Source: Escherichia virus TH57. Taken from it: a stretch of DNA of 64,000 nt. Below the pieces are notes generated by a model. That model had not been told where the DNA came from, ran no database searches, and saw nothing but the letters and a program-made list of their open reading frames with translations. Both the position numbers and the translations under genes were made by a program. Shown piece by piece: positions 1 to 64,000 of this stretch. The first letter of the stretch is position 1; each line of letters begins with the position of its first letter. The stretch lies in sequence record MT446422.1; one strand, written 5' to 3'.

Positions 1-143
1 GCACCAGCAGCATGAGGATTTTCCCCATCACCGAGCTGGTAGTAAAGGTCATCAAAGTTATTATTAATTTTTTGACCGCCGAGACGAAGATAATCGCCGG
101 TGCCATCATCGACCATCACGCCTATTTTTAAATTTTGTTTCAT
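1..143 (-). CDS. 10: baseplate wedge protein gp10, N-terminal fragment (continues beyond window start)
   Basis: Minus-strand ATG at 143..141 overlaps gp9 stop (TAATG); N-terminus MKQNLKIGVMVDDGTGDYLR matches the conserved gp9/gp10 N-terminal module; lies downstream of gp9 as in T4. Confidence 0.7.
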   Translation of the reverse strand, partial: MKQNLKIGVMVDDGTGDYLRLGGQKINNNFDDLYYQLGDGENPHAAG

Positions 144-1012
144 TAGATTGCTACCCCAATGGTTTGTGTCTCGGCTACCTTAATGGCGAGCTTCATGGAG
201 ACTGGTGCGCTTACGGTCGCCGTAACGAAGTTGTCAGCGCCTATTTTAAAGTTAATGGTATATAACTCGTCATCGTCATCCACGTGACCACGACGCAATA
301 CACCGTATTCTGTGCTATACACTTGGTTAGTCTGAGTGTCTACAAAGAGCATGACCTCTGATGCTTTGTATTTAGTTTCATCGGTAGATATAGCGGTTAA
401 CAAAAGTTTCATTGTTTTGAAATCACCGCGCAATGCAATGGGAATATCTCTTGCGTTCAGGCCAATATTATAAGTTCGGTCCAAAGGAATGTGTTTTACA
501 CCAAACATATTTTCGATTGAATAATCCCAGGTACCGACACCGTTTGCATCATCAATACACCAAAGAGTAATCTTTGTATAAGGGCTGGTGAAGCGAATTT
601 TGTTGGTCGGAGCCGAAACGAAAGTATCTGTGCCTTGTAGTTCGATTTCTAAAGATTGAGTTGGCGATAAAGTCCCATTAGAGTTAATGAAGATAATACC
701 TTCACCCATTTTACCGCGGGCAATCCTGGCAGTAACAACACCCTTGGAGGTATCAACATCACGGAGAGAACCAAGCGCAACAGGAGTGTTCCATTCGATT
801 ATGTTTGTTGCTTTTTGATAATAACCAGTAGCATGCAAGACTTGGGAGTTCTGACCATTATCGATTGCATAAAGACGTTGGTCACCGAAGGTATTATAGA
901 CGTTATTAAAATCTTCGTTAATTTTACGACCACCATCATATAAGATATCGCCGGTGCTGGCGTTACCAATTTCGCCGACATCTATTAAAAGTTTTGGAGT
1001 TTGATTAATCAT
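143..1012 (-). CDS. 9: baseplate wedge / long tail fiber socket protein gp9
   Basis: ORF track 289 aa, same length class as T4 gp9; synteny gp8-gp9-gp10; RBS and late promoter upstream. Confidence 0.85.
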   Translation of the reverse strand: MINQTPKLLIDVGEIGNASTGDILYDGGRKINEDFNNVYNTFGDQRLYAIDNGQNSQVLHATGYYQKATNIIEWNTPVALGSLRDVDTSKGVVTARIARGKMGEGIIFINSNGTLSPTQSLEIELQGTDTFVSAPTNKIRFTSPYTKITLWCIDDANGVGTWDYSIENMFGVKHIPLDRTYNIGLNARDIPIALRGDFKTMKLLLTAISTDETKYKASEVMLFVDTQTNQVYSTEYGVLRRGHVDDDDELYTINFKIGADNFVTATVSAPVSMKLAIKVAETQTIGVAI

Positions 1013-1039
1013 AGGTAAGCCTCATTATTGATATAGTTA

Positions 1040-1047
1040 TATTTATA
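1040..1047 (-). promoter_or_regulatory. late promoter TATAAATA for gp9
   Basis: Minus-strand TATAAATA upstream of the gp9 RBS. Confidence 0.55.
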
Positions 1048-1051
1048 AAAT

Positions 1052-1073
1052 AAAAAAGGGACCCGAAGGTCCC
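1052..1073 (-). terminator. rho-independent terminator after gp8
   Basis: Minus-strand GGGACC-TTCG-GGTCCC hairpin followed by TTTTTT. Confidence 0.65.
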
Positions 1074-1076
1074 TAG

Positions 1077-2081
1077 TTAGAATTCAAAAATAATATTTAC
1101 TTCTTCAGTTTGGTCCATTGCACGATAAACAGGTGGCCTGTTTTCCATGTAAATCATTTCACCAGAATGACGACTCAAATCAATAGCATCGTAATATTCT
1201 TTTGTTGCTTTGATGTTCGGGTCATTAGGTGCAGCTTTGATTTCCAGAGGGTTGGCGACAATTGAAATCTGTCGAAAACCTTTGTTACCTGGAAGGCTGA
1301 ATTGAGGGAAATAAATCGAATCCATGAAAGCCTTGAAACGAATTGTATTGCCCTTGATACGATAGATTAAACCATAATCATTTTGCTGCCATGTCAGGTT
1401 ATCTTTGTATCCCCAACGTTCCGGGTCTTCTGCAATTTCTTCTGGCCATGGAACAACGATATATTCGTTTGTACAACGGTTAATGGATACATCAGGCGGA
1501 ATCTCATAGAGATATTCCCAGAGATAACCATCACCCATATCAACACGACCTTCGGTGTCACCAGTCCCAGATGGAGCACGACTGGAAGCATAGTCTGACG
1601 TCCATTTGCCGCCAAGCTTAAGACATTCTTGCTTATTGGTGATGGAATAAATCGAACATGTACCAGATTCAGGAATATCCACGCAACGATAAACCATCCA
1701 ACCTTTACCAACATCAGTTCGGTTATATGGAGCTGTATTACTTACGACAATTTCACCAATCTGAAAGTTCAGCGGGTTAGGATAACGAACATCACCCCAA
1801 TCTTTACGAGGAACCACGCAGTCAAGCATGGATTTATAAACCTTGACTGCGCCCATCATATTGGACCAAACATCTTCAACACCTTGAGCATCATCAACCG
1901 GATAAGGTGGAGCAAAGCCCGGGTCGTTTTCGTTTGCGGCCCATGGTTCTGCACGGCCAAACGTGACATACATTGTATTTTCAGTTGCGCCATCTCCGAT
2001 AGCGCTGTAGAAGTTATACATTTTTTCCGTTCTGAATTTTGATGTAACAATTGAACGGTAAACTACGGTAGAGTTATTCAT
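1077..2081 (-). CDS. 8: baseplate wedge protein gp8
   Basis: ORF track 334 aa (T4 gp8 is 334 aa); overlaps gp7 stop; synteny. Confidence 0.85.
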   Translation of the reverse strand: MNNSTVVYRSIVTSKFRTEKMYNFYSAIGDGATENTMYVTFGRAEPWAANENDPGFAPPYPVDDAQGVEDVWSNMMGAVKVYKSMLDCVVPRKDWGDVRYPNPLNFQIGEIVVSNTAPYNRTDVGKGWMVYRCVDIPESGTCSIYSITNKQECLKLGGKWTSDYASSRAPSGTGDTEGRVDMGDGYLWEYLYEIPPDVSINRCTNEYIVVPWPEEIAEDPERWGYKDNLTWQQNDYGLIYRIKGNTIRFKAFMDSIYFPQFSLPGNKGFRQISIVANPLEIKAAPNDPNIKATKEYYDAIDLSRHSGEMIYMENRPPVYRAMDQTEEVNIIFEF

Positions 2082-5000
2082 TTACATTTACCTGTGTAGG
2101 ATTAACCGGGTCTCTTGGATTACCAATATCATCTTTAAGACGTTGGTCAACTAATGCTCTCCAATTTGAGAATGTAACAGCCGACTGGTCAAACAGTGGA
2201 CTATATTTTCCACGACGTTGTGACGGTAACAACCCATAGAACATGGAGAAATCATTCTCGGCATCATAATCGGCTGGTAATGGGAATGGTTGACCAGCAT
2301 TAGGAGCGATGTTATATATTGCTTCACCTGTGATAGGGTTTTTCTCAATAGTACCATCAACACCAATCACTGCAACTCGGTCATTCCATTCTGACGGAAT
2401 ACCAGAAGACCATCTATAGTTACTTAATTTATTAATGATTGTCTCGGTGTGTTTAAGAGTCAAACCAACGTTAACAAACATTGTCAGCAACGTAATACCG
2501 ATGAATCCAAATCCAACCGGGTGAACGAATCGCAAAACATCATTACGATAACGAGAGGTTGGAAGGTTTGACTTAATTGTCATTACGTAATAAGAGCGGT
2601 TACGATTAATATAATCGATGTTGTTGCTCAACAACTCTTTACCACGAACACCTTGCACAATCATCCCCTTGAATGAGGTTCTTTCTGATTTAATTTCTTG
2701 CCCAACAATAAAACGTCCCAGGAGGTTATGAATAGTAATACGCCATCTTAATTTACCGTCTTTATAATCGCGCTCCATATAAGTCACATTACTGCGACCA
2801 GTTGCAGTATAAATGGTTTGGCCTACAATGTCTTCACTGATATTATCAGATTCAACTACGATATCATACTCGGTTCCGTTCTTGGATTCGATGTCAATTT
2901 CAACATCTTCATTATACAGCAATTTGAACAGGAATTTATAAGACGCTTCTGTGCCTTTTGTTGCCCAAAAATCAGACTGTCGGGCCTGGAAGAATCGAAC
3001 AGCTTCGTCACGTTTTTCCTTGGAGAGGTAAATGTTGCGTTTGTACATTTCACTCCAGAGGTATTCCCATGCATCTTCCTCGCGTGGATATTGGTTACGA
3101 ATAAGATTCAACAGGTTGTTATAGTATGTACCAGAACCATCACTGATGAACTGCAAATAATATTCACAGAATTTTTCAAATTTACTATCCTGCAAAAGAT
3201 AGCTATCCGGAACCATCTTCGTTAATAATGGCTGCAGGTCAGGGTCTTTTTCCTTATTCTCATTTTCTGGAGTCCATGGAATATCATGTTCCTGGTTTTG
3301 CAGTTCGGCCATAAGCATAATTTCTTTTGGCTTCCAGATGATACGCACTTCATCGCGCACGCGATAGTCAAACTCAAAATAGCCAATTAATTCCCCAGTA
3401 TTTTTATGAAGCATAATCCCGGAGGCATATTTTTTAAAGCCATTGAATTCGATGTTAGGTGCAGTAATCGTTACTTGACCTTTGTTCCAATATTCATGCA
3501 CGATACGTTCCGGGGAAGTTCCACTAAATGTATCGATGATATACTGGTAAAGAACATCGTTATAGACGACCATTGCTCGGTCTGAAGTCGTAATCCAGCA
3601 ACGAGTATCGTCACGTCTTGACCAGTTAAAGAACGGCTCTGCATAGTAAGTCATACGCCCAGGTTTGAACTCTTCAAAGCCAGAATCTTCGCCAGCTCTG
3701 AAACTCATCATCAGGTAATGCTTATCATGTATCCATTGTTCATCGTAAACGTATTTGACTGCTTCGTTAACTTCATCAGGATATTTAAGAGGAAGTTCAG
3801 TATCAGGCTCAACCGAATATTTGAAGTTGCTGGAGCTAAAGAATACTTCGATGCCATCAGTTGACATGCTTGCATAACCATGTTCGATTCGGCGGCGTTC
3901 TTCTTCTGTATTACCAAAAACTCTCGTCCATGTATCAGTAACAGGGTCTAATTTATAAACACCTTTATCCAGAGAGTCAACAACGTTTTCAGGTTTAGTT
4001 GGGTCTTGTCTTTCTTCTTTAACTTCACCTGTAATTAATGCAAACGTATGGCCTTGAACTGAATCCATTTTATAGCAAACTGCTTTAGGGTTCGCCGTAA
4101 TTGTACTGTAACCAGTTTCAAATAGTTTTTCACCAAAAGTCGGAGACCCTGGGGTTGTATCAATCGGCGCATCAGAGGTTTTTGCTTTATATACACGACC
4201 ACGAGCCGCAACATAAATGAACTCATCCGAAACCGTAATAGCTTCTGCTATTTGCGAAATATATGCCGGAAGTCTTGCATAGTTACCGAAGATTTCAATA
4301 TCAAATCCAAGGTTAATATCCGAACCGACTTTAGCAAATGTAATATCTTCAGAACTGAATCGAACATCATCTGCAGACCATCTTATATCGCTTGATTGGC
4401 GACCATAGAATATACGGTCATACCCCAAAACGTAAGTTGTGGTATCAGTCTGGTAATATACAGTTCTTGATACAGGGTTACCGACCCGCTCGTTAAAGAG
4501 TCTTATGTAATACCAGTTCTGGCCTTTGTCATTGGAGACTTTAACCATCGGCTGGAATCGTTCGAACAAATAAAGAACTCCACCGAGTTCAGCAAGCATC
4601 GTGCGGTTTTGGTCAACACAAACTGCTTGAATCGGTCCCTGGATTTCGTGATATTGGTCTTCTTGTAAAACATAGTTCGAGATTGAAGACAAATGAGAAT
4701 ATGCAGAGGTCCATGTAAAGTCTTCGGTCATCAATGAGGCCATAATAGCATCATTGTTAAAGTTGATATATCTCTGATTGTTATTGGTGAATTTTTCTTC
4801 AATGAATTTATTAGCCAAACTAAATTCGCGCATATGTTCAAAAGTATACGCGTTTGTTGCAAAGGTTTCAAATTCTTCGGTGTATTCCCAATCAGACCGT
4901 TCGAAGCCCATTGCCGCAACAGACACGCGCATCTGATAACTTGTTAACGGACGAATATATTCCTGCTCGAACCATTCATTGTCTGCGGTATAACCAAGGT

Positions 5001-5169
5001 CACGCCAAATTAAATCTCTAGTTGGGATGTGTACTCCATTTTCTGTGATTTGCGCAATCTCCACAAAATAGTAAAAGTTGGAGCCTACATCATCCCATTT
5101 AATACTAACTTGGTTGGCAGATAGTTTATCAATCCGCAAGCTAGTAACAGAAGGGGCTTTAACGGTCAT
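2074..5169 (-). CDS. 7: baseplate wedge initiator gp7
   Basis: ORF track 1031 aa (T4 gp7 about 1032 aa); synteny gp6-gp7-gp8. Confidence 0.9.
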   Translation of the reverse strand: MTVKAPSVTSLRIDKLSANQVSIKWDDVGSNFYYFVEIAQITENGVHIPTRDLIWRDLGYTADNEWFEQEYIRPLTSYQMRVSVAAMGFERSDWEYTEEFETFATNAYTFEHMREFSLANKFIEEKFTNNNQRYINFNNDAIMASLMTEDFTWTSAYSHLSSISNYVLQEDQYHEIQGPIQAVCVDQNRTMLAELGGVLYLFERFQPMVKVSNDKGQNWYYIRLFNERVGNPVSRTVYYQTDTTTYVLGYDRIFYGRQSSDIRWSADDVRFSSEDITFAKVGSDINLGFDIEIFGNYARLPAYISQIAEAITVSDEFIYVAARGRVYKAKTSDAPIDTTPGSPTFGEKLFETGYSTITANPKAVCYKMDSVQGHTFALITGEVKEERQDPTKPENVVDSLDKGVYKLDPVTDTWTRVFGNTEEERRRIEHGYASMSTDGIEVFFSSSNFKYSVEPDTELPLKYPDEVNEAVKYVYDEQWIHDKHYLMMSFRAGEDSGFEEFKPGRMTYYAEPFFNWSRRDDTRCWITTSDRAMVVYNDVLYQYIIDTFSGTSPERIVHEYWNKGQVTITAPNIEFNGFKKYASGIMLHKNTGELIGYFEFDYRVRDEVRIIWKPKEIMLMAELQNQEHDIPWTPENENKEKDPDLQPLLTKMVPDSYLLQDSKFEKFCEYYLQFISDGSGTYYNNLLNLIRNQYPREEDAWEYLWSEMYKRNIYLSKEKRDEAVRFFQARQSDFWATKGTEASYKFLFKLLYNEDVEIDIESKNGTEYDIVVESDNISEDIVGQTIYTATGRSNVTYMERDYKDGKLRWRITIHNLLGRFIVGQEIKSERTSFKGMIVQGVRGKELLSNNIDYINRNRSYYVMTIKSNLPTSRYRNDVLRFVHPVGFGFIGITLLTMFVNVGLTLKHTETIINKLSNYRWSSGIPSEWNDRVAVIGVDGTIEKNPITGEAIYNIAPNAGQPFPLPADYDAENDFSMFYGLLPSQRRGKYSPLFDQSAVTFSNWRALVDQRLKDDIGNPRDPVNPTQVNVNE

Positions 5170-5197
5170 TAAGATTCCTTAAAGCCTCCGAAGAGGC

Positions 5198-7156
5198 TTA
5201 TAATGTAATTGGTTCTAAATTAATAGTCGTATACTGTGGACGAAGGTCATTTTCGAATACGATAAGCGAACCGTCTTTTGTATAGATATTGTCCTGGACT
5301 GGACCTGCATACAATTCGATTGATTGCACTTCAAAACGTTCAGAAGATAAACCAATTGCAGCGATGTCCCAGAAAATATAATCAGACCAATAATCGATTT
5401 CGCCGATTACAAAGTATTGAGTCTGGTCAGCTGGTGCAGCCATCTTATTAAAGTCAGTACCTGTATAAGGTTGAATATTTGTATTAAGCTGAACATCACC
5501 TGGACGGAACGGACCAATGACCATTTTACCATCACCAGATGAGTTGCGGTCAGTCGCTACAATACGGACGTTATATGAGGTAACAGTATCACTTTGGTTA
5601 GTTGGAACAAATTCGAATTCGCTTGATTCCACAGACCTATTAGTATATTGATTATAATATTTAATGCCTGATTCTGGAGTCTTAAAGAAGTTCAAGACTT
5701 CACGAACCATTGTCACCGTTGCAGACGAACCCAAAATACTATGGTCAGTATTATCCACATAAGTGAGCATTTTCGATTTAGCAAAACTGTGGTTAAACAA
5801 TTCAACTTCATCGATATAATAGCGGTCAATCTGGTTAATGATTTGTGCTTGCAACCACTGTTCAGATTCCTGTAATTTATTCAGCGCATAAGACACTTTG
5901 ATATTGTGTTTAAGGAACAAATAATCAGGAGAAATAACTGATGGTGTAATTGTTGATACGTTGAACTCACTAAGGTAGTTTTTGATGTCCTCACGCTGCA
6001 CTGCGGTGAGATACAAGCCCGATTTAGGCTTAACTGATATAAACGCATACCCAGGTTTATTTGCGTCCGTAAACGTCTGTACGGCTTGTACGATTGAGCC
6101 AAATCTTTCTGATACGAAGGTATCATAATCAGTCCCGGTGACAGCACGCATCTGCGCTTCACGTTTAACTACAGCCAGTTCGCGGATTCGTTCAATATCT
6201 TCCGGGTCACCGCCACCATCAGCTCCAACGTAATCTTTATCGTTATTATAGTTTTCGGTAATCTTGTCAACAGTGATATAAGACAAGGAGTCAGCATAGC
6301 TGAAGTCAACTGCACCATTTGCATCAGCCCCTGATGTGCGAAGATATTCGATAACAATTGTTGAATCCTGTACGGGTTTCAGTCCACCAATATAGTTTGC
6401 TTCCAATACGCCACCGGCAACAGATTTGGTCGATTCACCTTCACCGAAGAAGAATTCGGTATTACCATCAACAGTTTCACGCATATAGAAAATAGTGGAC
6501 GTTGAACCAGCATGAACCATTGATTTGTTTGTCCAGTCAGTCCACTCGATGCCGTTCACAAAAAGCTTAACTTCTTTTCGGTCAATATCCGGGTCACGAA
6601 TAAGAATAGGCTGTTTCGGGTCATACAAAAGTTCGGTACGAATAATGCGGCCTTGTGCAAGGGATACAATCGGCAGATATTGGTTATTAATGTCTTTTAC
6701 CGCGATTACATTATCCGTTGTGACAAACATATAAGGGTCAGCTGATGTATCACGAGCATAAGCCAGGAACTTGGTCCCGCGTGGAATTTCAATATTCGAT
6801 GGTTGGAGAGCATGAGAACATGTTAGCATAACCGAAGTCTTTGCGGCCGAACGTGAAGATGGGAGATAACCATTATCCTGTGCAGCCTGAACAACCGAAG
6901 ACCTTAGGTTTGCAGTTCCGATAAATGATTCATAAACTGCTGTATTAGCAAACTGCTGCATATACAATGTATTATATGCAAGCATATCAATCAGGATATT
7001 CATTCGCGAACCTACGAAATCATAATCCTTAAATTCGTCCTGGCTTGATAGCCAGTCTATAATATTCTTTTTAATTTCTTCAAACGTAGCTCCCACAAAT
7101 ACTTTTGGGATAGCGTTAACGGTTCTTGTTAATTGGTAATTCGTAGGAGTAGCCAT
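5198..7156 (-). CDS. 6: baseplate wedge protein gp6
   Basis: ORF track 652 aa (T4 gp6 about 660 aa); synteny. Confidence 0.9.
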   Translation of the reverse strand: MATPTNYQLTRTVNAIPKVFVGATFEEIKKNIIDWLSSQDEFKDYDFVGSRMNILIDMLAYNTLYMQQFANTAVYESFIGTANLRSSVVQAAQDNGYLPSSRSAAKTSVMLTCSHALQPSNIEIPRGTKFLAYARDTSADPYMFVTTDNVIAVKDINNQYLPIVSLAQGRIIRTELLYDPKQPILIRDPDIDRKEVKLFVNGIEWTDWTNKSMVHAGSTSTIFYMRETVDGNTEFFFGEGESTKSVAGGVLEANYIGGLKPVQDSTIVIEYLRTSGADANGAVDFSYADSLSYITVDKITENYNNDKDYVGADGGGDPEDIERIRELAVVKREAQMRAVTGTDYDTFVSERFGSIVQAVQTFTDANKPGYAFISVKPKSGLYLTAVQREDIKNYLSEFNVSTITPSVISPDYLFLKHNIKVSYALNKLQESEQWLQAQIINQIDRYYIDEVELFNHSFAKSKMLTYVDNTDHSILGSSATVTMVREVLNFFKTPESGIKYYNQYTNRSVESSEFEFVPTNQSDTVTSYNVRIVATDRNSSGDGKMVIGPFRPGDVQLNTNIQPYTGTDFNKMAAPADQTQYFVIGEIDYWSDYIFWDIAAIGLSSERFEVQSIELYAGPVQDNIYTKDGSLIVFENDLRPQYTTINLEPITL

Positions 7157-7164
7157 TTTATTTC

Positions 7165-7458
7165 CTATTTTATAAAGACTTTTGATGAGGCTTGAGCCAC
7201 AGTATCACCACATGAAATCGGGTCTGCCATTTGAACAGCTTTCTTGCCGGTAACGAATACCTTCGGAGTTCTTGGTTGTGTTACTCCGCCGTGGGTTTCA
7301 TATGGTTTTTTAATTTCGGTATGCTCGGTAATAGGGTCTCCGGCAACTAATACCGGAATTCCCCCGGTGAATACTTTACCTTGAGTTGCATTGATTACAG
7401 TCGGTGGCCAGGCTTCGTGACCTGCTGTAACACATTGATTGAAACTTAATCCAGCCAT
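7165..7458 (-). CDS. 5.4: PAAR-repeat spike tip protein gp5.4
   Basis: 97 aa, same size as T4 gp5.4; Gly/Pro-rich PAAR-like sequence ([17 protein letters not shown]...GGVTQP); lies between gp5 and gp6. Confidence 0.8.
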
Positions 7459-7979
7459 TAATCCCTCGCGTATACGTATGAACGCAATTTATCTGCCCAT
7501 CTTGACCAGTTACCGACGATAGTTTTTGTGTAAACTTTTGTCATTGTCTTTCTTACTGGAGCAGGAGGTGGGTCGGTCTCATTACCTGTACGGCTATTAC
7601 TGCCACCAGAGTTCCCTGTGTCTCCACCAGAGCTCTCTTCTTGAAAGTCATAGGTTAGGGTTACCGTGTATGAAAAGACCTTCTGGAGGCTCGCTGGGGC
7701 CCTCCAGAGATACAATTGAGTACTCTTATCTGTAGGAAGGTCTTCCCATGAACCGGCAGTTTTGAATTCATCATTAAGCCGATATTTAAGCGCATCATCT
7801 GCAAATCCGAACACGGATTCATAAACACCGTAAAGATGATTACCCTCAACATTAACGCCAGGGGTGGCCTCATATTCAGTTATATTTATTTCGACTAATG
7901 TTTCGTTTGTTTCTAATTGAGCCGTAAACGTAACATCGATTGAGGCTCCTTCCATGGAGTCTCCTAGGTCAGTGCTCAT
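7458..7979 (-). CDS. conserved hypothetical protein at the T4 gene 5.1 position
   Basis: ORF track 7458..8039; first in-frame ATG outside gp5 is at 7979; an alternative ATG with AGGAG RBS at 7955; start uncertain. Confidence 0.5.
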
Positions 7980-7989
7980 TGGAAGTATA

Positions 7990-9732
7990 TTAGCCAATGT
8001 CAATCCTCGAACCATCAATAGTATATTGACCAGATGCAATTGAACTCATTGTTGACATTGTTTCGGACCAATTGCCAGCCACGGTCATATCAACGTTTCC
8101 ATTAACAGACCATTTGACATTACCATTTACCGTATAATCATGGTTACCTTCGACAAGAGTTTTTGCATCACCTTTAACAGTTATTTCAGCATTACCTTCG
8201 ACAAGAATACTTACATTACCTTTGACGATAATTGTACCATCACCTTCGATAGTTTTGGTTTCATTCCCTCTGATATGAATACTTTCGTTTCCATCGGTCT
8301 GGCGACGAACGTTAGCCATATTGTAATAGGTTTCATCACCGCCAACGTTGACTTTATTATTACCACCAACATAAGTACTCGAATCGCCCTGGGTCATATA
8401 ATAACCATCAGCCACAGTCTTCGAAGTTTTACGGCCATCTGGTGCAACTTCCTCATAGGACCCGGTTGGGTGAATCAGTCGATAACGTTCTTGCCCGGGT
8501 GTATTATCGAATTCCTGAATATGACCGCCTTCAGTTTGCATTGTCTGCACGTAAGGATATTCACCCTTGTAACTTGATTCTGGTTCTTTAAATAGAATCC
8601 TCGTATCTTCTGGAGTCCACGGGTCGGCCGGGTCAGAATTTGTAGGGGCTGCAAAGGTTTGAATCATCCTATAAGAACGGCCATTAAATTCTCTTTCTTT
8701 AGGGGCCATAATACCATATGATTCCATATTACCGGTAAGGATAATCATTGATACCCTTGATGCACGCCCTTTAGTTTGGTTAAACCATACTGAATTGCGA
8801 GCTTCCTCAAATGCCTTCTTATAATCGCCTATTAACATTGCACTAAGCATTCCACGGAATTTAGCCAATCCACCTAATCCCATTTGGAAAGCCATGTTTT
8901 CAAGAGCCATTTGTCTCGAACGGTTTTCTTTATTGTAAACCGGACCTACAACACTATGCTTGCCTATATCGTTTTGGACTTTTTTAAGGTCTTCCTGGAA
9001 TAACTTAGAAGCCTCGTCCATTGATATTGCACCAGGGTTACCTTTAACTTCACGGCCTATTTGATTAGATAATATTTTGTTTATCTGATTCATATCTCTA
9101 ATAGGTTGTGGTGCAATTAAGTGCCCTATACCTATAGTAGGATAACCCTCGGTGTCCCAATATACTTTCAAACGAAGACCTTCATCACGGTGAAGCATAT
9201 TTTCAATTGTGAAATTAGGGTTATCATCTGGTTTAACCTGACTCAAATCAAGACCATCCGGGTTAATACCCAAATCAAGGTTTGCATCTTGTATTACGTT
9301 CGAAGTGGCACCATAACCGACTTCGCCTCCACGGTTAAGCGCAGCAGCATCATTACCTACATAAAGCGGATATTGCCCGGTGGGGTCAGAGAAACCTTCG
9401 TTAGGATTTGCTTTTTGTCTTGAGGCTGAACCATATGTGCCAATGACAAGACCGTTGAGCTTCCACTTGTCTAAAAAGTGACCATACACTTGGGTTCCCG
9501 GGACCATACCAGTCATGGCAGTTTGAATTCCAGAAACCGATGCAGATGATGTTGGCATCAATACTGACATCCAAGGAAGGTCTTCAGTTCTGATACCTTT
9601 TACTGGCCCTTGTGCTTTCTCATATGGATGCATACCCCATACGCGAACACGTACACGACCTTGTTGAAGTGGGTCCATTCGGTCTTCAACAACCCCGACG
9701 AACCAACTTACATTATCTGACATATTAATCAT
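7990..9732 (-). CDS. 5: baseplate hub / cell-puncturing protein gp5 with lysozyme domain
   Basis: 580 aa; internal T4-lysozyme-like segment NMLHRDEGLRLKVYWDTEGYPTIGIGHL; C-terminal beta-helix-like VxGxxxVxV repeats; synteny 53-5. Confidence 0.9.
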   Translation of the reverse strand: MINMSDNVSWFVGVVEDRMDPLQQGRVRVRVWGMHPYEKAQGPVKGIRTEDLPWMSVLMPTSSASVSGIQTAMTGMVPGTQVYGHFLDKWKLNGLVIGTYGSASRQKANPNEGFSDPTGQYPLYVGNDAAALNRGGEVGYGATSNVIQDANLDLGINPDGLDLSQVKPDDNPNFTIENMLHRDEGLRLKVYWDTEGYPTIGIGHLIAPQPIRDMNQINKILSNQIGREVKGNPGAISMDEASKLFQEDLKKVQNDIGKHSVVGPVYNKENRSRQMALENMAFQMGLGGLAKFRGMLSAMLIGDYKKAFEEARNSVWFNQTKGRASRVSMIILTGNMESYGIMAPKEREFNGRSYRMIQTFAAPTNSDPADPWTPEDTRILFKEPESSYKGEYPYVQTMQTEGGHIQEFDNTPGQERYRLIHPTGSYEEVAPDGRKTSKTVADGYYMTQGDSSTYVGGNNKVNVGGDETYYNMANVRRQTDGNESIHIRGNETKTIEGDGTIIVKGNVSILVEGNAEITVKGDAKTLVEGNHDYTVNGNVKWSVNGNVDMTVAGNWSETMSTMSSIASGQYTIDGSRIDIG

Positions 9733-10331
9733 AATGCCTTCTCCATTTCACGGATAAGCGCGGAAATAAATGACTCAATGTCTTCCGGGTCAATTATTTT
9801 TATTTCGCGTTTGTATTCATTTTTACGGATAGCATCTTCATAGATATCCACTGCAGCTAATGGACCTTCATACTGCGGGTATAATTTGTTCTTGTCACCT
9901 TTATCGTACCAAGTGTATGGATTATCAGGATAAGAAACAAGGTTCCAGAACTTCTCGCCGTTTTCATTCACATGATAAAGGACCTGGTTACCACCAACAT
10001 TCGAATATTTCTGAATAGATGCCTGGTAAGATGATTCCTGAGAGCCGAGCCAACCATAATAAGGGTCATAGATATCATTGAGCATAAGGAGAACCCAATA
10101 TAGCTGCGTGTTCCCATAGAGCTGATATGCTAATTCTTCAGGTCTCGGAGCTCCTGCGATGTAATAGGTTTTTGGCGTATAATTAGCAGCGACCTTATCG
10201 AAATAAGCACGGTAGTTTCTGAAGATATCAGTCATTGGAATGCTTAAGACGTCTTCTTTCGTCAATGATGCTGAATTTTTTCTGATTGTTTTTGCATCAT
10301 AATCAATTGGGTTAAAAAATGAAAAAAGCAT
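9729..10331 (-). CDS. 53: baseplate wedge protein gp53
   Basis: ORF track 9729..10361 uses a TTG start; ATG at 10331 is preceded by GGAGG and gives MLFSFFNPIDYDAKT, matching the T4 gp53 N-terminus. Confidence 0.8.
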   Translation of the reverse strand: MLFSFFNPIDYDAKTIRKNSASLTKEDVLSIPMTDIFRNYRAYFDKVAANYTPKTYYIAGAPRPEELAYQLYGNTQLYWVLLMLNDIYDPYYGWLGSQESSYQASIQKYSNVGGNQVLYHVNENGEKFWNLVSYPDNPYTWYDKGDKNKLYPQYEGPLAAVDIYEDAIRKNEYKREIKIIDPEDIESFISALIREMEKAL

Positions 10332-10340
10332 AAAGCCTCC

Positions 10341-10351
10341 ATTTATAAATA
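10341..10351. promoter_or_regulatory. bidirectional late-promoter element between gp53 and gp4
   Basis: ATTTATAAATA reads TATAAATA on plus (for gp4) and TATAAAT on minus (for gp53) within the 48 bp between the two ATGs. Confidence 0.5.
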
Positions 10352-10379
10352 AGTATATCAATATTTATTAGGAGGCTAT

Positions 10380-10829
10380 ATGGCATACTCCGGGAAATTT
10401 AAGCCCACTAATATAGAAAAATATAAGGGCGACTGGAAGAAAATACAATACCGGTCAAGCTGGGAGGCTTGGTTGATGAGATGGCTCGACAACCATCCGA
10501 ACGTTGTTCAATGGGGCTCTGAGACTGTGATTATTCCATACTTCTGCAATGCTGAAGGTAAAAAGCGCAGATATTATATGGATTTCTGGGTTAAGTTTGA
10601 TACAGGGCAACAGTTCTTTTTTGAAGTTAAGCCATTAAAAGAAACAAGACCTCCAACCAAACCGGTTAATAATACCGCCGCGAGTAAAAAGAGATTTATT
10701 AACGAGATGTACACTTGGAGCGTTAACTCTGACAAATGGAAAGCTGCACAAGCTACCGCAGATAAAATGGGTATAACGTTCAGGATAATCACTGAAAACT
10801 CACTGAAAAAATTAGGATGGAAAGGATGA
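10380..10829 (+). CDS. 4: head completion protein gp4
   Basis: 149 aa; [18 protein letters not shown]...[19 protein letters not shown] matches T4 gp4; TATAAATA late promoter 29 bp upstream. Confidence 0.85.
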
Positions 10830-11650
10830 GTATTTTTACATTTATCAATGAATCTGTAGATAAACCAGGGCCAAAACCCAGTAAATCCGAACAACAATGG
10901 GTTGAGATAGGGGTTGAATTTTATACAGCAAAAGAAAAAGGAATGACCTCGAAGAAGTTTGCTGAAGAGAAAGGAATCAACTATTCGACCTTTACCAAAA
11001 GCATGTCAAGATACAATTCGAGAATTCAGACTGCTTATAAAGTATCCAAACTCAAAAAGAAACCTGCTGGTAAACTTACGAAGGCAGAACGCCAGCTGAT
11101 AATGGTGAATAGTTTTAGGAAGAGCATAAGAGATAAGATTGCCAACGAAGGCGCTGCAAGCAACACCAAATCTGCCAGATGGTTCGCAGAGACAATTAAG
11201 AAATCAGTTCGCGGACACGTAACGGCTAAACCTCAACCAGGTAAACTTTATGCTTATATCTATGATGCAAAGCATAAGGATACTCTTCCATACTGGGACA
11301 AATATCCGTTAATTATTTATCTTGGTCTAGGTAAGCATAATTTGATGTACGGTTTGAACTTGCACTATATTCCACCGAAGGCACGTCAAGAGTTCCTTGA
11401 GGAACTTCTTAAGCAATATGCTAATACTCCTACGATTACAAACAAGACTCATCTGAAGATTGATTGGTCAAAGGTGAAGGGATTTAAAGGGGCTGACCAG
11501 ATGATTAAAGCATATATACCTGGCAATATAAAAGGTACTATCACTGAAATCAAGCCCAGCGACTGGGCAAACGTTGTTATGCTTCCGTTGCAACAATTTA
11601 TGTCGAAAGGCAAAAGATTCTCTTCCCAGAAAGTATGGAGAAATTCATAA
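10826..11650 (+). CDS. 2: DNA end protector protein gp2
   Basis: ORF track 10817..11650; ATGA overlap start at 10826 after GGAAAGG; size and position match T4 gp2. Confidence 0.75.
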
Positions 11651-11735
11651 TCTATTATCGGTCAGTGTTATTGGTAAGGACAAAAGGTCTAGAACCATTA
11701 TAACACTGATTGTTTTAAAGCAAACAAGGTGCACT

Positions 11736-12335
11736 ATGTCAGGTTTATATAATCAAACTAACACGACTAACTTTATATTAGAGGTAAGCGATTCAAACCT
11801 CACACAGACCTTTAAACTCAACGTTCAAGACGTTACCCTCCCTGGAGTTCACATCCCTGTGACAGATGTCCCTGGGGGAACACAAGGTATAAATCGCTCC
11901 AGTCTTCCTGGTAGTACAATAGAATTCGACCCACTGATTGTCAACTTTCTGTGTGACAAAGACCTAAGAGCGTGGCTTGACATCTATAAATGGATGCTCT
12001 CGCTCAACAACTACATCACACACGAATCAAAAGCATGGCATCCGAAGGGTCGTCCCGAAGCGGTCACGCTTCATATCTTAGATAACAACAAGGACAAAAT
12101 TGTCATGTCAATCCATTACTATGGAGCATGGCCGTCCGACCTGTCAGAGATTCAGTATTCATATAAAGAAGATTCTGACCCTGCCATCAACGCAACAGCA
12201 ACTTTCAACTTCAAGTCTTTTGCTGTAGAAATTGATGGTATAATAATAGAAGGTAGACCACAGATTGATAGCAATGCAGCAATGCAACAGGAAATCAGGT
12301 CTAAGTCAATGCATCCATCTATGAGAAACATATGA
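11736..12335 (+). CDS. 3: tail completion / sheath stabilizer gp3
   Basis: ORF track 11574..12335; internal ATG at 11736 gives MSGLYNQ...; position between gp2 and gp1 as in T4. Confidence 0.7.
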   Translation: MSGLYNQTNTTNFILEVSDSNLTQTFKLNVQDVTLPGVHIPVTDVPGGTQGINRSSLPGSTIEFDPLIVNFLCDKDLRAWLDIYKWMLSLNNYITHESKAWHPKGRPEAVTLHILDNNKDKIVMSIHYYGAWPSDLSEIQYSYKEDSDPAINATATFNFKSFAVEIDGIIIEGRPQIDSNAAMQQEIRSKSMHPSMRNI

Positions 12336-13008
12336 AATTAATTGCGATTGTGGGTAAAAAACGCAGTGGTAAAGATACGACTGCTGATTATGTTATTAGT
12401 CAAAACGGAACAAAGTGGCAGCTTGCGGGTCCGATTAAAGAAGCGCTTTATAAAGCGTGGATTCGTCAAGACCTACCACACAATTTGACCCTGGAAAATT
12501 TTGATGGACAAGGTTATGACCGTGAAAAAACCTTAATAATGAACAACACCGAAGCTTATATTCTTCTGGTTGATGCTCTTGAATGGTTGAAACAACAATA
12601 CAATCTTGACCTTCCGAATCCAGATATGGTTCGTAAAATCATTGAATTTCACACACTAAATAATGTTGAGCCCTGGACAGTTAGACGTTTCATGCAGACC
12701 CTTGGAACTGACATTGTTTGTACAGAGTTCGACAGCATGTTTTGGATTAAAACTTTTGCATGCGACTATCTTGACAACCTCTATTCTGGATATAAATATT
12801 ACGTTGTCCCAGATGTTCGCCAAAAGAACGAACTTGATTCGCTTCGGGCGATGGGTGCTACAATAATTTTTGTAGAACGCGATGAAGCAAATCATTCTAC
12901 TGATACACACATTACGGAAGCTGGACTTCCACCACTAGCTAGTGACATTGTTATTAAAAACAATGGCACACTCGAAGAACTTTTTGATAAAATTAATAAG
13001 GTAATATA

Positions 13009-13009
<1 letters not shown>
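12332..13009 (+). CDS. 1: deoxynucleoside monophosphate kinase gp1
   Basis: MKLIAIVGKKRSGKDTTADYVI P-loop N-terminus matches T4 gp1; 225 aa. Confidence 0.85.
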
Positions 13010-13693
<684 letters not shown>

Positions 13694-13694
<1 letters not shown>

Positions 13695-13733
13695 TGTACA
13701 AATGAGTGTAGGTGCAGTAATATGTTCCTACAC
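13694..13733 (+). promoter_or_regulatory. early promoter with -10 inside an inverted repeat (PeSL-like)
   Basis: -35 GTGTAC, 18 bp spacer, -10 TAATAT inside GTGTAGG...CCTACAC inverted repeat. Confidence 0.5.
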
Positions 13734-13758
13734 TAACGAATGAACAAACGGAGTTAAA

Positions 13759-14091
13759 ATGAACATCAAGACTTACAACGAGTTTTTAGCCGAATCCGCC
13801 ATCAATGAGACCAAATCAATTGATGATAGTGAAGGCTCTCTGAAATTTGGTTTAACCAAAAATGCAGATGGTGTTTTCTTTCAGATTGGTAATGAACGTT
13901 TTCAAACGTCCAAATATTCCAAAGCTGCAGTTGAAGCTGTCCTGAAATCTGGTGGCAAGTGGAAAGGCAAAGAAGGTACTAAAGAAATTGGTATCGCTGT
14001 TGACGGCGGTATGGCTTATTTTAAAATTGGCGATGAACAATTTATTATGTCTGCTCGCGGACGTAAAGAACTGGCAAAACTTTATAAATAA
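13759..14091 (+). CDS. internal protein (IP) with capsid targeting sequence
   Basis: N-terminus MNIKTYNEFLAES resembles the T4 IP capsid targeting sequence MKTYQEFIAE with an x-E prohead-protease site; PeSL-type promoter upstream. Confidence 0.6.
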   Translation: MNIKTYNEFLAESAINETKSIDDSEGSLKFGLTKNADGVFFQIGNERFQTSKYSKAAVEAVLKSGGKWKGKEGTKEIGIAVDGGMAYFKIGDEQFIMSARGRKELAKLYK

Positions 14092-14099
14092 GGTTTCTT

Positions 14100-14372
14100 A
14101 TGAAAACTTTCAATGAATTTTTCAACGAGTCCCAACTGAATGAAGAAGTAAAAATTAGTAAAGCAGTCAAAGCTATGATTGACAATATCAATCACCTGTA
14201 TAGCATTGACTTGACTGACCATATAACAATTGGTAACAAACGCAACTTTTTCGCGTTTGACATTTCAGAACTTGACCAGAACCAAATTAATAACATTGAG
14301 CGTTTTGCCAATGACAAGGGTCTCCGCCATGAGACAGCTGGTTATAAAAAATATGCAATTTATCTAAAATAG
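14100..14372 (+). CDS. internal protein (IP) with capsid targeting sequence
   Basis: N-terminus MKTFNEFFNES; TATAAATA late-promoter motif upstream at about 14083. Confidence 0.6.
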   Translation: MKTFNEFFNESQLNEEVKISKAVKAMIDNINHLYSIDLTDHITIGNKRNFFAFDISELDQNQINNIERFANDKGLRHETAGYKKYAIYLK

Positions 14373-14380
14373 GATTTCAA

Positions 14381-14680
14381 ATGCAAACTTTTCATGAATT
14401 TTTGGTAGAAAATAATTACCTGGCAGAAGCAAAAACCTGGCCTCTGGGCCTTCAGAAGAAAAACACCTACAAATGGGTTGACTTCAAAGACAAAGGCGAC
14501 GCTGAAGACTTTGACCAGCTGCGTAAAAATGGTTATACTTTCCTTGACTCAAACTATAACAAAATTACCTCATTTAGTCAGAAATCCAGCATCGCATATA
14601 TTGAAACTGGTAAAAACACCCCTAAGAACATCACTGACGACTTCGCAGCTTATGGCGTGATTCGCGGTTCAAAAATGTAA
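14381..14680 (+). CDS. internal protein (IP) with capsid targeting sequence
   Basis: N-terminus MQTFHEFLVEN. Confidence 0.55.
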   Translation: MQTFHEFLVENNYLAEAKTWPLGLQKKNTYKWVDFKDKGDAEDFDQLRKNGYTFLDSNYNKITSFSQKSSIAYIETGKNTPKNITDDFAAYGVIRGSKM

Positions 14681-14716
14681 TGTACATGATGGGATAGTTG
14701 CAGTATAATTATCTCA
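14680..14716 (+). promoter_or_regulatory. early promoter cassette (PeSL-like, type A)
   Basis: -35 GTACAT, -10 TATAAT flanked by GGGATAG / TATCTC; conserved downstream CATCAACTACTGGAG leader. Confidence 0.55.
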
Positions 14717-14735
14717 TCAACTACTGGAGCTACTA

Positions 14736-15014
14736 ATGAAAACTTATCAAGAATTTATTAACGAATCAATTAGTCACCCGGATATGCTGGAAGACCTGAA
14801 AGGACATCTGATGGTTAAGGCCAAACCGGTTGATGGTGGCGCATTTGAGTTGTTTCTTGTTAAAGGCGAAAACGGTCCTGATAACAAGAAAGTTTCAGCA
14901 ATGATGTTGACTAAAGGTTACAAAGTCAGTTCTTCCTGGAATGCTCCATTCACTTACGCGGTAAGCCCTCGTGAACTGAAAAAAGTTAAAGCTGGACAAT
15001 ATACAAAAATTTAG
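14736..15014 (+). CDS. internal protein (IP) with capsid targeting sequence
   Basis: N-terminus MKTYQEFINES; early promoter cassette upstream. Confidence 0.65.
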   Translation: MKTYQEFINESISHPDMLEDLKGHLMVKAKPVDGGAFELFLVKGENGPDNKKVSAMMLTKGYKVSSSWNAPFTYAVSPRELKKVKAGQYTKI

Positions 15015-15050
15015 TGTACGTGATGAGATAGTTGTAGTATAATTATCCCA
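15012..15050 (+). promoter_or_regulatory. early promoter cassette (PeSL-like, type A)
   Basis: -35 GTGTAC, -10 TATAAT flanked by GAGATAG / TATCCC. Confidence 0.55.
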
Positions 15051-15068
15051 TCAACTACTGGAGACAAC

Positions 15069-15302
15069 ATGAAAACTTATCAAGAATTTATTAATGAAAC
15101 TGCTGATGTTAAAGTGCAATTCATTTACACCGGCAAGAAAGATAAAATGGGCGAAATGCCTTATGGAACTCTCCGCGACGCCTTAGATAATTACGGTCAG
15201 CTCGGCGGTGAAGAGTTTGGGGACTATTTTGTTATCCAGGGTCCAGCAGAAGTTATCGAGAAATGGGCTAAACAGTATAAATCAATTTTCCGTAAAAAAT
15301 AA
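15069..15302 (+). CDS. internal protein (IP) with capsid targeting sequence
   Basis: N-terminus MKTYQEFINET; early promoter cassette upstream. Confidence 0.65.
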   Translation: MKTYQEFINETADVKVQFIYTGKKDKMGEMPYGTLRDALDNYGQLGGEEFGDYFVIQGPAEVIEKWAKQYKSIFRKK

Positions 15303-15340
15303 GTGTACTTTTAGATATGGGATAGTGTATAATTATCCCA
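15301..15340 (+). promoter_or_regulatory. early promoter cassette (PeSL-like, type A)
   Basis: -35 GTGTAC, -10 TATAAT flanked by GGGATAG / TATCCC. Confidence 0.55.
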
Positions 15341-15361
15341 TCAACTACTGAGGAGAATAAA

Positions 15362-15547
15362 ATGAAACGTTGCGAATTAATTAGAAATGTTACTGCCCTT
15401 GTTGCTGTTTCCGCTTTCGGTTTTAGCATGTTTGCTGGCTTTATGTTGAATATGCTTTCAACTTCTGAGAATACAATCTCTTTAGTAGTTGCATTTTTAA
15501 TTGGTTCAATCTCTTTCGTTATGGATAAAATCTCCAAAGGTGAGTAA
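15362..15547 (+). CDS. small hydrophobic membrane protein
   Basis: 61 aa with hydrophobic segments; promoter cassette and GAGGAG RBS upstream. Confidence 0.5.
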   Translation: MKRCELIRNVTALVAVSAFGFSMFAGFMLNMLSTSENTISLVVAFLIGSISFVMDKISKGE

Positions 15548-15548
15548 A

Positions 15549-15938
15549 ATGTATAAAGTGTATGCGGATTATCAGGCAAATCCATCTGAAAAACCAGAAT
15601 GTCAAATTGGGTGGGCACATGACACCCTGCTTGAAGCGGTAGATAATGCCCAGAAATTAGGATATAGTTACGTAGATATTGTTCAACCATCTGGAACAGT
15701 TATTACTCTTGAAGAATTCAAGAATATCAAAACAAACTTTTTGCTCTTTGCTGGTGATAGCTATTATCCTCGCGGCGGTTATGCTGACTTAATTGCAAAA
15801 GCTGCGACTGAAGATGAACTGCGTGATATCATTAAAGAAAACGAGAAGAAGCCTTGTTATGGTTCCAACCGTTTTGACTGGTGGCAGATTGTTAATGCCA
15901 ATACGCATACTATTGTTGATGAAGGAACATGCGAATGA
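15549..15938 (+). CDS. hypothetical protein
   Basis: ORF track 15501..15938; ATG at 15549 follows the upstream stop. Confidence 0.5.
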   Translation: MYKVYADYQANPSEKPECQIGWAHDTLLEAVDNAQKLGYSYVDIVQPSGTVITLEEFKNIKTNFLLFAGDSYYPRGGYADLIAKAATEDELRDIIKENEKKPCYGSNRFDWWQIVNANTHTIVDEGTCE

Positions 15939-16408
15939 ATATCAAATTTGGTCAGACCATCCCTAAAGGTTATGTGATTGAAATTGAAACCTGGGAAAAT
16001 GATGGTGACAACTATAAAACCCAGACTGTATTTGGTGTAGAAGAACAAGAAATTCAACAGTACAAATATATCCTGGAACTTTTCCATGGTTCGCATTGCA
16101 ACAACCGCAATAAATGTGGTAATTCAGAATGGGATGTGGTTAAACACTTGGTTATCGCCCACATTGAATCTGGTGTAAAATCTGGTCAGTTAACCCATGA
16201 ATTTTTAAGTAAGGTTCTGGGTGTAGAAGATTTAGATGCATTGCTAAATGGCGATGAAGAATACTACCTGAATGAAGCCCTGACCGAACTTTTAGGTATG
16301 GCTTGTGAATATGATGGTGATTTCATGCGTGTAATTTCTTATGTTAAGCTATATATAATCGAAGAAGAAATCCAAATCCCATCTGTTAAAGCGCTTGATA
16401 TGCTTTAA
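15929..16408 (+). CDS. hypothetical protein
   Basis: 159 aa ORF overlapping the upstream gene end. Confidence 0.5.
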   Translation: MRMNIKFGQTIPKGYVIEIETWENDGDNYKTQTVFGVEEQEIQQYKYILELFHGSHCNNRNKCGNSEWDVVKHLVIAHIESGVKSGQLTHEFLSKVLGVEDLDALLNGDEEYYLNEALTELLGMACEYDGDFMRVISYVKLYIIEEEIQIPSVKALDML

Positions 16409-16485
16409 TAAAAACGCGTTATTATTAATAAGTACCCTCTATTACCAAAGGTTCTTCCCTCAAAGAGCCTTTCATAATAGAATTA

Positions 16486-16560
16486 GGCCCTTTAGCTCAA
16501 TGGGAGAGCTGTCAGCTCATAACTGATAGGTAGCTGGATCGAAACCAGCAAGGGCCACCA
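16486..16560 (+). tRNA. tRNA with CAT anticodon (Met, or Ile if lysidine-modified), CCA encoded
   Basis: Manual cloverleaf: acceptor GGCCCTT/AAGGGCC, D-stem GCTC/GAGC, anticodon loop CTCATAA, T-arm GCTGG-ATCGAAA-CCAGC, 3' ACCA. Confidence 0.8.
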
Positions 16561-16564
16561 AACG

Positions 16565-16641
16565 CGGGGTGTAGCTCAATTGTATAGAGCAACGGTCTTC
16601 TAAACCGTAGGTTGTGGGTTAGAATCCCACCACCCCGACCA
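16565..16641 (+). tRNA. tRNA-Arg (anticodon TCT), CCA encoded
   Basis: Manual cloverleaf: acceptor CGGGGTG/CACCCCG, D-stem GCTC/GAGC, anticodon stem ACGGT/ACCGT with loop CTTCTAA, T-arm GTGGG-TTAGAAT-CCCAC, 3' ACCA. Confidence 0.85.
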
Positions 16642-16656
16642 ATTACCGAGGATATT

Positions 16657-16896
16657 ATGGTTATTAGTGAATCATATGCAGTTATGGATATAACCAACAA
16701 CGAGCTGGTTTATAGCTTTGATGAGTTTGATGAAAATGATAAACAAGTCCCATGGTTTGCATTAACTGCTCCACCTGAGCATAATAAATATCTAAGTTTC
16801 CCGACTCGCAGATTAGCAACAAATTTTATGGAATTCAATGACCTTGATTCCAATTATAAGGTTGTTAAAGTCAAATTAGCTATTACAATTGAATGA
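16657..16896 (+). CDS. hypothetical protein
   Basis: ORF track 16612..16896 overlaps tRNA-Arg; first ATG past the tRNA is at 16657. Confidence 0.45.
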   Translation: MVISESYAVMDITNNELVYSFDEFDENDKQVPWFALTAPPEHNKYLSFPTRRLATNFMEFNDLDSNYKVVKVKLAITIE

Positions 16897-17195
16897 GAAA
16901 CCGGGTCGCTACCGGTAAGTCGTCGGACTGATGTTCCCTGTTTAAGGACTGACATTAATAAATCTTTACGATTTGTTGATGTCCCCTTATATCACAGCTG
17001 AAACGGCGCACCGAATTATCGATTCGAGGAAATATCTTTGCCGTAAGCCGAGTAGCGTTTTTGACGGAACGTTCGGATATGGTCGAGATATGGCCTTTTA
17101 AAAATATTGAGTAGCGTCAACTGCTTAATAACCGGGTTCGAATCCCGGCGTTTCGTACAAACACTTGCCTTGCAGGTGGAACCCCGACAAGGTAT
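16897..17195 (+). ncRNA. candidate small stable RNA(s) with a tRNA-like T-arm (analogous to T4 species 1/2 RNAs)
   Basis: About 300 bp without a supported ORF right after the tRNAs; contains CCGGG-TTCGAAT-CCCGG T-arm-like hairpin near 17136-17152; followed by a terminator. Confidence 0.3.
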
Positions 17196-17225
17196 AGCCC
17201 CTCCCGAAAGGTTGGGGCTTTTTTA
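17196..17225 (+). terminator. rho-independent terminator
   Basis: AGCCCC...GGGGCT hairpin followed by TTTTTT. Confidence 0.55.
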
Positions 17226-17259
17226 TACCCCGAATAAATTTGAAATTTTCTTCAAAAAG

Positions 17260-17292
17260 TAGTGTACATCCGAATTGACCGGGTGCATAATG
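17260..17292 (+). promoter_or_regulatory. early promoter cassette (type B, CATAATGATTCCATACTGAGTTAC leader)
   Basis: -35 GTGTAC, 18 bp spacer, -10 CATAAT; same cassette recurs at about 18148, 18676 and 37240. Confidence 0.5.
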
Positions 17293-17342
17293 ATTCCATA
17301 CTGAGTTACACACTGAATCAAACAAAACTTTGGAGAAATAAA

Positions 17343-17768
17343 ATGAACTTTCTGACCCTGACCTCTGCATTCTCTGTTACCCGCATCACTAACAAAATGG
17401 TTGCTGACGAAGTATGTGAAATCTGCATTCGTGAAGATGCACTTATCCATCTGACTTCAACCCAGATTGTTGCCATCGCCAAGTCCCTTAATTCTGAACT
17501 GAAGGTAAACACCAAACAGTCAAAAGAGTCCATCATTGAATTAATCCAAGCTGAAATGATTGAATTCCCAATTGAAGAAGTTAAAGAAGAAAAAATCCAG
17601 TCCAAATCTGGTAATGCTCGTGACATTTGCTTCCAGGCATTTGCAGAAATTGATATGGCAGATGGTGCAGCTCGTCGCGCTCTGATTGATGTTCTGGTTA
17701 ACACCCATGATATCAAAAAGACTGTTGTTCAGTCCTATGCTTCTAACTTCCGCAAAGCTCAAAAATAA
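17343..17768 (+). CDS. hypothetical protein, paralog of 18222..18665 (shared C-terminal domain)
   Basis: ORF track 17262..17768; ATG at 17343 after promoter cassette and GGAG RBS; C-terminus MADGAARRALIDVLV...SYASNFRK. Confidence 0.55.
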   Translation: MNFLTLTSAFSVTRITNKMVADEVCEICIREDALIHLTSTQIVAIAKSLNSELKVNTKQSKESIIELIQAEMIEFPIEEVKEEKIQSKSGNARDICFQAFAEIDMADGAARRALIDVLVNTHDIKKTVVQSYASNFRKAQK

Positions 17769-17778
17769 TTGAGAAAAG

Positions 17779-17815
17779 TGTTTTACTTCCAGGTGGGATA
17801 GTGTATAATTATCCC
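17779..17815 (+). promoter_or_regulatory. early promoter cassette (hybrid A/B)
   Basis: -35 GTTTTAC, -10 TATAAT flanked by GGGATAG / TATCCC, followed by type-B leader ATACTGAGTTA. Confidence 0.5.
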
Positions 17816-17851
17816 ATACTGAGTTAACAAATAAAACACTGGAGAATAAAA

Positions 17852-18148
17852 ATGTTTAACGCACCTGCATGGCACGCTACCCAAGCTCAAGAAGAAAACA
17901 AAGCAATCATTTCTGCTAAAATTGAAGCTCAACTGAATGAATTGTGCGAAACTGCTTCTGAAGAAGTTGTTGCAATCATCAAACAGTATCCTGCATCCAA
18001 CTATTCCCTGGCATGCATCAAAACAGAAATGGTTAACTTGTGGCGCAAGAATAAGAAAACTTTCTTAGGTATGCAGTACCAGGCAATCGCGTCTGCGGTA
18101 GTAAACATGTATGACTTTGAAGTTTATTTCCCAACTTCTGAAAATTAA
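17852..18148 (+). CDS. hypothetical protein
   Basis: 98 aa ORF after a promoter cassette. Confidence 0.5.
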   Translation: MFNAPAWHATQAQEENKAIISAKIEAQLNELCETASEEVVAIIKQYPASNYSLACIKTEMVNLWRKNKKTFLGMQYQAIASAVVNMYDFEVYFPTSEN

Positions 18149-18221
18149 TGTGTACTTTGGAATTTAACTAAGACATAATGATTCCATACTGAGTTACCAA
18201 ATAAACAAACGGGATAATAAA

Positions 18222-18665
18222 ATGAAAACTTCAAAACTGGTTAAGTACATTAAACTGGCATTAAACAACTCTTCTGAAGCTGAAGCACAATCCGCAGCAC
18301 GTATGTTCTTCAAACGTCTGACAGCTGAAGGTATTTCATTTAACCCGGCAGTATTTGGTATCACTCGTGGCGAAGCTGCTAAACTGGCAACGCTGGCAGG
18401 TAAAATTTTTAAAGGTCTGAATGATGGACAGGTTAAACCAGAAGTTAAACCTACTCCTAAAGCTGAACCAAAAGCTGAACGTAAGGCACCTAAACGCTCC
18501 GGCATGAGCAACAAAGATTTATGCTATGATATGTTCAAAACTGTTAATATGTCTAATGGTGCTGCCCGTAGAGCTGTTATTGATATGATTGTGCGTGAGT
18601 TTGGATTCAACAAAGCATCAGTTCAGTCTTATGCTTCCAACTTCCGCAAAGAATTTGAAATTTAA
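18222..18665 (+). CDS. hypothetical protein, paralog of 17343..17768
   Basis: C-terminus MSNGAARRAVIDMIV...SYASNFRK; promoter cassette upstream. Confidence 0.55.
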   Translation: MKTSKLVKYIKLALNNSSEAEAQSAARMFFKRLTAEGISFNPAVFGITRGEAAKLATLAGKIFKGLNDGQVKPEVKPTPKAEPKAERKAPKRSGMSNKDLCYDMFKTVNMSNGAARRAVIDMIVREFGFNKASVQSYASNFRKEFEI

Positions 18666-18671
18666 TTAAAA

Positions 18672-18707
18672 AGGGGGTATACAAGCCCCCTGCTTTAAGG
18701 CATAATG
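18672..18707 (+). promoter_or_regulatory. terminator hairpin fused to a type-B early promoter
   Basis: AGGGGG-TATACAAG-CCCCCT hairpin; loop GTATAC lies 18 bp upstream of -10 CATAAT. Confidence 0.45.
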
Positions 18708-18747
18708 ATTCCATACTGAGTTACCAAATAAAACACTGGAGAATAAA

Positions 18748-19053
18748 ATGAAATTCATCATCAACCTGGCACTTGTTGACTTTGATAAAACTGGTAATTT
18801 CGCATCTGCTGAAAATATGATTCGTAACACCAAGTTCAAAGTGCAAGTCCAACAGGCGGTAGCAAAAGAGTTCTTTACTGATAAATTAACTAACATTGTT
18901 AATCACCTGAATGTACAAGTTAAATTCACTCGTGAAGCGGAAACTACTGTTGCATTTGATTTTGACTGCCAATACCATGATGAATATGTTCGCCGCATCC
19001 TGGATATTGTGTCTGATGAACTTTACTATGGTGTGCAGGAAAACAAAATCTAA
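18748..19053 (+). CDS. hypothetical protein
   Basis: 101 aa ORF after terminator and promoter cassette. Confidence 0.5.
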   Translation: MKFIINLALVDFDKTGNFASAENMIRNTKFKVQVQQAVAKEFFTDKLTNIVNHLNVQVKFTREAETTVAFDFDCQYHDEYVRRILDIVSDELYYGVQENKI

Positions 19054-19125
19054 ATTAGTGCTTTAATGGGAACATGATAGTATGTTCCCTGGATAATAAA
19101 ACATTAACCAACTGAAGGAAATACC

Positions 19126-19719
19126 ATGAATACTTTAAAGAAACTTGTTGAATTCATCCGCTCCAAACTGGGTACTGCAATGGCAAAAAACCTGTCTATT
19201 GAAGACCAATATACTCAAGCGGCGTCTACCCTAATTGACAAGATTACTGAGCTCCAGACTGCCCACGTTAAGTCTGTTAATGAAGAAAAACGCATCCGCG
19301 AGTTAGCGAATGAAAAAGACCAACTCGCCGCTTCAAAAGAGCGTGAAATCCGCAAACTGATTGCTGATGGTGCAGATGTCCAGGTCCATGCTAAACTGGG
19401 TCTCCTGTATCGCCGCACTGCTAAACAACTTCGTAAGAAGGCAGATGATTATGTTGAAATGCGTAATGAAATTAAATTGAAAGTTAAAGAGCTAGATGAC
19501 TCTCGTCAGGAACTAGCTGTTAAACTGGAATACATCCGCGAAACCCGTAAAGTATCTGCCCTAGGTATTGCGACTGCAGATGATGTTGTTGAAATTGCTG
19601 CATTGACTAAGATTGATATTGAAGACACTCTGATGCGTGTTGAAACCTTCAAAGGCCCACAGGTTGGTGTGGATACCACGTCCGCTGACATTGAAGAATA
19701 CATCAATTCACTTAAGTAA
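19126..19719 (+). CDS. coiled-coil protein (weak resemblance to PspA/IM30-type helical proteins)
   Basis: 197 aa, charged and helical-looking; hairpin-embedded promoter upstream. Confidence 0.5.
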
Positions 19720-19762
19720 GATAAAAGGGGGCTTTGCCCCCTAATTGGGAGAGGAGAAAATT

Positions 19763-20317
19763 ATGAGCTTATATACTGACCTTATATCAAATGTAGACTG
19801 GTTTGGCGGTAGTGGCCTTGCTACCGAAACTAATACAGTTCTTTATAGAATCCGTGGCGACTTGGGTTATTCCAATGATTTCTTAAGAAGAACAACAAGT
19901 CGCGGTGATACTACAAAATTGCCTTTTATTTTTGCTTTAGCTGAAGACCTTTCTTTCGCAGATGCCTTGGAAATTATTGATGTAAATCTGGGTATTCAAC
20001 GAGTGGAATTCGCTGGACTACGTTATTCAGTATATGCTTTAAACGAGAGCGATGATTGTATACTTCTTAATATGGCAGATGATGATTACCATTTAGTATG
20101 TTATGTGGCGCTAGAAAATGGTGATGTATTTGGAATGGTTGACCGTCGGCCAGCTTATACTGATATTAAAAATTATGATAAAGCTGAGCTTCTTGATTTG
20201 ACGGCTGAGTACACATTAGAAAGTCATAAACAAAAACGAAAGCTTAATCGTTTTATTGCTGAATGTCGTGAATATGCTAAGGGGGTTCAAAATGCGAACG
20301 TTATATCTGCCAAGTAA
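19763..20317 (+). CDS. hypothetical protein with C-terminal FIxEC motif
   Basis: ORF track 19745 uses TTG; ATG at 19763 after GGAGAGGAG; C-terminus ...LNRFIAECREY. Confidence 0.5.
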   Translation: MSLYTDLISNVDWFGGSGLATETNTVLYRIRGDLGYSNDFLRRTTSRGDTTKLPFIFALAEDLSFADALEIIDVNLGIQRVEFAGLRYSVYALNESDDCILLNMADDDYHLVCYVALENGDVFGMVDRRPAYTDIKNYDKAELLDLTAEYTLESHKQKRKLNRFIAECREYAKGVQNANVISAK

Positions 20318-20651
20318 ACCAGAAAAATTTGTATACGCAGACAAGATTGATAAAGACCTTATGCCTCCATTTGGAGCTTTGTCCATGTGCATCGTTGGGG
20401 TTATAATGATGGTGCTTTGTGGGGATATGGATATCATTAGTGTCGGAGTCGCCTGGGCACTAATAATCGCAGCTCCTTTTATTACCGTCCTGAGCATGAT
20501 ATTGATAAATGTGTGGCATCAAAATCATATGAATAAAGGATATCGTGGTCGAGTTAAAGAGTGGGAACAAAAATGTGTTTCCCTACAAGAAGAGCACAAA
20601 ATTAAATGTGCCGAAGAATTTATTAAGGAGGTTCGTAATGGAACGGCCTAG
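20292..20651 (+). CDS. membrane protein, FIxEC-family C-terminus
   Basis: ATG at 20292 after AGGGGG; hydrophobic helices; C-terminus ...EEFIKEVRNGTA. Confidence 0.5.
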   Translation: MRTLYLPSKPEKFVYADKIDKDLMPPFGALSMCIVGVIMMVLCGDMDIISVGVAWALIIAAPFITVLSMILINVWHQNHMNKGYRGRVKEWEQKCVSLQEEHKIKCAEEFIKEVRNGTA

Positions 20652-20991
20652 TCTTGCCTCACATGTTTATCAATTGGCTGAATATGATATTGGTGGCAAT
20701 TTATTATTAGGGATTGTCACCGCCATGCTTGGTGGTTTGGTTGGTCTGGTAATGACCACGGTTATGGCTGCAATCGAGGGAGTCATGCCTATTGAGATGG
20801 GGTTCTTTATGATAATCGCTCCGGCTGTTGTGGCTTATTTTATCCCTGTTGTGTATGATATCTGTCACACAAACGCCGTGAATGCTCCTAGTCGGAAGAG
20901 ATATGCTTCAGCAATGGCTGAGTATAATAAGTTCCTAGACAAAACAAAACGTAATGACCTTGAAACCTTTATTAAGGAATGTAAATCATGA
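20638..20991 (+). CDS. membrane protein, FIxEC-family C-terminus
   Basis: ATG at 20638 after AGGAGG; hydrophobic helices; C-terminus ...ETFIKECKS. Confidence 0.55.
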   Translation: MERPSLASHVYQLAEYDIGGNLLLGIVTAMLGGLVGLVMTTVMAAIEGVMPIEMGFFMIIAPAVVAYFIPVVYDICHTNAVNAPSRKRYASAMAEYNKFLDKTKRNDLETFIKECKS

Positions 20992-21278
20992 ATAAAATTG
21001 AAATTGCTATCCCCAAGTATTATGATGAGAAATCTGCAGAAAAAGCTATCTATTCTCTTCTAAATAAGACCTCTGAAATTGAAAAACACTGTGAAGAAAT
21101 CGCAGATGAATATGGCATCGAATTCAGCACTGGCGATTACGGCACCGGCCGTACATATCACCCAGTCGGTTATGAATGTTCCGAATGGTTCGCTCACCAT
21201 ATTGAAAACAACGGCGGACAAGTTGAAAACGGCATTGTTACTGTTGGTGCCTGGGTTTCCTCTTCTGAGGTGTGCTAA
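20988..21278 (+). CDS. small protein, member 1 of GxW[VF]xSSxxC-tail paralog array
   Basis: C-terminus GAWVSSSEVC; ATGA overlap with upstream gene. Confidence 0.6.
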   Translation: MNKIEIAIPKYYDEKSAEKAIYSLLNKTSEIEKHCEEIADEYGIEFSTGDYGTGRTYHPVGYECSEWFAHHIENNGGQVENGIVTVGAWVSSSEVC

Positions 21279-21279
21279 T

Positions 21280-21561
21280 ATGATGAATGATTACCGTAAA
21301 AATAAAGAACTGGCTAACGCAGTAAATGATATCCATAAAGCTATTCGTCGTGCCGAGGAAATTGCAGACAAATATGAGACTCATTTTAATATATACCCTG
21401 CTCGCGGTATGGGCGGTGACTATTATTCTCCTGGCGCCTTGAAAGCCGACCTTGCTCATTGGGAAGAACATGGTCATCCTGAATGGGCTATTGTTAATAC
21501 TCATGACTATACAACTGACCTGGAAAATGGTGGTTGGGTGTCCTCTTCTGTTGAATGTTAA
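21280..21561 (+). CDS. small protein, member 2 of GxW[VF]xSSxxC-tail paralog array
   Basis: ORF track 21079..21561; ATG at 21280 just after member 1 stop; C-terminus GGWVSSSVEC; shares EEIADxY segment with member 1. Confidence 0.6.
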   Translation: MMNDYRKNKELANAVNDIHKAIRRAEEIADKYETHFNIYPARGMGGDYYSPGALKADLAHWEEHGHPEWAIVNTHDYTTDLENGGWVSSSVEC

Positions 21562-21570
21562 GGAATTATT

Positions 21571-21768
21571 ATGTCTCGTGAATTAGATTGTGCAATCCGT
21601 ACTGCCGCGGCAGCTATTGAAAACGTTATCCAGATTTGTAAAGAAGAACGTGAAGAAGCCGACATCTATATCGAAGGTGAAAACCATCTGGACCGTCATA
21701 TCACGATTTACAATGGCTGTATTACAATTACGGGTGGCTCCTGGGTGTCCTCCTCTTACGAATGCTAA
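21571..21768 (+). CDS. small protein, member 3 of GxW[VF]xSSxxC-tail paralog array
   Basis: C-terminus GSWVSSSYEC; TAAGGA RBS upstream. Confidence 0.6.
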   Translation: MSRELDCAIRTAAAAIENVIQICKEEREEADIYIEGENHLDRHITIYNGCITITGGSWVSSSYEC

Positions 21769-21777
21769 GGAAATAAA

Positions 21778-22005
21778 ATGACTGCTAAAACTGTTAAAGA
21801 AATTGAAGACCAAATCCGTGCACTAATCTGTGAAGGTGAACAACTGGCCGATAAAACTGGTGAATACTTTCATGTGTATGCTGACAGTCTTCAACGATAT
21901 ATTCCTGCGGGTTGTCCAGAATACGAAGAGTATGACTGGATTCGCGGTGATTATGGTATCCCAGATGGTAAAGGTTTCTGGTTTAACTCCTCTATGTCTT
22001 GCTAA
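21778..22005 (+). CDS. small protein, member 4 of GxW[VF]xSSxxC-tail paralog array
   Basis: C-terminus GFWFNSSMSC; TAAGGA RBS upstream. Confidence 0.55.
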   Translation: MTAKTVKEIEDQIRALICEGEQLADKTGEYFHVYADSLQRYIPAGCPEYEEYDWIRGDYGIPDGKGFWFNSSMSC

Positions 22006-22014
22006 GGTGATAAA

Positions 22015-22248
22015 ATGACTACTGCTGTTGAATATGCTGAATTAGAAAAAGCTGCCCTTGAATTGGCTGCGCTGTATAAGAAAGTAAAAGATATGGCGTC
22101 TGCTCAAGATTTCGGTGTTGAGCTTGATGATTATGACGGCGAAGTCCGTCTTGAAGACTGGTTGAACAGCTCTTGTTATGGTGAAGAAGCGGGCCGTACC
22201 TTCGTTGCTCGTGCCGATGGTAAAATCTGGTACCCGAGCAGCTGCTAA
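22015..22248 (+). CDS. small protein, member 5 (divergent) of the paralog array
   Basis: C-terminus KIWYPSSC plus internal WLNSSCYGEE; TAAGGTGA RBS upstream. Confidence 0.5.
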   Translation: MTTAVEYAELEKAALELAALYKKVKDMASAQDFGVELDDYDGEVRLEDWLNSSCYGEEAGRTFVARADGKIWYPSSC

Positions 22249-22278
22249 AATTATCACAAGGATGTGATAGGAGGACTT

Positions 22279-22608
22279 ATGCACAGAGATTCAGTATTTA
22301 AATATCTTTTAAAAACAGATAAAGAATTTTATATGGATGGACAAGCATTCTTGTTCGTTCGCGGTAAGCGTGAAATGTTTTATAAATGCGACCTCTCCAT
22401 GCATCATCACATGTACCATACCCATGGCGAGTCCATACTAGGGTTCTCTGGTGATGAGACTAAACATATAGCTATGTATTATGACCATTTCAAGCTCAAT
22501 GATTGTGGTGATAATGCTTTGGTCTGGAATCCATCTTGGTGCCGGTGGGATACAATAGACAACAATAAATTATTTTTAGAATATTGCAGAAGTAGTATAC
22601 AACTCTAG
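22279..22608 (+). CDS. hypothetical His/Cys-rich protein
   Basis: ORF track 22264 uses GTG; ATG at 22279 after AGGAGG. Confidence 0.5.
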   Translation: MHRDSVFKYLLKTDKEFYMDGQAFLFVRGKREMFYKCDLSMHHHMYHTHGESILGFSGDETKHIAMYYDHFKLNDCGDNALVWNPSWCRWDTIDNNKLFLEYCRSSIQL

Positions 22609-22672
22609 AAAATCGTGTTACTATTCTCTTATCAACTGATGACAATCACGTTATCAGAACAGGAGAATAAAA

Positions 22673-22873
22673 ATGTCTATCGCAAACGAATTAATCAAAG
22701 TTCTGAACGAAGCCAAAGCCAACCAACTGGAGGTTAATCTCCAGGAAGTTTCAGATGGCATTAAAGTAACCATCAGCGGCGATGGCGTTCCAGGCACTAC
22801 AGAGGTTTACGATTCTTTGGAAGAAGTGGTTTCTTGCATTAAAAGAGCCGTTTACTTATATGGTATAATTTGA
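22673..22873 (+). CDS. hypothetical protein
   Basis: 66 aa ORF with GGAG RBS. Confidence 0.45.
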   Translation: MSIANELIKVLNEAKANQLEVNLQEVSDGIKVTISGDGVPGTTEVYDSLEEVVSCIKRAVYLYGII

Positions 22874-22883
22874 GGAAAATATT

Positions 22884-23051
22884 ATGTATAATGTTCTTAT
22901 TGTTTTTGTCACTCACCCGCAAGGTGGAGTAAGACAGAATACTTCTCAAGTGGTTCAATTTTCTTCACTAGAGGCCGCCAATCTTGCTGCCTCACGAATT
23001 GAAGCGAAAAAATCGGCACTTGGAAAATATGAAGTAACTCGTCTTTACTAA
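22884..23051 (+). CDS. small hypothetical protein (55 aa, below ORF-track cutoff)
   Basis: ATG preceded by GAGGAAAATATT, the same RBS context used by neighbouring genes; fills a gap. Confidence 0.4.
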   Translation: MYNVLIVFVTHPQGGVRQNTSQVVQFSSLEAANLAASRIEAKKSALGKYEVTRLY

Positions 23052-23064
23052 TGAGGAAAATATT

Positions 23065-24024
23065 ATGATGTTAGTTATTGGCTCTCGCGCATTGCATAAC
23101 GCCGGTCTGATTGAAAGTAAGAAAATTGAAAACTCTGATTGGGACTTTATAGCAGACCAAGGTTCCTGGAACAACTTTAAAACCCAGATGATGGGGCAGC
23201 ACGTGCATGTGGATAACCCAGATGTTCAAGCTTTTAAATGTATGCACAATGGCAAAGAAACCTATTTTGAAGCATACATCGTCCGGGCACTGACAAGTGT
23301 TCGTGAACTGACTGATGAGTTACAAGAGGAAGATTTTACCTCTAGTTATCGTCTGCTCAAATATGCGAAGGCGAATATTCAGAAAGACCGTCTATCTGGT
23401 TTTTACTGGGCGACTCCTGATATTTGTCTGGCAATTAAACTGTCTCATCGTTACCTGAAGAACAATCCATTCTTCCTGAAGACCATGAGTCATATTAATT
23501 ACCTTCGCAATAAGGGTGTTGTTCTTAATGATGAACTGCAGAAAATTATGCAACAACGCCAGGCAGAAACACTGTCATATAGTCACCCTAAACTAGATGT
23601 GGGCAAGAAAACTTTCTTTAATGATACAATCTATACCCTTGACCATGACTCCATCCACGAGGCTGTGGCGCTTGCTGATAAGCCTGCATATAAGTTCTAT
23701 ATGAAGGATGATTCAGAAGTCATGACCTCGCGTGAAAAATTTGAAGCACTCCCTGAGATTATTAAACTGGCTGGGGTTTATGAAGAAGCATGTGTACTTG
23801 CTCTGGAGCGTTCGCAGGTTCCCAATGAGTTCAATATCTCTCCATCCGTGAGCTTCCATATTGCTCTGGAAAAAGTCTGCACCTCCATTACTTCTGGATG
23901 GTTCCGCGAGTATGCCTGGGAACATTACCAGGAAGTGGTTAATATGTACAACACCCTGGGTCACGAAGACTATGTTAAACGTTTCAAAGCTAACCAGCAT
24001 TTAATTCGCCCTTTCGAAAAATAA
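23065..24024 (+). CDS. hypothetical protein (319 aa)
   Basis: Long ORF with GAGGAAAATATT RBS context; no domain recognised. Confidence 0.6.
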   Translation: MMLVIGSRALHNAGLIESKKIENSDWDFIADQGSWNNFKTQMMGQHVHVDNPDVQAFKCMHNGKETYFEAYIVRALTSVRELTDELQEEDFTSSYRLLKYAKANIQKDRLSGFYWATPDICLAIKLSHRYLKNNPFFLKTMSHINYLRNKGVVLNDELQKIMQQRQAETLSYSHPKLDVGKKTFFNDTIYTLDHDSIHEAVALADKPAYKFYMKDDSEVMTSREKFEALPEIIKLAGVYEEACVLALERSQVPNEFNISPSVSFHIALEKVCTSITSGWFREYAWEHYQEVVNMYNTLGHEDYVKRFKANQHLIRPFEK

Positions 24025-24083
24025 TTGTGTACATCCAAGTGGGACTATGACACAATAGTCCCACAATCAATGAGGAAAATATT

Positions 24084-24770
24084 ATGAACGGTCCAAAAAC
24101 TTTTAATTCTCAAGCTCATGCAGTAGGCAGTTTCGCTGGTAAAATTTCTAATGATAAAATCAAAAACGAAACTATGTTCTTCAACAGCTCATTGGCTTTC
24201 GCTTTTGACAATGGCGGTCCTATTACTCGTAGCTTTATCATGAGTCTGCCGGATGATTGGAACACTGACCAGGTTGTATTTGATTCTCGGGTTCATATGC
24301 TGATGCCTGGTTGGTATCCCGCTATCCCAGGTTATCACCATGATGATGTACCACGCCCGGATATTCCGGTTGGTCAACACTTTATTACTGCAGGGCAACC
24401 TGATTATGATAATCCTCGTTACCATTCTGAACATATTCTTGGTCTTGTTAACGCTGATGTGTGTCCTACTTATTTTGCAACCGGAACTGCAGAATTCAGT
24501 CAGATTCCTGAAGGCGAACTTATCTATCGCCAGTGGCATAAAGAAGTTCTGGAAAAAATTGAGTCCAATGAATTAACCAAGTGGGATGCTCCTGACCGCA
24601 CGTTGCTCCAGTTTGATTGGCAGACATGGCATACAGGTTCTCGTGCAGTAAGTAACGGTTGGCGCTGGTTTGGTCGTGTGTCTCGTAATACCGACCGTGT
24701 TAAAAAGATTACAAATGAAATCCGCGTTAATGCTCAAGTATATCTGGAATTCCCTATGGAGGGCTGGTAA
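24084..24770 (+). CDS. hypothetical protein (228 aa)
   Basis: Promoter with hairpin-embedded -10 and GAGGAAAATATT RBS upstream; no domain recognised. Confidence 0.6.
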   Translation: MNGPKTFNSQAHAVGSFAGKISNDKIKNETMFFNSSLAFAFDNGGPITRSFIMSLPDDWNTDQVVFDSRVHMLMPGWYPAIPGYHHDDVPRPDIPVGQHFITAGQPDYDNPRYHSEHILGLVNADVCPTYFATGTAEFSQIPEGELIYRQWHKEVLEKIESNELTKWDAPDRTLLQFDWQTWHTGSRAVSNGWRWFGRVSRNTDRVKKITNEIRVNAQVYLEFPMEGW

Positions 24771-25357
24771 TGGCCCTTTATGAACCTGGCTGTATGGGTG
24801 TTGATGTAAACTTCATCCGACGGGCAGAAAATGCAGGTATAATTGTATCAAGAGACGAATTTATGATTACCAAAAAATATTGGGCAAACCTTGATGATGG
24901 TGATGAAGGAATCAAGGTTGAAAACGTTGATTGGTCGCGATGCAATCGTCATGTGAAAGAGCTTTTAATTAAGGAATATAAAATGGGATATATTGTTAAT
25001 GGGTATCAACCGGAACCACTCAAAGAACAGACACCCGACCCATTAATTTCTTATAGCAAGAAATATGGATTTCGTACCTGGAAAGATGAATTTGATAAGT
25101 TAATTTGTTCCAGGTTTTATGTGTGGGCTGGAATCTTATTTTTACCAATCCTGTTGTTTTTCTTGACAGGTAAAAATGAAGCGCCTGTGGCTGTAATGGG
25201 CGCGTGCATTTCTTCTGCTGCTGTTGGACTTATTGCATCATTTTTATGGACTATGGTTATTGAAGTACCTTTTCGTATTTCTAAAGTTAAAAAGGTATAT
25301 GACGATATCACTAAGAAAAATACATTGAACTCTTTTATTGAGGAATGCCGTAAATGA
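24770..25357 (+). CDS. membrane protein, FIxEC-family C-terminus
   Basis: Hydrophobic helices (GILFLPILLFFL..., AAVGLIASFLW); C-terminus ...LNSFIEECRK. Confidence 0.55.
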   Translation: MALYEPGCMGVDVNFIRRAENAGIIVSRDEFMITKKYWANLDDGDEGIKVENVDWSRCNRHVKELLIKEYKMGYIVNGYQPEPLKEQTPDPLISYSKKYGFRTWKDEFDKLICSRFYVWAGILFLPILLFFLTGKNEAPVAVMGACISSAAVGLIASFLWTMVIEVPFRISKVKKVYDDITKKNTLNSFIEECRK

Positions 25358-25590
25358 GTATTGCAATTTATATTAAATCAGAGTCGTGTGATTCTTATCT
25401 GTATTCCTATGACACTGGAACATCAGAAGAGAAAATCAAAGATGATTTAGAAACCGACTTGGATATGTTCCGACCTATTTCTGAATACAGAATTCAAATT
25501 TCTGATAGTGAATCCCCTTCATTGGAAAATAGACTTGAATTTTTAATGAGTGATATTTTTAACCAATCCTGGGAACGTGACGATGAGTAA
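25354..25590 (+). CDS. acidic hypothetical protein
   Basis: 78 aa ORF overlapping neighbours. Confidence 0.45.
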   Translation: MSIAIYIKSESCDSYLYSYDTGTSEEKIKDDLETDLDMFRPISEYRIQISDSESPSLENRLEFLMSDIFNQSWERDDE

Positions 25591-26041
25591 GAAAAACAAG
25601 GTGAAAGAATTATCTGCTGGCATTATTTTCATGACTGAAGATAAAGAGTTATTCATGGGTCGTGTGACCGGTTCTCGTAAACCAGGTATGCCTGCACACA
25701 AATGGGACATCCCTAAGGGTCATGTTGAAGCTGATGAATCCCCGATTGAAGCTGCTATCCGTGAAACTGAAGAAGAAACTGGGTTTACCCAATATGACCC
25801 AGCATTCTTAAAGGACCTGGGTGAATTTCGTTATTCAGATAATAAAAACCTTCACCTGTTTTTGTACACGGTTCCGGTCGAGCATGAGCAGTTCAGACAT
25901 AGTAAATGCTCTGCCTATCATACCTTCCCGGATGGTAGTTCAGTCCCCGAGTTTGATGCATTTGCTCTGATTAAACCGAGCCAATGGCAATACGTAATGG
26001 GTAAATCGATGTACAAGGTAATGACTCAAATTTTCGGATAA
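25583..26041 (+). CDS. nudE: Nudix hydrolase NudE
   Basis: Nudix box GHVEADESPIEAAIRETEEETG; directly upstream of endolysin e as in T4; ATG at 25583. Confidence 0.85.
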   Translation: MSKKNKVKELSAGIIFMTEDKELFMGRVTGSRKPGMPAHKWDIPKGHVEADESPIEAAIRETEEETGFTQYDPAFLKDLGEFRYSDNKNLHLFLYTVPVEHEQFRHSKCSAYHTFPDGSSVPEFDAFALIKPSQWQYVMGKSMYKVMTQIFG

Positions 26042-26068
26042 TAAATACCCCTATATAAGGGGGGTATT

Positions 26069-26560
26069 ATGAATATATTCGAAATGTTACGCATAGATGA
26101 AGGTTGTAAGTTGGATTTGTACCGTGACACCGAAGGCTTTTGGACCATCGGCATCGGTCAATTGATAACTAAGAACCCATCGAAAGACGTTGCTCGCGCT
26201 GAGCTGGACAAATTAATGGGTCGTGTTTGCAACGGTAGGATTACCCAGATTGAAGCTGAAACCTTGTTTAACCGTTCAGTGGAAAAAGCTAAAGCCGGAA
26301 TCTTGAAACATCCTGTCTTAAAACCTGTTTATGATGTACTGGATGAAGTTCGTCGTTGCGCACTCATTAATATGGTATTCCAAATGGGTGTAGCTGGTGT
26401 AGCTGGTTTTCCTAAGGGGCTGCGATTGCTCAAGGCTAAATCATGGGAAGCTGCTGCTAAGGAACTGGCTGACTCAAGATGGTATAAAGTCCAGACTCCG
26501 AACCGGGCCAAACGAGTTATTGAAACTTTCCGTACTGGAACTTTTGACGCATACAAATGA
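26069..26560 (+). CDS. e: endolysin (T4 lysozyme, gene e)
   Basis: [12 protein letters not shown]...DTEG..TIGIG...PNRAKRVI matches T4 lysozyme closely, with catalytic Glu11/Asp20/Thr26 positions conserved. Confidence 0.95.
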
Positions 26561-26616
26561 GTTTACATCTCCAAATGATAGGGTTATAATGACCCTATCA
26601 ACTACGGAGAACAAAC

Positions 26617-27033
26617 ATGACTCGCATTAATTTAACCCTGGTATCTGAACTCGCTGACCAACATCTTATGGCTGAATATCGTGAACTTCCTCGCGTGTTT
26701 GGTGCTGTTCGTAAGCATGTGCAAAATGGTAAAAAGGTGTCTGACTTTAAAATCCCATCATCTTTTCTTTTAGGGACTGGCCATGTCACCTTCTTTTATG
26801 ATAAGCTTTTGTTCCTTAAAAACAGGCATCAAGAACTTATTGCGGAATGTTTAAAGCGAGGGTTTAACATAAAAGATATTTCTACCCAAGATTTAAATGA
26901 TATTCCTGATGAATGGAAGAATGATTATCAACCATCAATCTGGTCAATTGAAATCAGTCAAGCCAGACTGAATGAGAAAATTTCTCAAAAGCCTACCTGG
27001 TACAAATACTATGGGAAAGCTGTGTACGCTTAA
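26617..27033 (+). CDS. denV: endonuclease V (pyrimidine dimer DNA glycosylase, DenV)
   Basis: [35 protein letters not shown]... matches T4 endo V over its full length; 138 aa. Confidence 0.95.
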
Positions 27034-27081
27034 CTAAAAAGGTTGTATAATGATTTTATCAACCAAACAATGGAATATAAA

Positions 27082-27396
27082 ATGAAAACTTATCAAGAAT
27101 TTATTACTGAATCTACCCAAAAACGTGTTGAAGGCGGTTATGTCTGGATTGAACAATTAACCCCACCAAGTGAAACGAGCACGGGTTCGTGGAAAATTAC
27201 TGTTGATGGCCCTGGTGGAAAACGTAAGACTATTAAAGAAATTAAAGGCTATTATGATGAAGCCAAATCATGGGCTGGTAGTCATGTAATGCAGATTAAA
27301 ATTGCAAACCCGGATAACGTTCATGCGGCAAAAGCATTCCGTCGCATTGGTAATAAACTTTATGATGCGTTTTTGCGTGATTTCCCTAAAGAGTAA
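27082..27396 (+). CDS. internal protein (IP) with capsid targeting sequence
   Basis: ORF track 27043; ATG at 27082 gives MKTYQEFITES; position next to denV as ipII/ipIII in T4. Confidence 0.6.
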   Translation: MKTYQEFITESTQKRVEGGYVWIEQLTPPSETSTGSWKITVDGPGGKRKTIKEIKGYYDEAKSWAGSHVMQIKIANPDNVHAAKAFRRIGNKLYDAFLRDFPKE

Positions 27397-27409
27397 TTAA
27401 AGAGACATT

Positions 27410-27673
27410 ATGAAAACTTATCAAGAATTTATTACTGAATCTGCTAAAGCTCCTACCGGTGCTTTTAAAGTCCGCGCCTTCGCTGGTGATGCTGAAGACT
27501 TTGGCACCATGAAGCGCAATGGTTATTCTTTCTTTGGTGGCGATGGTAAAGAAATTGTTACCTATGCAAAACGCCGCGAAATCGCATTCGTGGTTGCTGG
27601 TAAGAAAGTTGATGTTGACGATATTGAATGGGATTTTGATACCTTTGGTATTGTTTCTGGCGGTAAAGCATAA
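27410..27673 (+). CDS. internal protein (IP) with capsid targeting sequence
   Basis: N-terminus MKTYQEFITESAKA. Confidence 0.65.
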   Translation: MKTYQEFITESAKAPTGAFKVRAFAGDAEDFGTMKRNGYSFFGGDGKEIVTYAKRREIAFVVAGKKVDVDDIEWDFDTFGIVSGGKA

Positions 27674-27675
27674 CT

Positions 27676-27710
27676 GTTTACTTTATGATGGGATAGTGTA
27701 TAATTATCCC
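27676..27710 (+). promoter_or_regulatory. early promoter cassette (PeSL-like, type A)
   Basis: -35 GTTTAC, 17 bp spacer, -10 TATAAT flanked by GGGATAG / TATCCC. Confidence 0.6.
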
Positions 27711-27729
27711 ATCAACTTGGAGCGAATAA

Positions 27730-28029
27730 ATGAAAACTTATCAAGAATTTATTACTGAAGCCAAAGCTCCTAAAGCATTTCAAATTGGGGTTCAGGGTAA
27801 TTTAGACCAACAATACGTTGATGCTATTGTAGCAAGCCTCGGCAAGCAGGGTGTACAAGTGGATTTGGTTGATTTTACTAAAGGTAATACTTTTAATATT
27901 GTCACATCTAAAGGTTCTTTAGCTAAAGTTAAAAAGGCCTTTGGCGTAGCACAAGCATATGAAATCGACCATTCCGAATTGGAAAATAAAGGTCGCCAGA
28001 ACACAATTAAAGGCTCTGGTTCTTTCTAA
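27730..28029 (+). CDS. internal protein (IP) with capsid targeting sequence
   Basis: N-terminus MKTYQEFITEAKA; promoter cassette upstream. Confidence 0.65.
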   Translation: MKTYQEFITEAKAPKAFQIGVQGNLDQQYVDAIVASLGKQGVQVDLVDFTKGNTFNIVTSKGSLAKVKKAFGVAQAYEIDHSELENKGRQNTIKGSGSF

Positions 28030-28190
28030 TAAAGGCAAGCCGGCCCTCTCCTCATGAACGTCGCGTCCTCTGAGTGATGGACCTTTCCCTACCTGTAATA
28101 AGGTCGAGCCCGAGTGCGGTAAGGGGTTTACATTCGGATACATGGACGAATTAATGTGCCAAGGAATGGCCCTACAACTAAGAGACAACT

Positions 28191-28718
28191 ATGAAATTTT
28201 TAACTCCAATTTATCTAACCTTAATGCACGCCTTCGCTGAACGCGCCATTGAACGCTTAGATTCAGACCAATACACCTGGTATGAACCCGCTTCAAGAAT
28301 GCAAGAGTTTGGTACTCTTCGACTTGATGGTGGTCGTCAAACAGGTAAAACAAGTGCCCTTGCACAGTTCGCTGCGGATTGGGTTTCCAAGGGTAATGAT
28401 GTGATTGTTATGTCGAGTTCTTCACATCGCTCCCGAGAAATCTGTGATATAATAAAGCGGGTTTCTAAGGCGCAACCACATCTTAATGTTGAGCGACCTG
28501 GTTTTGTTGTATATGATACTGTTCGTTCATTTTTAGACGAAGATAATTTCCATAAGTACCGTGGATTGCGTTTTACGCGTCTTTTAATCATTATTGAAGA
28601 ACCTATTCGCCTCCCTACAATGGATAAGTTCTATGAAGCTTATCAGGTAATGATGAATAAATTTATGTGTCAAGGTGATAAGCCTTTGCCGTTATTCTTT
28701 GTGATAGGAATGCAATAA
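28191..28718 (+). CDS. small P-loop NTPase-like protein
   Basis: Walker A-like GGRQTGKTS and Walker B-like LLIIIEE. Confidence 0.5.
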   Translation: MKFLTPIYLTLMHAFAERAIERLDSDQYTWYEPASRMQEFGTLRLDGGRQTGKTSALAQFAADWVSKGNDVIVMSSSSHRSREICDIIKRVSKAQPHLNVERPGFVVYDTVRSFLDEDNFHKYRGLRFTRLLIIIEEPIRLPTMDKFYEAYQVMMNKFMCQGDKPLPLFFVIGMQ

Positions 28719-29014
28719 TGACTCATGAAGAGCTTTTTGACCAAATCTATTTTATTCCAAAGGTTAGGTCTGAAGATTTCGTAAAGAATTTTGAAATCTT
28801 TAATAAAGCAAATTTCTTTGAGTACGTGTTTTTGTCTGGACCTTTTATTGGGTCCAGATTTCGTTGCACTGCTCCGAGTATTCGCTTAATGAAGCTGGTT
28901 CCTTACTTTACTCTGGAATTTATTTCTGGACCATGTAAGGGTATTATAACTCGTAGCCTCCTGACATATGACCAGGATGTGCGATTAATTAGTGACTGGA
29001 AAAAATATGTCTAA
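28718..29014 (+). CDS. hypothetical protein
   Basis: 98 aa ORF, ATGA coupling. Confidence 0.45.
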   Translation: MTHEELFDQIYFIPKVRSEDFVKNFEIFNKANFFEYVFLSGPFIGSRFRCTAPSIRLMKLVPYFTLEFISGPCKGIITRSLLTYDQDVRLISDWKKYV

Positions 29015-29221
29015 ATTGACTATTGAAGGTTCTGAAGAAGCTCTGAAGATGTTTGTTGACTGGTTCCACGGTCAAGGCGAACAGGACTTTATGGAATGTT
29101 GGGACGGTGGCCAATGGAACGGTAAAGAAATTGTTTATCCGAGCACATATATCTCTGTTCGCGGCGGATATGATGGCCTTCGTTTGGTAGAATATGATAT
29201 TGCATCTGATGAGGAAGTGAA

Positions 29222-29225
<4 letters not shown>
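29007..29225 (+). CDS. hypothetical protein
   Basis: ORF track 28992; ATG at 29007. Confidence 0.45.
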
Positions 29226-29805
<580 letters not shown>

Positions 29806-29861
29806 TGTACAAGCAGATTGAAATGAGTTATGATTATCCCATCAAACAAAAGGAGATAATC

Positions 29862-30320
29862 ATGACTACTATCGATTCAAGTGTTTACATTCGCCGCAAT
29901 AAACTTCGTCGCATTTTTGAAACGGAGTTCCTCAAAATTAATAATGCTATCAACAAGGCTTGTAAAGAAGCAGGTCTTGAAGCATTCTTCATTAAGTACA
30001 GTCCGCACCTGTTGGACCGTGCAATCCAACGTGAAATTGACGAACAATATGTTTTTGACTTGTTTGGAAAAATCACACCACATGTAAAAGAAATCGTTGA
30101 ATTCTTGGAGATGAAACCACTCCCGGAAGTTGAAGCACAAATTGACCCGAATGTGAACTACCGTCCACTTCGTCTGGAAATCACAGACAAGAACCTGTGG
30201 TTAGGAATGACAGTTAACCCCGCTATTCCTGGGAAGTCTCCAACCATGTGTTGCCGTATGGCGTTTGTTAACTCTAATCGTCTGGAAGGAAAAATTAGCA
30301 CAAAAGTGATTTATATCTAA
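29862..30320 (+). CDS. regB: RegB endoribonuclease
   Basis: ORF track 29805; ATG at 29862; YIRRNKLRR...KYSPHLLDRAIQREIDEQYVFDLF...YRPLRLEITDKNLWLG matches T4 RegB. Confidence 0.85.
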   Translation: MTTIDSSVYIRRNKLRRIFETEFLKINNAINKACKEAGLEAFFIKYSPHLLDRAIQREIDEQYVFDLFGKITPHVKEIVEFLEMKPLPEVEAQIDPNVNYRPLRLEITDKNLWLGMTVNPAIPGKSPTMCCRMAFVNSNRLEGKISTKVIYI

Positions 30321-30330
30321 TGGGGAATTC

Positions 30331-30873
30331 ATGAAAAAAGTAATCGCCACCTTACTATTGACAGTTAGTATGTCTGCCCATAGCGTAGAGCCTACTTTCA
30401 GTAATGAACAAATGGAGAATCTCCAATATGCTTATGCATTTGGAGAACAGTTCCAGAAAAATGGTAAGTACAAAGAAAATCCGCACCAACATAATGGTTT
30501 GGGATATATCATGGCTGGTTTAACCTGGCAGGAAAGTTCTGCTGGCGTTAATACAGGATTAAATAAAGATAAGCATCATGCATATGGTATATTCCAAAAT
30601 TATCTTCCAACCGTGCGCGAGCGCGTAAAACAGGTTGGGTGGACAATGACAGATAAAGAAATAATCAAGATGATAAGCAAGAGAGAGAACAGTGCACGCT
30701 GGGCTTATATTGAGCTTTCATACTGGTTGAATATTCATAAGGGGGATATAAGAAAAACGCTATCATCATATAACGCAGGGTGGAATGTGAAAGCTGGAAA
30801 TACGTATGCTTCACAGGTTCTAGAAAAAGCTAACTACTTAAAATCACGAGGCCTATTAAAAACGGTGGATTAA
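30331..30873 (+). CDS. secreted lytic transglycosylase-like protein (SLT-type motifs)
   Basis: Signal-peptide-like MKKVIATLLLTVSMSAHS; motifs QES...GIFQ...SYNAG resemble SLT ES/GLMQ/AYNAG. Confidence 0.5.
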   Translation: MKKVIATLLLTVSMSAHSVEPTFSNEQMENLQYAYAFGEQFQKNGKYKENPHQHNGLGYIMAGLTWQESSAGVNTGLNKDKHHAYGIFQNYLPTVRERVKQVGWTMTDKEIIKMISKRENSARWAYIELSYWLNIHKGDIRKTLSSYNAGWNVKAGNTYASQVLEKANYLKSRGLLKTVD

Positions 30874-30875
30874 AA

Positions 30876-31235
30876 ATGGTAAGAGTTATCACTTTAGCCA
30901 TAGGGTTAGTATTCAGCATGGGAGGAATAGCTTCAGTACAGAGCGACGACAACAACAGCATCGTAGAATATGCAACGAGGACGGCTAAAGATTATTGCGC
31001 ATCAAGCAATGTGGATTGTGTAATCCGGTTCAGTGCCAAGCTCACAGCAGCCTATAAAGATGGTCAAAATGATGTTGAACATACGCTTTTGAAAAAGAAT
31101 GTATTATCCAACAAATATGAAAAGAAATTATTTGAAATGGATTGCATTCTATCAAGTGCAAAATATAAAGCGGCCTGCACCAGTATGGTTGACAGGTTAG
31201 TGGATTCATATAATAGAGGATTGAACTCTAAATGA
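30876..31235 (+). CDS. secreted small cysteine-containing protein
   Basis: Signal-peptide-like MVRVITLAIGLVFSMGGIASVQS; coupled to the upstream gene. Confidence 0.5.
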   Translation: MVRVITLAIGLVFSMGGIASVQSDDNNSIVEYATRTAKDYCASSNVDCVIRFSAKLTAAYKDGQNDVEHTLLKKNVLSNKYEKKLFEMDCILSSAKYKAACTSMVDRLVDSYNRGLNSK

Positions 31236-31705
31236 TTACCCAGTATATTAAGGGCGATATCGTCGCCCTCTTTCTTCAAGGCAATATTATTGCGCATGGT
31301 TGCAACTGCTTTCACACAATGGGTTCTGGCGTAGCTGGACAGTTGGCGAAGGCTTATCCAAAAGTTTTAGAAATAGATAAAACCACTACTGAATATGGTT
31401 CTCGTAATAAATTAGGCGATATGTCTATCGTTTTTAAACATAATCCAACTGGATTTGGTATGTGCTATAATTTGTATACGCAATACGAACCAGGCCCTAA
31501 TCTTGATTATGGTGCTTTAGTAAATTGTATGATAGAATTAAATCTACAAGCAGAAACCCTTTTGTTTAAACCTGTAATTTATATTCCTCGTATTGGTTGT
31601 GGTATTGCAGGTGGAGATTGGGAAAAGGTTTCTAAATTAATCGACATGTTTACTCCTGACATTGATTTGATAGTGGTGGATTATGAGCCAAGTCCGAATT
31701 CTTAA
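31232..31705 (+). CDS. macro-domain protein, TARG1/OARD1-like (ADP-ribose processing)
   Basis: [22 protein letters not shown] and [16 protein letters not shown] align with recalled TARG1 motifs [22 protein letters not shown] and MPRIGCGLDRLQWENV. Confidence 0.6.
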   Translation: [157 protein letters not shown]

Positions 31706-31889
31706 AACGGCCAAATGTGAAAAATGCGAATGGCCAGTAATCGCAGCTTTATGCAACGATGAAATGAATTGCGAATATGATTACTGGTGGTACTGTTCTA
31801 ATAAAGGATGTTCTAATCATAAGGGTGAAGGTTTTCATTCTGGTTATTGCGAACATCCTAAATTTGTGCGATATGGTGAACCGAAATGA
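31683..31889 (+). CDS. small Cys-rich (zinc-binding-like) protein
   Basis: 68 aa with CxxC pairs (CEKCEW..., CSNKGCSNHKGEGFHSGYCEH). Confidence 0.45.
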   Translation: MSQVRILKTAKCEKCEWPVIAALCNDEMNCEYDYWWYCSNKGCSNHKGEGFHSGYCEHPKFVRYGEPK

Positions 31890-32071
31890 GTTTAAGCATT
31901 AGTCAGAAAAGTAGATTATTTGAGCTTATCCATGAGCTTTTGGATGAGCATACGGAAGCAAACGCCTTTTATGATGAATATGGCCCGATAGATGCCGACC
32001 ATCTGGAAGAATTTGCTAATCGATTTGATGAGAAAGAAAACGAATTAATAGCTTATGTGAATACGCTTTAA
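31886..32071 (+). CDS. hypothetical protein
   Basis: 61 aa acidic ORF. Confidence 0.4.
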   Translation: MSLSISQKSRLFELIHELLDEHTEANAFYDEYGPIDADHLEEFANRFDEKENELIAYVNTL

Positions 32072-32080
32072 GAAGGTGAT

Positions 32081-32653
32081 ATGGCGAGTTTAATTTATCA
32101 TTACGCAGCAATGAATGCAGGCAAAACAGCTTCATTGCTGACTGCAGCTTATTCCTATAAAGAGCGTGGAATGAGTGTGCTTTTGCTAAAGCCTGTTATT
32201 GATAATCGGGACTCGGAATCTGAAATTAAATCACGTATTGGTATTAGTCAGGAAGCAAACCTGGTAACGGCCGACATGAACCTGTTTGAATTCTATAAAT
32301 GGGCCGAGTCTCAAAAGGATATCCATTGTGTCCTGGTCGATGAAGCTCAATTTTTGTTACCAGAGCAAATTGACCAGTTAGCTCAAGTGGTTGATAATTA
32401 CAATATCCCCGTTATGTGTTACGGGCTAAGAACAGATTTTCGGGGTCAGTTATTTCCCGGTTCAGCCAGACTTCTGGCTATTTCGGATAAACTGGTTGAA
32501 TTAAAGGGCGTCTGCCATTGCGGCCGGAAAGCAACCATGACCGCTCGAGTAATCGACGGTGCTGCTGTAAAGGACGGCGAGCAAGTATTGGTCGGTGGGA
32601 ATGAATCGTACGTATCTTTATGCAGGAAACATTGGCTCGAATTGACAAGCTGA
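32081..32653 (+). CDS. tk: thymidine kinase
   Basis: MASLIYHYAAMNAGKTASLL P-loop N-terminus and C-terminal CHCGRKAT zinc ribbon match T4 Tk. Confidence 0.9.
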   Translation: MASLIYHYAAMNAGKTASLLTAAYSYKERGMSVLLLKPVIDNRDSESEIKSRIGISQEANLVTADMNLFEFYKWAESQKDIHCVLVDEAQFLLPEQIDQLAQVVDNYNIPVMCYGLRTDFRGQLFPGSARLLAISDKLVELKGVCHCGRKATMTARVIDGAAVKDGEQVLVGGNESYVSLCRKHWLELTS

Positions 32654-32660
32654 GGTCCTT

Positions 32661-32936
32661 ATGATATATAAGATTTGGACGTATATCTCTATTTTTGTTA
32701 TTGCTGGAATTGCATTTATCCCCACACAAACAGATAGCGAGAGATATGAAAGGGAAATTGAAATAGTAGCAAGCACGTATCATTCTGTTAATAAAGAATG
32801 CCCGAATAAAAATGGAATAAATTTACAAAAAGCACATTATATGCTGACTGTTACTAGTCCGGTGCAAAGAATATGGGTTGATAGCCATTTTTCTGATTTA
32901 TTTGCAATATATTGTTTCAAGTTTAAAAGATTATAA
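32661..32936 (+). CDS. small membrane protein
   Basis: N-terminal TM helix IWTYISIFVIAGIAFI. Confidence 0.45.
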   Translation: MIYKIWTYISIFVIAGIAFIPTQTDSERYEREIEIVASTYHSVNKECPNKNGINLQKAHYMLTVTSPVQRIWVDSHFSDLFAIYCFKFKRL

Positions 32937-33010
32937 ATACAGTTACTAACTAGTATTCCGCTATGTTAAGGCTGCAAAGCGTAATCATGACCAACAATAA
33001 GGAGTCCTTT

Positions 33011-33304
33011 ATGGACCTTATTCGAGGACTTTCTCTAAGTCTATTACTAATGGGCTGTTTAGGCCCAAATCTGTCCTCTGCTACAGATGGTAAATTTACA
33101 CAGTATGCAGATAGTGCGATGCAAATCTATTCGCAATTCAAAGAACCTAGCGTCGAGCAGTCCGAACAATTTTGGGCTTTTATTAAAACCGAATGGAACA
33201 ATAAGAGTCAATGTGTAAATGAAATCACATGTCAAATTGATGGCCGTGCTGCTGCAGTCGAATACGCTAAATTAATGAAGGTAAAATTGGAAGATGAAAT
33301 TTGA
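33011..33304 (+). CDS. rI: RI antiholin (lysis inhibition)
   Basis: ORF track 32963; ATG at 33011 after AAGGAG; signal-anchor N-terminus; SVEQSEQFWAFIKTEW...C...C...YAKLMKVKLEDE matches T4 RI C-terminal domain. Confidence 0.65.
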   Translation: MDLIRGLSLSLLLMGCLGPNLSSATDGKFTQYADSAMQIYSQFKEPSVEQSEQFWAFIKTEWNNKSQCVNEITCQIDGRAAAVEYAKLMKVKLEDEI

Positions 33305-33677
33305 TGATTTCGTAACGGGTCGTGGGTCTGAGGTGGATTCATATATTGGGTGGTTGTTAGTCTCTTTGGCTTATTTTAAATCCGCCCATCTTGAAACCAA
33401 AAGTTACGCCCGCCATAAAGCTTATGATTTCTACTTCACAGAAATCCAAGGTCCACTCGACCAGTTCAGTGAGCAATGGTTAGGTTACAGCGGGAAACAA
33501 TACAAAGCTGCATTACCGTCCGCCTCGGACTTGCCGAAAGATACAATTTTGTTTTTAGATGAAATGATTAAAAGCTCGGAAAGAGTCTATAAAGTTGTAC
33601 CCAAGGCTATTCAATCGACTCTGGACGATATCGTTGGAGTTTTCTTTCAGACTAAGTATCTGTTAACATTAGAGTAA
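33294..33677 (+). CDS. hypothetical protein
   Basis: 127 aa ORF followed by a terminator. Confidence 0.5.
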   Translation: MKFDDFVTGRGSEVDSYIGWLLVSLAYFKSAHLETKSYARHKAYDFYFTEIQGPLDQFSEQWLGYSGKQYKAALPSASDLPKDTILFLDEMIKSSERVYKVVPKAIQSTLDDIVGVFFQTKYLLTLE

Positions 33678-33680
33678 TTC

Positions 33681-33710
33681 AAAAGGTCTGCCTTCGGGTG
33701 GACCTTTTTT
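33681..33710 (+). terminator. rho-independent terminator
   Basis: AAAAGGTC...GACCTTTT stem with TTCG loop region, followed by TTTTTT. Confidence 0.6.
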
Positions 33711-33778
33711 CATTTAGGGGGTTTACATCCTCATCAAAAGGGTGTACTATTATCCCATCAACTACTGAGGAGAACACA

Positions 33779-33982
33779 ATGAGAATTAAAAATATCAAGA
33801 TTGATGCAGTTAATACTGGTGATGAGGTTGTTATCTATCTTAATGATTATGCAATCTTTATGGACAGTGCCACTGATGAAGAAATGGTTGAACTCTTACA
33901 GAAAGCTCCATTTGAACTGTGTGAAGAAGATGCTACCCATCTTTCATCAGCAATTTTCTCATTATCATATGTGGTGGAATAA
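33779..33982 (+). CDS. hypothetical protein
   Basis: ORF track 33698; ATG at 33779 after promoter cassette and GAGGAG. Confidence 0.5.
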   Translation: MRIKNIKIDAVNTGDEVVIYLNDYAIFMDSATDEEMVELLQKAPFELCEEDATHLSSAIFSLSYVVE

Positions 33983-34218
33983 TGAAACTTACAAATACCA
34001 TGGTTTCATTGGAATATGAAACCAATAATCATATTCTTGAAATTAAGATATTTGATGACGGAAGCATATTTGCTGATTACCGCGGATATAGAATTCGCCT
34101 GGAAAAGGAACAGCTTAAAGATGTTGAGCTTTTTAAAGAAACATTAAAAAGTTGTGGGTGTAAACTGAAAAATACTCAAGTCCAAGAATTAATTTCTACC
34201 ATCAACAAATACTGGTGA
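33982..34218 (+). CDS. hypothetical protein
   Basis: 78 aa, ATGA coupling. Confidence 0.45.
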   Translation: MKLTNTMVSLEYETNNHILEIKIFDDGSIFADYRGYRIRLEKEQLKDVELFKETLKSCGCKLKNTQVQELISTINKYW

Positions 34219-34222
34219 TATT

Positions 34223-34405
34223 ATGTTAACTACTGAACAAATTGAAAAAATTATTAAACTCGCCTGGCATATTGAAAATGCATCTAATGACCTGGCAGTG
34301 GAATTATGTGAAGGCTATTCATATTCTGGAATAGAACAGTGTAAGCGTGATTTGAATAGTTCTAAAGCTAATTTGGTTGAATATCTGAATGGGTTGAAAG
34401 CATAA
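34223..34405 (+). CDS. hypothetical protein
   Basis: 60 aa ORF. Confidence 0.4.
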   Translation: MLTTEQIEKIIKLAWHIENASNDLAVELCEGYSYSGIEQCKRDLNSSKANLVEYLNGLKA

Positions 34406-34662
34406 TGGCTGTTGGATTTGCAAAAGATGGCGCTGAACAGTTAGAGATGGAAGCGGTTGTACAAGCCGCTATCACCCATGCGAGAGCACAGGTTGCAGTT
34501 GAAAGGGAGTCTGCTGAATTCTGTTTTGACTGCGACGAAAAAATTCCTGAAGCGCGGAGACAAGCGATTAAGGGTGTGATATATTGTGTTGGTTGTCAAT
34601 CAATGCATGATGAAATTTTTAAACGTGAGCCACGAAACTGTTGGCACAGGAGCATGAGATGA
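34405..34662 (+). CDS. DksA/TraR-type C4 zinc-finger protein
   Basis: CFDCDEKIPEARRQAIKGVIYCVGCQ is the CxxC-x17-CxxC TraR/DksA signature. Confidence 0.65.
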   Translation: MAVGFAKDGAEQLEMEAVVQAAITHARAQVAVERESAEFCFDCDEKIPEARRQAIKGVIYCVGCQSMHDEIFKREPRNCWHRSMR

Positions 34663-34753
34663 TTTACTATCTTGAACCTTGGGCTTGGTTAATAATGGCT
34701 GTAGGGCCTGTTTTAATTGGTTTATTCTTTTCATGGTTAGCGAGGAAACTGTA

Positions 34754-34969
34754 ATGTTATATGACCCTAGTGGTAATTCTGAAAATGGTGTGATTGTTCT
34801 GGAGCCTGAGCATCCAGTTGGTGACGTATACCGCCCGGTTGAAGTGTGCGAATGTAATTTTGTTAAAGGTAATACTGGTGGTATTTCCATTGAGCAAGAT
34901 GATGATGTTATTTACCTGGATGCAAGCCAAGTAGAAGCGCTTTATAGTATTTTAAAACACAACCGGTGA
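34754..34969 (+). CDS. hypothetical protein
   Basis: ORF track 34679; ATG at 34754. Confidence 0.4.
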   Translation: MLYDPSGNSENGVIVLEPEHPVGDVYRPVEVCECNFVKGNTGGISIEQDDDVIYLDASQVEALYSILKHNR

Positions 34970-35167
34970 TTTATGAAAACTAAAGAAAAGCATTTAAAGC
35001 TTGAAGAGCTTATCGAGGCCTTATGCAGGTACAGTTGCTAGATTCGAAACAGCATTTTGTCACCAATACTCGGTTGATGATTGTACTAGGCTTTCTAAAG
35101 AAGAAGATAATGCCCTTAAAGAATTGCTAAATTTTATTAAACAAAATGTGAAATGAGGAAATAGAAA

Positions 35168-35728
35168 ATGATTATTGAAACGACTGAATTGTTTGGCGAA
35201 CTGACCGCTGAAGTAGTTAATAACGCAATTGAGCTTTGTCAAGAAGACGATAAAATCGTACTGACTATCGCTGATATTAAACCGCTTTATGATTTAATGG
35301 TTTTGGATAGACACGATTATCTTAATGGTCGTGCTAGTGCTCCTATTGATATCAATGATGATATGTATGCCTATATCTATAAAAATGAAGCTGGGTTTAA
35401 TCTGGAAAATGGTATTGAATGTCTGAGCATCAGCGATTCTGATAAATTCTTTGATTGTATTTTCAAACTCTTTCAGGAAGAATGTAAACCAGAAGTTGAA
35501 TGGAAAGTCCCAGGACAAGACGCACTGATTCGTTCTAGCGAAACGTTTGAAGGCGATGAAGAGGAATTAGATTATAACACTGAACTGACTGTGCATCAAC
35601 ATAACGGCCGTGACTTGTTGTCCATTGTCCAAAGACATGACGGCGAAAGTGAAGTAGTATTTACTAAGGACGAGCTAAAAGTTTTAGTCTCTTATCTGAA
35701 CTCTGTTATCCCAACTATGAACGCTTAA
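35168..35728 (+). CDS. acidic hypothetical protein
   Basis: 186 aa ORF with GAGGAAATAGAAA RBS region. Confidence 0.5.
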   Translation: MIIETTELFGELTAEVVNNAIELCQEDDKIVLTIADIKPLYDLMVLDRHDYLNGRASAPIDINDDMYAYIYKNEAGFNLENGIECLSISDSDKFFDCIFKLFQEECKPEVEWKVPGQDALIRSSETFEGDEEELDYNTELTVHQHNGRDLLSIVQRHDGESEVVFTKDELKVLVSYLNSVIPTMNA

Positions 35729-35738
35729 GGAAAATATT

Positions 35739-36191
35739 ATGATTATCAATACAAACTCATGGCACGCTCGTTTCCACGACCGTTTTTATGACCGCCATTC
35801 TCGACCACACTCTTTGTGTGCTTACTTTTGGAAAATTGTATGGGCCTGCTTTATTTGTTCTGTGCTTGCAGGTAGTACAATCTTCGCCTTATCTGCTGCA
35901 GGTGCTGGTATATTGGAGCAGTTCTTTGTATTAAGTATTCCTGTTGGTTTAGGGTTAGGGTTTATTTTAGGACTAGCTACAGTAGCTCTTATTCTGGCTG
36001 TAGCATTTGGTTTAATGTACGGTCTAATGAATTTATGGTCCTGGTACGATTTACATAAAGAAGAAAAAGAATGGAAACGTATTCAAGCTGAGCGTGAAGG
36101 CCGAGAAACTAAAGAAAACGTTTTCATTCAATATATCAAAGCTCGTAAATCTAAGATGTGTCCGGTAATCCATTTTGAGGCGAAGAAATGA
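35739..36191 (+). CDS. multi-pass membrane protein
   Basis: Several hydrophobic helices; translationally coupled (ATGA) to the downstream nucleotidyltransferase-fold gene. Confidence 0.55.
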   Translation: MIINTNSWHARFHDRFYDRHSRPHSLCAYFWKIVWACFICSVLAGSTIFALSAAGAGILEQFFVLSIPVGLGLGFILGLATVALILAVAFGLMYGLMNLWSWYDLHKEEKEWKRIQAEREGRETKENVFIQYIKARKSKMCPVIHFEAKK

Positions 36192-37198
36192 GAACAGTTA
36201 TGAAAGGCTACTTCGGTAGCCATCTTTATGGAACAAGTACTCCTGAATCTGATGTCGATTTTAAGGAAATCTTTGTTCCACACCCACGTGATATTCTGTT
36301 AGGTACGGCTATGAACCATACCAACTTGAACACGAATAATACGGCATCCAAAAACACTAAAGACGATGTTGACCACGAGCTTTATAGTCTGAAATATTTC
36401 TTTAAACTGGCGGCTGAAGGCGAAACTGTTGCTCTGGACATGATTCACACTCCGGCTAACCTGGTAGTCAAATCCGATTTACCAGATGTATGGAAATTTA
36501 TCCAAGACAACCGTTCACGGTTCTATACAACTAACATGAAAGCCTATTTGGGGTATGTCCGTAAGCAAGCTTCAAAATATGGTGTTAAAGGTTCTAGACT
36601 GGCTGCTCTGCGTGGTGTACTGGCAATTGTTAACCAGATTCCTGAACAGTGGGTCGATTATCAAGAAGATGGTTCTGTTAAACAGCGTCGAACTAAGGTA
36701 GAAGATATTAAGCACCGACTCCCTGAAAACGAGTTCTGTGAATGGGTATTTCATAACCATGAGAAAACAGGTCCTCAAACGTTCTATACTGTCCTCGGTC
36801 GTAAATACCAAACCACTTTGTCGTTAATCGAGCTTAAGCAATCTCTGAATAAGCTTGATTCTGAATATGGTGAACGTGCTCGCAAGGCCGAAGCCAATGA
36901 AGGTATTGACTGGAAAGCTCTGAGCCACGCTTATCGTGCTGGATATCAGTTGAAGGAAATTTATATGACCGGTGACCTTCAATATCCTTTACGAACAGCC
37001 CCATTTATCCTTGAAATCAAACAAGGCCTACACGCTTTTAAAGATGTACAAGCTGAACTTGAAGCAATCGTCGATGAAGTCGAAACCAATGCCATCTGGG
37101 CGGCCAAGAACGGCATGCCAGACAAGGTAGACATGAAGTTCTGGGACAAGTTTGTTGAAGAGGTATATCTTGACAACCACAATTCCTATTATTGTTAA
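36188..37198 (+). CDS. Pol-beta-superfamily nucleotidyltransferase-fold protein
   Basis: N-terminal GS-x11-DxD motif (GSHLYGTSTPESDVDF) typical of the NTase fold; 336 aa. Confidence 0.55.
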   Translation: MRTVMKGYFGSHLYGTSTPESDVDFKEIFVPHPRDILLGTAMNHTNLNTNNTASKNTKDDVDHELYSLKYFFKLAAEGETVALDMIHTPANLVVKSDLPDVWKFIQDNRSRFYTTNMKAYLGYVRKQASKYGVKGSRLAALRGVLAIVNQIPEQWVDYQEDGSVKQRRTKVEDIKHRLPENEFCEWVFHNHEKTGPQTFYTVLGRKYQTTLSLIELKQSLNKLDSEYGERARKAEANEGIDWKALSHAYRAGYQLKEIYMTGDLQYPLRTAPFILEIKQGLHAFKDVQAELEAIVDEVETNAIWAAKNGMPDKVDMKFWDKFVEEVYLDNHNSYYC

Positions 37199-37204
37199 AT
37201 TCTA

Positions 37205-37229
37205 AGGACCCTTCGGGGTCCTTTTTTTA
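37205..37229 (+). terminator. rho-independent terminator
   Basis: AGGACCC-TTCG-GGGTCCT hairpin followed by TTTTTTT. Confidence 0.65.
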
Positions 37230-37241
37230 TTTTAAAAAGTA

Positions 37242-37271
37242 GTGTACGACCAGATGGTTATGAGGCATAAT
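37242..37271 (+). promoter_or_regulatory. early promoter cassette (type B)
   Basis: -35 GTGTAC, 18 bp spacer, -10 CATAAT, conserved leader. Confidence 0.5.
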
Positions 37272-37311
37272 GATTCCATACTGAGTTACCAAATAAAAAC
37301 TGGAGAATAAA

Positions 37312-37518
37312 ATGTTAGAATTAATCAAAGCTGCTGGTGAAAAAGGTCTGATGGTTAACACTCGTGACCCTGAACAACGTCAAGCATTTGGTGAGTTAAA
37401 AGCCAAAGGTCTGGTTAAAGCATCCCTTGGTATTGGCAATGCTTTGCGTGTGACTTTGACCCCTGCAGGTAAAGCAATGTTCTTCCCTAAACCATTACCA
37501 AAACGTCGTCGCAAGTGA
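37312..37518 (+). CDS. small basic protein
   Basis: 68 aa ORF after promoter cassette; basic C-terminus KRRRK. Confidence 0.5.
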   Translation: MLELIKAAGEKGLMVNTRDPEQRQAFGELKAKGLVKASLGIGNALRVTLTPAGKAMFFPKPLPKRRRK

Positions 37519-37524
37519 GGAATT

Positions 37525-37827
37525 ATGAAAAAGTATGAAATTGACATGATTGATGCATGTCTTAAATCTGCTGACCATTTTAAGTTGAAAATGCACAAGT
37601 TAAGAGGAATGGTCAAAACTCCAGAAGAGAAGAAACGTTATGCTCTGAAGGAGAAATGTAAAGCTCTTATCATGATGGATAAGTTGCAAATAGTCGCCGC
37701 AGAAGCTCACAGGACACGTAAAGCTGAGGCCCTTAGTGTTTATATGGCAGAACAGCTACAGCGCGCACAGCAAGCCGTTAAGAGCGCGTGGTTCAGTGGT
37801 GAAAATACTGAAAGAACTTTTAATTAA
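37525..37827 (+). CDS. hypothetical protein
   Basis: 100 aa ORF. Confidence 0.45.
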   Translation: MKKYEIDMIDACLKSADHFKLKMHKLRGMVKTPEEKKRYALKEKCKALIMMDKLQIVAAEAHRTRKAEALSVYMAEQLQRAQQAVKSAWFSGENTERTFN

Positions 37828-37896
37828 ATGTGTACATAGTATGGGGATAGCCGTATAATGTTCCCATACTGAGTTACCAAATAACTGGAGAATAAA

Positions 37897-38421
37897 ATGG
37901 AAGCCAAATCAATCTTTAATCTGATTAATTACAATAATGGTAATTTTAAATCAGAAGCACAAAGTAAGTTCTTTAATGATGTTGCTTGTGTGGGTGAGAT
38001 TACAGTATCAGGTGGTCAGACTTATAAAAACGCCTGGAACTGGATTGTGACTGTTGATTCAGTTGGTATTGTTGATGTATATAAAAACACCAATAAAAAT
38101 CGCTCCTTGTTCTGGTCAAGAGAGACTAATGCTGAGTATCAGGCAACAAGAGCAAAGAAAAATATGCCTACTGAATCTGATGTACAGAACATCAAATCAG
38201 ATATCCAATATTATGATGGTCTGATTGCTGAACAACAAGCGGTGCTTGATAAGTTCAATGAAATCAAAGCATGTAAAGAGATTCCTGAATTCATGCGGGA
38301 ATCGGTTAATGAACAATACAATCTCACTTCAGAGCGTATTGAAACCTATACCAAACAAAGAGCAGAGCGCCAGGTACTCCTTCAGAAGTTTGAAGAGCGT
38401 TTAAAGACGGTTCACGCATAA
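37897..38421 (+). CDS. hypothetical protein
   Basis: 174 aa ORF after promoter cassette. Confidence 0.5.
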   Translation: MEAKSIFNLINYNNGNFKSEAQSKFFNDVACVGEITVSGGQTYKNAWNWIVTVDSVGIVDVYKNTNKNRSLFWSRETNAEYQATRAKKNMPTESDVQNIKSDIQYYDGLIAEQQAVLDKFNEIKACKEIPEFMRESVNEQYNLTSERIETYTKQRAERQVLLQKFEERLKTVHA

Positions 38422-38484
38422 ACGCTTTATACCAAGGATGGTATAATGGTTCTGACCTTTGATTAATCTATTGAGGAAATTATT

Positions 38485-39333
38485 ATGTCACAAGCAATTA
38501 ATGAAATTCGTTCTGAAGTTAAAAAAGTTGTTAAATTCGGGCGTATTCCAAGCACTAAAGATGTGGTTTTAAATGTTCTATATATGATGTGGAATAAGTT
38601 CAATGTTTGTACTAATTCCGCTGAATTCACTAAAATCTTTGAAAAGACCAACGGTCTTCTTACATTAGAAGACCGAGTCATGAAATCTCTTCATCGTTCA
38701 GGTATGTTGTCTCGTGCTAATGCCAAAATTATTCTTAAAAAATATAACAAAGGTTACGACCTTTATGGTCGTGCGATTAGCACCATGACGTTTGATGAAG
38801 TGGTTAAAGACCTTTGGAAAAACCAGCGCCGTTTATTGGCATTAGGTGCTCGTTTAGCAAGCGGTCAAGATAAACAAATGACCTTTAAAACCAATAATTC
38901 TTTAGATTATAAACTATTTAATGTTATTAAAGGTCAAAATGAAGGCGAATACAGTATTTCTTCTTTTAGTGGATGTCAATACGAAAACTGGAAATTCCAC
39001 CTCCGTTTGGCTTTGTCTGAACTCGAATGTCACGGGGTTCTTACCTTTTATGATGTTAAAACTGGAGGCGTCCAGCGTATTAAATTATGTCAAATTAAAG
39101 ACCGAGTTGAAGTCGAGAGCCCCATTGAACAAGCTCCTAAAATGGAACCTGTTCCAGTGCGAAGCAATGAAAAATATTCAGAGCAAATTGAGCTTTTCAC
39201 TAAACAGATTGAAGAGCTCAACATCACCATCCAGCAGCAAGATGATGAAATTTTCCGTCTGTCGGGACTGAACAATGCAGCGAAAGCCGAACGTCAAAAA
39301 CTGATGAACGTTATTGAATTGCTTAAGGATTAA
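38485..39333 (+). CDS. hypothetical protein with C-terminal coiled coil
   Basis: 282 aa ORF; GAGGAAATTATT RBS context. Confidence 0.55.
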   Translation: MSQAINEIRSEVKKVVKFGRIPSTKDVVLNVLYMMWNKFNVCTNSAEFTKIFEKTNGLLTLEDRVMKSLHRSGMLSRANAKIILKKYNKGYDLYGRAISTMTFDEVVKDLWKNQRRLLALGARLASGQDKQMTFKTNNSLDYKLFNVIKGQNEGEYSISSFSGCQYENWKFHLRLALSELECHGVLTFYDVKTGGVQRIKLCQIKDRVEVESPIEQAPKMEPVPVRSNEKYSEQIELFTKQIEELNITIQQQDDEIFRLSGLNNAAKAERQKLMNVIELLKD

Positions 39334-39334
39334 T

Positions 39335-39550
39335 ATGACCATTTTGATTATCAGTATTATTTTTGGTTATCTTTTGACGGGATTTATTACTACCCTGTTG
39401 CTCCACAAGTTTGATAGTCCCTACGAAAGTGGGGACGAGTATGATGCGGTGTTCACAACATTTTGCTGGCCTATATTCTGGGTAGTCGCTGTTATAATGT
39501 GTGTGACCTGGCCTTTTGCTAAACTCTATGAAAAATTACTTGGAATATGA
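39335..39550 (+). CDS. small membrane protein
   Basis: ORF track 39314; ATG at 39335; hydrophobic helices. Confidence 0.45.
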   Translation: MTILIISIIFGYLLTGFITTLLLHKFDSPYESGDEYDAVFTTFCWPIFWVVAVIMCVTWPFAKLYEKLLGI

Positions 39551-39551
39551 T

Positions 39552-40439
39552 ATGAACATTAAAACACGTAAAGAATATTCTCGATTTGAACAGCGTGAAG
39601 GTCGTGCGACTCGTCTTATCGCGATGAATTCTCTGGTTAACTTTGGCAAAATTAAATCAGGTTCTGCCACCCAGGGGTATGGACAACGTATTGTAAGAAT
39701 TAACTCTCTGAATGATTACTGCCGCCGCCCGGCGTTTTTGTTTGGTGCCACAGTTCGTAAGAGCATCAAGGAAATCCTGGCTGCTGGGCTTCGTATTCGT
39801 AAAGCTCCGGTTAACATCAAGAACTATAATTTCAATTCTAGTAACTTGATTATCAATATCAAGAATGATGGTGTGCAGATTAAGTTCAAGCCAACTACTA
39901 AAGGCGATGTTGCCCTTTGTGATACCTTTAAAGAGGTTATGGGTATTGCTCTGTTTTATATGCGTCATGCTGTTGAAGCATACACGTTTGAAGAAGATAC
40001 AAATTATATCCATCAAACAGAAAAATTCCTTAAAACTATAACCATTGATATTAAATTAACTAAAGAATATCTTTTGTCTTATGCTCCTTATCAAGAGAAA
40101 AATGAACCAGAAGAGAAAAAGGAATCAGAAATGGAACGTATCCCTACTGCATCATATGGCCCAGCATTTGCAGGTCAGTATAAAACACAACCTATTTCAC
40201 CACCGGACGTTAAAAATATGTACAAATGGAACGTCCAGCCATCCAGCTCTCTTGGAATCTTTAACCCATCAATGAAACCTATTGAGAGCCATCATGCTGA
40301 TGCTATCCAGGAATCAGTCAACCGCTTAAACGGTCTGATTGAAGATGAGAAAAAGGGTATTCAGGACGTCCTGAATCGCATCAAGAACATGGAAAAACAA
40401 CGCAATAAATTGCAAGCTGCAATCAAAGCATTAAAATAA
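39552..40439 (+). CDS. hypothetical protein with C-terminal coiled coil
   Basis: ORF track 39516; ATG at 39552. Confidence 0.55.
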   Translation: MNIKTRKEYSRFEQREGRATRLIAMNSLVNFGKIKSGSATQGYGQRIVRINSLNDYCRRPAFLFGATVRKSIKEILAAGLRIRKAPVNIKNYNFNSSNLIINIKNDGVQIKFKPTTKGDVALCDTFKEVMGIALFYMRHAVEAYTFEEDTNYIHQTEKFLKTITIDIKLTKEYLLSYAPYQEKNEPEEKKESEMERIPTASYGPAFAGQYKTQPISPPDVKNMYKWNVQPSSSLGIFNPSMKPIESHHADAIQESVNRLNGLIEDEKKGIQDVLNRIKNMEKQRNKLQAAIKALK

Positions 40440-40496
40440 TGTTTACTTCCAAGGATGGAGGGAGTATAATGAATTCCTACTTTTGAGGAGAACACT

Positions 40497-41489
40497 ATGA
40501 CACGTAATGAATATATCCGGGCCTTTAACACCACTATCGATGCAAAAGTAAAACCATTAATAGGTGAATCGGCTATCCTTTCGATTATCAATTTCTGGTT
40601 AAATCAGATTGACGCATCGATTGTTGCATCCGGTCGTTTTAAGAAAGACATCATGACTATTGCGAGTCGTGCTGGTAATGATGATATCAAGAAAACTTTT
40701 AAAGGTTCCCGAGTCCTGGCATACCTGGTTAATAAAGACCTTCTTAATAAGTTTGGTGTTGAATCCAGACGTGGTAAAGGTACAATTGGGTATCATTGGT
40801 TTGGTGATGTTGAAAAATACTACCTTGATACGCAAGGCTATACTGTTTCTGAATTCGCAAATTGTTGGGCTCGTGAATTCAGAGATAACAAAATGTCTAT
40901 CATCAAATCAGCGACAAAAATGATGGGTGGTGATTTTCGCACTATCTCCCATTTGGCTGAGCACATGATAAATGTTAAAGATTCTGGTGAAAACCAGGTA
41001 ATTATTGCAGTTAAGTATGAATTCTTTACGCCAGTGGCTACCCCAGAAAATGTCAAAAAGTATCTTGATGTTGCATGTGTTCTTACTCATCAGCTGCAGT
41101 GTGCCCTTAACTATATGCGTACTGTTGAAAAAATTAAAGTAGACCCTATCACCAGTACTCATGGTTGGAAGGGTTATAAAATTGTGGTAACATTACGCAA
41201 AGTTAAATGTGCAAAGCAACCAACTGTTGCAGAAATCCATAAAAAGAAAAGTGAGGAAATTATGAATGCACCGCAAGAAGTTACCACCCTTGAAGACCTG
41301 ATTGATAATCTGAATAATGAACCAGTGAAACAAAAAGCGCCTGAAATTGTTGCCCTGGAAACAGCGTATAATGAAGCTCTTGTTATTAATAAAAAGGCAA
41401 CTGAAGATTATACAAAAGCCAAGCGACTTTGGGAAGAATCAACCAATCGTCTGGATAAACTGGAACAGGCTCTGGAGCTGCTGAAATGA
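40497..41489 (+). CDS. hypothetical protein with C-terminal coiled coil
   Basis: 330 aa ORF with promoter and GAGGAG RBS upstream. Confidence 0.55.
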   Translation: MTRNEYIRAFNTTIDAKVKPLIGESAILSIINFWLNQIDASIVASGRFKKDIMTIASRAGNDDIKKTFKGSRVLAYLVNKDLLNKFGVESRRGKGTIGYHWFGDVEKYYLDTQGYTVSEFANCWAREFRDNKMSIIKSATKMMGGDFRTISHLAEHMINVKDSGENQVIIAVKYEFFTPVATPENVKKYLDVACVLTHQLQCALNYMRTVEKIKVDPITSTHGWKGYKIVVTLRKVKCAKQPTVAEIHKKKSEEIMNAPQEVTTLEDLIDNLNNEPVKQKAPEIVALETAYNEALVINKKATEDYTKAKRLWEESTNRLDKLEQALELLK

Positions 41490-41803
41490 AAAATCGTTTA
41501 AGAGAAGATATTGCTGCGGCCTCTAATACAGATTTATTGAAATTTATTAAAGAAGCCGAGCTCGATGAAGTTAAATTGAATGGAAAAATTCATGGCTGTG
41601 ATGATTATAGCCGAGATATTCCTGATTGGAATGCTATTATTAAAATTGTCGAACGTCGTGAAAAAGCTTCTAAGAACGTTCCTAACTGTCCTATGTGTGG
41701 AACTGAACAAGTCCAGTTGATTCAATGGCGACATAATCCGCTTCAGTATAAATGTCGCATGTGTAAACACAAATTTGAGCGAGATGAAAATGGCAAAGCG
41801 TAA
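41486..41803 (+). CDS. zinc-ribbon protein
   Basis: C-terminal CPMCG...CRMCKH four-cysteine ribbon. Confidence 0.5.
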
Positions 41804-42035
41804 AGAATATGTTGAGACCGCCGAAAGGGTGGTCCGTGAATTAACTCTGGCCTATTATAAAGAACACGGCAAATTTCCGGATAGTTATTCGGTATTGAAA
41901 TCTGCTTTAACTCGTTCATATAATAATATCCTTACTGAAGTGCATGATATCAGAAATGCGCACCTTAAAGAAACCGGAACAGAGCTTGACCGCTCTGAAG
42001 TATTCAAACAAGTATTAGGAATTCAAGATGTTTAA
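41775..42035 (+). CDS. hypothetical protein
   Basis: 86 aa ORF; start uncertain (41775 or 41790). Confidence 0.4.
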
Positions 42036-42291
42036 AGTATATGGCTATGATTCAAACATTCATCGTTGTGTTTTCTGCGACAATGCAAAACGTCTACTTG
42101 ACGTTAAAAAACAGCCTTACGAATTCATCAACGTGATGCCTGAAAAAGGTGTGTTTGATGATGAGAAGATTGCTCAACTCCTGGCTGCACTTGGTCGCGA
42201 ATCCCAAATTGGTTTGACTATGCCACAAGTGTTTGCTCCTGACGGAAGTCATATTGGTGGCTTCGACCAACTGCGAGAATATTTCAAATGA
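42028..42291 (+). CDS. nrdC: glutaredoxin NrdC
   Basis: [24 protein letters not shown]...[21 protein letters not shown] matches T4 NrdC; 87 aa. Confidence 0.9.
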
Positions 42292-42455
42292 TTGAATTAA
42301 TGTTGGGTGTTTTGTATCTTATCATTGGTATTGGTTATGCTAAGACCCTAGCTAAATTAGATGATTTCGGTGCAGGTGACTTTTGCTGGTGGCTGACGTC
42401 TATGATTTGTTGGCCTTTATTTCTGGTTGGTGCTTCATTCTGGAACTTTAAATGA
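42288..42455 (+). CDS. small membrane protein (55 aa)
   Basis: ATG overlaps nrdC stop; hydrophobic. Confidence 0.35.
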   Translation: MIELMLGVLYLIIGIGYAKTLAKLDDFGAGDFCWWLTSMICWPLFLVGASFWNFK

Positions 42456-42477
42456 TTGACGAATTTATGGTGGAATT

Positions 42478-42786
42478 ATGATTGGATTAAATGAACAGAC
42501 TATTTTTCTAGGTGATGGTACCGAAGATGACCTAGAATATAAACTCTATGAATACATGGTAGCCCTGGCGAAAGAAGAAGGTATTGACTTTGCTGTGGCT
42601 AATCCATATGGCGAGAACACCGTTGTAATCGGTGGCACTGCTTATGAAGTCCAATGGCAATACGTTGGGCTTGAATCTGAAGAATATGAAGAAGATAAGC
42701 ATGGCGATTGGCATCCGGTTGGTCCTTGGTATTGGGACGACGGTGAGCCTGATTTTGAAGTATCAAGCTATTGGAGTGACCAATGA
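42478..42786 (+). CDS. acidic hypothetical protein
   Basis: 102 aa ORF. Confidence 0.45.
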   Translation: MIGLNEQTIFLGDGTEDDLEYKLYEYMVALAKEEGIDFAVANPYGENTVVIGGTAYEVQWQYVGLESEEYEEDKHGDWHPVGPWYWDDGEPDFEVSSYWSDQ

Positions 42787-43103
42787 CTATTGAAAATGAA
42801 TTAGATGTTGATGCTGTTTTAAGCGAAATCATTGAAGACCATGATGCGTTTACCGAATCATACGAGTTTGAATTTTCGGACTACCTGGTTCCGGTTGAAT
42901 TAGGCGAATGGACACAAACCGGCAAATACCAATATCGCCAGGCAATTTATTTCAGCAAAAAACATAATGTGCATGTGGCTGTAAACGAAACTCGTACCGG
43001 CTCTTATCATACCGATTGGGACTATATGGTCCCGACTGTTGAACTGGTTAAGCTCCAAGAACGTGTCGTAACCCAAACTATCAGAGAATGGATTACGCTA
43101 TAA
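42783..43103 (+). CDS. hypothetical protein
   Basis: 106 aa ORF, ATGA coupling. Confidence 0.45.
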   Translation: MTIENELDVDAVLSEIIEDHDAFTESYEFEFSDYLVPVELGEWTQTGKYQYRQAIYFSKKHNVHVAVNETRTGSYHTDWDYMVPTVELVKLQERVVTQTIREWITL

Positions 43104-43220
43104 AACCATGGTATACCGCTCGATGGGAAACTGTCGAGCCAGAGGAACCTGTTTACAACGATTCCGAAATAGATTATAATGAACCTTCAAACAATGATTT
43201 AATCGATATGGAGTTTGGAT

Positions 43221-43394
43221 ATGAGTACCAAAATTGAAGTTGGCCGCCACAAAGGTCGTTTAATTGAACATTCACTTTACGAATTGTCGGATTCTCGTAA
43301 GTTACCCGATGAAGAATCTGCTTTAATTTTTGCCGCGGCGGATTATATCCATTGGCTTGAAGCACAACTTCGCTTTTCTGATGAGGTCTTTTAA
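43221..43394 (+). CDS. small hypothetical protein (57 aa)
   Basis: ATG at 43221; stop overlaps the next gene start (TAATG). Confidence 0.35.
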   Translation: MSTKIEVGRHKGRLIEHSLYELSDSRKLPDEESALIFAAADYIHWLEAQLRFSDEVF

Positions 43395-43663
43395 TGTTTT
43401 TAGAAATTGTTAATATTCATGCTGCTCAATCAGGTTTTATGAAAGAGCTTCAAGACGCAGGATTTAAAAATGGCGATGTTATCCAGGCGTTAAGACAACG
43501 TTTTGACCCTGATGTTGAATGTAATGTTTGGGACGTTGTTGAAACAGATGAATACCTTTTTGATACCATAGAAATTGAAGGGTCATGGACTTGTATCACT
43601 GAGTATATGATAATTGATAATGGTAACGTTGAATGCCATTATCCTTGTTTTAGGATTGTTTAA
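43394..43663 (+). CDS. hypothetical protein
   Basis: 89 aa ORF. Confidence 0.45.
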   Translation: MFLEIVNIHAAQSGFMKELQDAGFKNGDVIQALRQRFDPDVECNVWDVVETDEYLFDTIEIEGSWTCITEYMIIDNGNVECHYPCFRIV

Positions 43664-43839
43664 TGAAAACTAAATTAGTCTATACTGAAAAGTTAAATGG
43701 TGCCAAGGTCTGGAAACTTCTTATCAAAGGAAGTCCTACTGACCAGTTTATGGCCACCTGTGTGGGATTGTATACTCGCCCTACCAAAAAGATGATTCGT
43801 CAATTTAAACGGTTGCATCGCTCGTTCTATAATATTTAA
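43663..43839 (+). CDS. small basic protein (58 aa) upstream of gene 49
   Basis: ATG at 43663 overlaps the upstream stop. Confidence 0.35.
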   Translation: MKTKLVYTEKLNGAKVWKLLIKGSPTDQFMATCVGLYTRPTKKMIRQFKRLHRSFYNI

Positions 43840-43874
43840 TAAATACCCTTATCTAATAATGGTAAGGGTTTATT
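43838..43874 (+). promoter_or_regulatory. hairpin sequestering the gene 49 RBS, with a late-promoter-like AATAAATA at its 5' edge
   Basis: ACCCTTA...TAAGGGT stem (43845-43851 / 43863-43869); the 3' arm contains the AAGGG Shine-Dalgarno 6 nt before the ATG. Confidence 0.5.
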
Positions 43875-44348
43875 ATGTTGTTGACTGGCAAATTATACAA
43901 AGAAGAAAAACAAAAACTTTATGATGCACAAGCTGGTAAGTGTCCAATTTGCCACCGTGATTTGGACTCTGATGTTCAGGCCAACCATCTTGACCATGAC
44001 CACGAATTGAACGGGCCAAAAGCCGGTAAGGTTCGCGGGTTACTATGCAATCTGTGCAATGGAACAGAAGGGCAAATGAAGCATAAGTTCAGCCGTTCGG
44101 GTCTGAAAGGTCGTGATGTTGACTACCTGGAATGGTTGGAGAGTTTGCTTGTCTATCTGAAATCTGATTATACCGAAAACAATATTCACCCCAATTTTGT
44201 AACAGACAAAGCCAAAGAGTTTGGCCGCCTGGGGAAAGAAGAAATGATTCGGGAAATGCTTTTGAATGGTATGACTTATAATGAATCTGACACCAAAACA
44301 CAATTAATGGCTTCATTTAAGAAGCAGCTTAGAAAGAGTTTAAAATGA
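43875..44348 (+). CDS. 49: endonuclease VII (Holliday junction resolvase gp49)
   Basis: MLLTGKLYKEEKQKLYDAQAGKCPICHRDLDSDVQANHLDHDHELNGPKAGKVRGLLCNLCN matches T4 endo VII; 157 aa. Confidence 0.95.
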   Translation: MLLTGKLYKEEKQKLYDAQAGKCPICHRDLDSDVQANHLDHDHELNGPKAGKVRGLLCNLCNGTEGQMKHKFSRSGLKGRDVDYLEWLESLLVYLKSDYTENNIHPNFVTDKAKEFGRLGKEEMIREMLLNGMTYNESDTKTQLMASFKKQLRKSLK

Positions 44349-46162
44349 CAATTGAAAACGAAATTGAAGGATTGATTCATAAAACTAATAAAGACCTTTT
44401 AAACGAGAATGCTAATAAAGATTCTCGTGTTTTTCCAACTCAACGTGACCTTATGGCTGGTATTGTATCTAAACACATTGCCAAAAATATGGTCGCGTCT
44501 TTTATTATGAAAGCACATGAAAGCGGAATTATTCATTTCCATGATATTGATTATTCCCCTGCTCTTCCATTTACTAATTGCTGTTTAGTAGATTTAAAAG
44601 GAATGCTTGAGAACGGATTTAAGCTTGGTAACGCACAGATTGAAACTCCTAAATCAATTGGTGTTGCTACTGCAATTATGGCACAAATTACTGCACAGGT
44701 TGCTTCTCACCAATATGGTGGAACGACTTTTGCTAATGTAGACAAAGTATTTTCTCCTTATGTTAAACGTACATACGCAAAACATATTGAAGACGCAGAA
44801 AAATGGCAAATCACTGATGCATTGAATTATGCCCAATCTAAAACAGAAAAAGACGTATACGATGCATTCCAAGCTTATGAATACGAAGTAAATACTCTCT
44901 TTAGTTCAAACGGACAAACGCCTTTTGTAACCATTACATTTGGTACGGGAACTGACTGGACTGAACGAATGATTCAGAAAGCAATTCTGAAAAATCGTAT
45001 CAAAGGTCTTGGTCGCGATGGGATAACTCCTATTTTCCCTAAACTTGTTATGTTCGTTGAAGAAGGTGTTAATCTTTATAAAGACGACCCGAACTATGAT
45101 ATTAAGCAGCTTGCTCTAGAGTGTGCAAGCAAAAGAATGTATCCTGATATTATTTCAGTTAAGAATAATAAAGCTATCACCGGTTCATCTATTCCTGTTT
45201 CTCCAATGGGTTGCCGTAGTTTCTTGAGCGTATGGAAAGATTCGACTGGTAATGAAATTCTTGATGGACGTAATAATCTTGGCGTTGTAACACTGAATCT
45301 TCCTCGTATTGCATTAGATTCTTATATTGGAACACAGTTCAATGAACAGAAATTTATCGAATTGTTTAATGAGCGAATGGATTTATGTTTTGAAGCATTG
45401 ATGTGCAGAATTAGTTCCTTAAAAGGAATTAAAGCGACTGTTGCTCCTATTCTTTACCAAGAAGGTGCGTTCGGGGTTCGTCTTAAACCTGATGATGATA
45501 TAATTGAGTTATTTAAAAACGGTAGAAGTTCAGTGTCTTTGGGATACATTGGTATTCACGAATTGAATATTCTTGTCGGTCGTGATATTGGGCAGGAAAT
45601 TTTAACTAAAATGAATGCTCGTCTTAAGCAGTGGACCGAAAGAACCGGTTTTGCTTTTAGCTTGTATTCTACTCCCGCTGAAAACCTTTGTTATCGATTC
45701 TGTAAACTTGATACTGAAAAATATGGAAGTGTAAAAGATGTTACCGATAAAGGATGGTACACTAACAGTTTCCATGTTTCAGTAGAAGAAAATATTACTC
45801 CGTTTGAAAAGATTTCTCGCGAAGCACCATATCATTTCATTGCGACAGGTGGTCACATTTCTTATGTTGAACTTCCTGATATGAAAAATAACTTAAAAGG
45901 TCTTGAGGCTGTATGGGATTATGCTGCACAACATTTAGATTATTTTGGTGTTAATATGCCAGTAGATAAATGTTTTACGTGTGGAAGTACCCATGAGATG
46001 ACTCCTACTGAAAACGGATTTGTTTGTTCTATTTGTGGAGAAACTGACCCTAAAAAGATGAACACAATAAGAAGAACATGCGGCTATCTTGGAAACCCGA
46101 ACGAACGCGGATTTAATCTCGGCAAAAATAAAGAAATCATGCATAGGGTTAAACACCAATGA
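44345..46162 (+). CDS. nrdD: anaerobic ribonucleoside-triphosphate reductase NrdD
   Basis: 605 aa, same length as T4 NrdD; C-terminal Cys cluster CFTCGSTHEM...CSICG; followed by nrdG. Confidence 0.9.
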   Translation: MTIENEIEGLIHKTNKDLLNENANKDSRVFPTQRDLMAGIVSKHIAKNMVASFIMKAHESGIIHFHDIDYSPALPFTNCCLVDLKGMLENGFKLGNAQIETPKSIGVATAIMAQITAQVASHQYGGTTFANVDKVFSPYVKRTYAKHIEDAEKWQITDALNYAQSKTEKDVYDAFQAYEYEVNTLFSSNGQTPFVTITFGTGTDWTERMIQKAILKNRIKGLGRDGITPIFPKLVMFVEEGVNLYKDDPNYDIKQLALECASKRMYPDIISVKNNKAITGSSIPVSPMGCRSFLSVWKDSTGNEILDGRNNLGVVTLNLPRIALDSYIGTQFNEQKFIELFNERMDLCFEALMCRISSLKGIKATVAPILYQEGAFGVRLKPDDDIIELFKNGRSSVSLGYIGIHELNILVGRDIGQEILTKMNARLKQWTERTGFAFSLYSTPAENLCYRFCKLDTEKYGSVKDVTDKGWYTNSFHVSVEENITPFEKISREAPYHFIATGGHISYVELPDMKNNLKGLEAVWDYAAQHLDYFGVNMPVDKCFTCGSTHEMTPTENGFVCSICGETDPKKMNTIRRTCGYLGNPNERGFNLGKNKEIMHRVKHQ

Positions 46163-46629
46163 ATTACGATAGAATATATCCTTGCGATTTTATTAATGGT
46201 CCTGGCTGCAGGGCCGTTCTTTTCGTTACAGGTTGTTTGCATAAATGCGAAGGGTGTTATAATAAATCAACATGGAATGCTAGAAATGGTGTTCCATTCA
46301 CTGGTGAAACACTAGAACAATTAATTGAATGTTTGAATAATGATTATATAGAAGGATTGACTATAACTGGAGGAGACCCTCTCTATCCCGATAACCGAGA
46401 TGTTATTCACTCTGTGGTTCAAACTATTAAAAATCTTTATCCCAATAAAAGCATTTGGTTGTGGACCGGATATAAGTTTGAAGATATTAAACAACTAGAA
46501 ATGCTTAAATATGTTGATGTTATTATTGATGGGAAGTATGAGAAAAATCTTCCGACCAAAAAACTGTGGCGAGGGTCAGATAATCAGCGACTTTGGTCAA
46601 ATACCGATGGGGTGTGGAAACATGATTAA
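46159..46629 (+). CDS. nrdG: anaerobic RNR activating enzyme NrdG (radical SAM)
   Basis: N-terminal CLHKCEGC radical-SAM cysteine motif; 156 aa; coupled to nrdD. Confidence 0.9.
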   Translation: MNYDRIYPCDFINGPGCRAVLFVTGCLHKCEGCYNKSTWNARNGVPFTGETLEQLIECLNNDYIEGLTITGGDPLYPDNRDVIHSVVQTIKNLYPNKSIWLWTGYKFEDIKQLEMLKYVDVIIDGKYEKNLPTKKLWRGSDNQRLWSNTDGVWKHD

Positions 46630-46743
46630 ATTTAATTATATTATGGACACTATAAATGATATGATTTTTCATTTTGGTCCAGAATTTTATTCGCAGTATA
46701 GTTTAGTGTTTATCAATGCTTGGTTAATCAATTAAGGGTAAAT

Positions 46744-46959
46744 ATGAATAAATTTCGTAATGCTACAGCAGATATTCTGGCAAACATAACGCTTGTGTTG
46801 TTCATCGTTTGTCTGCTTATTCTGGCTATCCCGTTTGGTTTACTGTTTGTTATCATCGGTTGGTTAAGCACCAATCCTGGCCTAGAAAGCTCTGAATTCA
46901 ACAAACGAATCCAGGCTATTCATAGTACCATTGCAAAAATGATGAAGGTGAAAGAATGA
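46744..46959 (+). CDS. small membrane protein
   Basis: ORF track 46720; ATG at 46744; hydrophobic helices. Confidence 0.45.
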   Translation: MNKFRNATADILANITLVLFIVCLLILAIPFGLLFVIIGWLSTNPGLESSEFNKRIQAIHSTIAKMMKVKE

Positions 46960-47255
46960 AACGTTTTGAAGAATATGTAGCTACTAATTGGACCGCGTGG
47001 GACAAATTCGGTGATGAATGGTACTTCCACGACTGTGACCTGGACCCGAAATTCTTTGCTGATAAAGAAGAAGACCTTAAAGATATCTATGCTCTATCTG
47101 AGATTCATGGAATCAAACCGACGGTTTATTTCTCTTTCAATGACACAGGTTTCCTTATTCAGGTTTATGTCCCGTATGCAACCGCCAGCGATGAAGAAGT
47201 TATTAAAACCTGGAACTACCAAGGAGTGATTTCCTGTGGGCCAAAACTCGACTAA
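46956..47255 (+). CDS. hypothetical protein
   Basis: 99 aa ORF. Confidence 0.45.
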   Translation: MKRFEEYVATNWTAWDKFGDEWYFHDCDLDPKFFADKEEDLKDIYALSEIHGIKPTVYFSFNDTGFLIQVYVPYATASDEEVIKTWNYQGVISCGPKLD

Positions 47256-47553
47256 GATTGAAATTTATGGTATCCCCGAAGAAGTCGGTCGATGCCCTGG
47301 TTGTATGCACGTAAGGAGCCTTCTGGGCTCCTTAAACCTTCCTTATACATTCTATTCAGTCCTTAACAAACAAGGCTCTGAAATCGCTTATGACAGGCCT
47401 TTAATCATGTCTTTGGCTAAGCGTGCTGGATATCCTACCCTTAACATTCGTTACCCAGTGATTTTTGTCAATGATGAAAAAATGACAAATATTCCTGCCT
47501 TTAAAACAAAACTGATATCCCTGGGGTACGACCAGGACTTAATTGAAGATTAA
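47236..47553 (+). CDS. glutaredoxin/thioredoxin-like protein (NrdH-like)
   Basis: CPGC redox motif near N-terminus; GTG start after AAGGAG. Confidence 0.55.
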   Translation: MGQNSTKIEIYGIPEEVGRCPGCMHVRSLLGSLNLPYTFYSVLNKQGSEIAYDRPLIMSLAKRAGYPTLNIRYPVIFVNDEKMTNIPAFKTKLISLGYDQDLIED

Positions 47554-47554
47554 A

Positions 47555-47574
47555 AAGGGGTGTACAAGCCCCTT
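47555..47574 (+). terminator. terminator-like hairpin whose loop carries the -35 of the next promoter
   Basis: AAGGGG-TGTACAAG-CCCCTT hairpin followed by T-rich run. Confidence 0.5.
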
Positions 47575-47620
47575 TGAACGGTGTATCATTATCCCATCAA
47601 CTACTGATGAGGAAAACAAA

Positions 47621-47803
47621 ATGGTTATTGAAGATAAAGAAATTAAACTTGACCATTATTATTCTGTAAATGGTTATCCTATACAAGTAACCAAAGTGAC
47701 TGACCAAGATGTATGGTATCGTCCTTTGAAATGGCCAGACGCTCCGTTGATGGTGTGCGACCGTAGCTTGTTCAATACAGTTGCGAAAGGACCTAAATTA
47801 TGA
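47621..47803 (+). CDS. hypothetical protein
   Basis: ORF track 47543; ATG at 47621 after promoter cassette. Confidence 0.45.
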   Translation: MVIEDKEIKLDHYYSVNGYPIQVTKVTDQDVWYRPLKWPDAPLMVCDRSLFNTVAKGPKL

Positions 47804-48054
47804 GCCTGAAATTACACTCAATGAAAAATATCATTACCCTTAATCTGGATGATGAGCGCCTGATTTTTCTCACCGTCACTGATAAGAATATTGAAATTGC
47901 AAATGGTCCTAAGACTTATTGTTGCCCAGTGAAGAATTGGAAACATGTAACCTTTTTGACCCTGGGTGAACGCCTGAAAGACCTTAAGTTGGATTTGGAT
48001 GTCAAAGATATCCAGTACATTAAAAATCTTATTGGATACAAACTGTTGAGGTAA
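47800..48054 (+). CDS. hypothetical protein
   Basis: 84 aa ORF. Confidence 0.45.
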   Translation: MSLKLHSMKNIITLNLDDERLIFLTVTDKNIEIANGPKTYCCPVKNWKHVTFLTLGERLKDLKLDLDVKDIQYIKNLIGYKLLR

Positions 48055-48056
48055 CT

Positions 48057-48350
48057 ATGGGTAAAACTATCCGTCGTAAAGAATTGTCTGTAAAAGATTT
48101 TTATTATTCCGGACGTCGTAAAGCACCAGACGGTGTAAGTCAGGAACAAGTTGAAGAAAATATTTTCCGTTCAGACAAATGGAAGCGTATGCGTGGCGTT
48201 GATTCAGAAGTCAAGAATGAAATGAATCGTCAACTGCGCAAAGAAGTTCGCCAGTTGAAAAAAGATGTATACGTTGAGGATGATTTTGATTATAATACTT
48301 CTCACCGTGTTGCAAAGCGTAAATCAAATGAATGTTATCGTTACAGTTGA
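48057..48350 (+). CDS. basic hypothetical protein
   Basis: 97 aa ORF. Confidence 0.45.
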   Translation: MGKTIRRKELSVKDFYYSGRRKAPDGVSQEQVEENIFRSDKWKRMRGVDSEVKNEMNRQLRKEVRQLKKDVYVEDDFDYNTSHRVAKRKSNECYRYS

Positions 48351-48357
48351 GGAAAAT

Positions 48358-48489
48358 ATGAATATCAAACGTATGCTTTTTAAACAAGGGTTATACACTT
48401 TAAATTCTGCTCCAAAAGGCGATACAACCAAGTGGTCAGTAAATGACTGGATTGAATTTATTGATGAAAACGGTAACTGGAAAATTTAA
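48358..48489 (+). CDS. small hypothetical protein (43 aa)
   Basis: ATG at 48358 after GAGGAAAATATG context. Confidence 0.3.
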   Translation: MNIKRMLFKQGLYTLNSAPKGDTTKWSVNDWIEFIDENGNWKI

Positions 48490-48687
48490 ATGAACCCTGA
48501 ATCTAAATTATCACAGCGAATTGCTGAAGCTCGTCGCCAGTTTTTTGAAAATATGATAGCTCAAGGTATCGATGACGAAGTTTTTCTAAACTGGTTTTGG
48601 AATCACAAGTATTCAAGTTGTTCAGGAGCGATATTCATATCAGCCGCAATGATGTATGAAGGCTGGAAAGCGGCTAAAGCGCAATAA
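48490..48687 (+). CDS. hypothetical protein
   Basis: 65 aa ORF. Confidence 0.4.
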   Translation: MNPESKLSQRIAEARRQFFENMIAQGIDDEVFLNWFWNHKYSSCSGAIFISAAMMYEGWKAAKAQ

Positions 48688-48759
48688 AAACCAACGGGGT
48701 CATGGTATAATGACCCTAGGATAATAAAATTTTAATTTAATGAGACTGAGGAATATATC

Positions 48760-49086
48760 ATGACTGCATCTATCACTAACATCATCGCTAATTTCGCATT
48801 TACTAAAGTTAACACTCTGATGAAATCTGGTTTTGTTACTCCTGAGATTCTGGACCAGTGGGAAGGCGATGTACAGAAACTGATTATTGCAGAAGGTCAG
48901 ACAATGGGTAAAGCGCGTATTCGTGAAAGCCTTGTCCAGTATATCCTGAATGAATTTGATGTAGTAGCGTTTGGTTTACCGCTTCTGCGTGAAAACAAAG
49001 AAGTTTCTGATAAAGCTATCAAGCGTATGAAGTCCCAACGCAAGAAGGGGTTTGTTGACCTGAAAATTGTTAAGGGTGCAAAATGA
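48760..49086 (+). CDS. hypothetical protein
   Basis: 108 aa ORF after hairpin-embedded promoter and GAGGAA RBS. Confidence 0.5.
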   Translation: MTASITNIIANFAFTKVNTLMKSGFVTPEILDQWEGDVQKLIIAEGQTMGKARIRESLVQYILNEFDVVAFGLPLLRENKEVSDKAIKRMKSQRKKGFVDLKIVKGAK

Positions 49087-49346
49087 TGTGCCCTGCTATT
49101 GAATTACCTGAAGGTGTTGCGGTAATAGTATCCTACAAACATACGTATGCTAATGGAATTCGCCGAGCTCATAAAATTAGTCACGGTTACTATTTACAAA
49201 GGACTTTAAATTATTTCATTTCAATGGGATATGAATTCAGAATCTATCCTATGTGTACTAAAACCAAGTACACTAAAATCGATGCTTGGGAAGCTTGGGC
49301 GGAAGGCATGACATTAGACGAATTCCTGGACTACTTAAATGATTAA
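49083..49346 (+). CDS. hypothetical protein
   Basis: 87 aa ORF, ATGA coupling. Confidence 0.45.
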   Translation: MMCPAIELPEGVAVIVSYKHTYANGIRRAHKISHGYYLQRTLNYFISMGYEFRIYPMCTKTKYTKIDAWEAWAEGMTLDEFLDYLND

Positions 49347-49605
49347 AATAAAACTCTCTAATTACGATAAAAACCTGGAAATGATTACTATGAAAGAAGA
49401 ACTCCTGAATGATGTCCGCTTGACGGGTTATGCAGTTCAATTTAATGATGTTGGTGTCCTCCAGATTGAAGGCGACCACTTTATTATTGAATATGAATTC
49501 CATCAGTATTGGTTGTATGCCAAAGATGAAGTAGGTGGGATTGATTATGTTGACCAGTTTGATAAGCTTGACGATGTTTTAGAAGCTGCCCAGATGGTTT
49601 ACTGA
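49339..49605 (+). CDS. hypothetical protein
   Basis: 88 aa ORF. Confidence 0.45.
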   Translation: MIKIKLSNYDKNLEMITMKEELLNDVRLTGYAVQFNDVGVLQIEGDHFIIEYEFHQYWLYAKDEVGGIDYVDQFDKLDDVLEAAQMVY

Positions 49606-49871
49606 TGCACATCAATCATACAATGATATCCGTCCAGGACCTGGGAACGTTTTGGGTGGATGAATTTATGAAAATAACATTCTTCCCGCATGCAGAAGGG
49701 TATGGCTCTTGGGAGTCTCATATCGGTATGCTGAATGAAGGACAATACCGCAACGAGCATGACCGTTTGATGGAATTCATTAGCGATGCCGAGGTTATTC
49801 CTTATATTGACATCCATGAATTTAAGGCAATTATGGAGAAGGTCTTTCAGGCTTACTGTTTACTTCGCTAA
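49605..49871 (+). CDS. hypothetical protein
   Basis: 88 aa ORF. Confidence 0.45.
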   Translation: MHINHTMISVQDLGTFWVDEFMKITFFPHAEGYGSWESHIGMLNEGQYRNEHDRLMEFISDAEVIPYIDIHEFKAIMEKVFQAYCLLR

Positions 49872-49919
49872 TGCTTTGTATTAAGGATGATATAATATTC
49901 ATATACTAAGTGAGGCGAT

Positions 49920-50477
49920 ATGAACGAAATTAAATTAACCAAGAATAACTATGTAAATAATAAAGAGCTTTTGAAAGCTATTTCGGAGTGGAAACAGAAG
50001 CTGAATGCGAACACCGACCCGAACAAAATTATTCGCCAGAACGATGTTATTGGTCTGGCGATTATGCTTATAGCCGAAGGTCTTAGCAAACGTTTCAACT
50101 TCTCCGGATATACCCAATCCTGGAAGCAAGAAATGATAGCAGACGGAATTGAGGCCGCAATAAAAGGTCTTCATAACTTCGACGAAACAAAATACGATAA
50201 TCCACATGCTTACATAACAATGGCTTGCTTCAATGCTTTCGTTCAGCGTATCAAAAAAGAACGTAAAGAAATGGCAAAGAAATATAGCTACTTCGTCCAT
50301 AACGTATATGATTCACGTGACGACGATATGGTGGCTCTGGCTGATGAAACATTTATCCAGGACATCTACGACAAAATGACACAGTACGAATCCTCTTTAG
50401 TTAAAGCGCCAGGGTCTGATAAGAGCGCCAAAGATAAAGAAGGTGATTTGGATTTTTTATATGGAACATCAATTTGA
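49920..50477 (+). CDS. 55: late sigma factor gp55
   Basis: 185 aa; NYVNNKELL...[46 protein letters not shown]... matches T4 gp55. Confidence 0.95.
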
Positions 50478-50694
50478 TATTACCGATTTTTTAGATAAAA
50501 TCGAGGAAGACTTTACTGCGCTCCCATATTTCATTAAACTTTATCTGCGAGACATAAAAGGTCTTCCAATTGATATCGACCCTTTAAACGTCCGGAATCT
50601 GGAATTTACTTCACCGGATAATAACGTTGATTACCGTTATCATGTGGATAATGCTAATCTATATTTTACAATTGAGTTAACTCCCAAGGATTAA
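50461..50694 (+). CDS. hypothetical protein
   Basis: ORF track 50443; ATG at 50461. Confidence 0.45.
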
Positions 50695-50695
50695 T

Positions 50696-51007
50696 ATGCA
50701 AGCTCCAGATATTTCTCAACTGACCGATAAGCAGATTGAAGAAGCACAGGAACGTCTCGAAGAAGCGAACGCACTCGAAGCGCAGAGTCAAGCAGCAAAG
50801 ATTCTGAAAAAGAATGCTCGTGAAATTGCACGACTGAATAAGCATGCTCAAGGGGCAGTGCTGGAAAACAATTTTGAAGCATACAAATATGCTTTAGTTA
50901 AACTGCGTGGAATTTACCGCCAACCAGTTACGGAAGACCTGATTAAGTTGATGTGGGAAACTACTCGCAAACAAATTTGGGAAATCGTAAATGGCATTAG
51001 TAAATAA
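50696..51007 (+). CDS. hypothetical protein
   Basis: 103 aa ORF. Confidence 0.45.
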   Translation: MQAPDISQLTDKQIEEAQERLEEANALEAQSQAAKILKKNAREIARLNKHAQGAVLENNFEAYKYALVKLRGIYRQPVTEDLIKLMWETTRKQIWEIVNGISK

Positions 51008-51194
51008 ACCTTTTAAACGGCTTCTTGTTGGAGCCGCTTTCAGACTTCGCTCATACGGTAATATCTGTATCAAGCAGACCGAAACCGAATATAAAATGGT
51101 TGGTCAGTATTCTGATGGTATTTTTCAGATTGAGCCTGTGGCCAAGGTTTGGGTGGATTCACACCAACTTAAGAAATGGTGGCAACGATGGTAG
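50991..51194 (+). CDS. hypothetical protein
   Basis: 67 aa ORF. Confidence 0.4.
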   Translation: MALVNKPFKRLLVGAAFRLRSYGNICIKQTETEYKMVGQYSDGIFQIEPVAKVWVDSHQLKKWWQRW

Positions 51195-51284
51195 GATTTT
51201 ATGAAAGCGGATGTAACGAAGACGAACATCCGGATTTTTAAGCTTATGAACGACGAATAAGAAAAAGTTTAAGAGGTTTTATGA

Positions 51285-51458
51285 ATGACGAATTCGACGG
51301 ATTTTGATAAGATTAAATCTGGCAAAAATGAGATGATACTTCAATTTGAAGCCGCTCGTATTAAAGCAGAAAATGAAGGCACTATTACCCATAAGAAAAT
51401 CAAGTTCAAGTCTAATCGCGAACCTCTGTATGGTGTATTAATTGGAAAGGAAGCCTAG
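51285..51458 (+). CDS. small hypothetical protein (57 aa)
   Basis: ATG 8 nt after AAGAGG; stop lies in the loop of a terminator hairpin. Confidence 0.35.
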   Translation: MTNSTDFDKIKSGKNEMILQFEAARIKAENEGTITHKKIKFKSNREPLYGVLIGKEA

Positions 51459-51470
51459 TGCTTCCTTTTT
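51448..51470 (+). terminator. rho-independent terminator
   Basis: AGGAAGC-CTAGT-GCTTCCT hairpin followed by TTTTT. Confidence 0.55.
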
Positions 51471-51514
51471 GCTTTATATTCGGGATGATAAAATGAACCA
51501 ACTGAGGAGAACAT

Positions 51515-51658
51515 ATGGAATTATTTTTAGGATATGTTGTGTTATTCATGGCATTCTACACATTCACACGAGCTTGTTGGATAGGATTCTTTTCTACTCC
51601 TGACGGGTTCATTTCAATAATTTTATTTTGCACTGCGATAACGGCGCTTGGCTTATGA
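51515..51658 (+). CDS. small hydrophobic protein (47 aa) overlapping gp47 start
   Basis: ATG after GAGGAG; hydrophobic; stop overlaps gp47 ATG. Confidence 0.35.
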   Translation: MELFLGYVVLFMAFYTFTRACWIGFFSTPDGFISIILFCTAITALGL

Positions 51659-52674
51659 AAATTTTAAATTTAGGTGATTGGCACTTGGGTGTCAAAGCTG
51701 ACGACCCATGGGCTCAAAACATTCAACGTGATGGTATTTTACAGGCGATTGCATATTCCAAAGCGAATGGAATTAAAGTTTGGATTCAATATGGTGATAT
51801 TTTTGACGTCCGTAAGGCCGTAACGCATAAGACAATGGAATTCAGCCGCGAGATTATGGAACTCCTTCGTGAAGCAGGAATTACTATGCACACGATAGTC
51901 GGGAACCATGACATGAATCTGAAGAATAAGATTCATCCTAATGCTATCACCGAACTCCTGAATAAGTATGACCATGTTAAAATCTACGACAAGCCAACGA
52001 CTGTTGATTTTGACGGTTGTCAGATTGATATGATTCCATGGATGTGTGACGAGAACGCGACTGACATTCATCAACACATCAAAACTTCTGGTGCCGAATA
52101 TTGCATCGGTCACTGGGAATTAACCGGGTTTTATTTCTATAAAGGATTGAAATCCCACGGGCTTGAGCCTGATTTCCTTAAGAAGTACAAGCAAGTTTGG
52201 TCTGGGCACTTCCATACCATTTCAGAAGCTGCGAACGTTAAGTACATAGGAACGCCATGGACATTAACAGCAGGTGATGAGAATGACCCGCGCGGATTCT
52301 GGGAATTTGATACAGAAACCGAAGAGATGAAATTTATTCCGAATGAAACCACCTGGCATCGGAAGATTTTTTATCCAAACGAAACTATTAACTACGACGA
52401 CTTCAAAGACTTATCAGTCCGTGTTATTGTAGAAAAAGTCGATAAAGACCTGACCAAGTTCGAATCTGAATTAGAAAAGCGTGTACATGAATTGCGTGTT
52501 GTCAATAAGGTTGATAACAGTGTTGATACGACTGACTCCGAAGAAGAGTTAGACATAAAACGCTTAACTGATATGATGGCAGAATATATTGATGCATTAC
52601 CTGACACCAATGAGAAAGAATCAAAAGCTCTTAAAGCATTGGCCAACAAATTATATCTTGAGGTGCAACCGTGA
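51655..52674 (+). CDS. 47: recombination nuclease subunit gp47 (Mre11-like)
   Basis: ORF track 51628; ATG at 51655 gives MKILNLGDWHLGVKADD..., matching the T4 gp47 N-terminus; GNHDM phosphoesterase motif. Confidence 0.9.
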   Translation: MKILNLGDWHLGVKADDPWAQNIQRDGILQAIAYSKANGIKVWIQYGDIFDVRKAVTHKTMEFSREIMELLREAGITMHTIVGNHDMNLKNKIHPNAITELLNKYDHVKIYDKPTTVDFDGCQIDMIPWMCDENATDIHQHIKTSGAEYCIGHWELTGFYFYKGLKSHGLEPDFLKKYKQVWSGHFHTISEAANVKYIGTPWTLTAGDENDPRGFWEFDTETEEMKFIPNETTWHRKIFYPNETINYDDFKDLSVRVIVEKVDKDLTKFESELEKRVHELRVVNKVDNSVDTTDSEEELDIKRLTDMMAEYIDALPDTNEKESKALKALANKLYLEVQP

Positions 52675-52934
52675 GACTTTATGATTTTAATGAAGCGGGG
52701 CTTGAACATATCCGCGAATGTGATGTGGTTGACGACGATAATCAACCGAATACTATTAAGTATTGGTTTGAAGCTATCACTGACCGGGAAACCGGTCAAC
52801 TTATCAAAGTCTATGTAGTCACCGATTGGGCCGTAGAATTTAGTTTTAATGTAATGGAAGATGATACTCCAGAAACATTAATTCATATGGCTGAATCATG
52901 CATCAAGGATGCTTATAATGATGAAAATGTATAA
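52671..52934 (+). CDS. hypothetical protein (T4 46.2 position)
   Basis: 87 aa ORF between 47 and 46. Confidence 0.45.
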   Translation: MRLYDFNEAGLEHIRECDVVDDDNQPNTIKYWFEAITDRETGQLIKVYVVTDWAVEFSFNVMEDDTPETLIHMAESCIKDAYNDENV

Positions 52935-53133
52935 ACATGATTTTCATATTGGCGATGGCTGGTTCGGTAATGTAGAATGGGACGTGGATGGTTCTTGGTA
53001 TACCGGAACTATGTATGTCACTTCTGAATATTCTGAAGGTGTTTCATGGGTCATGGAACTTGACGACGTGTTTGCTTCTTCCGAAGAAATGCTAGAATAT
53101 GCTGAACAAACAATTCGTGAGAACAATACATGA
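52909..53133 (+). CDS. hypothetical protein (T4 46.1 position)
   Basis: 74 aa ORF between 47 and 46; start uncertain. Confidence 0.4.
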   Translation: MLIMMKMYKHDFHIGDGWFGNVEWDVDGSWYTGTMYVTSEYSEGVSWVMELDDVFASSEEMLEYAEQTIRENNT

Positions 53134-54812
53134 AAACGTTTAAGCTTAAGAAAGTTATCTATAAAAATATTATGTCGGTTGGTGCTCAACCGATTACTGT
53201 TGAACTGGATAAAGTCCAGAAAACTCTTGTAACTGGCAAGAATGGCGCAGGGAAATCTACGTTCCTTGAAGCGGTTACCTTTGCTATGTTCGGTAAGCCT
53301 TTCCGTGATGTAAAGAAAGGTCAGCTGATTAACTCGAGCAACAAAAAAGATATGCTCGTTGAATTGTGGATGGAATATGATGGAAAAGAATACTATATCA
53401 AACGCGGGCAAAAACCCAATGTTTTTGAAATCTCTTGTGGCGGTAAACGTCTTGATGAATCTGCCAGCAGTAAAGACTTCCAAGCGGAATTTGAACAGCT
53501 TATCGGAATGTCATACGCAAGCTTCAAACAAATTGTCGTACTCGGCACAGCTGGATATACCCCTTTTATGGGCCTATCCACTCCTGCCAGAAGAAAGCTT
53601 GTCGAAGACCTTTTAGAGGTTTCTGTACTGGCCGATATGGATAAGCTGAACAAATCTCTTATCCGCGAAGTCAATAGCCAAATCCAGGTGATGGATGTAC
53701 AGCATGACGGTATCGTTCAACAGATTAAAATCTATCAGGACAACGAAGACCGTCAAAGAAAATTGTCAGGCGATAATCTGTTGCGACTGCAAACGATGTA
53801 TGATGAACTTGCCACAGAAGCACGTGGAATCAAGGCAACTATCGAAGAAGCAACGACAAGACTGACCGAGATAATCTTGGGAGAAGACCCTGAGCACGAA
53901 CTCACAAAGTTAAAGCAGGAATCATTCCTGATTAAATCGAAGATTGACGATTATCGAAAGGTTGTTGGTCTGTACGAGAAAGGTGGTTGTTGTCAGACCT
54001 GTGCCAGTCAGTTGCATCCAGGAGACCCTATTGTCGCCAGGATTGAGTCAAAGATTGAAGAATGTAATGCATCGGCTGATAAGCATAAAGCTCGCCAGAA
54101 TGCTGTTCAGGAGCAATTTGATGCGTATACCAAGGCAAGACAAAACCAGCGTACAATAGCTCAAGACATTCAAACTAAGAAACAAACCTTAGTCCAGACT
54201 GTCGAAAAAGCTAAAAAGGTTAAAGCATTAATCGAGCAAGCCAAGTCAGAATTCATTGACCATGCAGCAGACATTAAAATGCTTCAAGACCAGCTTGATA
54301 AAATAGTCAAACAGAAATCTGACCTTGTGATGGAAAAATATCAACGTGGTATCCTAACGGATATGTTGAAAGATTCTGGTATCAAGGGCGCGATTATTAA
54401 GAAATATATTCCTATCTTTAATAAGCAGATAAACGCTTATCTTAAAGTTATGGAAGCTGATTATAGCTTTACGTTAGATGAAGAGTTCAACGAAACGATT
54501 AAATCTCGTGGACGTGAAGACTTTAGCTATGCATCATTTAGCCAGGGTGAAAAAGCTCGTATAGATATTGCATTGCTGTTTACATGGCGCGATATTGCTG
54601 CGAAAGTATCTGGTGTTAATATTAACACATTGATTCTGGATGAAGTTTTTGACTCGGCCACTGATGTAGAGGGTGTTAAAGCAATTGCTACCATCCTGAA
54701 CAAATTGGAAGACACCAACATTTTTATTATCAGTCACCGAGACCATGACCCGGAAGCATACGGGCAACATCTCCAGATGAAAAAAGTTGGTCGATTCACC
54801 GTTATGGAATAA
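53130..54812 (+). CDS. 46: recombination ATPase gp46 (Rad50-like)
   Basis: 560 aa; Walker A GKNGAGKST; long central coiled coil; synteny with 47. Confidence 0.9.
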   Translation: MKTFKLKKVIYKNIMSVGAQPITVELDKVQKTLVTGKNGAGKSTFLEAVTFAMFGKPFRDVKKGQLINSSNKKDMLVELWMEYDGKEYYIKRGQKPNVFEISCGGKRLDESASSKDFQAEFEQLIGMSYASFKQIVVLGTAGYTPFMGLSTPARRKLVEDLLEVSVLADMDKLNKSLIREVNSQIQVMDVQHDGIVQQIKIYQDNEDRQRKLSGDNLLRLQTMYDELATEARGIKATIEEATTRLTEIILGEDPEHELTKLKQESFLIKSKIDDYRKVVGLYEKGGCCQTCASQLHPGDPIVARIESKIEECNASADKHKARQNAVQEQFDAYTKARQNQRTIAQDIQTKKQTLVQTVEKAKKVKALIEQAKSEFIDHAADIKMLQDQLDKIVKQKSDLVMEKYQRGILTDMLKDSGIKGAIIKKYIPIFNKQINAYLKVMEADYSFTLDEEFNETIKSRGREDFSYASFSQGEKARIDIALLFTWRDIAAKVSGVNINTLILDEVFDSATDVEGVKAIATILNKLEDTNIFIISHRDHDPEAYGQHLQMKKVGRFTVME

Positions 54813-54846
54813 TGCTTTAAACAAGGATGTTATAATAGAGGCTATT

Positions 54847-55038
54847 ATGGCTGACTTCTTAACCGGGCAGCATTTACTGGCTGTCCCTGAAATTAAACGG
54901 TATGTGTTAGTTAATACCTTTTCGAAAGATGAACACCTTGTCACTGAACGTGACTTGCAAAACGCTTTCGGTGAAGAATATGTTAAAATAATCGCGAACA
55001 GACACAATGCCTGGTTCGCATATGAATACTTTGATTAA
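54847..55038 (+). CDS. hypothetical protein (T4 45.2 position)
   Basis: ORF track 54787; ATG at 54847 after TATAAT promoter and AGAGG. Confidence 0.45.
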   Translation: MADFLTGQHLLAVPEIKRYVLVNTFSKDEHLVTERDLQNAFGEEYVKIIANRHNAWFAYEYFD

Positions 55039-55062
55039 TTGATAATGAATAGAGAGAATATT

Positions 55063-55470
55063 ATGAACAACGTAACTGCTAAAGATATCCAAGTTAAAAC
55101 CATCCGCACTGACGCTAACCCGCATAACCAAAACCGTGTGCGCAAATCCTGGGTTCTGGCCTGTGATGAAGCATCTGCTACCCGTCTGCAGTCTCTGCCG
55201 CAAGAAATTAAATTCATGCTGTACGGTGTGATTGATACTGATGTATCTGATAAGTGGATTGAACTGATGCGTAATCACTACAACGATTCACTGGCTGCTG
55301 GTGCTAAACTGGTTATCGACCGTGATGGTTCCGAACGTCTTGAAGATGATTATTGTGTTAACTCGGACGACCATCTGGTGCAAGCCGGTTCTATTATTGC
55401 TGCGCAACTTCCAGAGTATATTGAATCTCTTCCGGAAGCTATCCGCAAACAAATGGCAGTTGTTGCTTAA
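55063..55470 (+). CDS. rpbA: RNA polymerase binding protein RpbA
   Basis: ORF track 55039 uses TTG; ATG at 55063; position directly upstream of gene 45 as in T4. Confidence 0.6.
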   Translation: MNNVTAKDIQVKTIRTDANPHNQNRVRKSWVLACDEASATRLQSLPQEIKFMLYGVIDTDVSDKWIELMRNHYNDSLAAGAKLVIDRDGSERLEDDYCVNSDDHLVQAGSIIAAQLPEYIESLPEAIRKQMAVVA

Positions 55471-55500
55471 TTAATTTTGATTTGAATAAAAGGTAATTAA

Positions 55501-56196
55501 ATGAAATTCTCTAAAGACACTATCGCAGTTCTGAAAAACTTCACCTCCATCTACTCTGGCATTATGCTTAAGCCAGGTAATACCATCCTGACCCGTTCTG
55601 TAACTGGAGCGTCATATGGCGAAGCCGAAATCAATGATACAATTGACTTTGAAGCTGCGATTTATGACCTGAACGGCTTCTTAAGTATCCTGGGCCTGGT
55701 AACTGACCAAGCTGAAGTATCTCTGGCTGAAGATGCATCGAATATCATTATCAAAGACCAACGTTCAACGATTCACTGGCCTGCAGCAGACCCGAGCACT
55801 ATCGTGTTCCCTGCTAAGAAGATTCCTTTCCCGGTAGCTAAGGTTATCTTCGACCTGAAAGGCAGTGACCTGCAGCAGCTTCTGCGTGTGGCTGGTGGTT
55901 TGTCTCTGGATACTTTTGCAATCACCAACAAAGACGGTAAGATTGTTATCCATGGTTATAACCAGCTCGAAGATAAAGAATTAGCGCGTCCATTGTATTC
56001 CCTGGTGTGTGGTGATTACGAAGGTGATGCAGCGTTTAAATTTATCATTAACAAACTGAACATGAAAATGATTCCGGCTGATTACCGTGTTATGCTTTGG
56101 GCAAAAGATGATAAATTTGCTACGAAGTTTGAAGGTACACAAGCAAGCTATGTGATTGCAATGGAACAAGGCTCTAGCCACGAATTCCAAGATTAA
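55501..56196 (+). CDS. 45: sliding clamp gp45
   Basis: 231 aa; MKFSKDTIAVLKNFTSIYSGIMLK...HWPAADPST...LQQLLRV... matches T4 gp45. Confidence 0.95.
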   Translation: MKFSKDTIAVLKNFTSIYSGIMLKPGNTILTRSVTGASYGEAEINDTIDFEAAIYDLNGFLSILGLVTDQAEVSLAEDASNIIIKDQRSTIHWPAADPSTIVFPAKKIPFPVAKVIFDLKGSDLQQLLRVAGGLSLDTFAITNKDGKIVIHGYNQLEDKELARPLYSLVCGDYEGDAAFKFIINKLNMKMIPADYRVMLWAKDDKFATKFEGTQASYVIAMEQGSSHEFQD

Positions 56197-56254
56197 TAAA
56201 TGGGGCTTCGGCCCCATGGAGTACAAAGTAGAAACTAATATGAGGAAAATAATA

Positions 56255-57232
56255 ATGGCAACAGTAATTAACGGTCTAACAGTCAACGAATCCGACTTCA
56301 TGTGGGAACAAAAATACCGCCCAGGCACATTATCAGAGTGTATTCTGCCGGCTCATGATAAAGAAACGTTAGAGGCGATTGTTAAAAAAGGTTTGATTCC
56401 TAACTTGATTCTGGTCAGTAGTTCCCCTGGCACCGGTAAGACAACAGTTGCGAAAGCTATGTGTGCGGATACGAATTCTGATATGTTGTTTGTTAACGGC
56501 TCCGATTGTCGAATTGACTTTGTGCGTAATGAATTGACTCGCTTTGCATCATCCAAATCAATCGAAGGGCGCCGTAAGGTAATCGTTATCGATGAGTTTG
56601 ACCGTGCAGGTCTGGCAGAATCCCAGCGACATCTTCGTAGTTTCATGGAAGCTTATTCGAGCAACTGTTCAATCATTATGACCGCGAACAACATCGATGG
56701 TATCATCACTCCATTGCAGTCCCGTTGCCGTGTGATTAAATTCGGTGAGTCAACCGATGAAGACCGTACCTCCATGCTTAAACAGATGATTCATCGTTCA
56801 GTGGCTATCTGTAAGAACGAAGGTGTTGAAATCGAAGACCTGAAAGTTGTTGCTGCCCTGGTTAAGCATAACTTCCCGGACTTGCGTAAGACAATTAACG
56901 AGCTTGACCGTTACTCTGCGAAGGGTGTTATCGATTCTGGTATCTTAAGTATCGTGACAAATAATCGCACTCCAATCGATGATGTGATTGATGCCCTTAA
57001 GGACCGTAACTTTAAAGTTCTCCGTGGCCTGGCACCGAAATTTGCAAATGATTATTCAAACTTCATTGCCAAGCTCGCTGATGAAATGTACGGCAAACTG
57101 ACTGGTGCAAGCATCATCCGTATGTATGAGATTGTGGGTGAGAACAATCAGTATCACGGGCTGGCAGCGAACACCGAAGTTCACTTGACTTATCTGTTTG
57201 CTCAACTGGCTGGGGAAATGAAATGGCTGTAA
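56255..57232 (+). CDS. 44: clamp loader large subunit gp44
   Basis: ORF track 56156; ATG at 56255 after GAGGAAAATAATA; EQKYRP...SPGTGKTTVAKA...VIVIDEFDR matches T4 gp44. Confidence 0.9.
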   Translation: MATVINGLTVNESDFMWEQKYRPGTLSECILPAHDKETLEAIVKKGLIPNLILVSSSPGTGKTTVAKAMCADTNSDMLFVNGSDCRIDFVRNELTRFASSKSIEGRRKVIVIDEFDRAGLAESQRHLRSFMEAYSSNCSIIMTANNIDGIITPLQSRCRVIKFGESTDEDRTSMLKQMIHRSVAICKNEGVEIEDLKVVAALVKHNFPDLRKTINELDRYSAKGVIDSGILSIVTNNRTPIDDVIDALKDRNFKVLRGLAPKFANDYSNFIAKLADEMYGKLTGASIIRMYEIVGENNQYHGLAANTEVHLTYLFAQLAGEMKWL

Positions 57233-57801
57233 GTCTCTTTGATGATGACGTTCAATTAAACGAACATGAGGTTGCGTGGAAATCACGTGACTTTAACAAA
57301 ATTCAGGAATTGTCCGATTCATACAAAGAGAAAGCAGAAAATGAATTGTTCGCGATTCTTAATGACATAACCGTTAGCAAAAAACCACGGAACCTGATTC
57401 AATCGGAAAACTACAATAAATTCTGGTTGGAAAACGCATTGAGCCAACATGTCGATTGCATTATGCAGGTGAACGTGATGAACTTAATCGGTTCCGGGTT
57501 AACAGACCAACAGCATTATAATTATTTGCTGCATGCGGTTCCACAAGGCAAACGTTATGGTAAATGGGCAAAGGCTGAGCCGGATGCGGTCAACGTCCAG
57601 CTTGTGTTAAAGCTTTTAATGAAATATTATACAATTAATGCAGATGATGCTTTGATGTATATGGAAACATTGAAAGTCAAAGGTAGTCTTAAAGATGTTT
57701 TGAAAAAGACAAAAGGTCTGGTAACGGATGAATTCTTAAAGACCGTTACCAGTAATGTGAAAGAACAAAAAGAAATTAAAAAACAAATATTGGAATGGTA
57801 A
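57223..57801 (+). CDS. 62: clamp loader small subunit gp62
   Basis: 192 aa between 44 and regA as in T4. Confidence 0.85.
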   Translation: MAVSLFDDDVQLNEHEVAWKSRDFNKIQELSDSYKEKAENELFAILNDITVSKKPRNLIQSENYNKFWLENALSQHVDCIMQVNVMNLIGSGLTDQQHYNYLLHAVPQGKRYGKWAKAEPDAVNVQLVLKLLMKYYTINADDALMYMETLKVKGSLKDVLKKTKGLVTDEFLKTVTSNVKEQKEIKKQILEW

Positions 57802-57802
57802 A

Positions 57803-58171
57803 ATGATTGAAATTACATTAAAGCAACCTGAAGACTTCCTGAAAGTTAAAGAAACTCTGACCCGTATGGGCATCGCAAATAATAAAGACCGTGTGCTGTA
57901 CCAGAGCTGCCACATCCTCCAGAAGCAAGGTCGTTACTATATTGTTCACTTCAAAGAAATGCTGCGTATGGATGGTCGCCAGGTAGATATTGATGGTGAA
58001 GACTATCAGCGCCGTGATTCCATTGCTCAACTGCTCGAAGACTGGGGCTTAATCACTATCAAAGAAGAAGAGCATAATGAATTGTTCGCAGTAACAAACA
58101 ACTTCCGTGTTATCTCCTTTAAACAAAAAGACGACTGGAAGCTCGTAGCCAAATATACAATTGGTAATTGA
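57803..58171 (+). CDS. regA: translational repressor RegA
   Basis: 122 aa; MIEITLKQPEDFLKVKETLTRMGIANNKD...NNFRVISFKQK matches T4 RegA. Confidence 0.95.
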   Translation: MIEITLKQPEDFLKVKETLTRMGIANNKDRVLYQSCHILQKQGRYYIVHFKEMLRMDGRQVDIDGEDYQRRDSIAQLLEDWGLITIKEEEHNELFAVTNNFRVISFKQKDDWKLVAKYTIGN

Positions 58172-58172
58172 T

Positions 58173-58388
58173 ATGAAGCATGAAATTGAAACATGCGAAC
58201 GCCTTAAAGAAATATATGGACTTTCCCCAACTCAAACTATTTTTGACCTTTCCGAAGAACTTCAAATAGAATTTCAAAAGGAACTCAAGAAATTATTGCA
58301 TCCTGGGCAGAGAGTCTTCCAGGCTATGGTTAGAACTAAAGATGAAAAGGGGAATCCGACCATCGAACGTCGTACAATAGAAATTTAA
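58173..58388 (+). CDS. hypothetical protein between regA and 43
   Basis: ORF track 58161; ATG at 58173. Confidence 0.45.
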   Translation: MKHEIETCERLKEIYGLSPTQTIFDLSEELQIEFQKELKKLLHPGQRVFQAMVRTKDEKGNPTIERRTIEI

Positions 58389-58391
58389 AGC

Positions 58392-58412
58392 AAAGGGACT
58401 TCGGTCCCTTTT
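58392..58412 (+). terminator. hairpin (terminator or gene 43 regulatory structure)
   Basis: AAAGGGAC-TTCG-GTCCCTTT perfect hairpin followed by T-rich sequence and a TATAAT box. Confidence 0.55.
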
Positions 58413-58473
58413 GTAGTATAATAGCGTCAAGTCATAAAACAAAAGTCAATCACTCGACTATAAAGGAAACCAA

Positions 58474-61188
58474 ATGCAAGAATTTTATTTAACTATCGAA
58501 CAAATCGGTGACAATCTGCTTGAACGATACATTGACAAGAACGGTCATGAACGTGTTCGTGAAATCCCTTATGCTCCATGCTTGTTTATGCATGCCCGTG
58601 AAGACCAGGCTGCAAAGTATACAGACATCTATAATAAAGGTTGTGTGAAAAAAGAATTCGATTCCATGCGTGATGCATCCCAGTGGATGAAGCGAATGAA
58701 TGACATGGGTCTCGAAGCTATGGGTATGGATGACTTTAAACTCGCATACTTGTCCGACCGTTACCCGCACGAAATCAAATACGATTCAAGTAAAATCCGT
58801 GTGGCTAACTTCGATATCGAGGTGACATCTCCTGATGGGTTCCCTGAGCCGTCTGAAGCACGTCACCCTATTGATGCCCTGACGCACTATGATTCGGTAG
58901 ACGATAAATTCTATGTCTTTGACCTTTTGAGCTCACCATACGCCACTGTGGAGCAATGGTCTATCGATATTGCTGCTAAGCTGCAAGAAGATGGCGGCGA
59001 TGAAGTCCCCGAAGAAATCCTGGAAAAAATTGTTTATATGGCCTTCGATTCAGAAGAAGAAATGCTCCAGCAGTATTTGGTATTCTGGAACGAGAAAACT
59101 CCGGTTATGTTGACTGGTTGGAACATCGAGAAGTTTGATATTCCATATATCTACAACCGCCTTAAAAATGTGTTTGGTGAAGCTACGGCAAAACGTCTGA
59201 GTCCACATCGTCGTACAAAAGTTAAGGTCATTAACAACGGATTCGGTGAAGAACAAGAAATCATTCAGATTCTGGGTATCTCTGTTCTGGATTATCTGGA
59301 CCTGTATAAAAAGTTCAGCTTCACAAACCAACCATCTTATTCGTTGGATTATGTTGCAGAATCTGAGCTGGGTGTTGGTAAACTCCCGTATGATGGTCCG
59401 ATTTCTAAACTGCGTGAATCAAATCACCAACGGTATATTTCTTATAACATCATCGACGTTTATCGTGTTGTGCAGATTGACCGTAAGCGACAGTTTATTA
59501 ACCTAAGCCAGTCAATGGGTTATTATGCAAAAATGCAGATTCAGTCTGTATTCAGCCCAATCAAAACTTGGGATGCGATTATCTTTAACAGCCTGAAGAC
59601 GCAAAACAAAGTCATTCCGGAAACCAAATCGCATGTTCGCCAATCGTTCCCTGGTGCATTTGTTAAGGAACCGATTCCGAACGCATACAAATACGTTATG
59701 AGCTGTGACTTAACATCTCTGTATCCGAGCATCATCCGACAGATTAACATCAGTCCAGAAACGATTGCCGGGTCATTTGCACCTGCGCCGATGTACGAAT
59801 ACATTGCAGGAACTGCTGACCGTCCATCTGATACATTTAGTTGTGCTCCAAACGGTATGATGTATTTTAAAGATGTTGCGGGTATTATTCCGACAGAAGT
59901 CACCAAGGTGTTTAATCAGCGTAAAGAACACAAAGGCTATATGCTTGCGGCTCAACGTAATGGTGAACTGATTAAGGAAGCTCTGCGTAATCCAGGAACT
60001 GGTACAACCGAGCCTGAAGTTGATTATCGTTATGACTTTGATGACAATATGAAAACAACCTTGCATGGTCTGAATCAAACAGTCCTGAATGGTATGTTGT
60101 ACAAAGCGCAGATGGAAGAAGTTGCTGGTATGACCGCACAGATTAACCGTAAACTGCTTATCAACAGTTGTTATGGTGCTCTGGGTAATATCTGGTTCCG
60201 TTACTTTGACCTGCGAAATGCAACCGCGATTACATCTTTCGGGCAACTTGCATTGCAGTGGATTGAGCGTAAAGTTAACGAATATTTTGATAGTGTTTGT
60301 GGTACAAGTGGTGAAACATATGTATTCTATGGCGATACTGACTCCATTTATATCCAGTGCGATAACCTGATTAAAAAGGTTGGTGGCGAATCTAAATTCC
60401 GCGATACAAACCACCTGGTTGACTTCATGGACAAGTTTGCGAAAGACCGTCTGGAACCAGCAATCGATAAAGCTTTCCGTGAACTAGCTGAATACATGAA
60501 CAACAAACAGCACCTTATGTTTATGGACCGTGAAGCGATTGCATGTCCTCCACTTGGTTCTAAAGGTGTTGGTGGATTCTGGACGGCGAAGAAGCGTTAT
60601 GCTCTGAACGTGTACGATATGGAAGGCACACGATATGCTGTTCCGAAACTGAAAATCATGGGTCTGGAAACTCAAAAGTCGAGCACACCAAAAGCATGTC
60701 AGAAAGCTCTGAAAGAATGTATCCGCCGTATGTTGCAAGAAGGTGAAGAATCTCTGCAGACGTACTTCAAGGAATTCAACAAGGAATTTAATGAGCTTAA
60801 TTACATGACCATCGCAGGTGTATCATCGGTTAACAACATCCAGAAATATAATGAGGGTGGTTTCCCTGGATTTAAGTGTCCGGCTCATATCAAAGGCGTG
60901 CTTGCTTACATGCGTGCAACCAAAGGGCTGAAGACTGTTCCACAAATCATGGAAGGGGAAAAGGTGTATGTGCTTCCTCTTAAAGTTGGTAACCCGTTTG
61001 GCGAAACCGTGATTGCGTGGCCATCAGGGATTGAACTCCCGATTGAAATTCGTGACCAAGTCTTGCAGTGGATGGACTACAACACACTGTTCCAGAAGAC
61101 TTTTGTTAAGCCATTGACAGGGTTCTCTGAAGCAGCTAAGGTTGATTACGAGAAAAAAGCATCTCTTTTTGATATGTTTGACTTTTAA
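58474..61188 (+). CDS. 43: DNA polymerase gp43
   Basis: 904 aa; MQEFYLTIEQIGDNLLERYIDKNG... and VANFDIEVT exonuclease motif match T4 gp43; uninterrupted. Confidence 0.95.
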   Translation: MQEFYLTIEQIGDNLLERYIDKNGHERVREIPYAPCLFMHAREDQAAKYTDIYNKGCVKKEFDSMRDASQWMKRMNDMGLEAMGMDDFKLAYLSDRYPHEIKYDSSKIRVANFDIEVTSPDGFPEPSEARHPIDALTHYDSVDDKFYVFDLLSSPYATVEQWSIDIAAKLQEDGGDEVPEEILEKIVYMAFDSEEEMLQQYLVFWNEKTPVMLTGWNIEKFDIPYIYNRLKNVFGEATAKRLSPHRRTKVKVINNGFGEEQEIIQILGISVLDYLDLYKKFSFTNQPSYSLDYVAESELGVGKLPYDGPISKLRESNHQRYISYNIIDVYRVVQIDRKRQFINLSQSMGYYAKMQIQSVFSPIKTWDAIIFNSLKTQNKVIPETKSHVRQSFPGAFVKEPIPNAYKYVMSCDLTSLYPSIIRQINISPETIAGSFAPAPMYEYIAGTADRPSDTFSCAPNGMMYFKDVAGIIPTEVTKVFNQRKEHKGYMLAAQRNGELIKEALRNPGTGTTEPEVDYRYDFDDNMKTTLHGLNQTVLNGMLYKAQMEEVAGMTAQINRKLLINSCYGALGNIWFRYFDLRNATAITSFGQLALQWIERKVNEYFDSVCGTSGETYVFYGDTDSIYIQCDNLIKKVGGESKFRDTNHLVDFMDKFAKDRLEPAIDKAFRELAEYMNNKQHLMFMDREAIACPPLGSKGVGGFWTAKKRYALNVYDMEGTRYAVPKLKIMGLETQKSSTPKACQKALKECIRRMLQEGEESLQTYFKEFNKEFNELNYMTIAGVSSVNNIQKYNEGGFPGFKCPAHIKGVLAYMRATKGLKTVPQIMEGEKVYVLPLKVGNPFGETVIAWPSGIELPIEIRDQVLQWMDYNTLFQKTFVKPLTGFSEAAKVDYEKKASLFDMFDF

Positions 61189-61190
61189 GT

Positions 61191-61221
61191 GTTTACAACG
61201 GCAAAGGACTGCCGTATGATT
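61191..61221 (+). promoter_or_regulatory. early promoter upstream of the Imm-like gene
   Basis: -35 GTTTAC, 18 bp spacer, -10 TATGAT, followed by type-A-like leader CCATCAACTGATGA. Confidence 0.45.
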
Positions 61222-61257
61222 ACTCCATCAACTGATGAATAACTTAAGGATATTAAA

Positions 61258-61500
61258 ATGGAAACATTAATTGCGGGTACTGTTGTTCTGGGTGCTGGCT
61301 CTTTCTTCCTGGCTGCACTGGCATATTTTCTGCCGTGGATTATCGCACTACTGCGAGGAACCAAAAGTAATTGCGGAATCTTCTTTGTTAACCTCCTGTT
61401 AGGTTGGACAATGGTCGGATGGTTTATTGCATTTATCTGGGCACTCGTTGCTGAGCGTAAATCAAACGCACAAGTAATTATCATCAAGGAAACCAAATGA
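61258..61500 (+). CDS. small two-helix membrane protein (Imm-like position)
   Basis: 80 aa with two hydrophobic helices, directly after gene 43 where T4 carries imm. Confidence 0.5.
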   Translation: METLIAGTVVLGAGSFFLAALAYFLPWIIALLRGTKSNCGIFFVNLLLGWTMVGWFIAFIWALVAERKSNAQVIIIKETK

Positions 61501-61650
61501 AGATAATTACAATTATTATACTGATTGCATTTTTTAGTATGTCAATCTATTGGGCAATAATGACTCCGCATATGATTCCAACTTTAATTTTGGGTTGGGT
61601 ATTTTTGGGGCTCCAAGCTCGCTATGAATGTTTTAATTGAGGAAAATACA

Positions 61651-62154
61651 ATGAAAAAGTTAGCTATCGCAGCTGTTATGCTGCTATCTGGTTGTGCTTA
61701 CCAGGGCGATGTAGTTAATGTCAGTGAAATTGGTAAAGCGCGAATTGCTGCAGACCGTCAGGTGCATAATGGTTCCTTTGATTTCAAAGGTGGTACTGGA
61801 CTTATCTACAAACGCGACAACAATCAATGTGGAAACAACTGCGCAAAATATGCTCAACAAGAAATTGAGTACAAACGCGAGCAAGCTGCAAAGCATGACG
61901 AAATCATTGCCAAGCTGGAAGCAGAAACTAAGCGACAAAATGACTTGGATACTGTTAACCAGATTTCACAGGTCTGCATGTCATACATCAATATGCAGAT
62001 AAACATCATGCGCGCGGAAGCTTATCAGGCAGCGGAGACGGGTTCTCCAAAAGCCAATGAGTATCGCGATATGTATCAGCGGTCTGCTCAAAATCGTCTG
62101 AGCTATATTAATAAATGTGTGGCTAAAGAGAAAGCCCGCCAAGGTATTAACTAA
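61651..62154 (+). CDS. putative lipoprotein
   Basis: ORF track 61624; ATG at 61651 after GAGGAAAATACA; lipobox-like LLSGC. Confidence 0.5.
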   Translation: MKKLAIAAVMLLSGCAYQGDVVNVSEIGKARIAADRQVHNGSFDFKGGTGLIYKRDNNQCGNNCAKYAQQEIEYKREQAAKHDEIIAKLEAETKRQNDLDTVNQISQVCMSYINMQINIMRAEAYQAAETGSPKANEYRDMYQRSAQNRLSYINKCVAKEKARQGIN

Positions 62155-62239
62155 CATTAATTGCTCTAAAAATACAGTGATATAATTATCCTATCTTAAA
62201 CCTGTGAGAAAAATATAATGGTGCCTATGGAAAAAATGA

Positions 62240-63418
62240 ATGTCTATTGCAGATTTGAAATCCCGTTTGATTAAAGCTTCTACATCCAAAATGACTGCGA
62301 CTCTTACTAAGTCCAAGTTTTTTAATGATAAAGATGTAGTTCGTACAAAAATCCCGATGCTGAACATTGCAATCAGCGGTGCACTAGATGGTGGTATGCA
62401 GTCAGGTTTGACTATTTTTGCTGGTCCGTCAAAACACTTTAAATCCAATATGGGTTTAACGATGGTCTCTGCATATATGAACAAATACCCCGAAGCAATC
62501 TGTTTGTTCTATGATTCAGAATTTGGTATCACAGAAGCCTATCTGCGTGCAATGAAAGTAGACCCGGAGCGTGTTATCCACACACCAATCCAGTCGGTTG
62601 AACAATTGAAAGTTGATATGGTTAACCAGCTTGAAGCAATTGAGCGTGGTGAAAAAGTCATTATCTTTATTGACTCAATCGGTAACATGGCGTCAAAAAA
62701 AGAAACAGAAGATGCGATGAACGAAAAAGTCGTTGGCGATATGACTCGTGCTAAATCCCTGAAATCTCTGTTCCGTATTGTTACCCCATATTTTAGTATC
62801 AAGGATATTCCTTGTGTCGCGGTTAACCATACAATCGAGACGATTGAGATGTATAGCAAAACCGTTATGACCGGTGGTACAGGTGTTATGTATTCTGCGG
62901 ACACCGTATTCATTATCGGCAAACGCCAGATTAAAGAAACTGGTAAAGAACTTGAAGGTTTCCAATTTGTTCTGAATGCCGAAAAATCTCGTATGGTCAA
63001 AGAGAAAAGTAAATTCTTCATTGATGTAAAATTCGATGGTGGTATTGACCCGTATTCTGGCCTGCTTGATATGGCAATGGAAATCGGATTTGTAGTGAAA
63101 CCGAAAGTTGGTTGGTATAACCGTGAATATCTTGATGTTGAGACCGGTGAAATGGTCCGCGAAGAAAAATCATGGCGTGCAAAAGATACTAACTGTACTG
63201 AATTCTGGGGCCCGTTGTTTAAGCACGAACCTTTCCGTGACGCAATCAAACGCCATTACCAACTGGGTGCAATCGATAGCAATGCTGTTGTTGATGCCGA
63301 AGTTGATGCGCTTATTGCCTCCAAGGTTGAAAAATACTCTGCCCCTGAAGGTAAGGCAAAACCATCTGCGGCAGATATCGAAAACGATTTAGATATGATG
63401 GAAGACCTTGATGAATGA
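62240..63418 (+). CDS. uvsX: recombinase UvsX (RecA-like)
   Basis: 392 aa; LKSRLIKASTSKMTA...GPSKHFKSN...SLFRIVTPYF... matches T4 UvsX. Confidence 0.95.
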   Translation: MSIADLKSRLIKASTSKMTATLTKSKFFNDKDVVRTKIPMLNIAISGALDGGMQSGLTIFAGPSKHFKSNMGLTMVSAYMNKYPEAICLFYDSEFGITEAYLRAMKVDPERVIHTPIQSVEQLKVDMVNQLEAIERGEKVIIFIDSIGNMASKKETEDAMNEKVVGDMTRAKSLKSLFRIVTPYFSIKDIPCVAVNHTIETIEMYSKTVMTGGTGVMYSADTVFIIGKRQIKETGKELEGFQFVLNAEKSRMVKEKSKFFIDVKFDGGIDPYSGLLDMAMEIGFVVKPKVGWYNREYLDVETGEMVREEKSWRAKDTNCTEFWGPLFKHEPFRDAIKRHYQLGAIDSNAVVDAEVDALIASKVEKYSAPEGKAKPSAADIENDLDMMEDLDE

Positions 63419-63752
63419 TATCGATTTATCTGATTTAGATAATTTCGAGAAAGATGCGGAGGGAGCTAAGGCTCCTTCTGTGCCTTACTACGAAAAAAGT
63501 TTGGAGATTATCCGGCAATCCATGGGAACCGTACGACAGGAAATTCTGTTATCACTCCCTGATGGGTCCAATCACATTGTGTACGTAACCGGAATTAAAA
63601 TTGAACCATCTGGAAAAGTTTCCGTTGATTTCGGCACCCCTTCTGAAGACCGCAAAGCGGAGCTTGCAGTGCATGTAGAAAAGTGTGTTACAATGCAAAT
63701 ACAAGATGAAATTGATAAGATTAAAATGAAAAAGAGGTGGTGGAAGTGGTAG
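63408..63752 (+). CDS. 40: head vertex assembly chaperone gp40
   Basis: 114 aa ORF between uvsX and 41 as in T4. Confidence 0.7.
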   Translation: MMNDIDLSDLDNFEKDAEGAKAPSVPYYEKSLEIIRQSMGTVRQEILLSLPDGSNHIVYVTGIKIEPSGKVSVDFGTPSEDRKAELAVHVEKCVTMQIQDEIDKIKMKKRWWKW

Positions 63753-64000
63753 AAACTATTTTATCCCAGCTACTCTTTAACAAGGAATATTTTGTTAAAG
63801 TCTGGCCATATCTTAATAACACATATTTTGAAAAGGGTCCAGCAAAGACCCTTTTTAATACGATTAACGAACACGTAAAAGAATATCAAGCGGTACCAAC
63901 TAAGACTGCACTTGATATCGCGCTCGACAGTTCTGACCTTTCTGAAGTCGAATATGAAGGCACAAAGAAACTCTTAGGAGTCCTGGCCGATACTCCAGAA
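63746..64000 (+). CDS. 41: replicative helicase gp41, N-terminal fragment (continues beyond window end)
   Basis: GTG start overlapping gp40 stop; VVETILSQLLFNKEYFVKVWPYLNNTYFEKGPAK matches the T4 gp41 N-terminus. Confidence 0.8.
   Translation, partial: MVETILSQLLFNKEYFVKVWPYLNNTYFEKGPAKTLFNTINEHVKEYQAVPTKTALDIALDSSDLSEVEYEGTKKLLGVLADTPE

Follow-up and report, generated by a model that had tools for sequence, protein, structure and literature searches.

Among the closest described relatives of the arrangement analysed here are bacterial membrane-stress systems. The cytoplasmic C-terminal domain of PspC binds PspA, which alternates between the soluble PspF and membrane partners (PMC5596341, PMC9239133), and LiaI is the membrane anchor of LiaH, a PspA homologue (PMC9239133). 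Among phages, T4, the lytic phage known in most detail, has a block of conserved genes, e.2 to e.6, that are expressed early. All of them give early RNA and have been detected as proteins, e.4 and e.5 being classed as early, e.2 as middle and e.3 as late (PMC9697503). Databases hold these proteins as separate families; T4 e.4 and T4 e.2 correspond to the newer Pfam entries PF26873 and PF26896, respectively. Our literature search found no account of e.2-e.5, of a shared tail motif or of a phage PspA.

We have analysed 64,000 nucleotides of Escherichia virus TH57 (MT446422.1; the whole stretch is referred to as the window), an SP18-like T4-type phage. As in the pairs of PspA with PspB/PspC and of LiaH with LiaI, a PspA-family gene (e.6) is found beside genes for small proteins predicted to lie in the inner membrane. 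The phage locus differs in being phage-encoded and in having many paralogous carriers, soluble ones included, which are united by a 10-residue terminal motif instead of a domain. No PspC, PspB or LiaI-LiaF-TM domain was found in the four proteins of interest (Pfam at E <= 0.1; NCBIfam).

Gene order and carrier proteins

The four genes, A, B, C and D, are counterparts of T4 e.5, e.4, e.3 and e.2, respectively (PHROGs 2607/8788, 2604, 2330 and 2203), and these direct homologues share their position and tail motif. The order on the early strand is e.6, A, B, C, then, after additional genes that sit between e.3 (C) and e.2 (D) in this phage, D, a small ORF, nudE, e and denV. It agrees with SP18, RB69 and T4, and A-D all lie between e.6 and nudE/e. 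The preliminary description had reported four motif-bearing ORFs, three of them consecutive, overlapping one another and directly preceding a GxWxSSxxC array, and we find all of this in the sequence: the ORFs and their motifs are present, A and B overlap by 26 nt, B and C by 14 nt, C and D each share an ATGA with the next gene, and the array begins at 20988. The overlaps are compatible with translational coupling.

Gene A (19763..20317, + strand) encodes a soluble protein of 184 aa at the e.5 position; it matches phrog_8788 and, weakly, phrog_2607, the T4 e.5 family (E 0.005). Gene B (20292..20651, +), the T4 e.4 homologue of 119 aa (phrog_2604, E 5e-45), has a start that agrees with the SP18 annotation and two TM helices (about nt 20370-20432 and 20442-20513, +) followed by a basic, predicted cytoplasmic tail ending FIKEVRNGTA. 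Gene C (20638..20991, +; 117 aa) belongs to the e.3 family (phrog_2330, E 7e-46); its two TM helices (about nt 20695-20772 and 20794-20859, +) precede a tail ending LETFIKECKS. Gene D (24770..25357, +), the e.2 homologue of 195 aa (phrog_2203, E 5e-67), combines a conserved N-terminal soluble domain with two TM helices (about nt 25106-25168 and 25190-25267, +) and a tail ending LNSFIEECRK. T4 e.2 itself is truncated and, unlike D, lacks TM2 and tail. B, C and D match the same PHROG families as T4 e.4, e.3 and e.2.

Hydrophobic helices had been claimed for three of the four proteins, correctly: B, C and D contain two each and A none. The loop between the helices measures 3-7 residues, and a charged, basic tail of 27-38 residues follows. 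Both ends and the tail of B, C and D are probably cytoplasmic, judging only from charge. The earlier idea of a conserved cytoplasmic tail is consistent with this prediction from short loops and basic tails, and with selection at the protein level (see below). What does not hold is the treatment of B and C as independent anchors. In hhalign, C and the e.4 family are full-length paralogues (97%, E 9e-11, 112 columns).

A Pfam scan of A-D gave no match at E <= 0.1, and NCBIfam and PDB sequence searches with A-D and T4 e.2-e.5 returned nothing meaningful. Single-sequence homologue searches reached close relatives only. A superfamily profile collected 117 proteins, nearly all on T4-like contigs of about 165-175 kb, with no member recognisably outside T4-type phages. 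A-D are part of the fast-evolving early protein set of these phages. The name "sulfurtransferase", given to e.4 homologues in some NCBI records, is unsupported by any NCBIfam model and we reject it.

Small size, two TM helices, both ends predicted to be cytoplasmic, a charged C-terminal tail and proximity to the endolysin gene e are likewise features of class II holins and pinholins. The present family is set apart from them by the early transcripts of its T4 homologues, by its several paralogues and by soluble carriers of the same tail, and holin family models (Pfam, PHROG) did not match A-D. T4-type phages use holin t. One GenBank record labels an e.2 homologue "holin", for which we found no support. 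T4 Imm and Sp, too, are membrane proteins of small size that are made early and encoded in dispensable parts of T4-type genomes; they have no sequence relationship to A-D (Pfam E <= 0.1) and are not known to share a terminal motif. A tie to superinfection-exclusion or lysis-regulation proteins, which the preliminary description had suggested looking for, was not found, there being no Pfam match and the T4 transcripts being early.

The C-terminal motif and its carriers

The tails follow the consensus [ILV]-[ED]-x-F-[IV]-x-x-C-R-[KR], with conserved positions at a hydrophobic residue at -3 and then at F, I/V, C and R. The hydrophobic residues at -3, 0, +1 and +4 fall on one helix face, and the motif is predicted to be helical, the AF2 models of A and D being of low confidence (pLDDT 61-62). 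The model of A places it inside helix 153-182 (pLDDT about 76-83 over residues 141-170); in that of D (pLDDT 61), TM2 and tail form a single helix, 139-194. When the A model was compared by Foldseek with PDB and BFVD, only a close orthologue was significant and no fold could be assigned.

In A, the motif FIAECR (20252..20269, +) is part of LNRFIAECR at residues 161-169, 15 residues before the stop. The protein had been thought to end in CREY; 13 more residues (AKGVQNANVISAK) follow, because the end of A overlaps the start of B. The corresponding motifs are FIKEVR in B (20619..20636, +), FIKECK in C (20968..20985, +) and FIEECR in D (25334..25351, +). A six-frame scan of the 64 kb for F[IV]x[ED]C gave 7 occurrences, only 3 of them in long ORFs; these are A, C and D, and all three matches lie within 16 residues of the stop. 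On a position matrix trained with sequences from other phages only, A-D score 17.9-22.0 bits and rank as the top four of 256 window ORFs, followed by a 51-aa shadow ORF at 13.0 bits and then by 7.9 bits. A possible fifth copy at 22279-22608 (...KLFLEYCRSSIQL) is without a score on this matrix.

Conservation in orthologues had been set beforehand as the check that could refute a shared motif. The motif is kept in T4 e.5 (KFVKECREY), e.4 (KFVKESRCK) and e.3 (EFVIDCRKIK), and it is invariant in e.2 orthologues: 22 of these retain FI[EK]ECRK, and their membrane hairpins have diverged almost completely. Alignments of e.2, e.3 and e.4 orthologues show some of their strongest conservation at the motif residues. 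In e.2 and e.3 the motif is invariant over its entire length (the C tail does not change among e.3 orthologues of 47-96% identity), and the sole invariant columns of the e.4 family are the motif residues F, K and R.

The tail recurs on about 45 proteins encoded just 3' of e.6. Besides T4, no fewer than 15 further genera, from two phage families, conserve it. Its bearers include T4, RB69, JS10, phages of Klebsiella, Enterobacter, Serratia, Providencia and Aeromonas, and Pseudotevenvirus. In Ackermannviridae it appears as the variants I[ED]SII[RK]xAR and VESIVDRAR, on the two genes that follow their e.6 homologue. Soluble e.5-like proteins bear the motif in all lineages examined save Karamvirus UFV01, in which the gene at the e.5 position is truncated and has no motif.

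In profile comparison, C and D are alignable over only 19 columns and A and C over only 10, in both pairs just the tail, and A and D likewise have only the tail in common. The tail is a modular element on unrelated carriers. The preliminary description spoke of diverse membrane anchors. Its diversity stands, as the carriers are unrelated; the restriction to membrane proteins does not, given the soluble e.5-like bearers.

The same is true in part of the "FIxEC" motif itself. A shared tail exists, and its E is unconserved outside E. coli phages, occupying position +3 in 16 of 38 tail-family members. This residue also bears on whether the tail might mimic MKTYQEFI[AT]E, the sequence that targets T4 internal proteins to the capsid, or a site of the gp21 prohead protease, whose cleavage rule is [IL]-x-E. 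Internal-protein genes of the window begin MKTYQEFITE or MKTYQEFINE, and all four tails here read FIxE. The capsid-targeting sequence, MKTYQEF[IL]xE, stands however at the N-terminus, and every internal-protein start that we collected has its E; the tails are C-terminal and keep E in fewer than half of the members, even though the capsid-targeting sequence retains its E in the loci where internal-protein genes were retrieved. Moreover, the conserved C-R of the tail is missing from the capsid-targeting sequence, and membrane proteins are unlikely capsid cargo. With its C-terminal position and inconstant E, we reject such mimicry as a general explanation and consider it the most improbable of the readings discussed here.

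Cysteine chemistry (a metal site, a disulfide or a rhodanese-like C-R-x-G) is unlikely, the Cys position being variable: the e.4 and "FGTYWG" subfamilies have V, I, M or S there, and Ackermannviridae have A. A membrane-motif spacer of fixed length is rejected too, since the linker from TM to motif ranges over 13-44 residues; from the motif to the stop there are 0 to about 30.

These distances are relevant to a further idea, that the tail, while still nascent, arrests or pauses the ribosome as SecM, MifM and VemP do, and would sense hairpin insertion and tune downstream translation. A conserved end of membrane-inserted proteins does lie over the initiation region of the next gene, and the end of the last TM helix is a median of 38 residues from the C-terminus, about the range where insertion force acts on arrest peptides. 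Yet the variable linker and motif-to-stop distances speak against it, as do the soluble carriers, the conserved domains which carriers have of their own and the lack of a Pro/Gly-type arrest signature, and we find this idea very improbable.

Protein-level selection and embedded ribosome binding sites

Among family members, Cys is encoded by TGT 17 and by TGC 15 times, and Arg by CGN and AGR 17 times each. Codons for Cys and Arg thus vary freely, and it is the protein that is under selection. The two variable (x) codons of the motif, on the other hand, often double as Shine-Dalgarno (SD) sequence of the next gene, which usually starts in an ATGA overlap or within about 30 nt. Gene C has its SD in the K-E-V codons of B (AAGGAGG, 20625-20631); in C, the K-E codons AAGGAA (20974-20979) serve the gene starting at 20988; and in D, the E-E codons GAGGAA (25340-25345) serve the gene starting at 25354. 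More generally, tails ending C-R-K-stop have AAGGAA, AAGGAG, AGGAGC or AAAGGA as codons +2/+3, which places the SD 6-8 nt before the ATG. In longer tails the +2/+3 codons vary and the SD shifts to R-G (CGAGGT). The "K-E" of this phage is explained by x codons that encode the SD of the next gene, and the E noted in the preliminary description largely reflects this embedded signal.

A rival reading is that the nucleotide sequence is what is chiefly conserved, with the tail codons marking the ribosome binding site and start of a coupled gene or a recombination junction for gene shuffling. The close next starts and the good SD formed by +2/+3 codons would be in accord with this. F, I/V, C and R, however, are not part of the SD and persist despite synonymous and six-fold changes of codon, and the motif of A is not the SD of B, which is AAGGGGG (20279-20285), 3' of that motif. 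A nucleotide-level explanation therefore covers only x-x, including the "E", and as an account of the whole tail it has very little chance of being right. Motif residues and the next ribosome binding site are clearly encoded by the same nucleotides, and this dual coding cautions against the assumption that each conserved residue acts in the protein.

The e.6 gene product as a PspA/Vipp1 homologue

Immediately upstream of A lies the e.6 homologue (19126..19719, +; 197 aa, 75% identical to T4 e.6). By sequence profile it is a divergent member of the PspA/Vipp1/IM30 proteins of the ESCRT-III superfamily. The window protein alone has no PF04012 match in Pfam, so the link is made through the family profile and transitive homology. 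A profile of 16 e.6 proteins matched Vipp1/PspA chains in the PDB with E 8.5e-6 to 4e-4, the best alignment being anchored at the N-terminus (1-140). With Straboviridae proteins only, Vipp1 still gave the top four matches (E 0.005-0.03). In hhalign, the Straboviridae profile and the Ackermannviridae homologue align over full length (98.8%, E 6e-17), and the latter exceeds the gathering score of Pfam PspA_IM30 (35.5 vs 33.9 bits). In those parts of Psp-system phyletic surveys and of a 2025 ESCRT-III review which a term search covered, phage-encoded homologues are absent, and the homology seen in these profiles appears to be previously unannotated.

Linkage of the motif to e.6 and possible partners of the tail

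Related e.6 loci were gathered with an alignment of 12 e.6 sequences. Within 4 kb of e.6 in 40 IMG/VR loci, the strict motif is found in 94 of 354 downstream ORFs and in none of the 337 upstream ones. Fisher's test gives p = 8e-31, a value that overstates independence, since the loci are not independent of one another and adjacency to e.6 is partly inherited synteny. The first ORF 3' of e.6 bears the motif in 36 of the 40 loci. Carriers occur only downstream of e.6 in both Straboviridae and Ackermannviridae, and Pseudotevenvirus has e.6 with an e.5-like motif protein and without membrane members nearby.

Because the motif recurs on so many proteins 3' of a PspA-like gene, the tail is probably a docking tag. 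We hypothesize that it would serve as docking helix for one common partner, and that the most likely candidate is the PspA-like e.6 protein; we offer this tentatively, at somewhat less than even confidence. The pairing of e.6 with the tails would parallel, by analogy, those of PspA with PspC and of LiaH with LiaI. In favour of a shared partner, motifs co-vary across the paralogue subfamilies of single genomes (see below). Counting against e.6 are the lack of similarity of B, C and D to PspC, PspB or LiaI, the indirect link of the window's e.6 to PspA_IM30, the absence of membrane members near e.6 in Pseudotevenvirus and the truncated, motif-free gene of Karamvirus UFV01.

In the simplest case, a two-helix hairpin would put both ends of the membrane members in the cytoplasm, and a charged linker (about 13-44 residues) would present the motif at or near the C-terminus. 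This short amphipathic helix would then act as the tag by which all carriers bind e.6. Membrane carriers might in this way recruit or regulate the membrane-remodelling e.6 at the inner membrane, and the soluble e.5-like protein might use the same site in the cytoplasm. A plausible purpose would be to preserve the inner membrane of the infected cell at a time when the host is presumably unable to induce its own Psp response as a result of T4 host shut-off.

Two other kinds of partner have to be weighed. Firstly, the tails may bind one another, the helix serving homo- or hetero-oligomerisation among family members, for example in a coiled-coil bundle under the membrane, with similarity arising from tandem duplication. 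The spacing of hydrophobic residues is heptad-like, B and C are full-length paralogues and tandem arrays reach 5-6 copies. Further, motif similarity among paralogue subfamilies of one genome exceeds permutation expectation (p <= 0.0002), and such co-variation is also expected from mutual binding or gene conversion. Against this, the motif is short, about two helical turns, and is preceded by a highly charged linker; it is retained on soluble carriers whose N-terminal domains are unrelated; and in the region examined, no more than one or two carriers occur in Aeromonas phages and in Pseudotevenvirus. Self-association is on these grounds unlikely in our view.

Secondly, the tail may dock a host protein instead of e.6, for example one that is associated with the membrane or acts in division. 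Whatever speaks for a selected, modular and probably cytoplasmic terminal helix is just as compatible with a host partner, and some lineage variants follow host genus, with Y in Providencia/Morganella phage and W in Klebsiella phages. Short conserved terminal peptides on a flexible or charged linker also bind partners in the case of the FtsZ C-terminal peptide and the SSB tail. The FtsZ peptide, D-I-P-A-F-L-R-K, binds FtsA and ZipA, and the hydrophobic-x-x-F-aliphatic-basic pattern of our tail loosely resembles it, a resemblance only. The conserved C-R has no counterpart in these peptides, and a host partner leaves unexplained why carriers are confined to the region 3' of e.6 in two phage families. 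We regard a host partner as slightly less probable still than self-association. The e.6 protein is well conserved (the identity to T4 given above) while motif details differ, with V in T4 and I here; a host or paralogue partner fits this equally well.

If e.6 is the partner, a broader and more speculative proposal can be made, which we consider doubtful at present: that a Psp-like module against membrane stress is encoded by T4-type phages themselves, T4 included (e.6 to e.2), and by Ackermannviridae. Its parts would be e.6 as the PspA/ESCRT-III homologue, rapidly diversifying membrane anchors or sensors and one soluble regulator, all addressed to e.6 by the same C-terminal helix of 10 residues. 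With such a module the inner membrane would stay sealed and energised while host psp is presumed uninducible, and the module might also counter membrane-attacking abortive-infection effectors.

The terminal motif unites at least 10 separately catalogued protein families, and with it a block of "hypothetical proteins" becomes a testable system, a putative phage membrane-maintenance module with interchangeable motif-tagged partners. If the proposal is true, the ESCRT-III/PspA field reaches bacteriophages, and a simple sequence tag is available for finding further partners.

Finally, a terminator-like scan of the locus located a G+C-rich hairpin between e.6 and gene A (19726..19742), which reads AGGGGGC aaa GCCCCCT on the - strand.

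Gene assignments in the e.6 region

The segment 19000-26000 is matched by megablast over its entire length to SP18-like Gaprivervirus phages at 92-94% identity. In the SP18 annotation the genes run e.6, JS98_gp131-like, e.4, JS98_gp130-like, a series of small ORFs, e.2, a small ORF, nudE, e and denV; T4, in identical orientation, has e.6, e.5, e.4, e.3, e.2, nudE and e. From this order, and with backing from PHROG matches, we therefore assign the four tail-bearing genes to T4 families: A (19763-20317, 184 aa, tail LNRFIAECREYAKGVQNANVISAK) to e.5 as a positional and remote homologue, B (20292-20651, 119 aa, tail AEEFIKEVRNGTA) to e.4, C (20638-20991, 117 aa, tail LETFIKECKS) to the e.3 family and D (24770-25357, 195 aa, tail LNSFIEECRK) to e.2. 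Their starts were picked by Shine-Dalgarno (SD) sites and agree with those of SP18; the genes themselves are recorded solely as hypothetical ORFs. The preliminary description ended A at CREY, which has to be corrected to the tail quoted here. Its claim of clear hydrophobic helices in three of the four proteins agrees with our reading: B, C and D each contain two, joined by a loop of 3-7 residues and followed by a basic tail of 27-38 residues, and A has none.

The tail as a protein motif

Six-frame translation of the window yields seven occurrences of F[IV]x[ED]C, and those within a long ORF belong to A, C and D only, each at most 16 residues from the stop. When a position matrix trained exclusively on motifs of other phages is applied, A to D rank highest of 256 ORFs (17.9-22.0 bits), the next two scoring 13.0 and 7.9. 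The motif occurs in these four proteins beyond chance. A soluble 109-aa protein (22279-22608) ends in ...DNNKLFLEYCRSSIQL, perhaps a fifth copy that has degenerated, with L at +1 and a non-hydrophobic residue at -3 (numbering from F = 0); it obtained no score with the motif matrix.

The e.6 neighbourhoods of 17 phages of different genera hold about 45 carriers of the tail, 3-6 per genome in Tevenvirinae and a Providencia phage. In T4, e.5 ends in KFVKECREY..., e.4 in KFVKESRCKSQS and e.3 in EFVIDCRKIK; T4 e.2 (2153-2461, minus strand of the T4 locus) is truncated to 102 aa, against 162-197 aa in the other T4-type genera examined, and lacks TM2 and the tail. The e.5-position gene of Enterobacter phage UFV01 (7657-8124 of its locus) is likewise truncated (155 aa) and motif-less, despite which five other carriers lie farther downstream. 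Among 38 non-redundant members aligned on F, position -3 is I/L/V/A/F in 33, -2 is E/D in 21, 0 is F in 33 (Y in 3, W in 2), +1 is I/V in all, +2 is K in 19, +4 is C in 30 (otherwise V/I/M/S) and +5 is R in 33, with basic residues thereafter. The resulting consensus is [ILV]-[ED]-x-F-[IV]-x-x-C-R-[KR], whose hydrophobics at -3, 0, +1 and +4 would share one helical face. AF2 models of low confidence (pLDDT 61-62) place the motif in long helices (D 139-194, A 153-182).

The motif is also kept in orthologues from related phages, where its residues are among the best-conserved columns of each set aligned (e.2, e.4 and C families). Across 22 e.2 proteins FI[EK]ECRK is invariant and the hairpin has diverged past recognition; the e.4 family retains only the motif F, K and R as invariant columns, and the final 12 residues of the C family are fixed.

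Synonymous codons are used freely at the conserved positions (Cys TGT 17, TGC 15; Arg CGT/CGA/CGC/CGG 17, AGA/AGG 17; Phe both TTT and TTC), and selection on the tail is therefore at the protein level. The tail also runs into the region where translation of the following gene initiates, mostly via an ATGA stop/start. In proteins ending C-R-K-stop, the +2/+3 codons are AAGGAA, AAGGAG, AGGAGC, GAGGAA or AAAGGA, i.e. an SD 6-8 nt 5´ of the ATG; where the tail is longer, these two codons are variable and R-G (CGAGGT) provides the SD instead. Within the window, the motifs of B, C and D contain the SD of the following gene (AAGGAGG at 20625-20631, AAGGAA at 20974-20979 and GAGGAA at 25340-25345, respectively), and that of A does not serve as one. 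A constraint at the DNA level could thus explain positions +2 and +3 of the tail, but only these. Because their codons double as SD, the E (+3) of the FIxEC motif originally proposed, found in 16 of the 38 members, is for the most part a by-product of dual coding, and the residues that make up the protein motif are F, I/V, C and R.

The tails share the string EFIxE with the capsid-targeting leader known from T4 internal proteins, which takes the form MKTYQEFITE or MKTYQEFINE at the start of five small genes (27082-27396, 27410-27673, 27730-28029, 14736-15014 and 15069-15302). Mimicry of this leader by the tail fails on its wrong position and on the lack of conservation of E in tails.

A module carried on different bodies

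In profile-profile comparisons the C and e.4 families are homologous end to end (97%, E 9e-11, 112 columns), while between C and D just the final 19 columns align (E 2e-5), and between A and C just 10. Small soluble proteins can end in the tail as well (HMGUkp2 6272-6559, Entb_45 9848-10147, Roth34 9886-10194), and in almost every lineage so does a divergent, soluble e.5-like protein after e.6. The motif is therefore a module carried on different bodies, which spread over at least 10 PHROGs families; newer Pfam has separate e.4 and e.2 entries. The earlier notion of diverse membrane anchors holds in so far as D is distinct from C beyond the tail, but B and C belong to families homologous over full length, and A and others are soluble. 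In the membrane carriers, the last TM helix is separated from the motif by a highly charged linker, whose length ranges from about 13 to 44 residues. Arrest of the nascent chain by the tail would fit poorly, as motif distances are variable.

Linkage to e.6, a PspA/Vipp1 homologue

Across 40 IMG/VR loci retrieved via e.6, 94 of the 354 ORFs downstream of e.6 contain [FYW][IV]xxC[RK] in their final 35 residues, against none of the 337 upstream (Fisher p 8e-31, which overstates independence because the loci share ancestry), and the first downstream ORF bears it in 36 loci. The arrangement persists across phage families with e.6 identity down to 22-33%. The Pseudotevenvirus gene after e.6 ends in [IM]EKFIHSCKK, and in Ackermannviridae a recognisable variant ends both genes after the e.6 homologue (PIESIIRRARGK... 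and DIDSIIKQARSRTRQ in UPM 2146, VESIVDRARTR... and VLQIVDKARKRRSK in Se-S).

Because carriers always come after it, e.6 (19126-19719) was examined. A profile of 16 e.6 proteins matches eight distinct Vipp1/PspA sequences in PDB (E 8.5e-6 to 4e-4), with alignments that begin at residue 1 and span 1-140; without the most divergent members, Vipp1 chains remain the best four matches (E 0.005-0.03). With a gathering score of 33.9 bits for Pfam PspA_IM30, two Ackermannviridae homologues pass at 35.5 and 34.0 bits and two from Pseudotevenvirus match below threshold; the Straboviridae profile aligns with the Ackermannviridae protein over full length (98.8%, E 6e-17). The window protein alone gives no PF04012 match in Pfam, which accounts for the missing annotation. 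On these matches e.6, unannotated in T4 and relatives, is a divergent homologue of PspA/Vipp1/IM30 (ESCRT-III superfamily). G+C-rich hairpins (GGGGGC-loop-GCCCCC) occupy short intergenic gaps after e.6 (19726-19742) and after the preceding gene (18672-18691), and look terminator-like on the minus strand.

Possible role of the tail

Motifs of different paralogue subfamilies resemble each other more within a genome (0.582) than between genomes (0.515; permutation p <= 0.0002), for example in that the three T4 tails all have V and the four window tails all have I, while Y is found in the Providencia phage and W in those of Klebsiella. The likeness is consistent with tails that co-evolve with one partner, bind each other or undergo gene conversion. 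Self-association of paralogues through the tail is plausible. A partner from the host would suit the motif data equally well, but leaves unexplained the confinement of carriers to genes after e.6.

Bacteria manage their PspA-family proteins by means of small membrane proteins, as when the membrane anchor LiaI recruits the PspA homologue LiaH (PMC9239133). The phage arrangement follows a like logic: after a PspA homologue come small hairpin membrane proteins whose C-terminal tails are predicted to be cytoplasmic, along with one soluble protein bearing that tail. In Pfam, PspB, PspC and LiaI have no similarity to A to D, so that the likeness is one of analogy, not membership. Because of this echo we favour a docking role, in which the tail would be a helix that binds one partner common to all carriers, with e.6 the best candidate. 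Membrane carriers would then be anchors or sensors, and the e.5-like protein would compete with them for the binding site as a partner in the cytoplasm. Early transcripts for all of T4 e.2 to e.6, and their proteins, were detected (PMC9697503 supplements), which fits a role during infection over one in lysis timing. The tail system may add a phage-borne form to the theme of PspA with membrane partners, the functional link being putative. Our literature search found no paper on the motif, e.2 to e.5 or phage PspA, and the passages of phyletic Psp surveys and of a 2025 bacterial ESCRT-III review reached by term searches do not discuss phage-encoded homologues.

Neighbouring genes and annotation

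The name 'sulfurtransferase' is attached to T4 e.4 homologues in several NCBI records; since no NCBIfam model backs it, it is probably a propagated mis-annotation. The automated phage record EAWsc9 gives implausible names in the region (virB3, MotA-ExbB, transposase, holin). A conserved 228-aa protein (24084-24770, phrog_1843) has a single base in common with the start of D (TAATG) and is missing from the corresponding T4 position; it has H..D / H-rich stretches and is called phytanoyl-CoA dioxygenase in one GenBank record. The 319-aa product of 23065-24024 matches Pfam DUF7277 (E 3e-27) and DUF7275 (E 3e-76), and is a nucleotidyltransferase in one record.

Five tandem small ORFs (20988-22248) have G.W.SS..C ends (GAWVSSSEVC, GGWVSSSVEC, GSWVSSSYEC, GFWFNSSMSC and IWYPSSC, the fifth with an additional internal DWLNSSC) and no match in Pfam or NCBIfam. 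Similar ORFs are read in JS10-like and HMGUkp2 loci, and others like them occupy the corresponding positions in RB69 and Entb_45. In HMGUkp2 a small motif-bearing protein lies inside the array.

Follow-up and report, generated by a model that had tools for sequence, protein, structure and literature searches.

A Tandem Array of Small Phage Proteins with a Common C-Terminal Trp/Ser-Ser/Cys Motif Is Linked to a DUF7277+DUF7275 Gene

Introduction

Multi-precursor RiPP clusters, such as those for lanthipeptides or for the prochlorosin ProcA peptides and their enzyme ProcM, place several small paralogs beside one enzyme gene. A second arrangement is found in CitD/CitX and MdcC/MdcG, in which a small acidic carrier protein is paired with a nucleotidyltransferase-fold holo-synthase, and in MntA-HepT, in which a minimal nucleotidyltransferase (NTase) AMPylates its small partner. 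Small size and acidity are also found in many inhibitors and DNA mimics of phages. Finally, the internal head proteins (IP proteins) of T4 are injected to counter host defences and are encoded in hypervariable loci, which take the form of variable arrays of small genes; their N-terminal consensus is MKTYQEFIAE.

Here we describe a locus of Escherichia virus TH57 that has features of each of these systems, found in a stretch of 64,000 nucleotides (sequence record MT446422.1; the window hereafter). Like a RiPP cluster, the locus has several small paralogs beside one enzyme-like gene, and its conserved Ser/Ser/Cys motif is of a type from which thioether rings are made. However, the motif is predicted to lie at the C terminus inside a folded domain (pLDDT 94) rather than in a free core that follows a leader, and the array is carried by a lytic phage, with no export or protease genes present. 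With CitD/CitX, MdcC/MdcG and MntA-HepT, the locus has in common a small acidic protein with an invariant hydroxyl residue, encoded adjacent to the gene of a GS...DxD...E protein, although no sequence or profile similarity was found and the partner in the array is multi-copy and diversified. The array resembles Ocr, Arn, Acb2/Vs.4, Tad1, Tad2 and the anti-CRISPRs in size, acidity, variable early/middle location and restriction to phages, but no similarity in sequence or fold to the characterised Ocr, Arn, Acb2, Tad1/2 or Acr proteins was found. The T4 IP loci also consist of variable tandem small genes in the same broad T-even genome region; IP proteins, in contrast, share an N-terminal capsid-targeting sequence, while the array proteins differ at the N terminus and share the C terminus. 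By HMM score, the window proteins are members of phrog_899/phrog_4882 and of phrog_2141/DUF7277+DUF7275, for which the PHROG and Pfam entries are a catalogue only, without attached function, structure or literature. Judged from sequence, the array is probably the multi-copy half, and the DUF7277+DUF7275 protein the single-copy half, of an undescribed phage module. The linkage between the two families is a new finding; as far as we have seen, it is not recorded in the PHROG or Pfam entries.

Results

The array consists of five co-oriented genes on the + strand (20988-22248) that encode proteins of 96, 93, 65, 75 and 77 aa, all of which end in W-x-x-S-S-(x-x)-C. Paralog 1 (20988-21278, +; 96 aa, pI 4.6, tail GAWVSSSEVC) is of the canonical 'KIEIxIP...IADxYG...YGxGRTYxP' type. 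Paralog 2 (21280-21561, +; 93 aa, pI 5.2, tail GGWVSSSVEC) is of the 'YPARGMGGDYYSPG' type and is an ortholog of RB69ORF137c. Paralog 3 (21571-21768, +; 65 aa, pI 4.5, tail GSWVSSSYEC), of the RB69ORF136c type, is short and divergent and lacks the YGxGxTYYP hairpin. It is followed by paralog 4 (21778-22005, +; 75 aa, pI 4.4, tail GFWFNSSMSC) and by paralog 5 (22015-22248, +; 77 aa, pI 4.3), the most conserved of the five, which has a tail of the short class and carries the motif twice, as an internal DWLNSSCYGEE copy and as IWYPSSC at its end. A first-pass annotation, made from the sequence alone, had reported five tandem ORFs with these tails (including KIWYPSSC) and an EEIADxY segment common to members 1 and 2. 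The tails are exactly as it gave them, all on the + strand, and the segment is present; its size range of 65-95 aa is right at the lower bound and has to be extended to 96 aa at the upper.

When all ORFs of 30 aa or more were taken from the six frames of the window, none but these five had the ending W..SS.{0,3}C, and a family HMM matched no further members. The tail is conserved as protein and not as a repeated DNA junction, since its DNA copies are 66-76% identical and differ at synonymous sites (e.g., TCC/TCT, TGC/TGT and GTT/GTG); an artefact of DNA repetition is ruled out by the same data. Full-length paralogy has statistical support for members 1, 2 and 4 (BLASTP, 6e-6 over 91 aa, and 1e-4 over 86 aa for paralog 4 versus paralog 2). 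Matches to phrog_899 were obtained with paralogs 1 (E = 1.3e-21), 2 (6e-20), 4 (3.5e-15) and 5 (2e-9), whereas paralog 3 matched phrog_4882 (E = 3e-36) and phrog_899 only at 0.055. Paralog 1 scored 82 bits against the family HMM. When the subfamily in question was left out of the HMM, paralog 3 scored 11.4 bits, driven by the tail, and paralog 5 scored 8.5 bits; nothing was left once the tail had been removed. The tandem diversified paralogs with a fixed C-terminal motif that the first reading had proposed are genuine, with full-length statistics for members 1, 2 and 4 and with members 3 and 5 divergent.

We compared each gene with its orthologs at dS values of up to 1.4. The dN/dS ratios ranged from 0.01 to 0.41 (paralog 1, 0.12-0.14; paralog 2, 0.08-0.41; paralog 3, 0.13-0.33; paralog 5, 0.01-0.06; paralog 4, 0-0.17 from an ungapped alignment only), indicative of purifying selection. 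This codon-level comparison establishes the five as real, individually maintained genes under purifying selection. Short tandem genes with a repeated stop/RBS junction could also be decaying duplicates or a by-product of a repeated DNA junction. That explanation is vanishingly improbable and, by the selection and orthology data, already refuted: dN/dS is far below 1 in all five genes, the tail DNA has diverged to the extent given above, every paralog type has orthologs in other phage genera, and the copies, far from being frameshifted and non-expressed, are five intact frames with ribosome-binding sites.

The orthologs occur once in changed order, and the paralog-5 type is found again next to paralog-1 types in many T4-like genera; on this sequence comparison, the paralog types are ancient and common to several phage genera and do not represent a local expansion. 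With paralog 2 as the query, tblastn found matches in 281 phage records. An exhaustive HMM search yielded 88 clusters at 50% identity, all of 65-138 aa and all with a match that reached the C terminus. The hallmark of the family is a C terminus of the form W-x-S-S-S-x-x-C or W-x-x-S-S-C. The motif W-x-(x)-S-S-(x-x)-C lies at or within one residue of the end in 86 of the 88 representatives, 80 of which end exactly at the Cys. The invariant residues are W89, S92, S93 and C96, the Cys usually being the sole cysteine, and the median pI across representatives is 4.4 (4.3-5.2 in the array). The sixth gene of SP18 (gp136) was considered as a further member and does not belong to the family.

The array block of the relatives lies between e.4 and e.2, where the early/middle region is variable; in T4, e.3 abuts e.2 at this place. 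Neither family was found in the 140 kb of T4 that were searched (bases 1-90,000 and 119,000-168,903), in keeping with the earlier remark that the array was not recognised as a named T4 family. In relatives, Ip10 and the RB69 'internal head protein' genes lie a few kilobases downstream, which could suggest that the array proteins are packaged internal head proteins like the IP proteins of T4. We consider this very improbable. The N termini (MNKIEIAIPK, MMNDYRKNKE, MSRELDCAIR, MTAKTVKEIE and MTTAVEYAEL) have no motif in common, resemble neither each other nor the T4 consensus, and thus lack a common capsid-targeting sequence; it is the C terminus that is conserved, and the family is also present in non-T4-like phages of ~100 kb and in jumbo phages.

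A Shine-Dalgarno site is present for each of the five genes. A TAAGGA-type ribosome-binding site had been assigned to every junction; TAAGGA or TAAGGT, with a spacing of 6-7 nt to the ATG, occurs at junctions 2/3, 3/4 and 4/5, but not elsewhere. Gene 2 starts at 21280 (ATGATG), one base past the TAA of gene 1, where there is no TAAGGA, and its ribosome-binding site is a GAGG within the gene 1 tail. Downstream of gene 5, 31 nt that include GGAGG precede the next ATG at 22280. A candidate middle promoter of the MotA-box type (20904-20928, +; TGCTTCA-N12-TATAAT, a consensus match only) lies inside the preceding gene, ~60 nt upstream of paralog 1. Of nine Dhakavirus/Gaprivervirus relatives, seven have the candidate at an identical distance from the first ATG (84 nt upstream), and the substitutions within it preserve the motif. 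Across the window, the MotA-box pattern gave 10 matches versus 3.2 expected, 8 of the 10 on the + strand; in scans for sigma-70 promoters and terminators, counts were not above the shuffled expectation.

Pfam, NCBIfam and PADLOC scans of the five array proteins gave no significant match, and a PDB profile search with the small family returned only designed helical bundles and AcrIIC4, at E values of at least 1 and on the N-terminal helix. An AlphaFold model of paralog 1 (pLDDT 94) is a compact folded alpha/beta domain, in which the tail forms a strand and a helical turn within the domain (pLDDT 85 for the last block). Conservation of the tail could thus be largely structural if, as modelled, it is part of a folded domain. 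Paralog 2, modelled on the basis of a shallow alignment, gave a poor structure (pLDDT 63), with which Foldseek was uninformative. These searches place the small family apart from any known family or fold: no characterised family was matched, the only matches being PHROG families of unknown function, and no anti-defence or defence family was found by sequence or fold. That the array is host-takeover or anti-defence cargo, as initially suggested, is a guess from its location only. No relevant paper on either family came up when the literature was searched for the PHROG, Pfam and RB69 ORF identifiers and for the Apostate annotation.

Three small ORFs (22280-22608, 22673-22873 and 22884-23051, all +) lie between the array and the conserved partner gene. 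They match three PHROG families without a known function (phrog_9796, phrog_14244 and phrog_20278) and are not family members, as the small-family HMM did not match them; the genes at this place differ from lineage to lineage. The partner gene (23065-24024, +) starts 816 nt past paralog 5 and encodes a 319-aa protein with DUF7277 in its N-terminal and DUF7275 in its C-terminal part (Pfam PF23942, E = 2.7e-27; PF23940, E = 2.7e-76), which also matches phrog_2141. Its homologs form more than 2000 clusters, all unnamed. Homologs 43-75% identical to the window protein have ~60 invariant residues, among them G6 S7, D25xD27, E69, H128 R129, D193 H194 D195 H198 and E240 E241. The pattern G6-S7...D25-x-D27...E69 resembles the signature of pol-beta-type NTases, which would make the protein a putative member of that group; one GenBank record names a homolog 'putative nucleotidyltransferase'. 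In a diverse set of members, lenient Pfam and NCBIfam scans detected the two DUFs and nothing else, phmmer and profile searches of the PDB with the partner protein found nothing, and hhalign found no match to T4 nrdC.11 (RlaP NTase). No RiPP-modifying enzyme (LanB/C, LanM, LanKC/L, YcaO or radical SAM) was detected by Pfam in the partner and ten neighbouring proteins. The gene occurs in 731 of 50,697 phage records and, among 185,579 prokaryotic species genomes, in 6 MAG contigs only. Both families are phage-restricted, with next to no occurrence in the genomes of bacteria.

We next looked at how often the two families occur together. With the enzyme gene as the anchor, 71 of 80 viral loci (IMG/VR) had small-family members, in 1-6 copies each; the matches were on the same strand in 195 of 195 cases and upstream in 192, with a median gap of 356 bp. 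Six of the nine loci without an HMM match have an ORF that ends in the tail motif. The reciprocal scan of viral contigs, anchored with an alignment of the YGMGG subfamily, found the enzyme gene at 59 of 62 loci; two of the three exceptions are truncated contigs (59 of 60 evaluable). In 73 dereplicated lineages, the small family neighbours the enzyme gene in 69 and the next-best neighbour in 11. The pair was also present in all six hand-picked distant phages: SP18, RB69, Aeromonas 44RR2.8t, Pseudomonas phiPsa381, Acinetobacter Acj9 and the Erwinia jumbo phage Hallingskeid. The linkage is near-obligate and directional, with the small genes first and the enzyme gene after them. The window follows the feature that we propose for the family, namely a co-oriented DUF7277+DUF7275 gene no more than ~1.6 kb downstream.

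The neighbourhoods of the pair vary and include the e.x region and positions beside nrdD, gene 41, RNR, and PNK/RNA ligase. Because it is found in different genome neighbourhoods, the pair moves as a unit. NAD-salvage-type genes lie near it in Acj9 and 44RR2.8t. Conserved adjacency in phages can reflect block inheritance rather than common function. Actinophage homologs of the enzyme gene (Streptomyces and Gordonia) have no detectable small-family neighbour, so the partner protein has no strict need for the small proteins.

The same data bear on the view, in line with the host-takeover or anti-defence role initially suggested, that each of the five proteins acts on its own and inhibits or binds host proteins or nucleic acid enzymes, with the tail as a fold core and the enzyme gene hitch-hiking. 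The proteins are small and acidic, their genes lie in the variable region between e.4 and e.2 in 1-6 copies depending on the phage, the tail belongs to the fold in the model, and the NAD-salvage-type genes in two phages would fit. However, a linkage kept in 69 of 73 lineages as all other neighbours change is hard to obtain via hitch-hiking, PADLOC and Pfam gave no match, and an invariant terminal Cys with Ser-Ser would be unusual in a purely structural element. We regard this explanation as quite unlikely.

Discussion

Our preferred reading, which we hold by a modest margin over its negation, is that ancient small paralogs and an enzyme-like protein act together as one module. The module would be transcribed as a single early/middle unit. 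The small proteins would act with the enzyme-like protein via their common C-terminal end, which could be a docking or acceptor site, and the diverged helices and acidic linkers could give each paralog a separate target or role in the infected cell. We infer a physical or enzymatic interaction between the small proteins and the 319-aa protein, with the tail as its putative site. The 319-aa protein would, to go by its conserved residues, be an NTase, and the module may have a role in host takeover.

A more specific version of the module explanation holds that the tail is a substrate: the DUF7277+DUF7275 enzyme would covalently modify the C-terminal Ser/Cys motif, and the array would supply alternative substrates. 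The reaction could be nucleotidylylation or phosphorylation of Ser, the addition of a prosthetic group, or Ser activation/elimination with Cys addition to give a thioether ring. Many small genes accompany one enzyme gene, always in the order small genes and then enzyme; in the small proteins, it is the nucleophilic residues that are invariant (W89, S92, S93 and C96); the enzyme has the GS...DxD...E pattern and many invariant His, Asp and Glu residues; and Ser-x-x-Cys spacing is compatible with a thioether ring, as in lanthipeptides. On the other hand, searches for homology to LanB/LanM/LanKC, YcaO, radical-SAM, CitX/MdcG and Fic enzymes found none, the model shows the tail as folded rather than as a free peptide (its compact domain offers no unstructured core of the RiPP kind), the short class W-x-x-S-S-C gives little room for a ring, and actinophages have the enzyme without the small proteins. 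We treat substrate function of the tail as possible but doubtful. Its fullest form, in which a phage-only NTase-like enzyme modifies the Ser/Cys C termini of acidic proteins with a new fold and so turns them into effectors against different host targets, is unlikely. If it were true, the modification would be nucleotidylylation, a prosthetic group or a thioether ring, and large lytic phages of Gram-negative bacteria would have a so far unrecognised system of modification at the protein level, akin to RiPPs or carrier proteins, with which to take over the host or counter its defences.

Whatever its function, the pair is present in hundreds of sequenced phages, including T4-like phages of the therapeutic type that infect E. 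coli, Klebsiella, Acinetobacter and Aeromonas, as well as in ~100-kb Pseudomonas phages and jumbo phages, and it has no name, literature or structural relative. Classical genetics would have missed it, since T4 lacks both families; RB69 and the Dhakavirus/Gaprivervirus phages offer tractable systems. The pairing of small proteins with an enzyme-like protein is a testable lead, which could point to new enzymology or to a new way of manipulating the host. Even if the function proves mundane, two DUF/unknown PHROG families now have a context, and spurious annotations are corrected. Public annotations of these genes include 'tail completion protein', 'CAZy GH13', 'prohead assembly scaffold protein' and 'chromosome partition protein', all of which are spurious.

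Five intact tandem genes

The array comprises five + strand genes: paralog 1 at 20988-21278 (96 aa), paralog 2 at 21280-21561 (93 aa), paralog 3 at 21571-21768 (65 aa), paralog 4 at 21778-22005 (75 aa), and paralog 5 at 22015-22248 (77 aa). All five ORFs are present with the tails listed in the first-pass annotation, and the resemblance is real and exceeds chance; in the 64-kb window, no other ORF ends in the motif or matches the family HMM. A Shine-Dalgarno sequence lies 6 to 8 nt 5' of each ATG. The annotation had also placed a TAAGGA-type ribosome-binding site (RBS) after every member; a TAAGG(A/T) stop/RBS is found at junctions 2/3, 3/4, and 4/5 only, and gene 2 starts one base past the stop of gene 1. 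The paralog 2 frame is open from 21064, overlapping most of paralog 1, and a 160-aa ORF with a TTG start (21079-21561) is listed there; we regard it as a mechanical artefact, the true start being the ATG at 21280 with its GAGG RBS, as in the annotation of Shigella phage SP18.

One alternative is that the genes are decaying duplicates or that the tails reflect a duplicated DNA junction carried by frameshifted, nonexpressed copies. The repeated tail and junction DNA is only 66 to 76% identical, with synonymous differences among the copies, indicating that conservation acts on the protein. Compared with orthologs from five related phages, all five genes have dN/dS values of 0.01 to 0.41, resembling that of the adjoining 319-aa gene, and decay was rejected on these grounds; the array ORFs are functional genes rather than frameshifted relics. 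Constraint is strongest on paralog 5 (0.01 to 0.06). Members 1, 2, and 4 show significant paralogy over their full length. Members 3 and 5 have diverged, and their recognition depends chiefly on the tail, N-terminal helix, and position; member 5 is linked to canonical members by an internal copy of the tail motif (DW..S.CYGEE), which some of those members also have.

Comparison among phages indicates that the five paralog types are old. One Klebsiella phage locus has all five in a changed order, types 1, 2, and 3 occur in RB69-type phages, and a type 1 plus type 5 pair is retained in many other T4-like genera. The tails form two classes, W-x-S-S-S-x-x-C and W-x-x-S-S-C.

A family of small acidic proteins with a terminal cysteine

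Pfam, NCBIfam, and PADLOC hold no family for the five proteins, and in PHROGs they fall in phrog_899 and phrog_4882, neither of which carries a functional annotation. An exhaustive HMM search over 1.84 billion representative proteins yielded 88 clusters at 50% identity, all of 65 to 138 aa, in which the match extends to the C-terminus and none of which is fused to another domain. The shared layout consists, in order, of a long N-terminal helix ending AExIADxxG, a hairpin (x-F-x-F...YG(M/S)G(G/R)TYYP), an acidic linker with many Trp and Asp/Glu residues, and G-x-W-x-S-S-S-x-x-C. The motif Cys, usually the sole cysteine, is the terminal residue in 80 of the 88 representatives; the representatives have a median pI of 4.4, and the window's five proteins have values of 4.3 to 5.2. 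A confident AlphaFold2 model of paralog 1 (106-sequence alignment; pLDDT, 94; pTM, 0.80) predicts a helix at residues 14 to 42, a beta-hairpin, a short helix, and three further strands, in which the tail would supply the final strand followed by a helical turn at the C-terminus.

By tblastn, the family occurs in T4-like phages of Escherichia, Shigella, Klebsiella, Citrobacter, Enterobacter, Serratia, Edwardsiella, Aeromonas, and Acinetobacter, in ~100-kb Pseudomonas syringae phages and ~150-kb E. coli phages, and in jumbo phages of Erwinia, Xanthomonas, and Ralstonia. Its annotation in these records is always hypothetical or obviously misnamed. Spurious GenBank names on family members or the partner described below include "tail completion protein," "CAZy families GH13 protein," "prohead assembly scaffold protein," and "chromosome partition protein." In Pseudomonas phage phiPsa381, gp083 (147 aa) has a C-terminal WDSSSMYC.

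Linkage to a DUF7277-DUF7275 gene

Downstream of the array, a 319-aa ORF (23065-24024; phrog_2141) matches Pfam DUF7277 (E = 2.7e-27) and DUF7275 (E = 2.7e-76). Homologs lie 3' of the small genes in SP18, RB69 (ORF134c), and Aeromonas phage 44RR2.8t (ORF062c), and likewise in phiPsa381 (gp078), Erwinia jumbo phage Hallingskeid, and Acinetobacter phage Acj9. At 80 IMG/VR loci anchored on the 319-aa protein, 71 had at least one family match (E ≤ 0.01); all 195 matches were on the same strand and 192 were upstream of the partner gene, at a median gap of 356 bp (range, 15 to 1625) and in 1 to 6 copies. Of the nine HMM-negative loci, six still had an ORF with the tail motif at its end, and one was truncated. 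Conversely, at 62 loci anchored on a YGMGG-type small protein, the partner gene was on the same strand in 59 and downstream in 57, and two of the three remaining loci are cut off less than 100 nt from the small genes. When + strand ORFs from 73 dereplicated lineages (partner protein <80% identical) were clustered all against all, the small family was the sole broadly shared neighbor (69/73); the runner-up family reached 11. The pair is found in the e.x region and beside nrdD, gene 41, RNR, and PNK/RNA ligase in different phages, and since these contexts differ, it travels as a unit.

The first-pass description of a paralogous array outside the known T4 families was right: neither family was found in the 140 kb of T4 scanned, which covered all early and middle regions, and at the syntenic spot e.3 abuts e.2. 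Among 185,579 prokaryotic species (one genome each), the partner gene was on only six contigs, all from metagenome bins; both families are essentially phage-only.

These linkage data make functional coupling of the small proteins to the DUF7277-DUF7275 protein the best-supported explanation, and we consider it probable. Were the five instead stand-alone inhibitors of host functions, along the lines of the host-takeover or anti-defense role first proposed, their acidity and location would be compatible, but the neighboring gene would be incidental, a view that fits the linkage poorly. A better description of the array is the multicopy half of a widespread, phage-specific, uncharacterized two-gene module; a reading as internal head proteins was rejected.

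The partner protein

At 90% identity the partner family forms >2000 clusters, and no cluster name is informative. Members 43 to 75% identical to the window's protein have ~60 invariant positions in common. These include, in the N-terminal domain, G6-S7, D25-x-D27, and E69 and, in the C-terminal domain, a dense set of His/Asp/Glu/Arg/Lys residues (K125, H128, R129, H174, D193-H194-D195, H198, E240-E241, E248-R249, and KVCTSITSGWFRE). We infer that the N-terminal pattern is that expected of a pol-beta-type nucleotidyltransferase. One GenBank record independently names a homolog "putative nucleotidyltransferase," and profile methods gave no confirmation of this identity. Shorter homologs (~250 aa) that keep GS...DxD occur in Streptomyces and Gordonia phages with no detectable small-family neighbor, so the putative enzyme can exist without these partners.

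Genes of NAD salvage or reconstitution type (ribose-phosphate pyrophosphokinase-like and nicotinamide phosphoribosyltransferase-like) lie within a few kilobases of the module in Acj9 (locus L008, 7766-10171) and 44RR2.8t (L005, 1-1169), and in the window nudE (Nudix) is ~1.5 kb downstream of the partner gene. The module may have a nucleotide/NAD-related neighborhood, an association that is not general (at most 11 of 73 lineages). In three unrelated phage lineages, the DUF7275 gene adjoins either genes of RNA repair, such as those for RNA ligase and polynucleotide kinase, or clusters of tRNA genes (Hallingskeid, L007, 2203-4989; Streptomyces phage Blueeyedbeauty, L151, 1372-2031; Gordonia phage Bachita, L152, 5346-7483), and the window has a tRNA cluster ~4 kb upstream, an anecdotal hint of an RNA-related role for the putative enzyme. 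In Acinetobacter phage Apostate (L153, 4353-4667), a 104-aa "putative ADP-ribosyl transferase" gene lies ~240 nt downstream of the DUF7275 homolog.

A possible role for the shared tail

We favor a model in which the shared C-terminal end would serve as a docking or acceptor site for the partner and the diverged remainder would be target specific, because invariant side chains in the small proteins are confined to the Trp, two Ser, and the terminal Cys and because many small genes beside one enzyme gene mirror systems in which one enzyme serves several related small proteins. The most interesting version of the partnership, covalent modification of the tail by the partner, seems rather unlikely. 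No known system matches, and both families exist only as unnamed catalogue entries. No homology or fold similarity was found to anti-defense proteins, DNA mimics, toxin-antitoxin components, RiPP enzymes, or carrier-protein systems; the module's likeness to RiPP precursor arrays, CitD/CitX-type carrier/transferase pairs, and MntA-HepT is an analogy of arrangement only.

Genomic setting and expression

The 2.2 kb around the array is 90 to 97% identical to Gaprivervirus/Dhakavirus T4-like phages, close relatives including SP18 and Escherichia phages P896 and VR25. In SP18, the region is flanked upstream by a tRNA cluster, e.6, and e.4 and downstream by e.2, nudE, and e; its genes are all on one strand and labeled "hypothetical." From e.6 to past the partner gene, the window's genes are co-oriented with gaps of 1 to 60 nt, and a scan found no convincing intrinsic terminator between the array and the partner gene. 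A candidate MotA-box-type promoter matching consensus (TGCTTCA-N12-TATAAT, 20904-20928) precedes the array by 60 nt, unchanged in position in seven of nine close relatives, which suggests transcription in the middle mode.

SP18 and P896 have an additional 75-aa gene immediately 3' of paralog 5 (SP18 gp136; L001, 7751-7978), which the HMM places outside the family. The window lacks it (~22248-22280), the 229-bp indel splitting the megablast match in two. The first ORF past the array (22280-22608; phrog_9796) has VWNPSWC ~24 aa before its end, recalling the short tail class W-x-P-S-S-C; it is undetected by the family HMM, and the sequence could reflect chance or a very divergent, extended relative. 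Directly 3' of the partner gene, a 228-aa ORF (24084-24770; phrog_1843, RB69ORF132c type) occupies the same place in the window, SP18, and RB69 and is not kept with the module outside this clade. A perfect GC-rich hairpin (AGGGGGC...GCCCCCT, 19724-19742), directly 3' of the e.6-like gene (19126-19719), scored as terminator-like on the - strand and may stabilize RNA or act as a terminator between e.6 and its downstream neighbor.

Follow-up and report, generated by a model that had tools for sequence, protein, structure and literature searches.

What are the three small genes that follow denV in this phage, which open with the same peptide and continue into unrelated bodies, and how does such an array come about? 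To address this question, we analysed a window of 64,000 nt from Escherichia virus TH57 (record MT446422.1), and all positions below are coordinates in that window. It comes from a Gaprivervirus-like relative of T4, about 94% identical to SP18 and VR7, two members of the genus Gaprivervirus in the Tevenvirinae. In fact, megablast with 26000-28300 found 116 phage records, with Shigella phage SP18 (94.5%) and Escherichia phage VR7 (94.0%) at the top. We read the three genes, here called B1, B2 and B3, as T4-type internal protein (IP) genes of the Ip10, RB69ORF125c-like and Ip7 families, with a probability of about 0.85. The locus is laid out as follows:

26069-26560, plus strand: lysozyme gene e.
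26617-27033, plus strand: denV (endonuclease V; Pfam Pyr_excise, E 1e-15), the conserved upstream anchor of the array.
27082-27396, plus strand: B1, IP gene of the Ip10 family, 104 aa; leader at 27082-27111.
27410-27673, plus strand: B2, IP gene of the RB69ORF125c-like family, 87 aa; leader at 27410-27439.
27730-28029, plus strand: B3, IP gene of the Ip7 family, 99 aa; leader at 27730-27759.
28030-28190, plus strand: conserved non-coding element, a 161-nt spacer that forms the 3' bound of the array.
28191-28718, plus strand: vs.8, 175 aa.

The first-pass annotation had set the cluster at 27082-28029 and next to denV. Both statements are exact: the interval runs from the first ATG to the last stop codon, and the first IP ORF begins 48 nt past the end of denV. 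Its equation of this site with that of T4 ipII/ipIII was mistaken. The T4 pair lies between e and denV, whereas the window cluster lies between denV and vs.8; along the direction of transcription, T4 reads e, ipIII, ipII, denV, vs.8 and the window e, denV, B1, B2, B3, vs.8. IP genes of relatives are found on either or both flanks of denV. T4-type phages have two polymorphic IP loci, one beside e/denV and the other beside 57B/tRNA genes, and B1-B3 are small accessory ORFs in the former.

The three genes are already known and in part already named. SP18 and VR7 carry the same three in the same order, annotated as Ip10, "internal head protein" (RB69ORF125c-like) and Ip7/"internal head protein", the ip7 of VR7 being the positional orthologue of B3. 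B1 is 100% identical to SP18 Ip10 over all of its 104 aa (the SP18 entry has 108 aa), about 71% identical to the gene annotated ip10 in PP01, and matches phrog_3966 (E 2.5e-32); it belongs to the Ip10 family. B3 matches phrog_2667, "internal head protein", over its full length (E 8e-43) and belongs to the Ip7 family, which has 21 cluster representatives. When leader-less bodies were searched by tblastn against 50,697 phage records, B1 was found in 189 (some of these matches annotated ip10), B2 in 205 and B3 in 278, in phages of Escherichia, Shigella, Salmonella, Klebsiella, Enterobacter and Citrobacter. Genes of CJ20, VR20 and TH44 match the B2 and B3 bodies at 95-100% identity. Each part of the locus finds its best match in a different phage, at 100% amino acid identity throughout: denV in VR20, the B1 and B2 bodies in CJ20, the B3 body in TH44. 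Thus, the locus is a new mosaic of known parts, and the stretch 26617-28029 is absent as such from the phage collection.

That the bodies are unrelated to one another, as had been claimed, is borne out by the leader-trimmed comparisons: BLASTP gave no match among them, and the hhalign probability was at most 0.4%. B2 and B3 both match phrog_2667, and we considered them as remote homologues; hhalign on leader-trimmed alignments rejected this. The common match comes from the leader and from AKAP residues that follow it, the two proteins reading ES-AKAPTGAF and E-AKAPKAF around and past the cleavage site. Pfam held no match above cut-off for B1, B2 or B3, and the matches of a PDB sequence search (HLA, a DARPin, Rab18) were at chance level. 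An AlphaFold (AF2) model of B3 has a mean pLDDT of 75 (80-91 in the core) and the order beta-alpha-beta-beta-alpha-beta-alpha, a predicted ferredoxin-like fold. Its only significant match in BFVD is the Ip7 protein of phage MX01 (E 8e-11), and the fold searches gave no functional clue; the model of B2 (pLDDT 50) was unusable. An exhaustive profile search with the B2 family returned about eight small proteins or fragments, of which the five full-length ones inspected all start CTS-like, and no homologue clearly without a leader. Long TIG-domain and EF-hand repeat proteins also appeared; we rejected them as additive-score artefacts of repetitive sequence, as they match unrelated Pfam families too and contain no stretch that passes. 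Literature searches on Ip7/Ip10 and on vs.8/denV gave only unrelated papers.

The common start is as it had been described: B1 and B2 begin with MKTYQEFITES and B3 with MKTYQEFITEA. In fact, all three genes share their first 30 nt (ATGAAAACTTATCAAGAATTTATTACTGAA) exactly, down to every synonymous site. The ATGAAAACTTATCAAGAATTTATTACTGAA pattern, allowing up to three mismatches, has five occurrences in the window, two of them outside the cluster (14736 and 15069), and none in 100 shuffles, so the repeat does not arise by chance. MKTYQEFITE is identical at 9 of 10 positions to the capsid targeting sequence (CTS) of T4 IPII and IPIII (MKTYQEFIAE), and we class it as a CTS. It ends in I-T-E, followed by Ser in B1 and B2 and by Ala in B3, which fits the I-x-E site of the gp21 prohead protease; at the level of sequence motif, all three are gp21 sites (L/I-x-E, cut after Glu).

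Across phages the leader follows the consensus M-K-T-[YF]-x-E-F-[ILM]-x-E-[AS] (49 family/N-terminus combinations in 19 body families), a pattern partly shaped by the regular expression that collected the ORFs, even if the residues found are much narrower than that expression allowed. Glu10 is present in 49/49 leaders, and the next residue is Ala or Ser in 40. At the DNA level the leader takes 56 distinct 30-nt forms, with 80 synonymous differences between their codons, which points to selection on the peptide. The peptide is thus conserved across phages, and its copies are homogenised within one genome.

The genes also carry repeated signals upstream, where all promoter and ribosome-site calls are consensus matches:

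26562-26602, plus strand: early-promoter-like site before denV (TTTACA-17-TATAAT, 11/12 matches, hairpin round the -10 hexamer).
27028-27081, plus strand: signal region upstream of B1 (MotA-box-like GCTTAA-N12-TATAAT, a degenerate TATAAT..ATCAAC copy, GGAA Shine-Dalgarno-like).
27677-27729, plus strand: PeSL-like cassette before B3 (TTTACT-16-TATAAT, hairpin GGGATA..TATCCC, ATCAAC, GGAG Shine-Dalgarno).

At the denV and B3 sites a short hairpin holds the -10 hexamer in its loop, and ATCAAC and a GGAG ribosome site come after it. The same kind of repeat (GTnTAC, 17 nt, TATAAT in a GGGATA/TATCCC hairpin, ATCAAC or ATACTGAG, GGAG) stands before small ORFs at 14670-14729, 15004-15063, 15292-15346, 17262-18748, 26562-26602 and 27663-27717. 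The B3 cassette falls in three of our repeat families (D1, D6, D7), and 27 nt of it (27690-27716) recur unchanged at 15319-15345. The window has nine copies of TATAAT-N6-ATCAAC where 0.9 would be expected, and the two IP regions hold six of the nine. Such a promoter/stem-loop cassette (PeSL) is thus found before denV and B3 and in degenerate form before B1, and is absent before B2. B2 starts 13 nt past the B1 stop and lacks its own promoter-like site, so the two genes are probably transcribed together. There is no exact late promoter (TATAAATA) within the cluster, and this counts against the IP reading because IPs must be made during prohead assembly.

How stable is such an array? For this we took the DNA round denV homologues from IMG/VR and GenBank relatives and listed all ORFs with a leader-like start. 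In 35 T4-like loci, 4 kb on either side of denV hold 19 BLAST body families, at 0-4 cassettes per locus. Families are not tied to one place: IPIII-like and Ip7 genes lie on different sides of denV in different phages, and some families that adjoin denV in one phage are in the first IP cluster of this window. Among 17 Gaprivervirus-level genomes whose flanks are more than 90% identical, 12 different arrangements occur. Downstream of denV, these 17 genomes show six of the seven non-empty subsets of {Ip10, B2-type, Ip7}: all three genes, the three pairs, B2-type alone and Ip7 alone. Four junctions could be mapped:

VR26: the B2 upstream region and leader are joined to the Ip7 body; the B2 body is lost.
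TH15: the B1 upstream region is joined to the B2 body; the B1 body is lost.
P8: the B1 upstream region is joined to the Ip7 body; the B1 and B2 bodies are lost.
EAWsc9: the B1 upstream region is followed by a B3-type leader end and then the B2 body, a mosaic.

Each of these crossovers maps to the leader-coding repeat or to the few codons that the genes share just after it, which is direct evidence that the repeat is a recombination substrate. The 27028-27081 block is accordingly fused to different bodies in TH15, P8 and EAWsc9. The proposal of a hypervariable cassette locus, for which a comparison across related phages had been suggested, is therefore supported: turnover is directly visible in the 12 arrangements, and several deletion junctions lie exactly in the CTS repeat. 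Repoila et al. (EMBO J, 1994) reportedly proposed recombination at the leader repeat already, together with a conserved upstream signal block. As far as later papers quote that work, it has "at least 10" IPs sharing the leader (PMC3012670, PMC12373910).

One Ip7 allele departs from the common start. In VR7 (extract 4170-4200), VR25 and TH15, the gene begins MLTYQEF (ATGTTAACT). In VR7 and TH15, about 29 nt of the cassette upstream of this allele are missing, so that a -10-like TATAAT overlaps the start codon.

On its 3' side the array ends at 28030-28190, which has 50% G+C against about 38% around it. By blastn, exactly one copy is present in each of 45 of the T4-like denV loci, T4 included. 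It lies directly after denV if no cassette follows, as in T4, and otherwise after the cassette array. In three loci it lies before an Ip7 gene, which explains the spurious "MCQGMAPFNLNLTILGYK" N-terminal extensions of some Ip7 entries in databases. The element is more conserved than its neighbours: in three loci it keeps 86% nucleotide identity, against only 62% for the denV protein. We rejected it as coding sequence: T4 and the window do not share a reading frame here, and TAATAA occurs in the core. We also rejected a tRNA or known RNA, with no ARAGORN match and no Rfam match up to E 10.

The element is probably a structured RNA or DNA element, as judged from an alignment of 23 sequences. Five proposed helices, derived from those same sequences, are paired in 92.5% of cells, against 18-47% when the partners are slid by 1-3 columns. 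Nine pairs are changed on both sides, against 4.8 +/- 1.2 in shuffles (0/500 shuffles reach nine), these double changes probably tracing to two or three events. The outer helix, for example, alternates between AAAGG/CCTTT, AAAGC/GCTTT and GGGAA/TTCCC. The fold of the single sequence is no better than that of shuffles (z 0.05). It is not known as an RNA family. As an RNA it could act in regulation or processing, on the array or on vs.8; alternatively, it could be the downstream homology arm in cassette exchange. The denV-side IP locus might be a bounded array, in which effector bodies are swapped by crossovers in the 30-nt leader repeat on the 5' side and the apparently structured 28030-28190 closes the 3' side, a picture that we find rather improbable.

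The gene behind the element, vs.8, deserves a comment of its own. In T4 its annotated CDS (219 aa) seems to begin some 40 codons too early. Homologues start at the internal Met of MRTFLTGPY, and the extension (NC_000866 64792-64912, minus strand; locus extract 2293-2413) covers the conserved non-coding element. The window vs.8 contains GGRQTGKTS, which resembles a Walker A motif, and matches P-loop NTPase and terminase-N families weakly, below threshold (E 0.005-0.07). In some GenBank records the gene is mislabelled as "internal head protein IpIII" or "terminase-6 domain protein".

The window holds a first IP cluster at 13759-15302. It has five leader-bearing ORFs, not two, which start with these leaders:

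13759: MNIKTYNEFLAE.
14100: MKTFNEFFNE.
14381: MQTFHEFLVE.
14736: MKTYQEFINE.
15069: MKTYQEFINE.

The families of ORFs 13759 and 14100 adjoin denV in other phages. The bodies of B1-B3 had been called unrelated to this cluster; this fails for the middle gene, since B2 has a paralogue at 14381-14680. The two are 34% identical over 61 aa (E 9e-14) and conserve motifs that include GDAEDF and NGY-F, and the leader of the paralogue has diverged. None of the eight leader-bearing bodies in the window resembles T4 IPI, IPII or IPIII.

What would such proteins do? By analogy with T4, the products of B1-B3 are very probably packaged and processed IPs. The leader would dock each protein into the scaffolding core of the prohead, and gp21 would then cut after Glu10 (I-T-E / S or A) to leave mature proteins of 94, 77 and 89 residues. 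The head would retain hundreds of copies alongside the DNA and release them into the cell on infection; it is from T4 that we extend to B1-B3 the status of injected effectors. There, the CTS sends even foreign proteins to the core, gp21 trims a short peptide from the N-terminus of IPs, and each head keeps about 360 copies of every IP, which are injected (PMC9958956, PMC3012670). Genes for gp20, gp67, gp68, the gp21 protease, gp22, gp23 and Inh are present in the close relative VR7, so this phage probably has a scaffolding core and protease as well. The predicted mature products have 10.6 kDa and pI 9.6 for B1 (94 aa), 8.3 kDa and pI 6.2 for B2 (77 aa), and 9.5 kDa and pI 9.3 for B3 (89 aa).

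Inside the host, each mature protein may, by analogy, bind and block one host defence protein, and we lean towards anti-defence inhibition as the role of B1-B3. The leading target class would be the GmrSD-type type IV restriction enzymes, whose substrate is modified T-even DNA. They lead because all three T4 IPs inhibit them, each a different variant: Ip1, Ip2 and Ip3 each act on a distinct GmrSD-type type IV restriction enzyme, with no cross-protection (PMC12373910). One cassette for one host nuclease variant, our best guess on this analogy, would also explain the turnover of the array, in which relatives gain, lose and fuse cassettes by recombination within the leader-coding repeat. The mature bodies of B1-B3 have no homology to the GmrSD inhibitors IPI, IPII and IPIII, so the anti-restriction role is not transferable by homology, and type IV restriction enzymes are a tentative proposal for their targets, slightly short of an even bet.

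The same lack of resemblance to the three T4 GmrSD inhibitors fits proteins that are packaged and injected and act on something else. That could be a different defence system, a nuclease of the host, or its transcription or translation; Alt, an enzyme co-packaged in T4, would be comparable. That one array holds three unrelated folds suggests that the targets differ, and the predicted fold of B3 is a generic ferredoxin-like/RRM/ACT-like one that elsewhere binds RNA or small ligands. We regard this as a real possibility, still on the improbable side of even.

An older view of IPs would make the packaged proteins basic filler that neutralises or organises the head DNA, with no specific target. 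The basic mature B1 and B3 would suit it, as would T4 IPs, which are embedded in the packaged DNA (PMC3012670). However, the mature form of B2 has a near-neutral pI, T4 can assemble without its IPs (PMC9958956), and close relatives thrive on any subset of the three genes, or on just one, which fits an accessory host-range function better than a structural need. We consider the filler explanation improbable.

It is highly improbable that the shared 5' end is only a mobile expression module for early, cytoplasmic, unpackaged proteins, for although the three leader copies agree at every synonymous site, the upstream promoter/stem-loop cassettes are repeated too and the promoter-like sites found are all of early or middle type, the peptide persists from phage to phage as its codons drift (the 80 synonymous differences), it nearly equals an experimentally defined T4 CTS (9/10), it ends in a protease motif followed by Ala or Ser in 40/49, and B2 has the leader without any upstream cassette.

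Packaged, processed IPs thus remain our preferred reading, one that adds little as a discovery, as the exact genes are annotated in GenBank relatives. Knowledge of IPs, of their targeting leader and of polymorphism at the two IP loci goes back to the 1990s. The practical value lies in a pointer to host-panel screens of the kind that assigned the targets of Ip2 and Ip3: Ip7, Ip10 and the RB69ORF125c-like proteins are ready candidates because they are widespread, unrelated to the T4 GmrSD blockers and have no known target. The mapped leader-to-leader junctions, in turn, are a clean natural example of cassette loss and fusion.

How does the locus compare with known systems? It is closest to the annotated Ip7 (T2/JS98), Ip10 (phage Pol/PP01) and RB69ORF125c-like genes of SP18, VR7, VR20 and VR25, which are orthologues in the same order and position; nothing of substance differs. 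With T4 IPII/IPIII (and IPI) it shares a near-identical leader that ends in the gp21 cleavage motif, small non-essential tandem ORFs beside denV and e, and a second IP locus near tRNA genes. It differs from T4 in bodies without similarity to IPI, IPII or IPIII, in an array that runs from denV to vs.8 instead of from e to denV, and in having three genes where T4 has two. DarA/DarB and Hdf of phage P1 are also loaded into the capsid during assembly, delivered with the DNA, and disarm host restriction; their proteins and packaging signal are unrelated, so that the likeness is functional only. Finally, PeSLs are promoter/stem-loop cassettes linked to modular shuffling in T4-type genomes (PMC2839356, Arbiol et al. 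2010; PMC4122927, Comeau et al. 2014). As in those cassettes, the window has a repeated putative early promoter and hairpin directly upstream of small accessory ORFs, its -35 hexamer fits the TTTACW...N17...TAYWAT form reported for the T4/PST pair, and deletions between repeats are seen in relatives. Unlike in the PeSL case, however, the mapped junctions lie in the coding leader (CTS) and not in the promoter cassette, which makes the leader itself the main crossover site.
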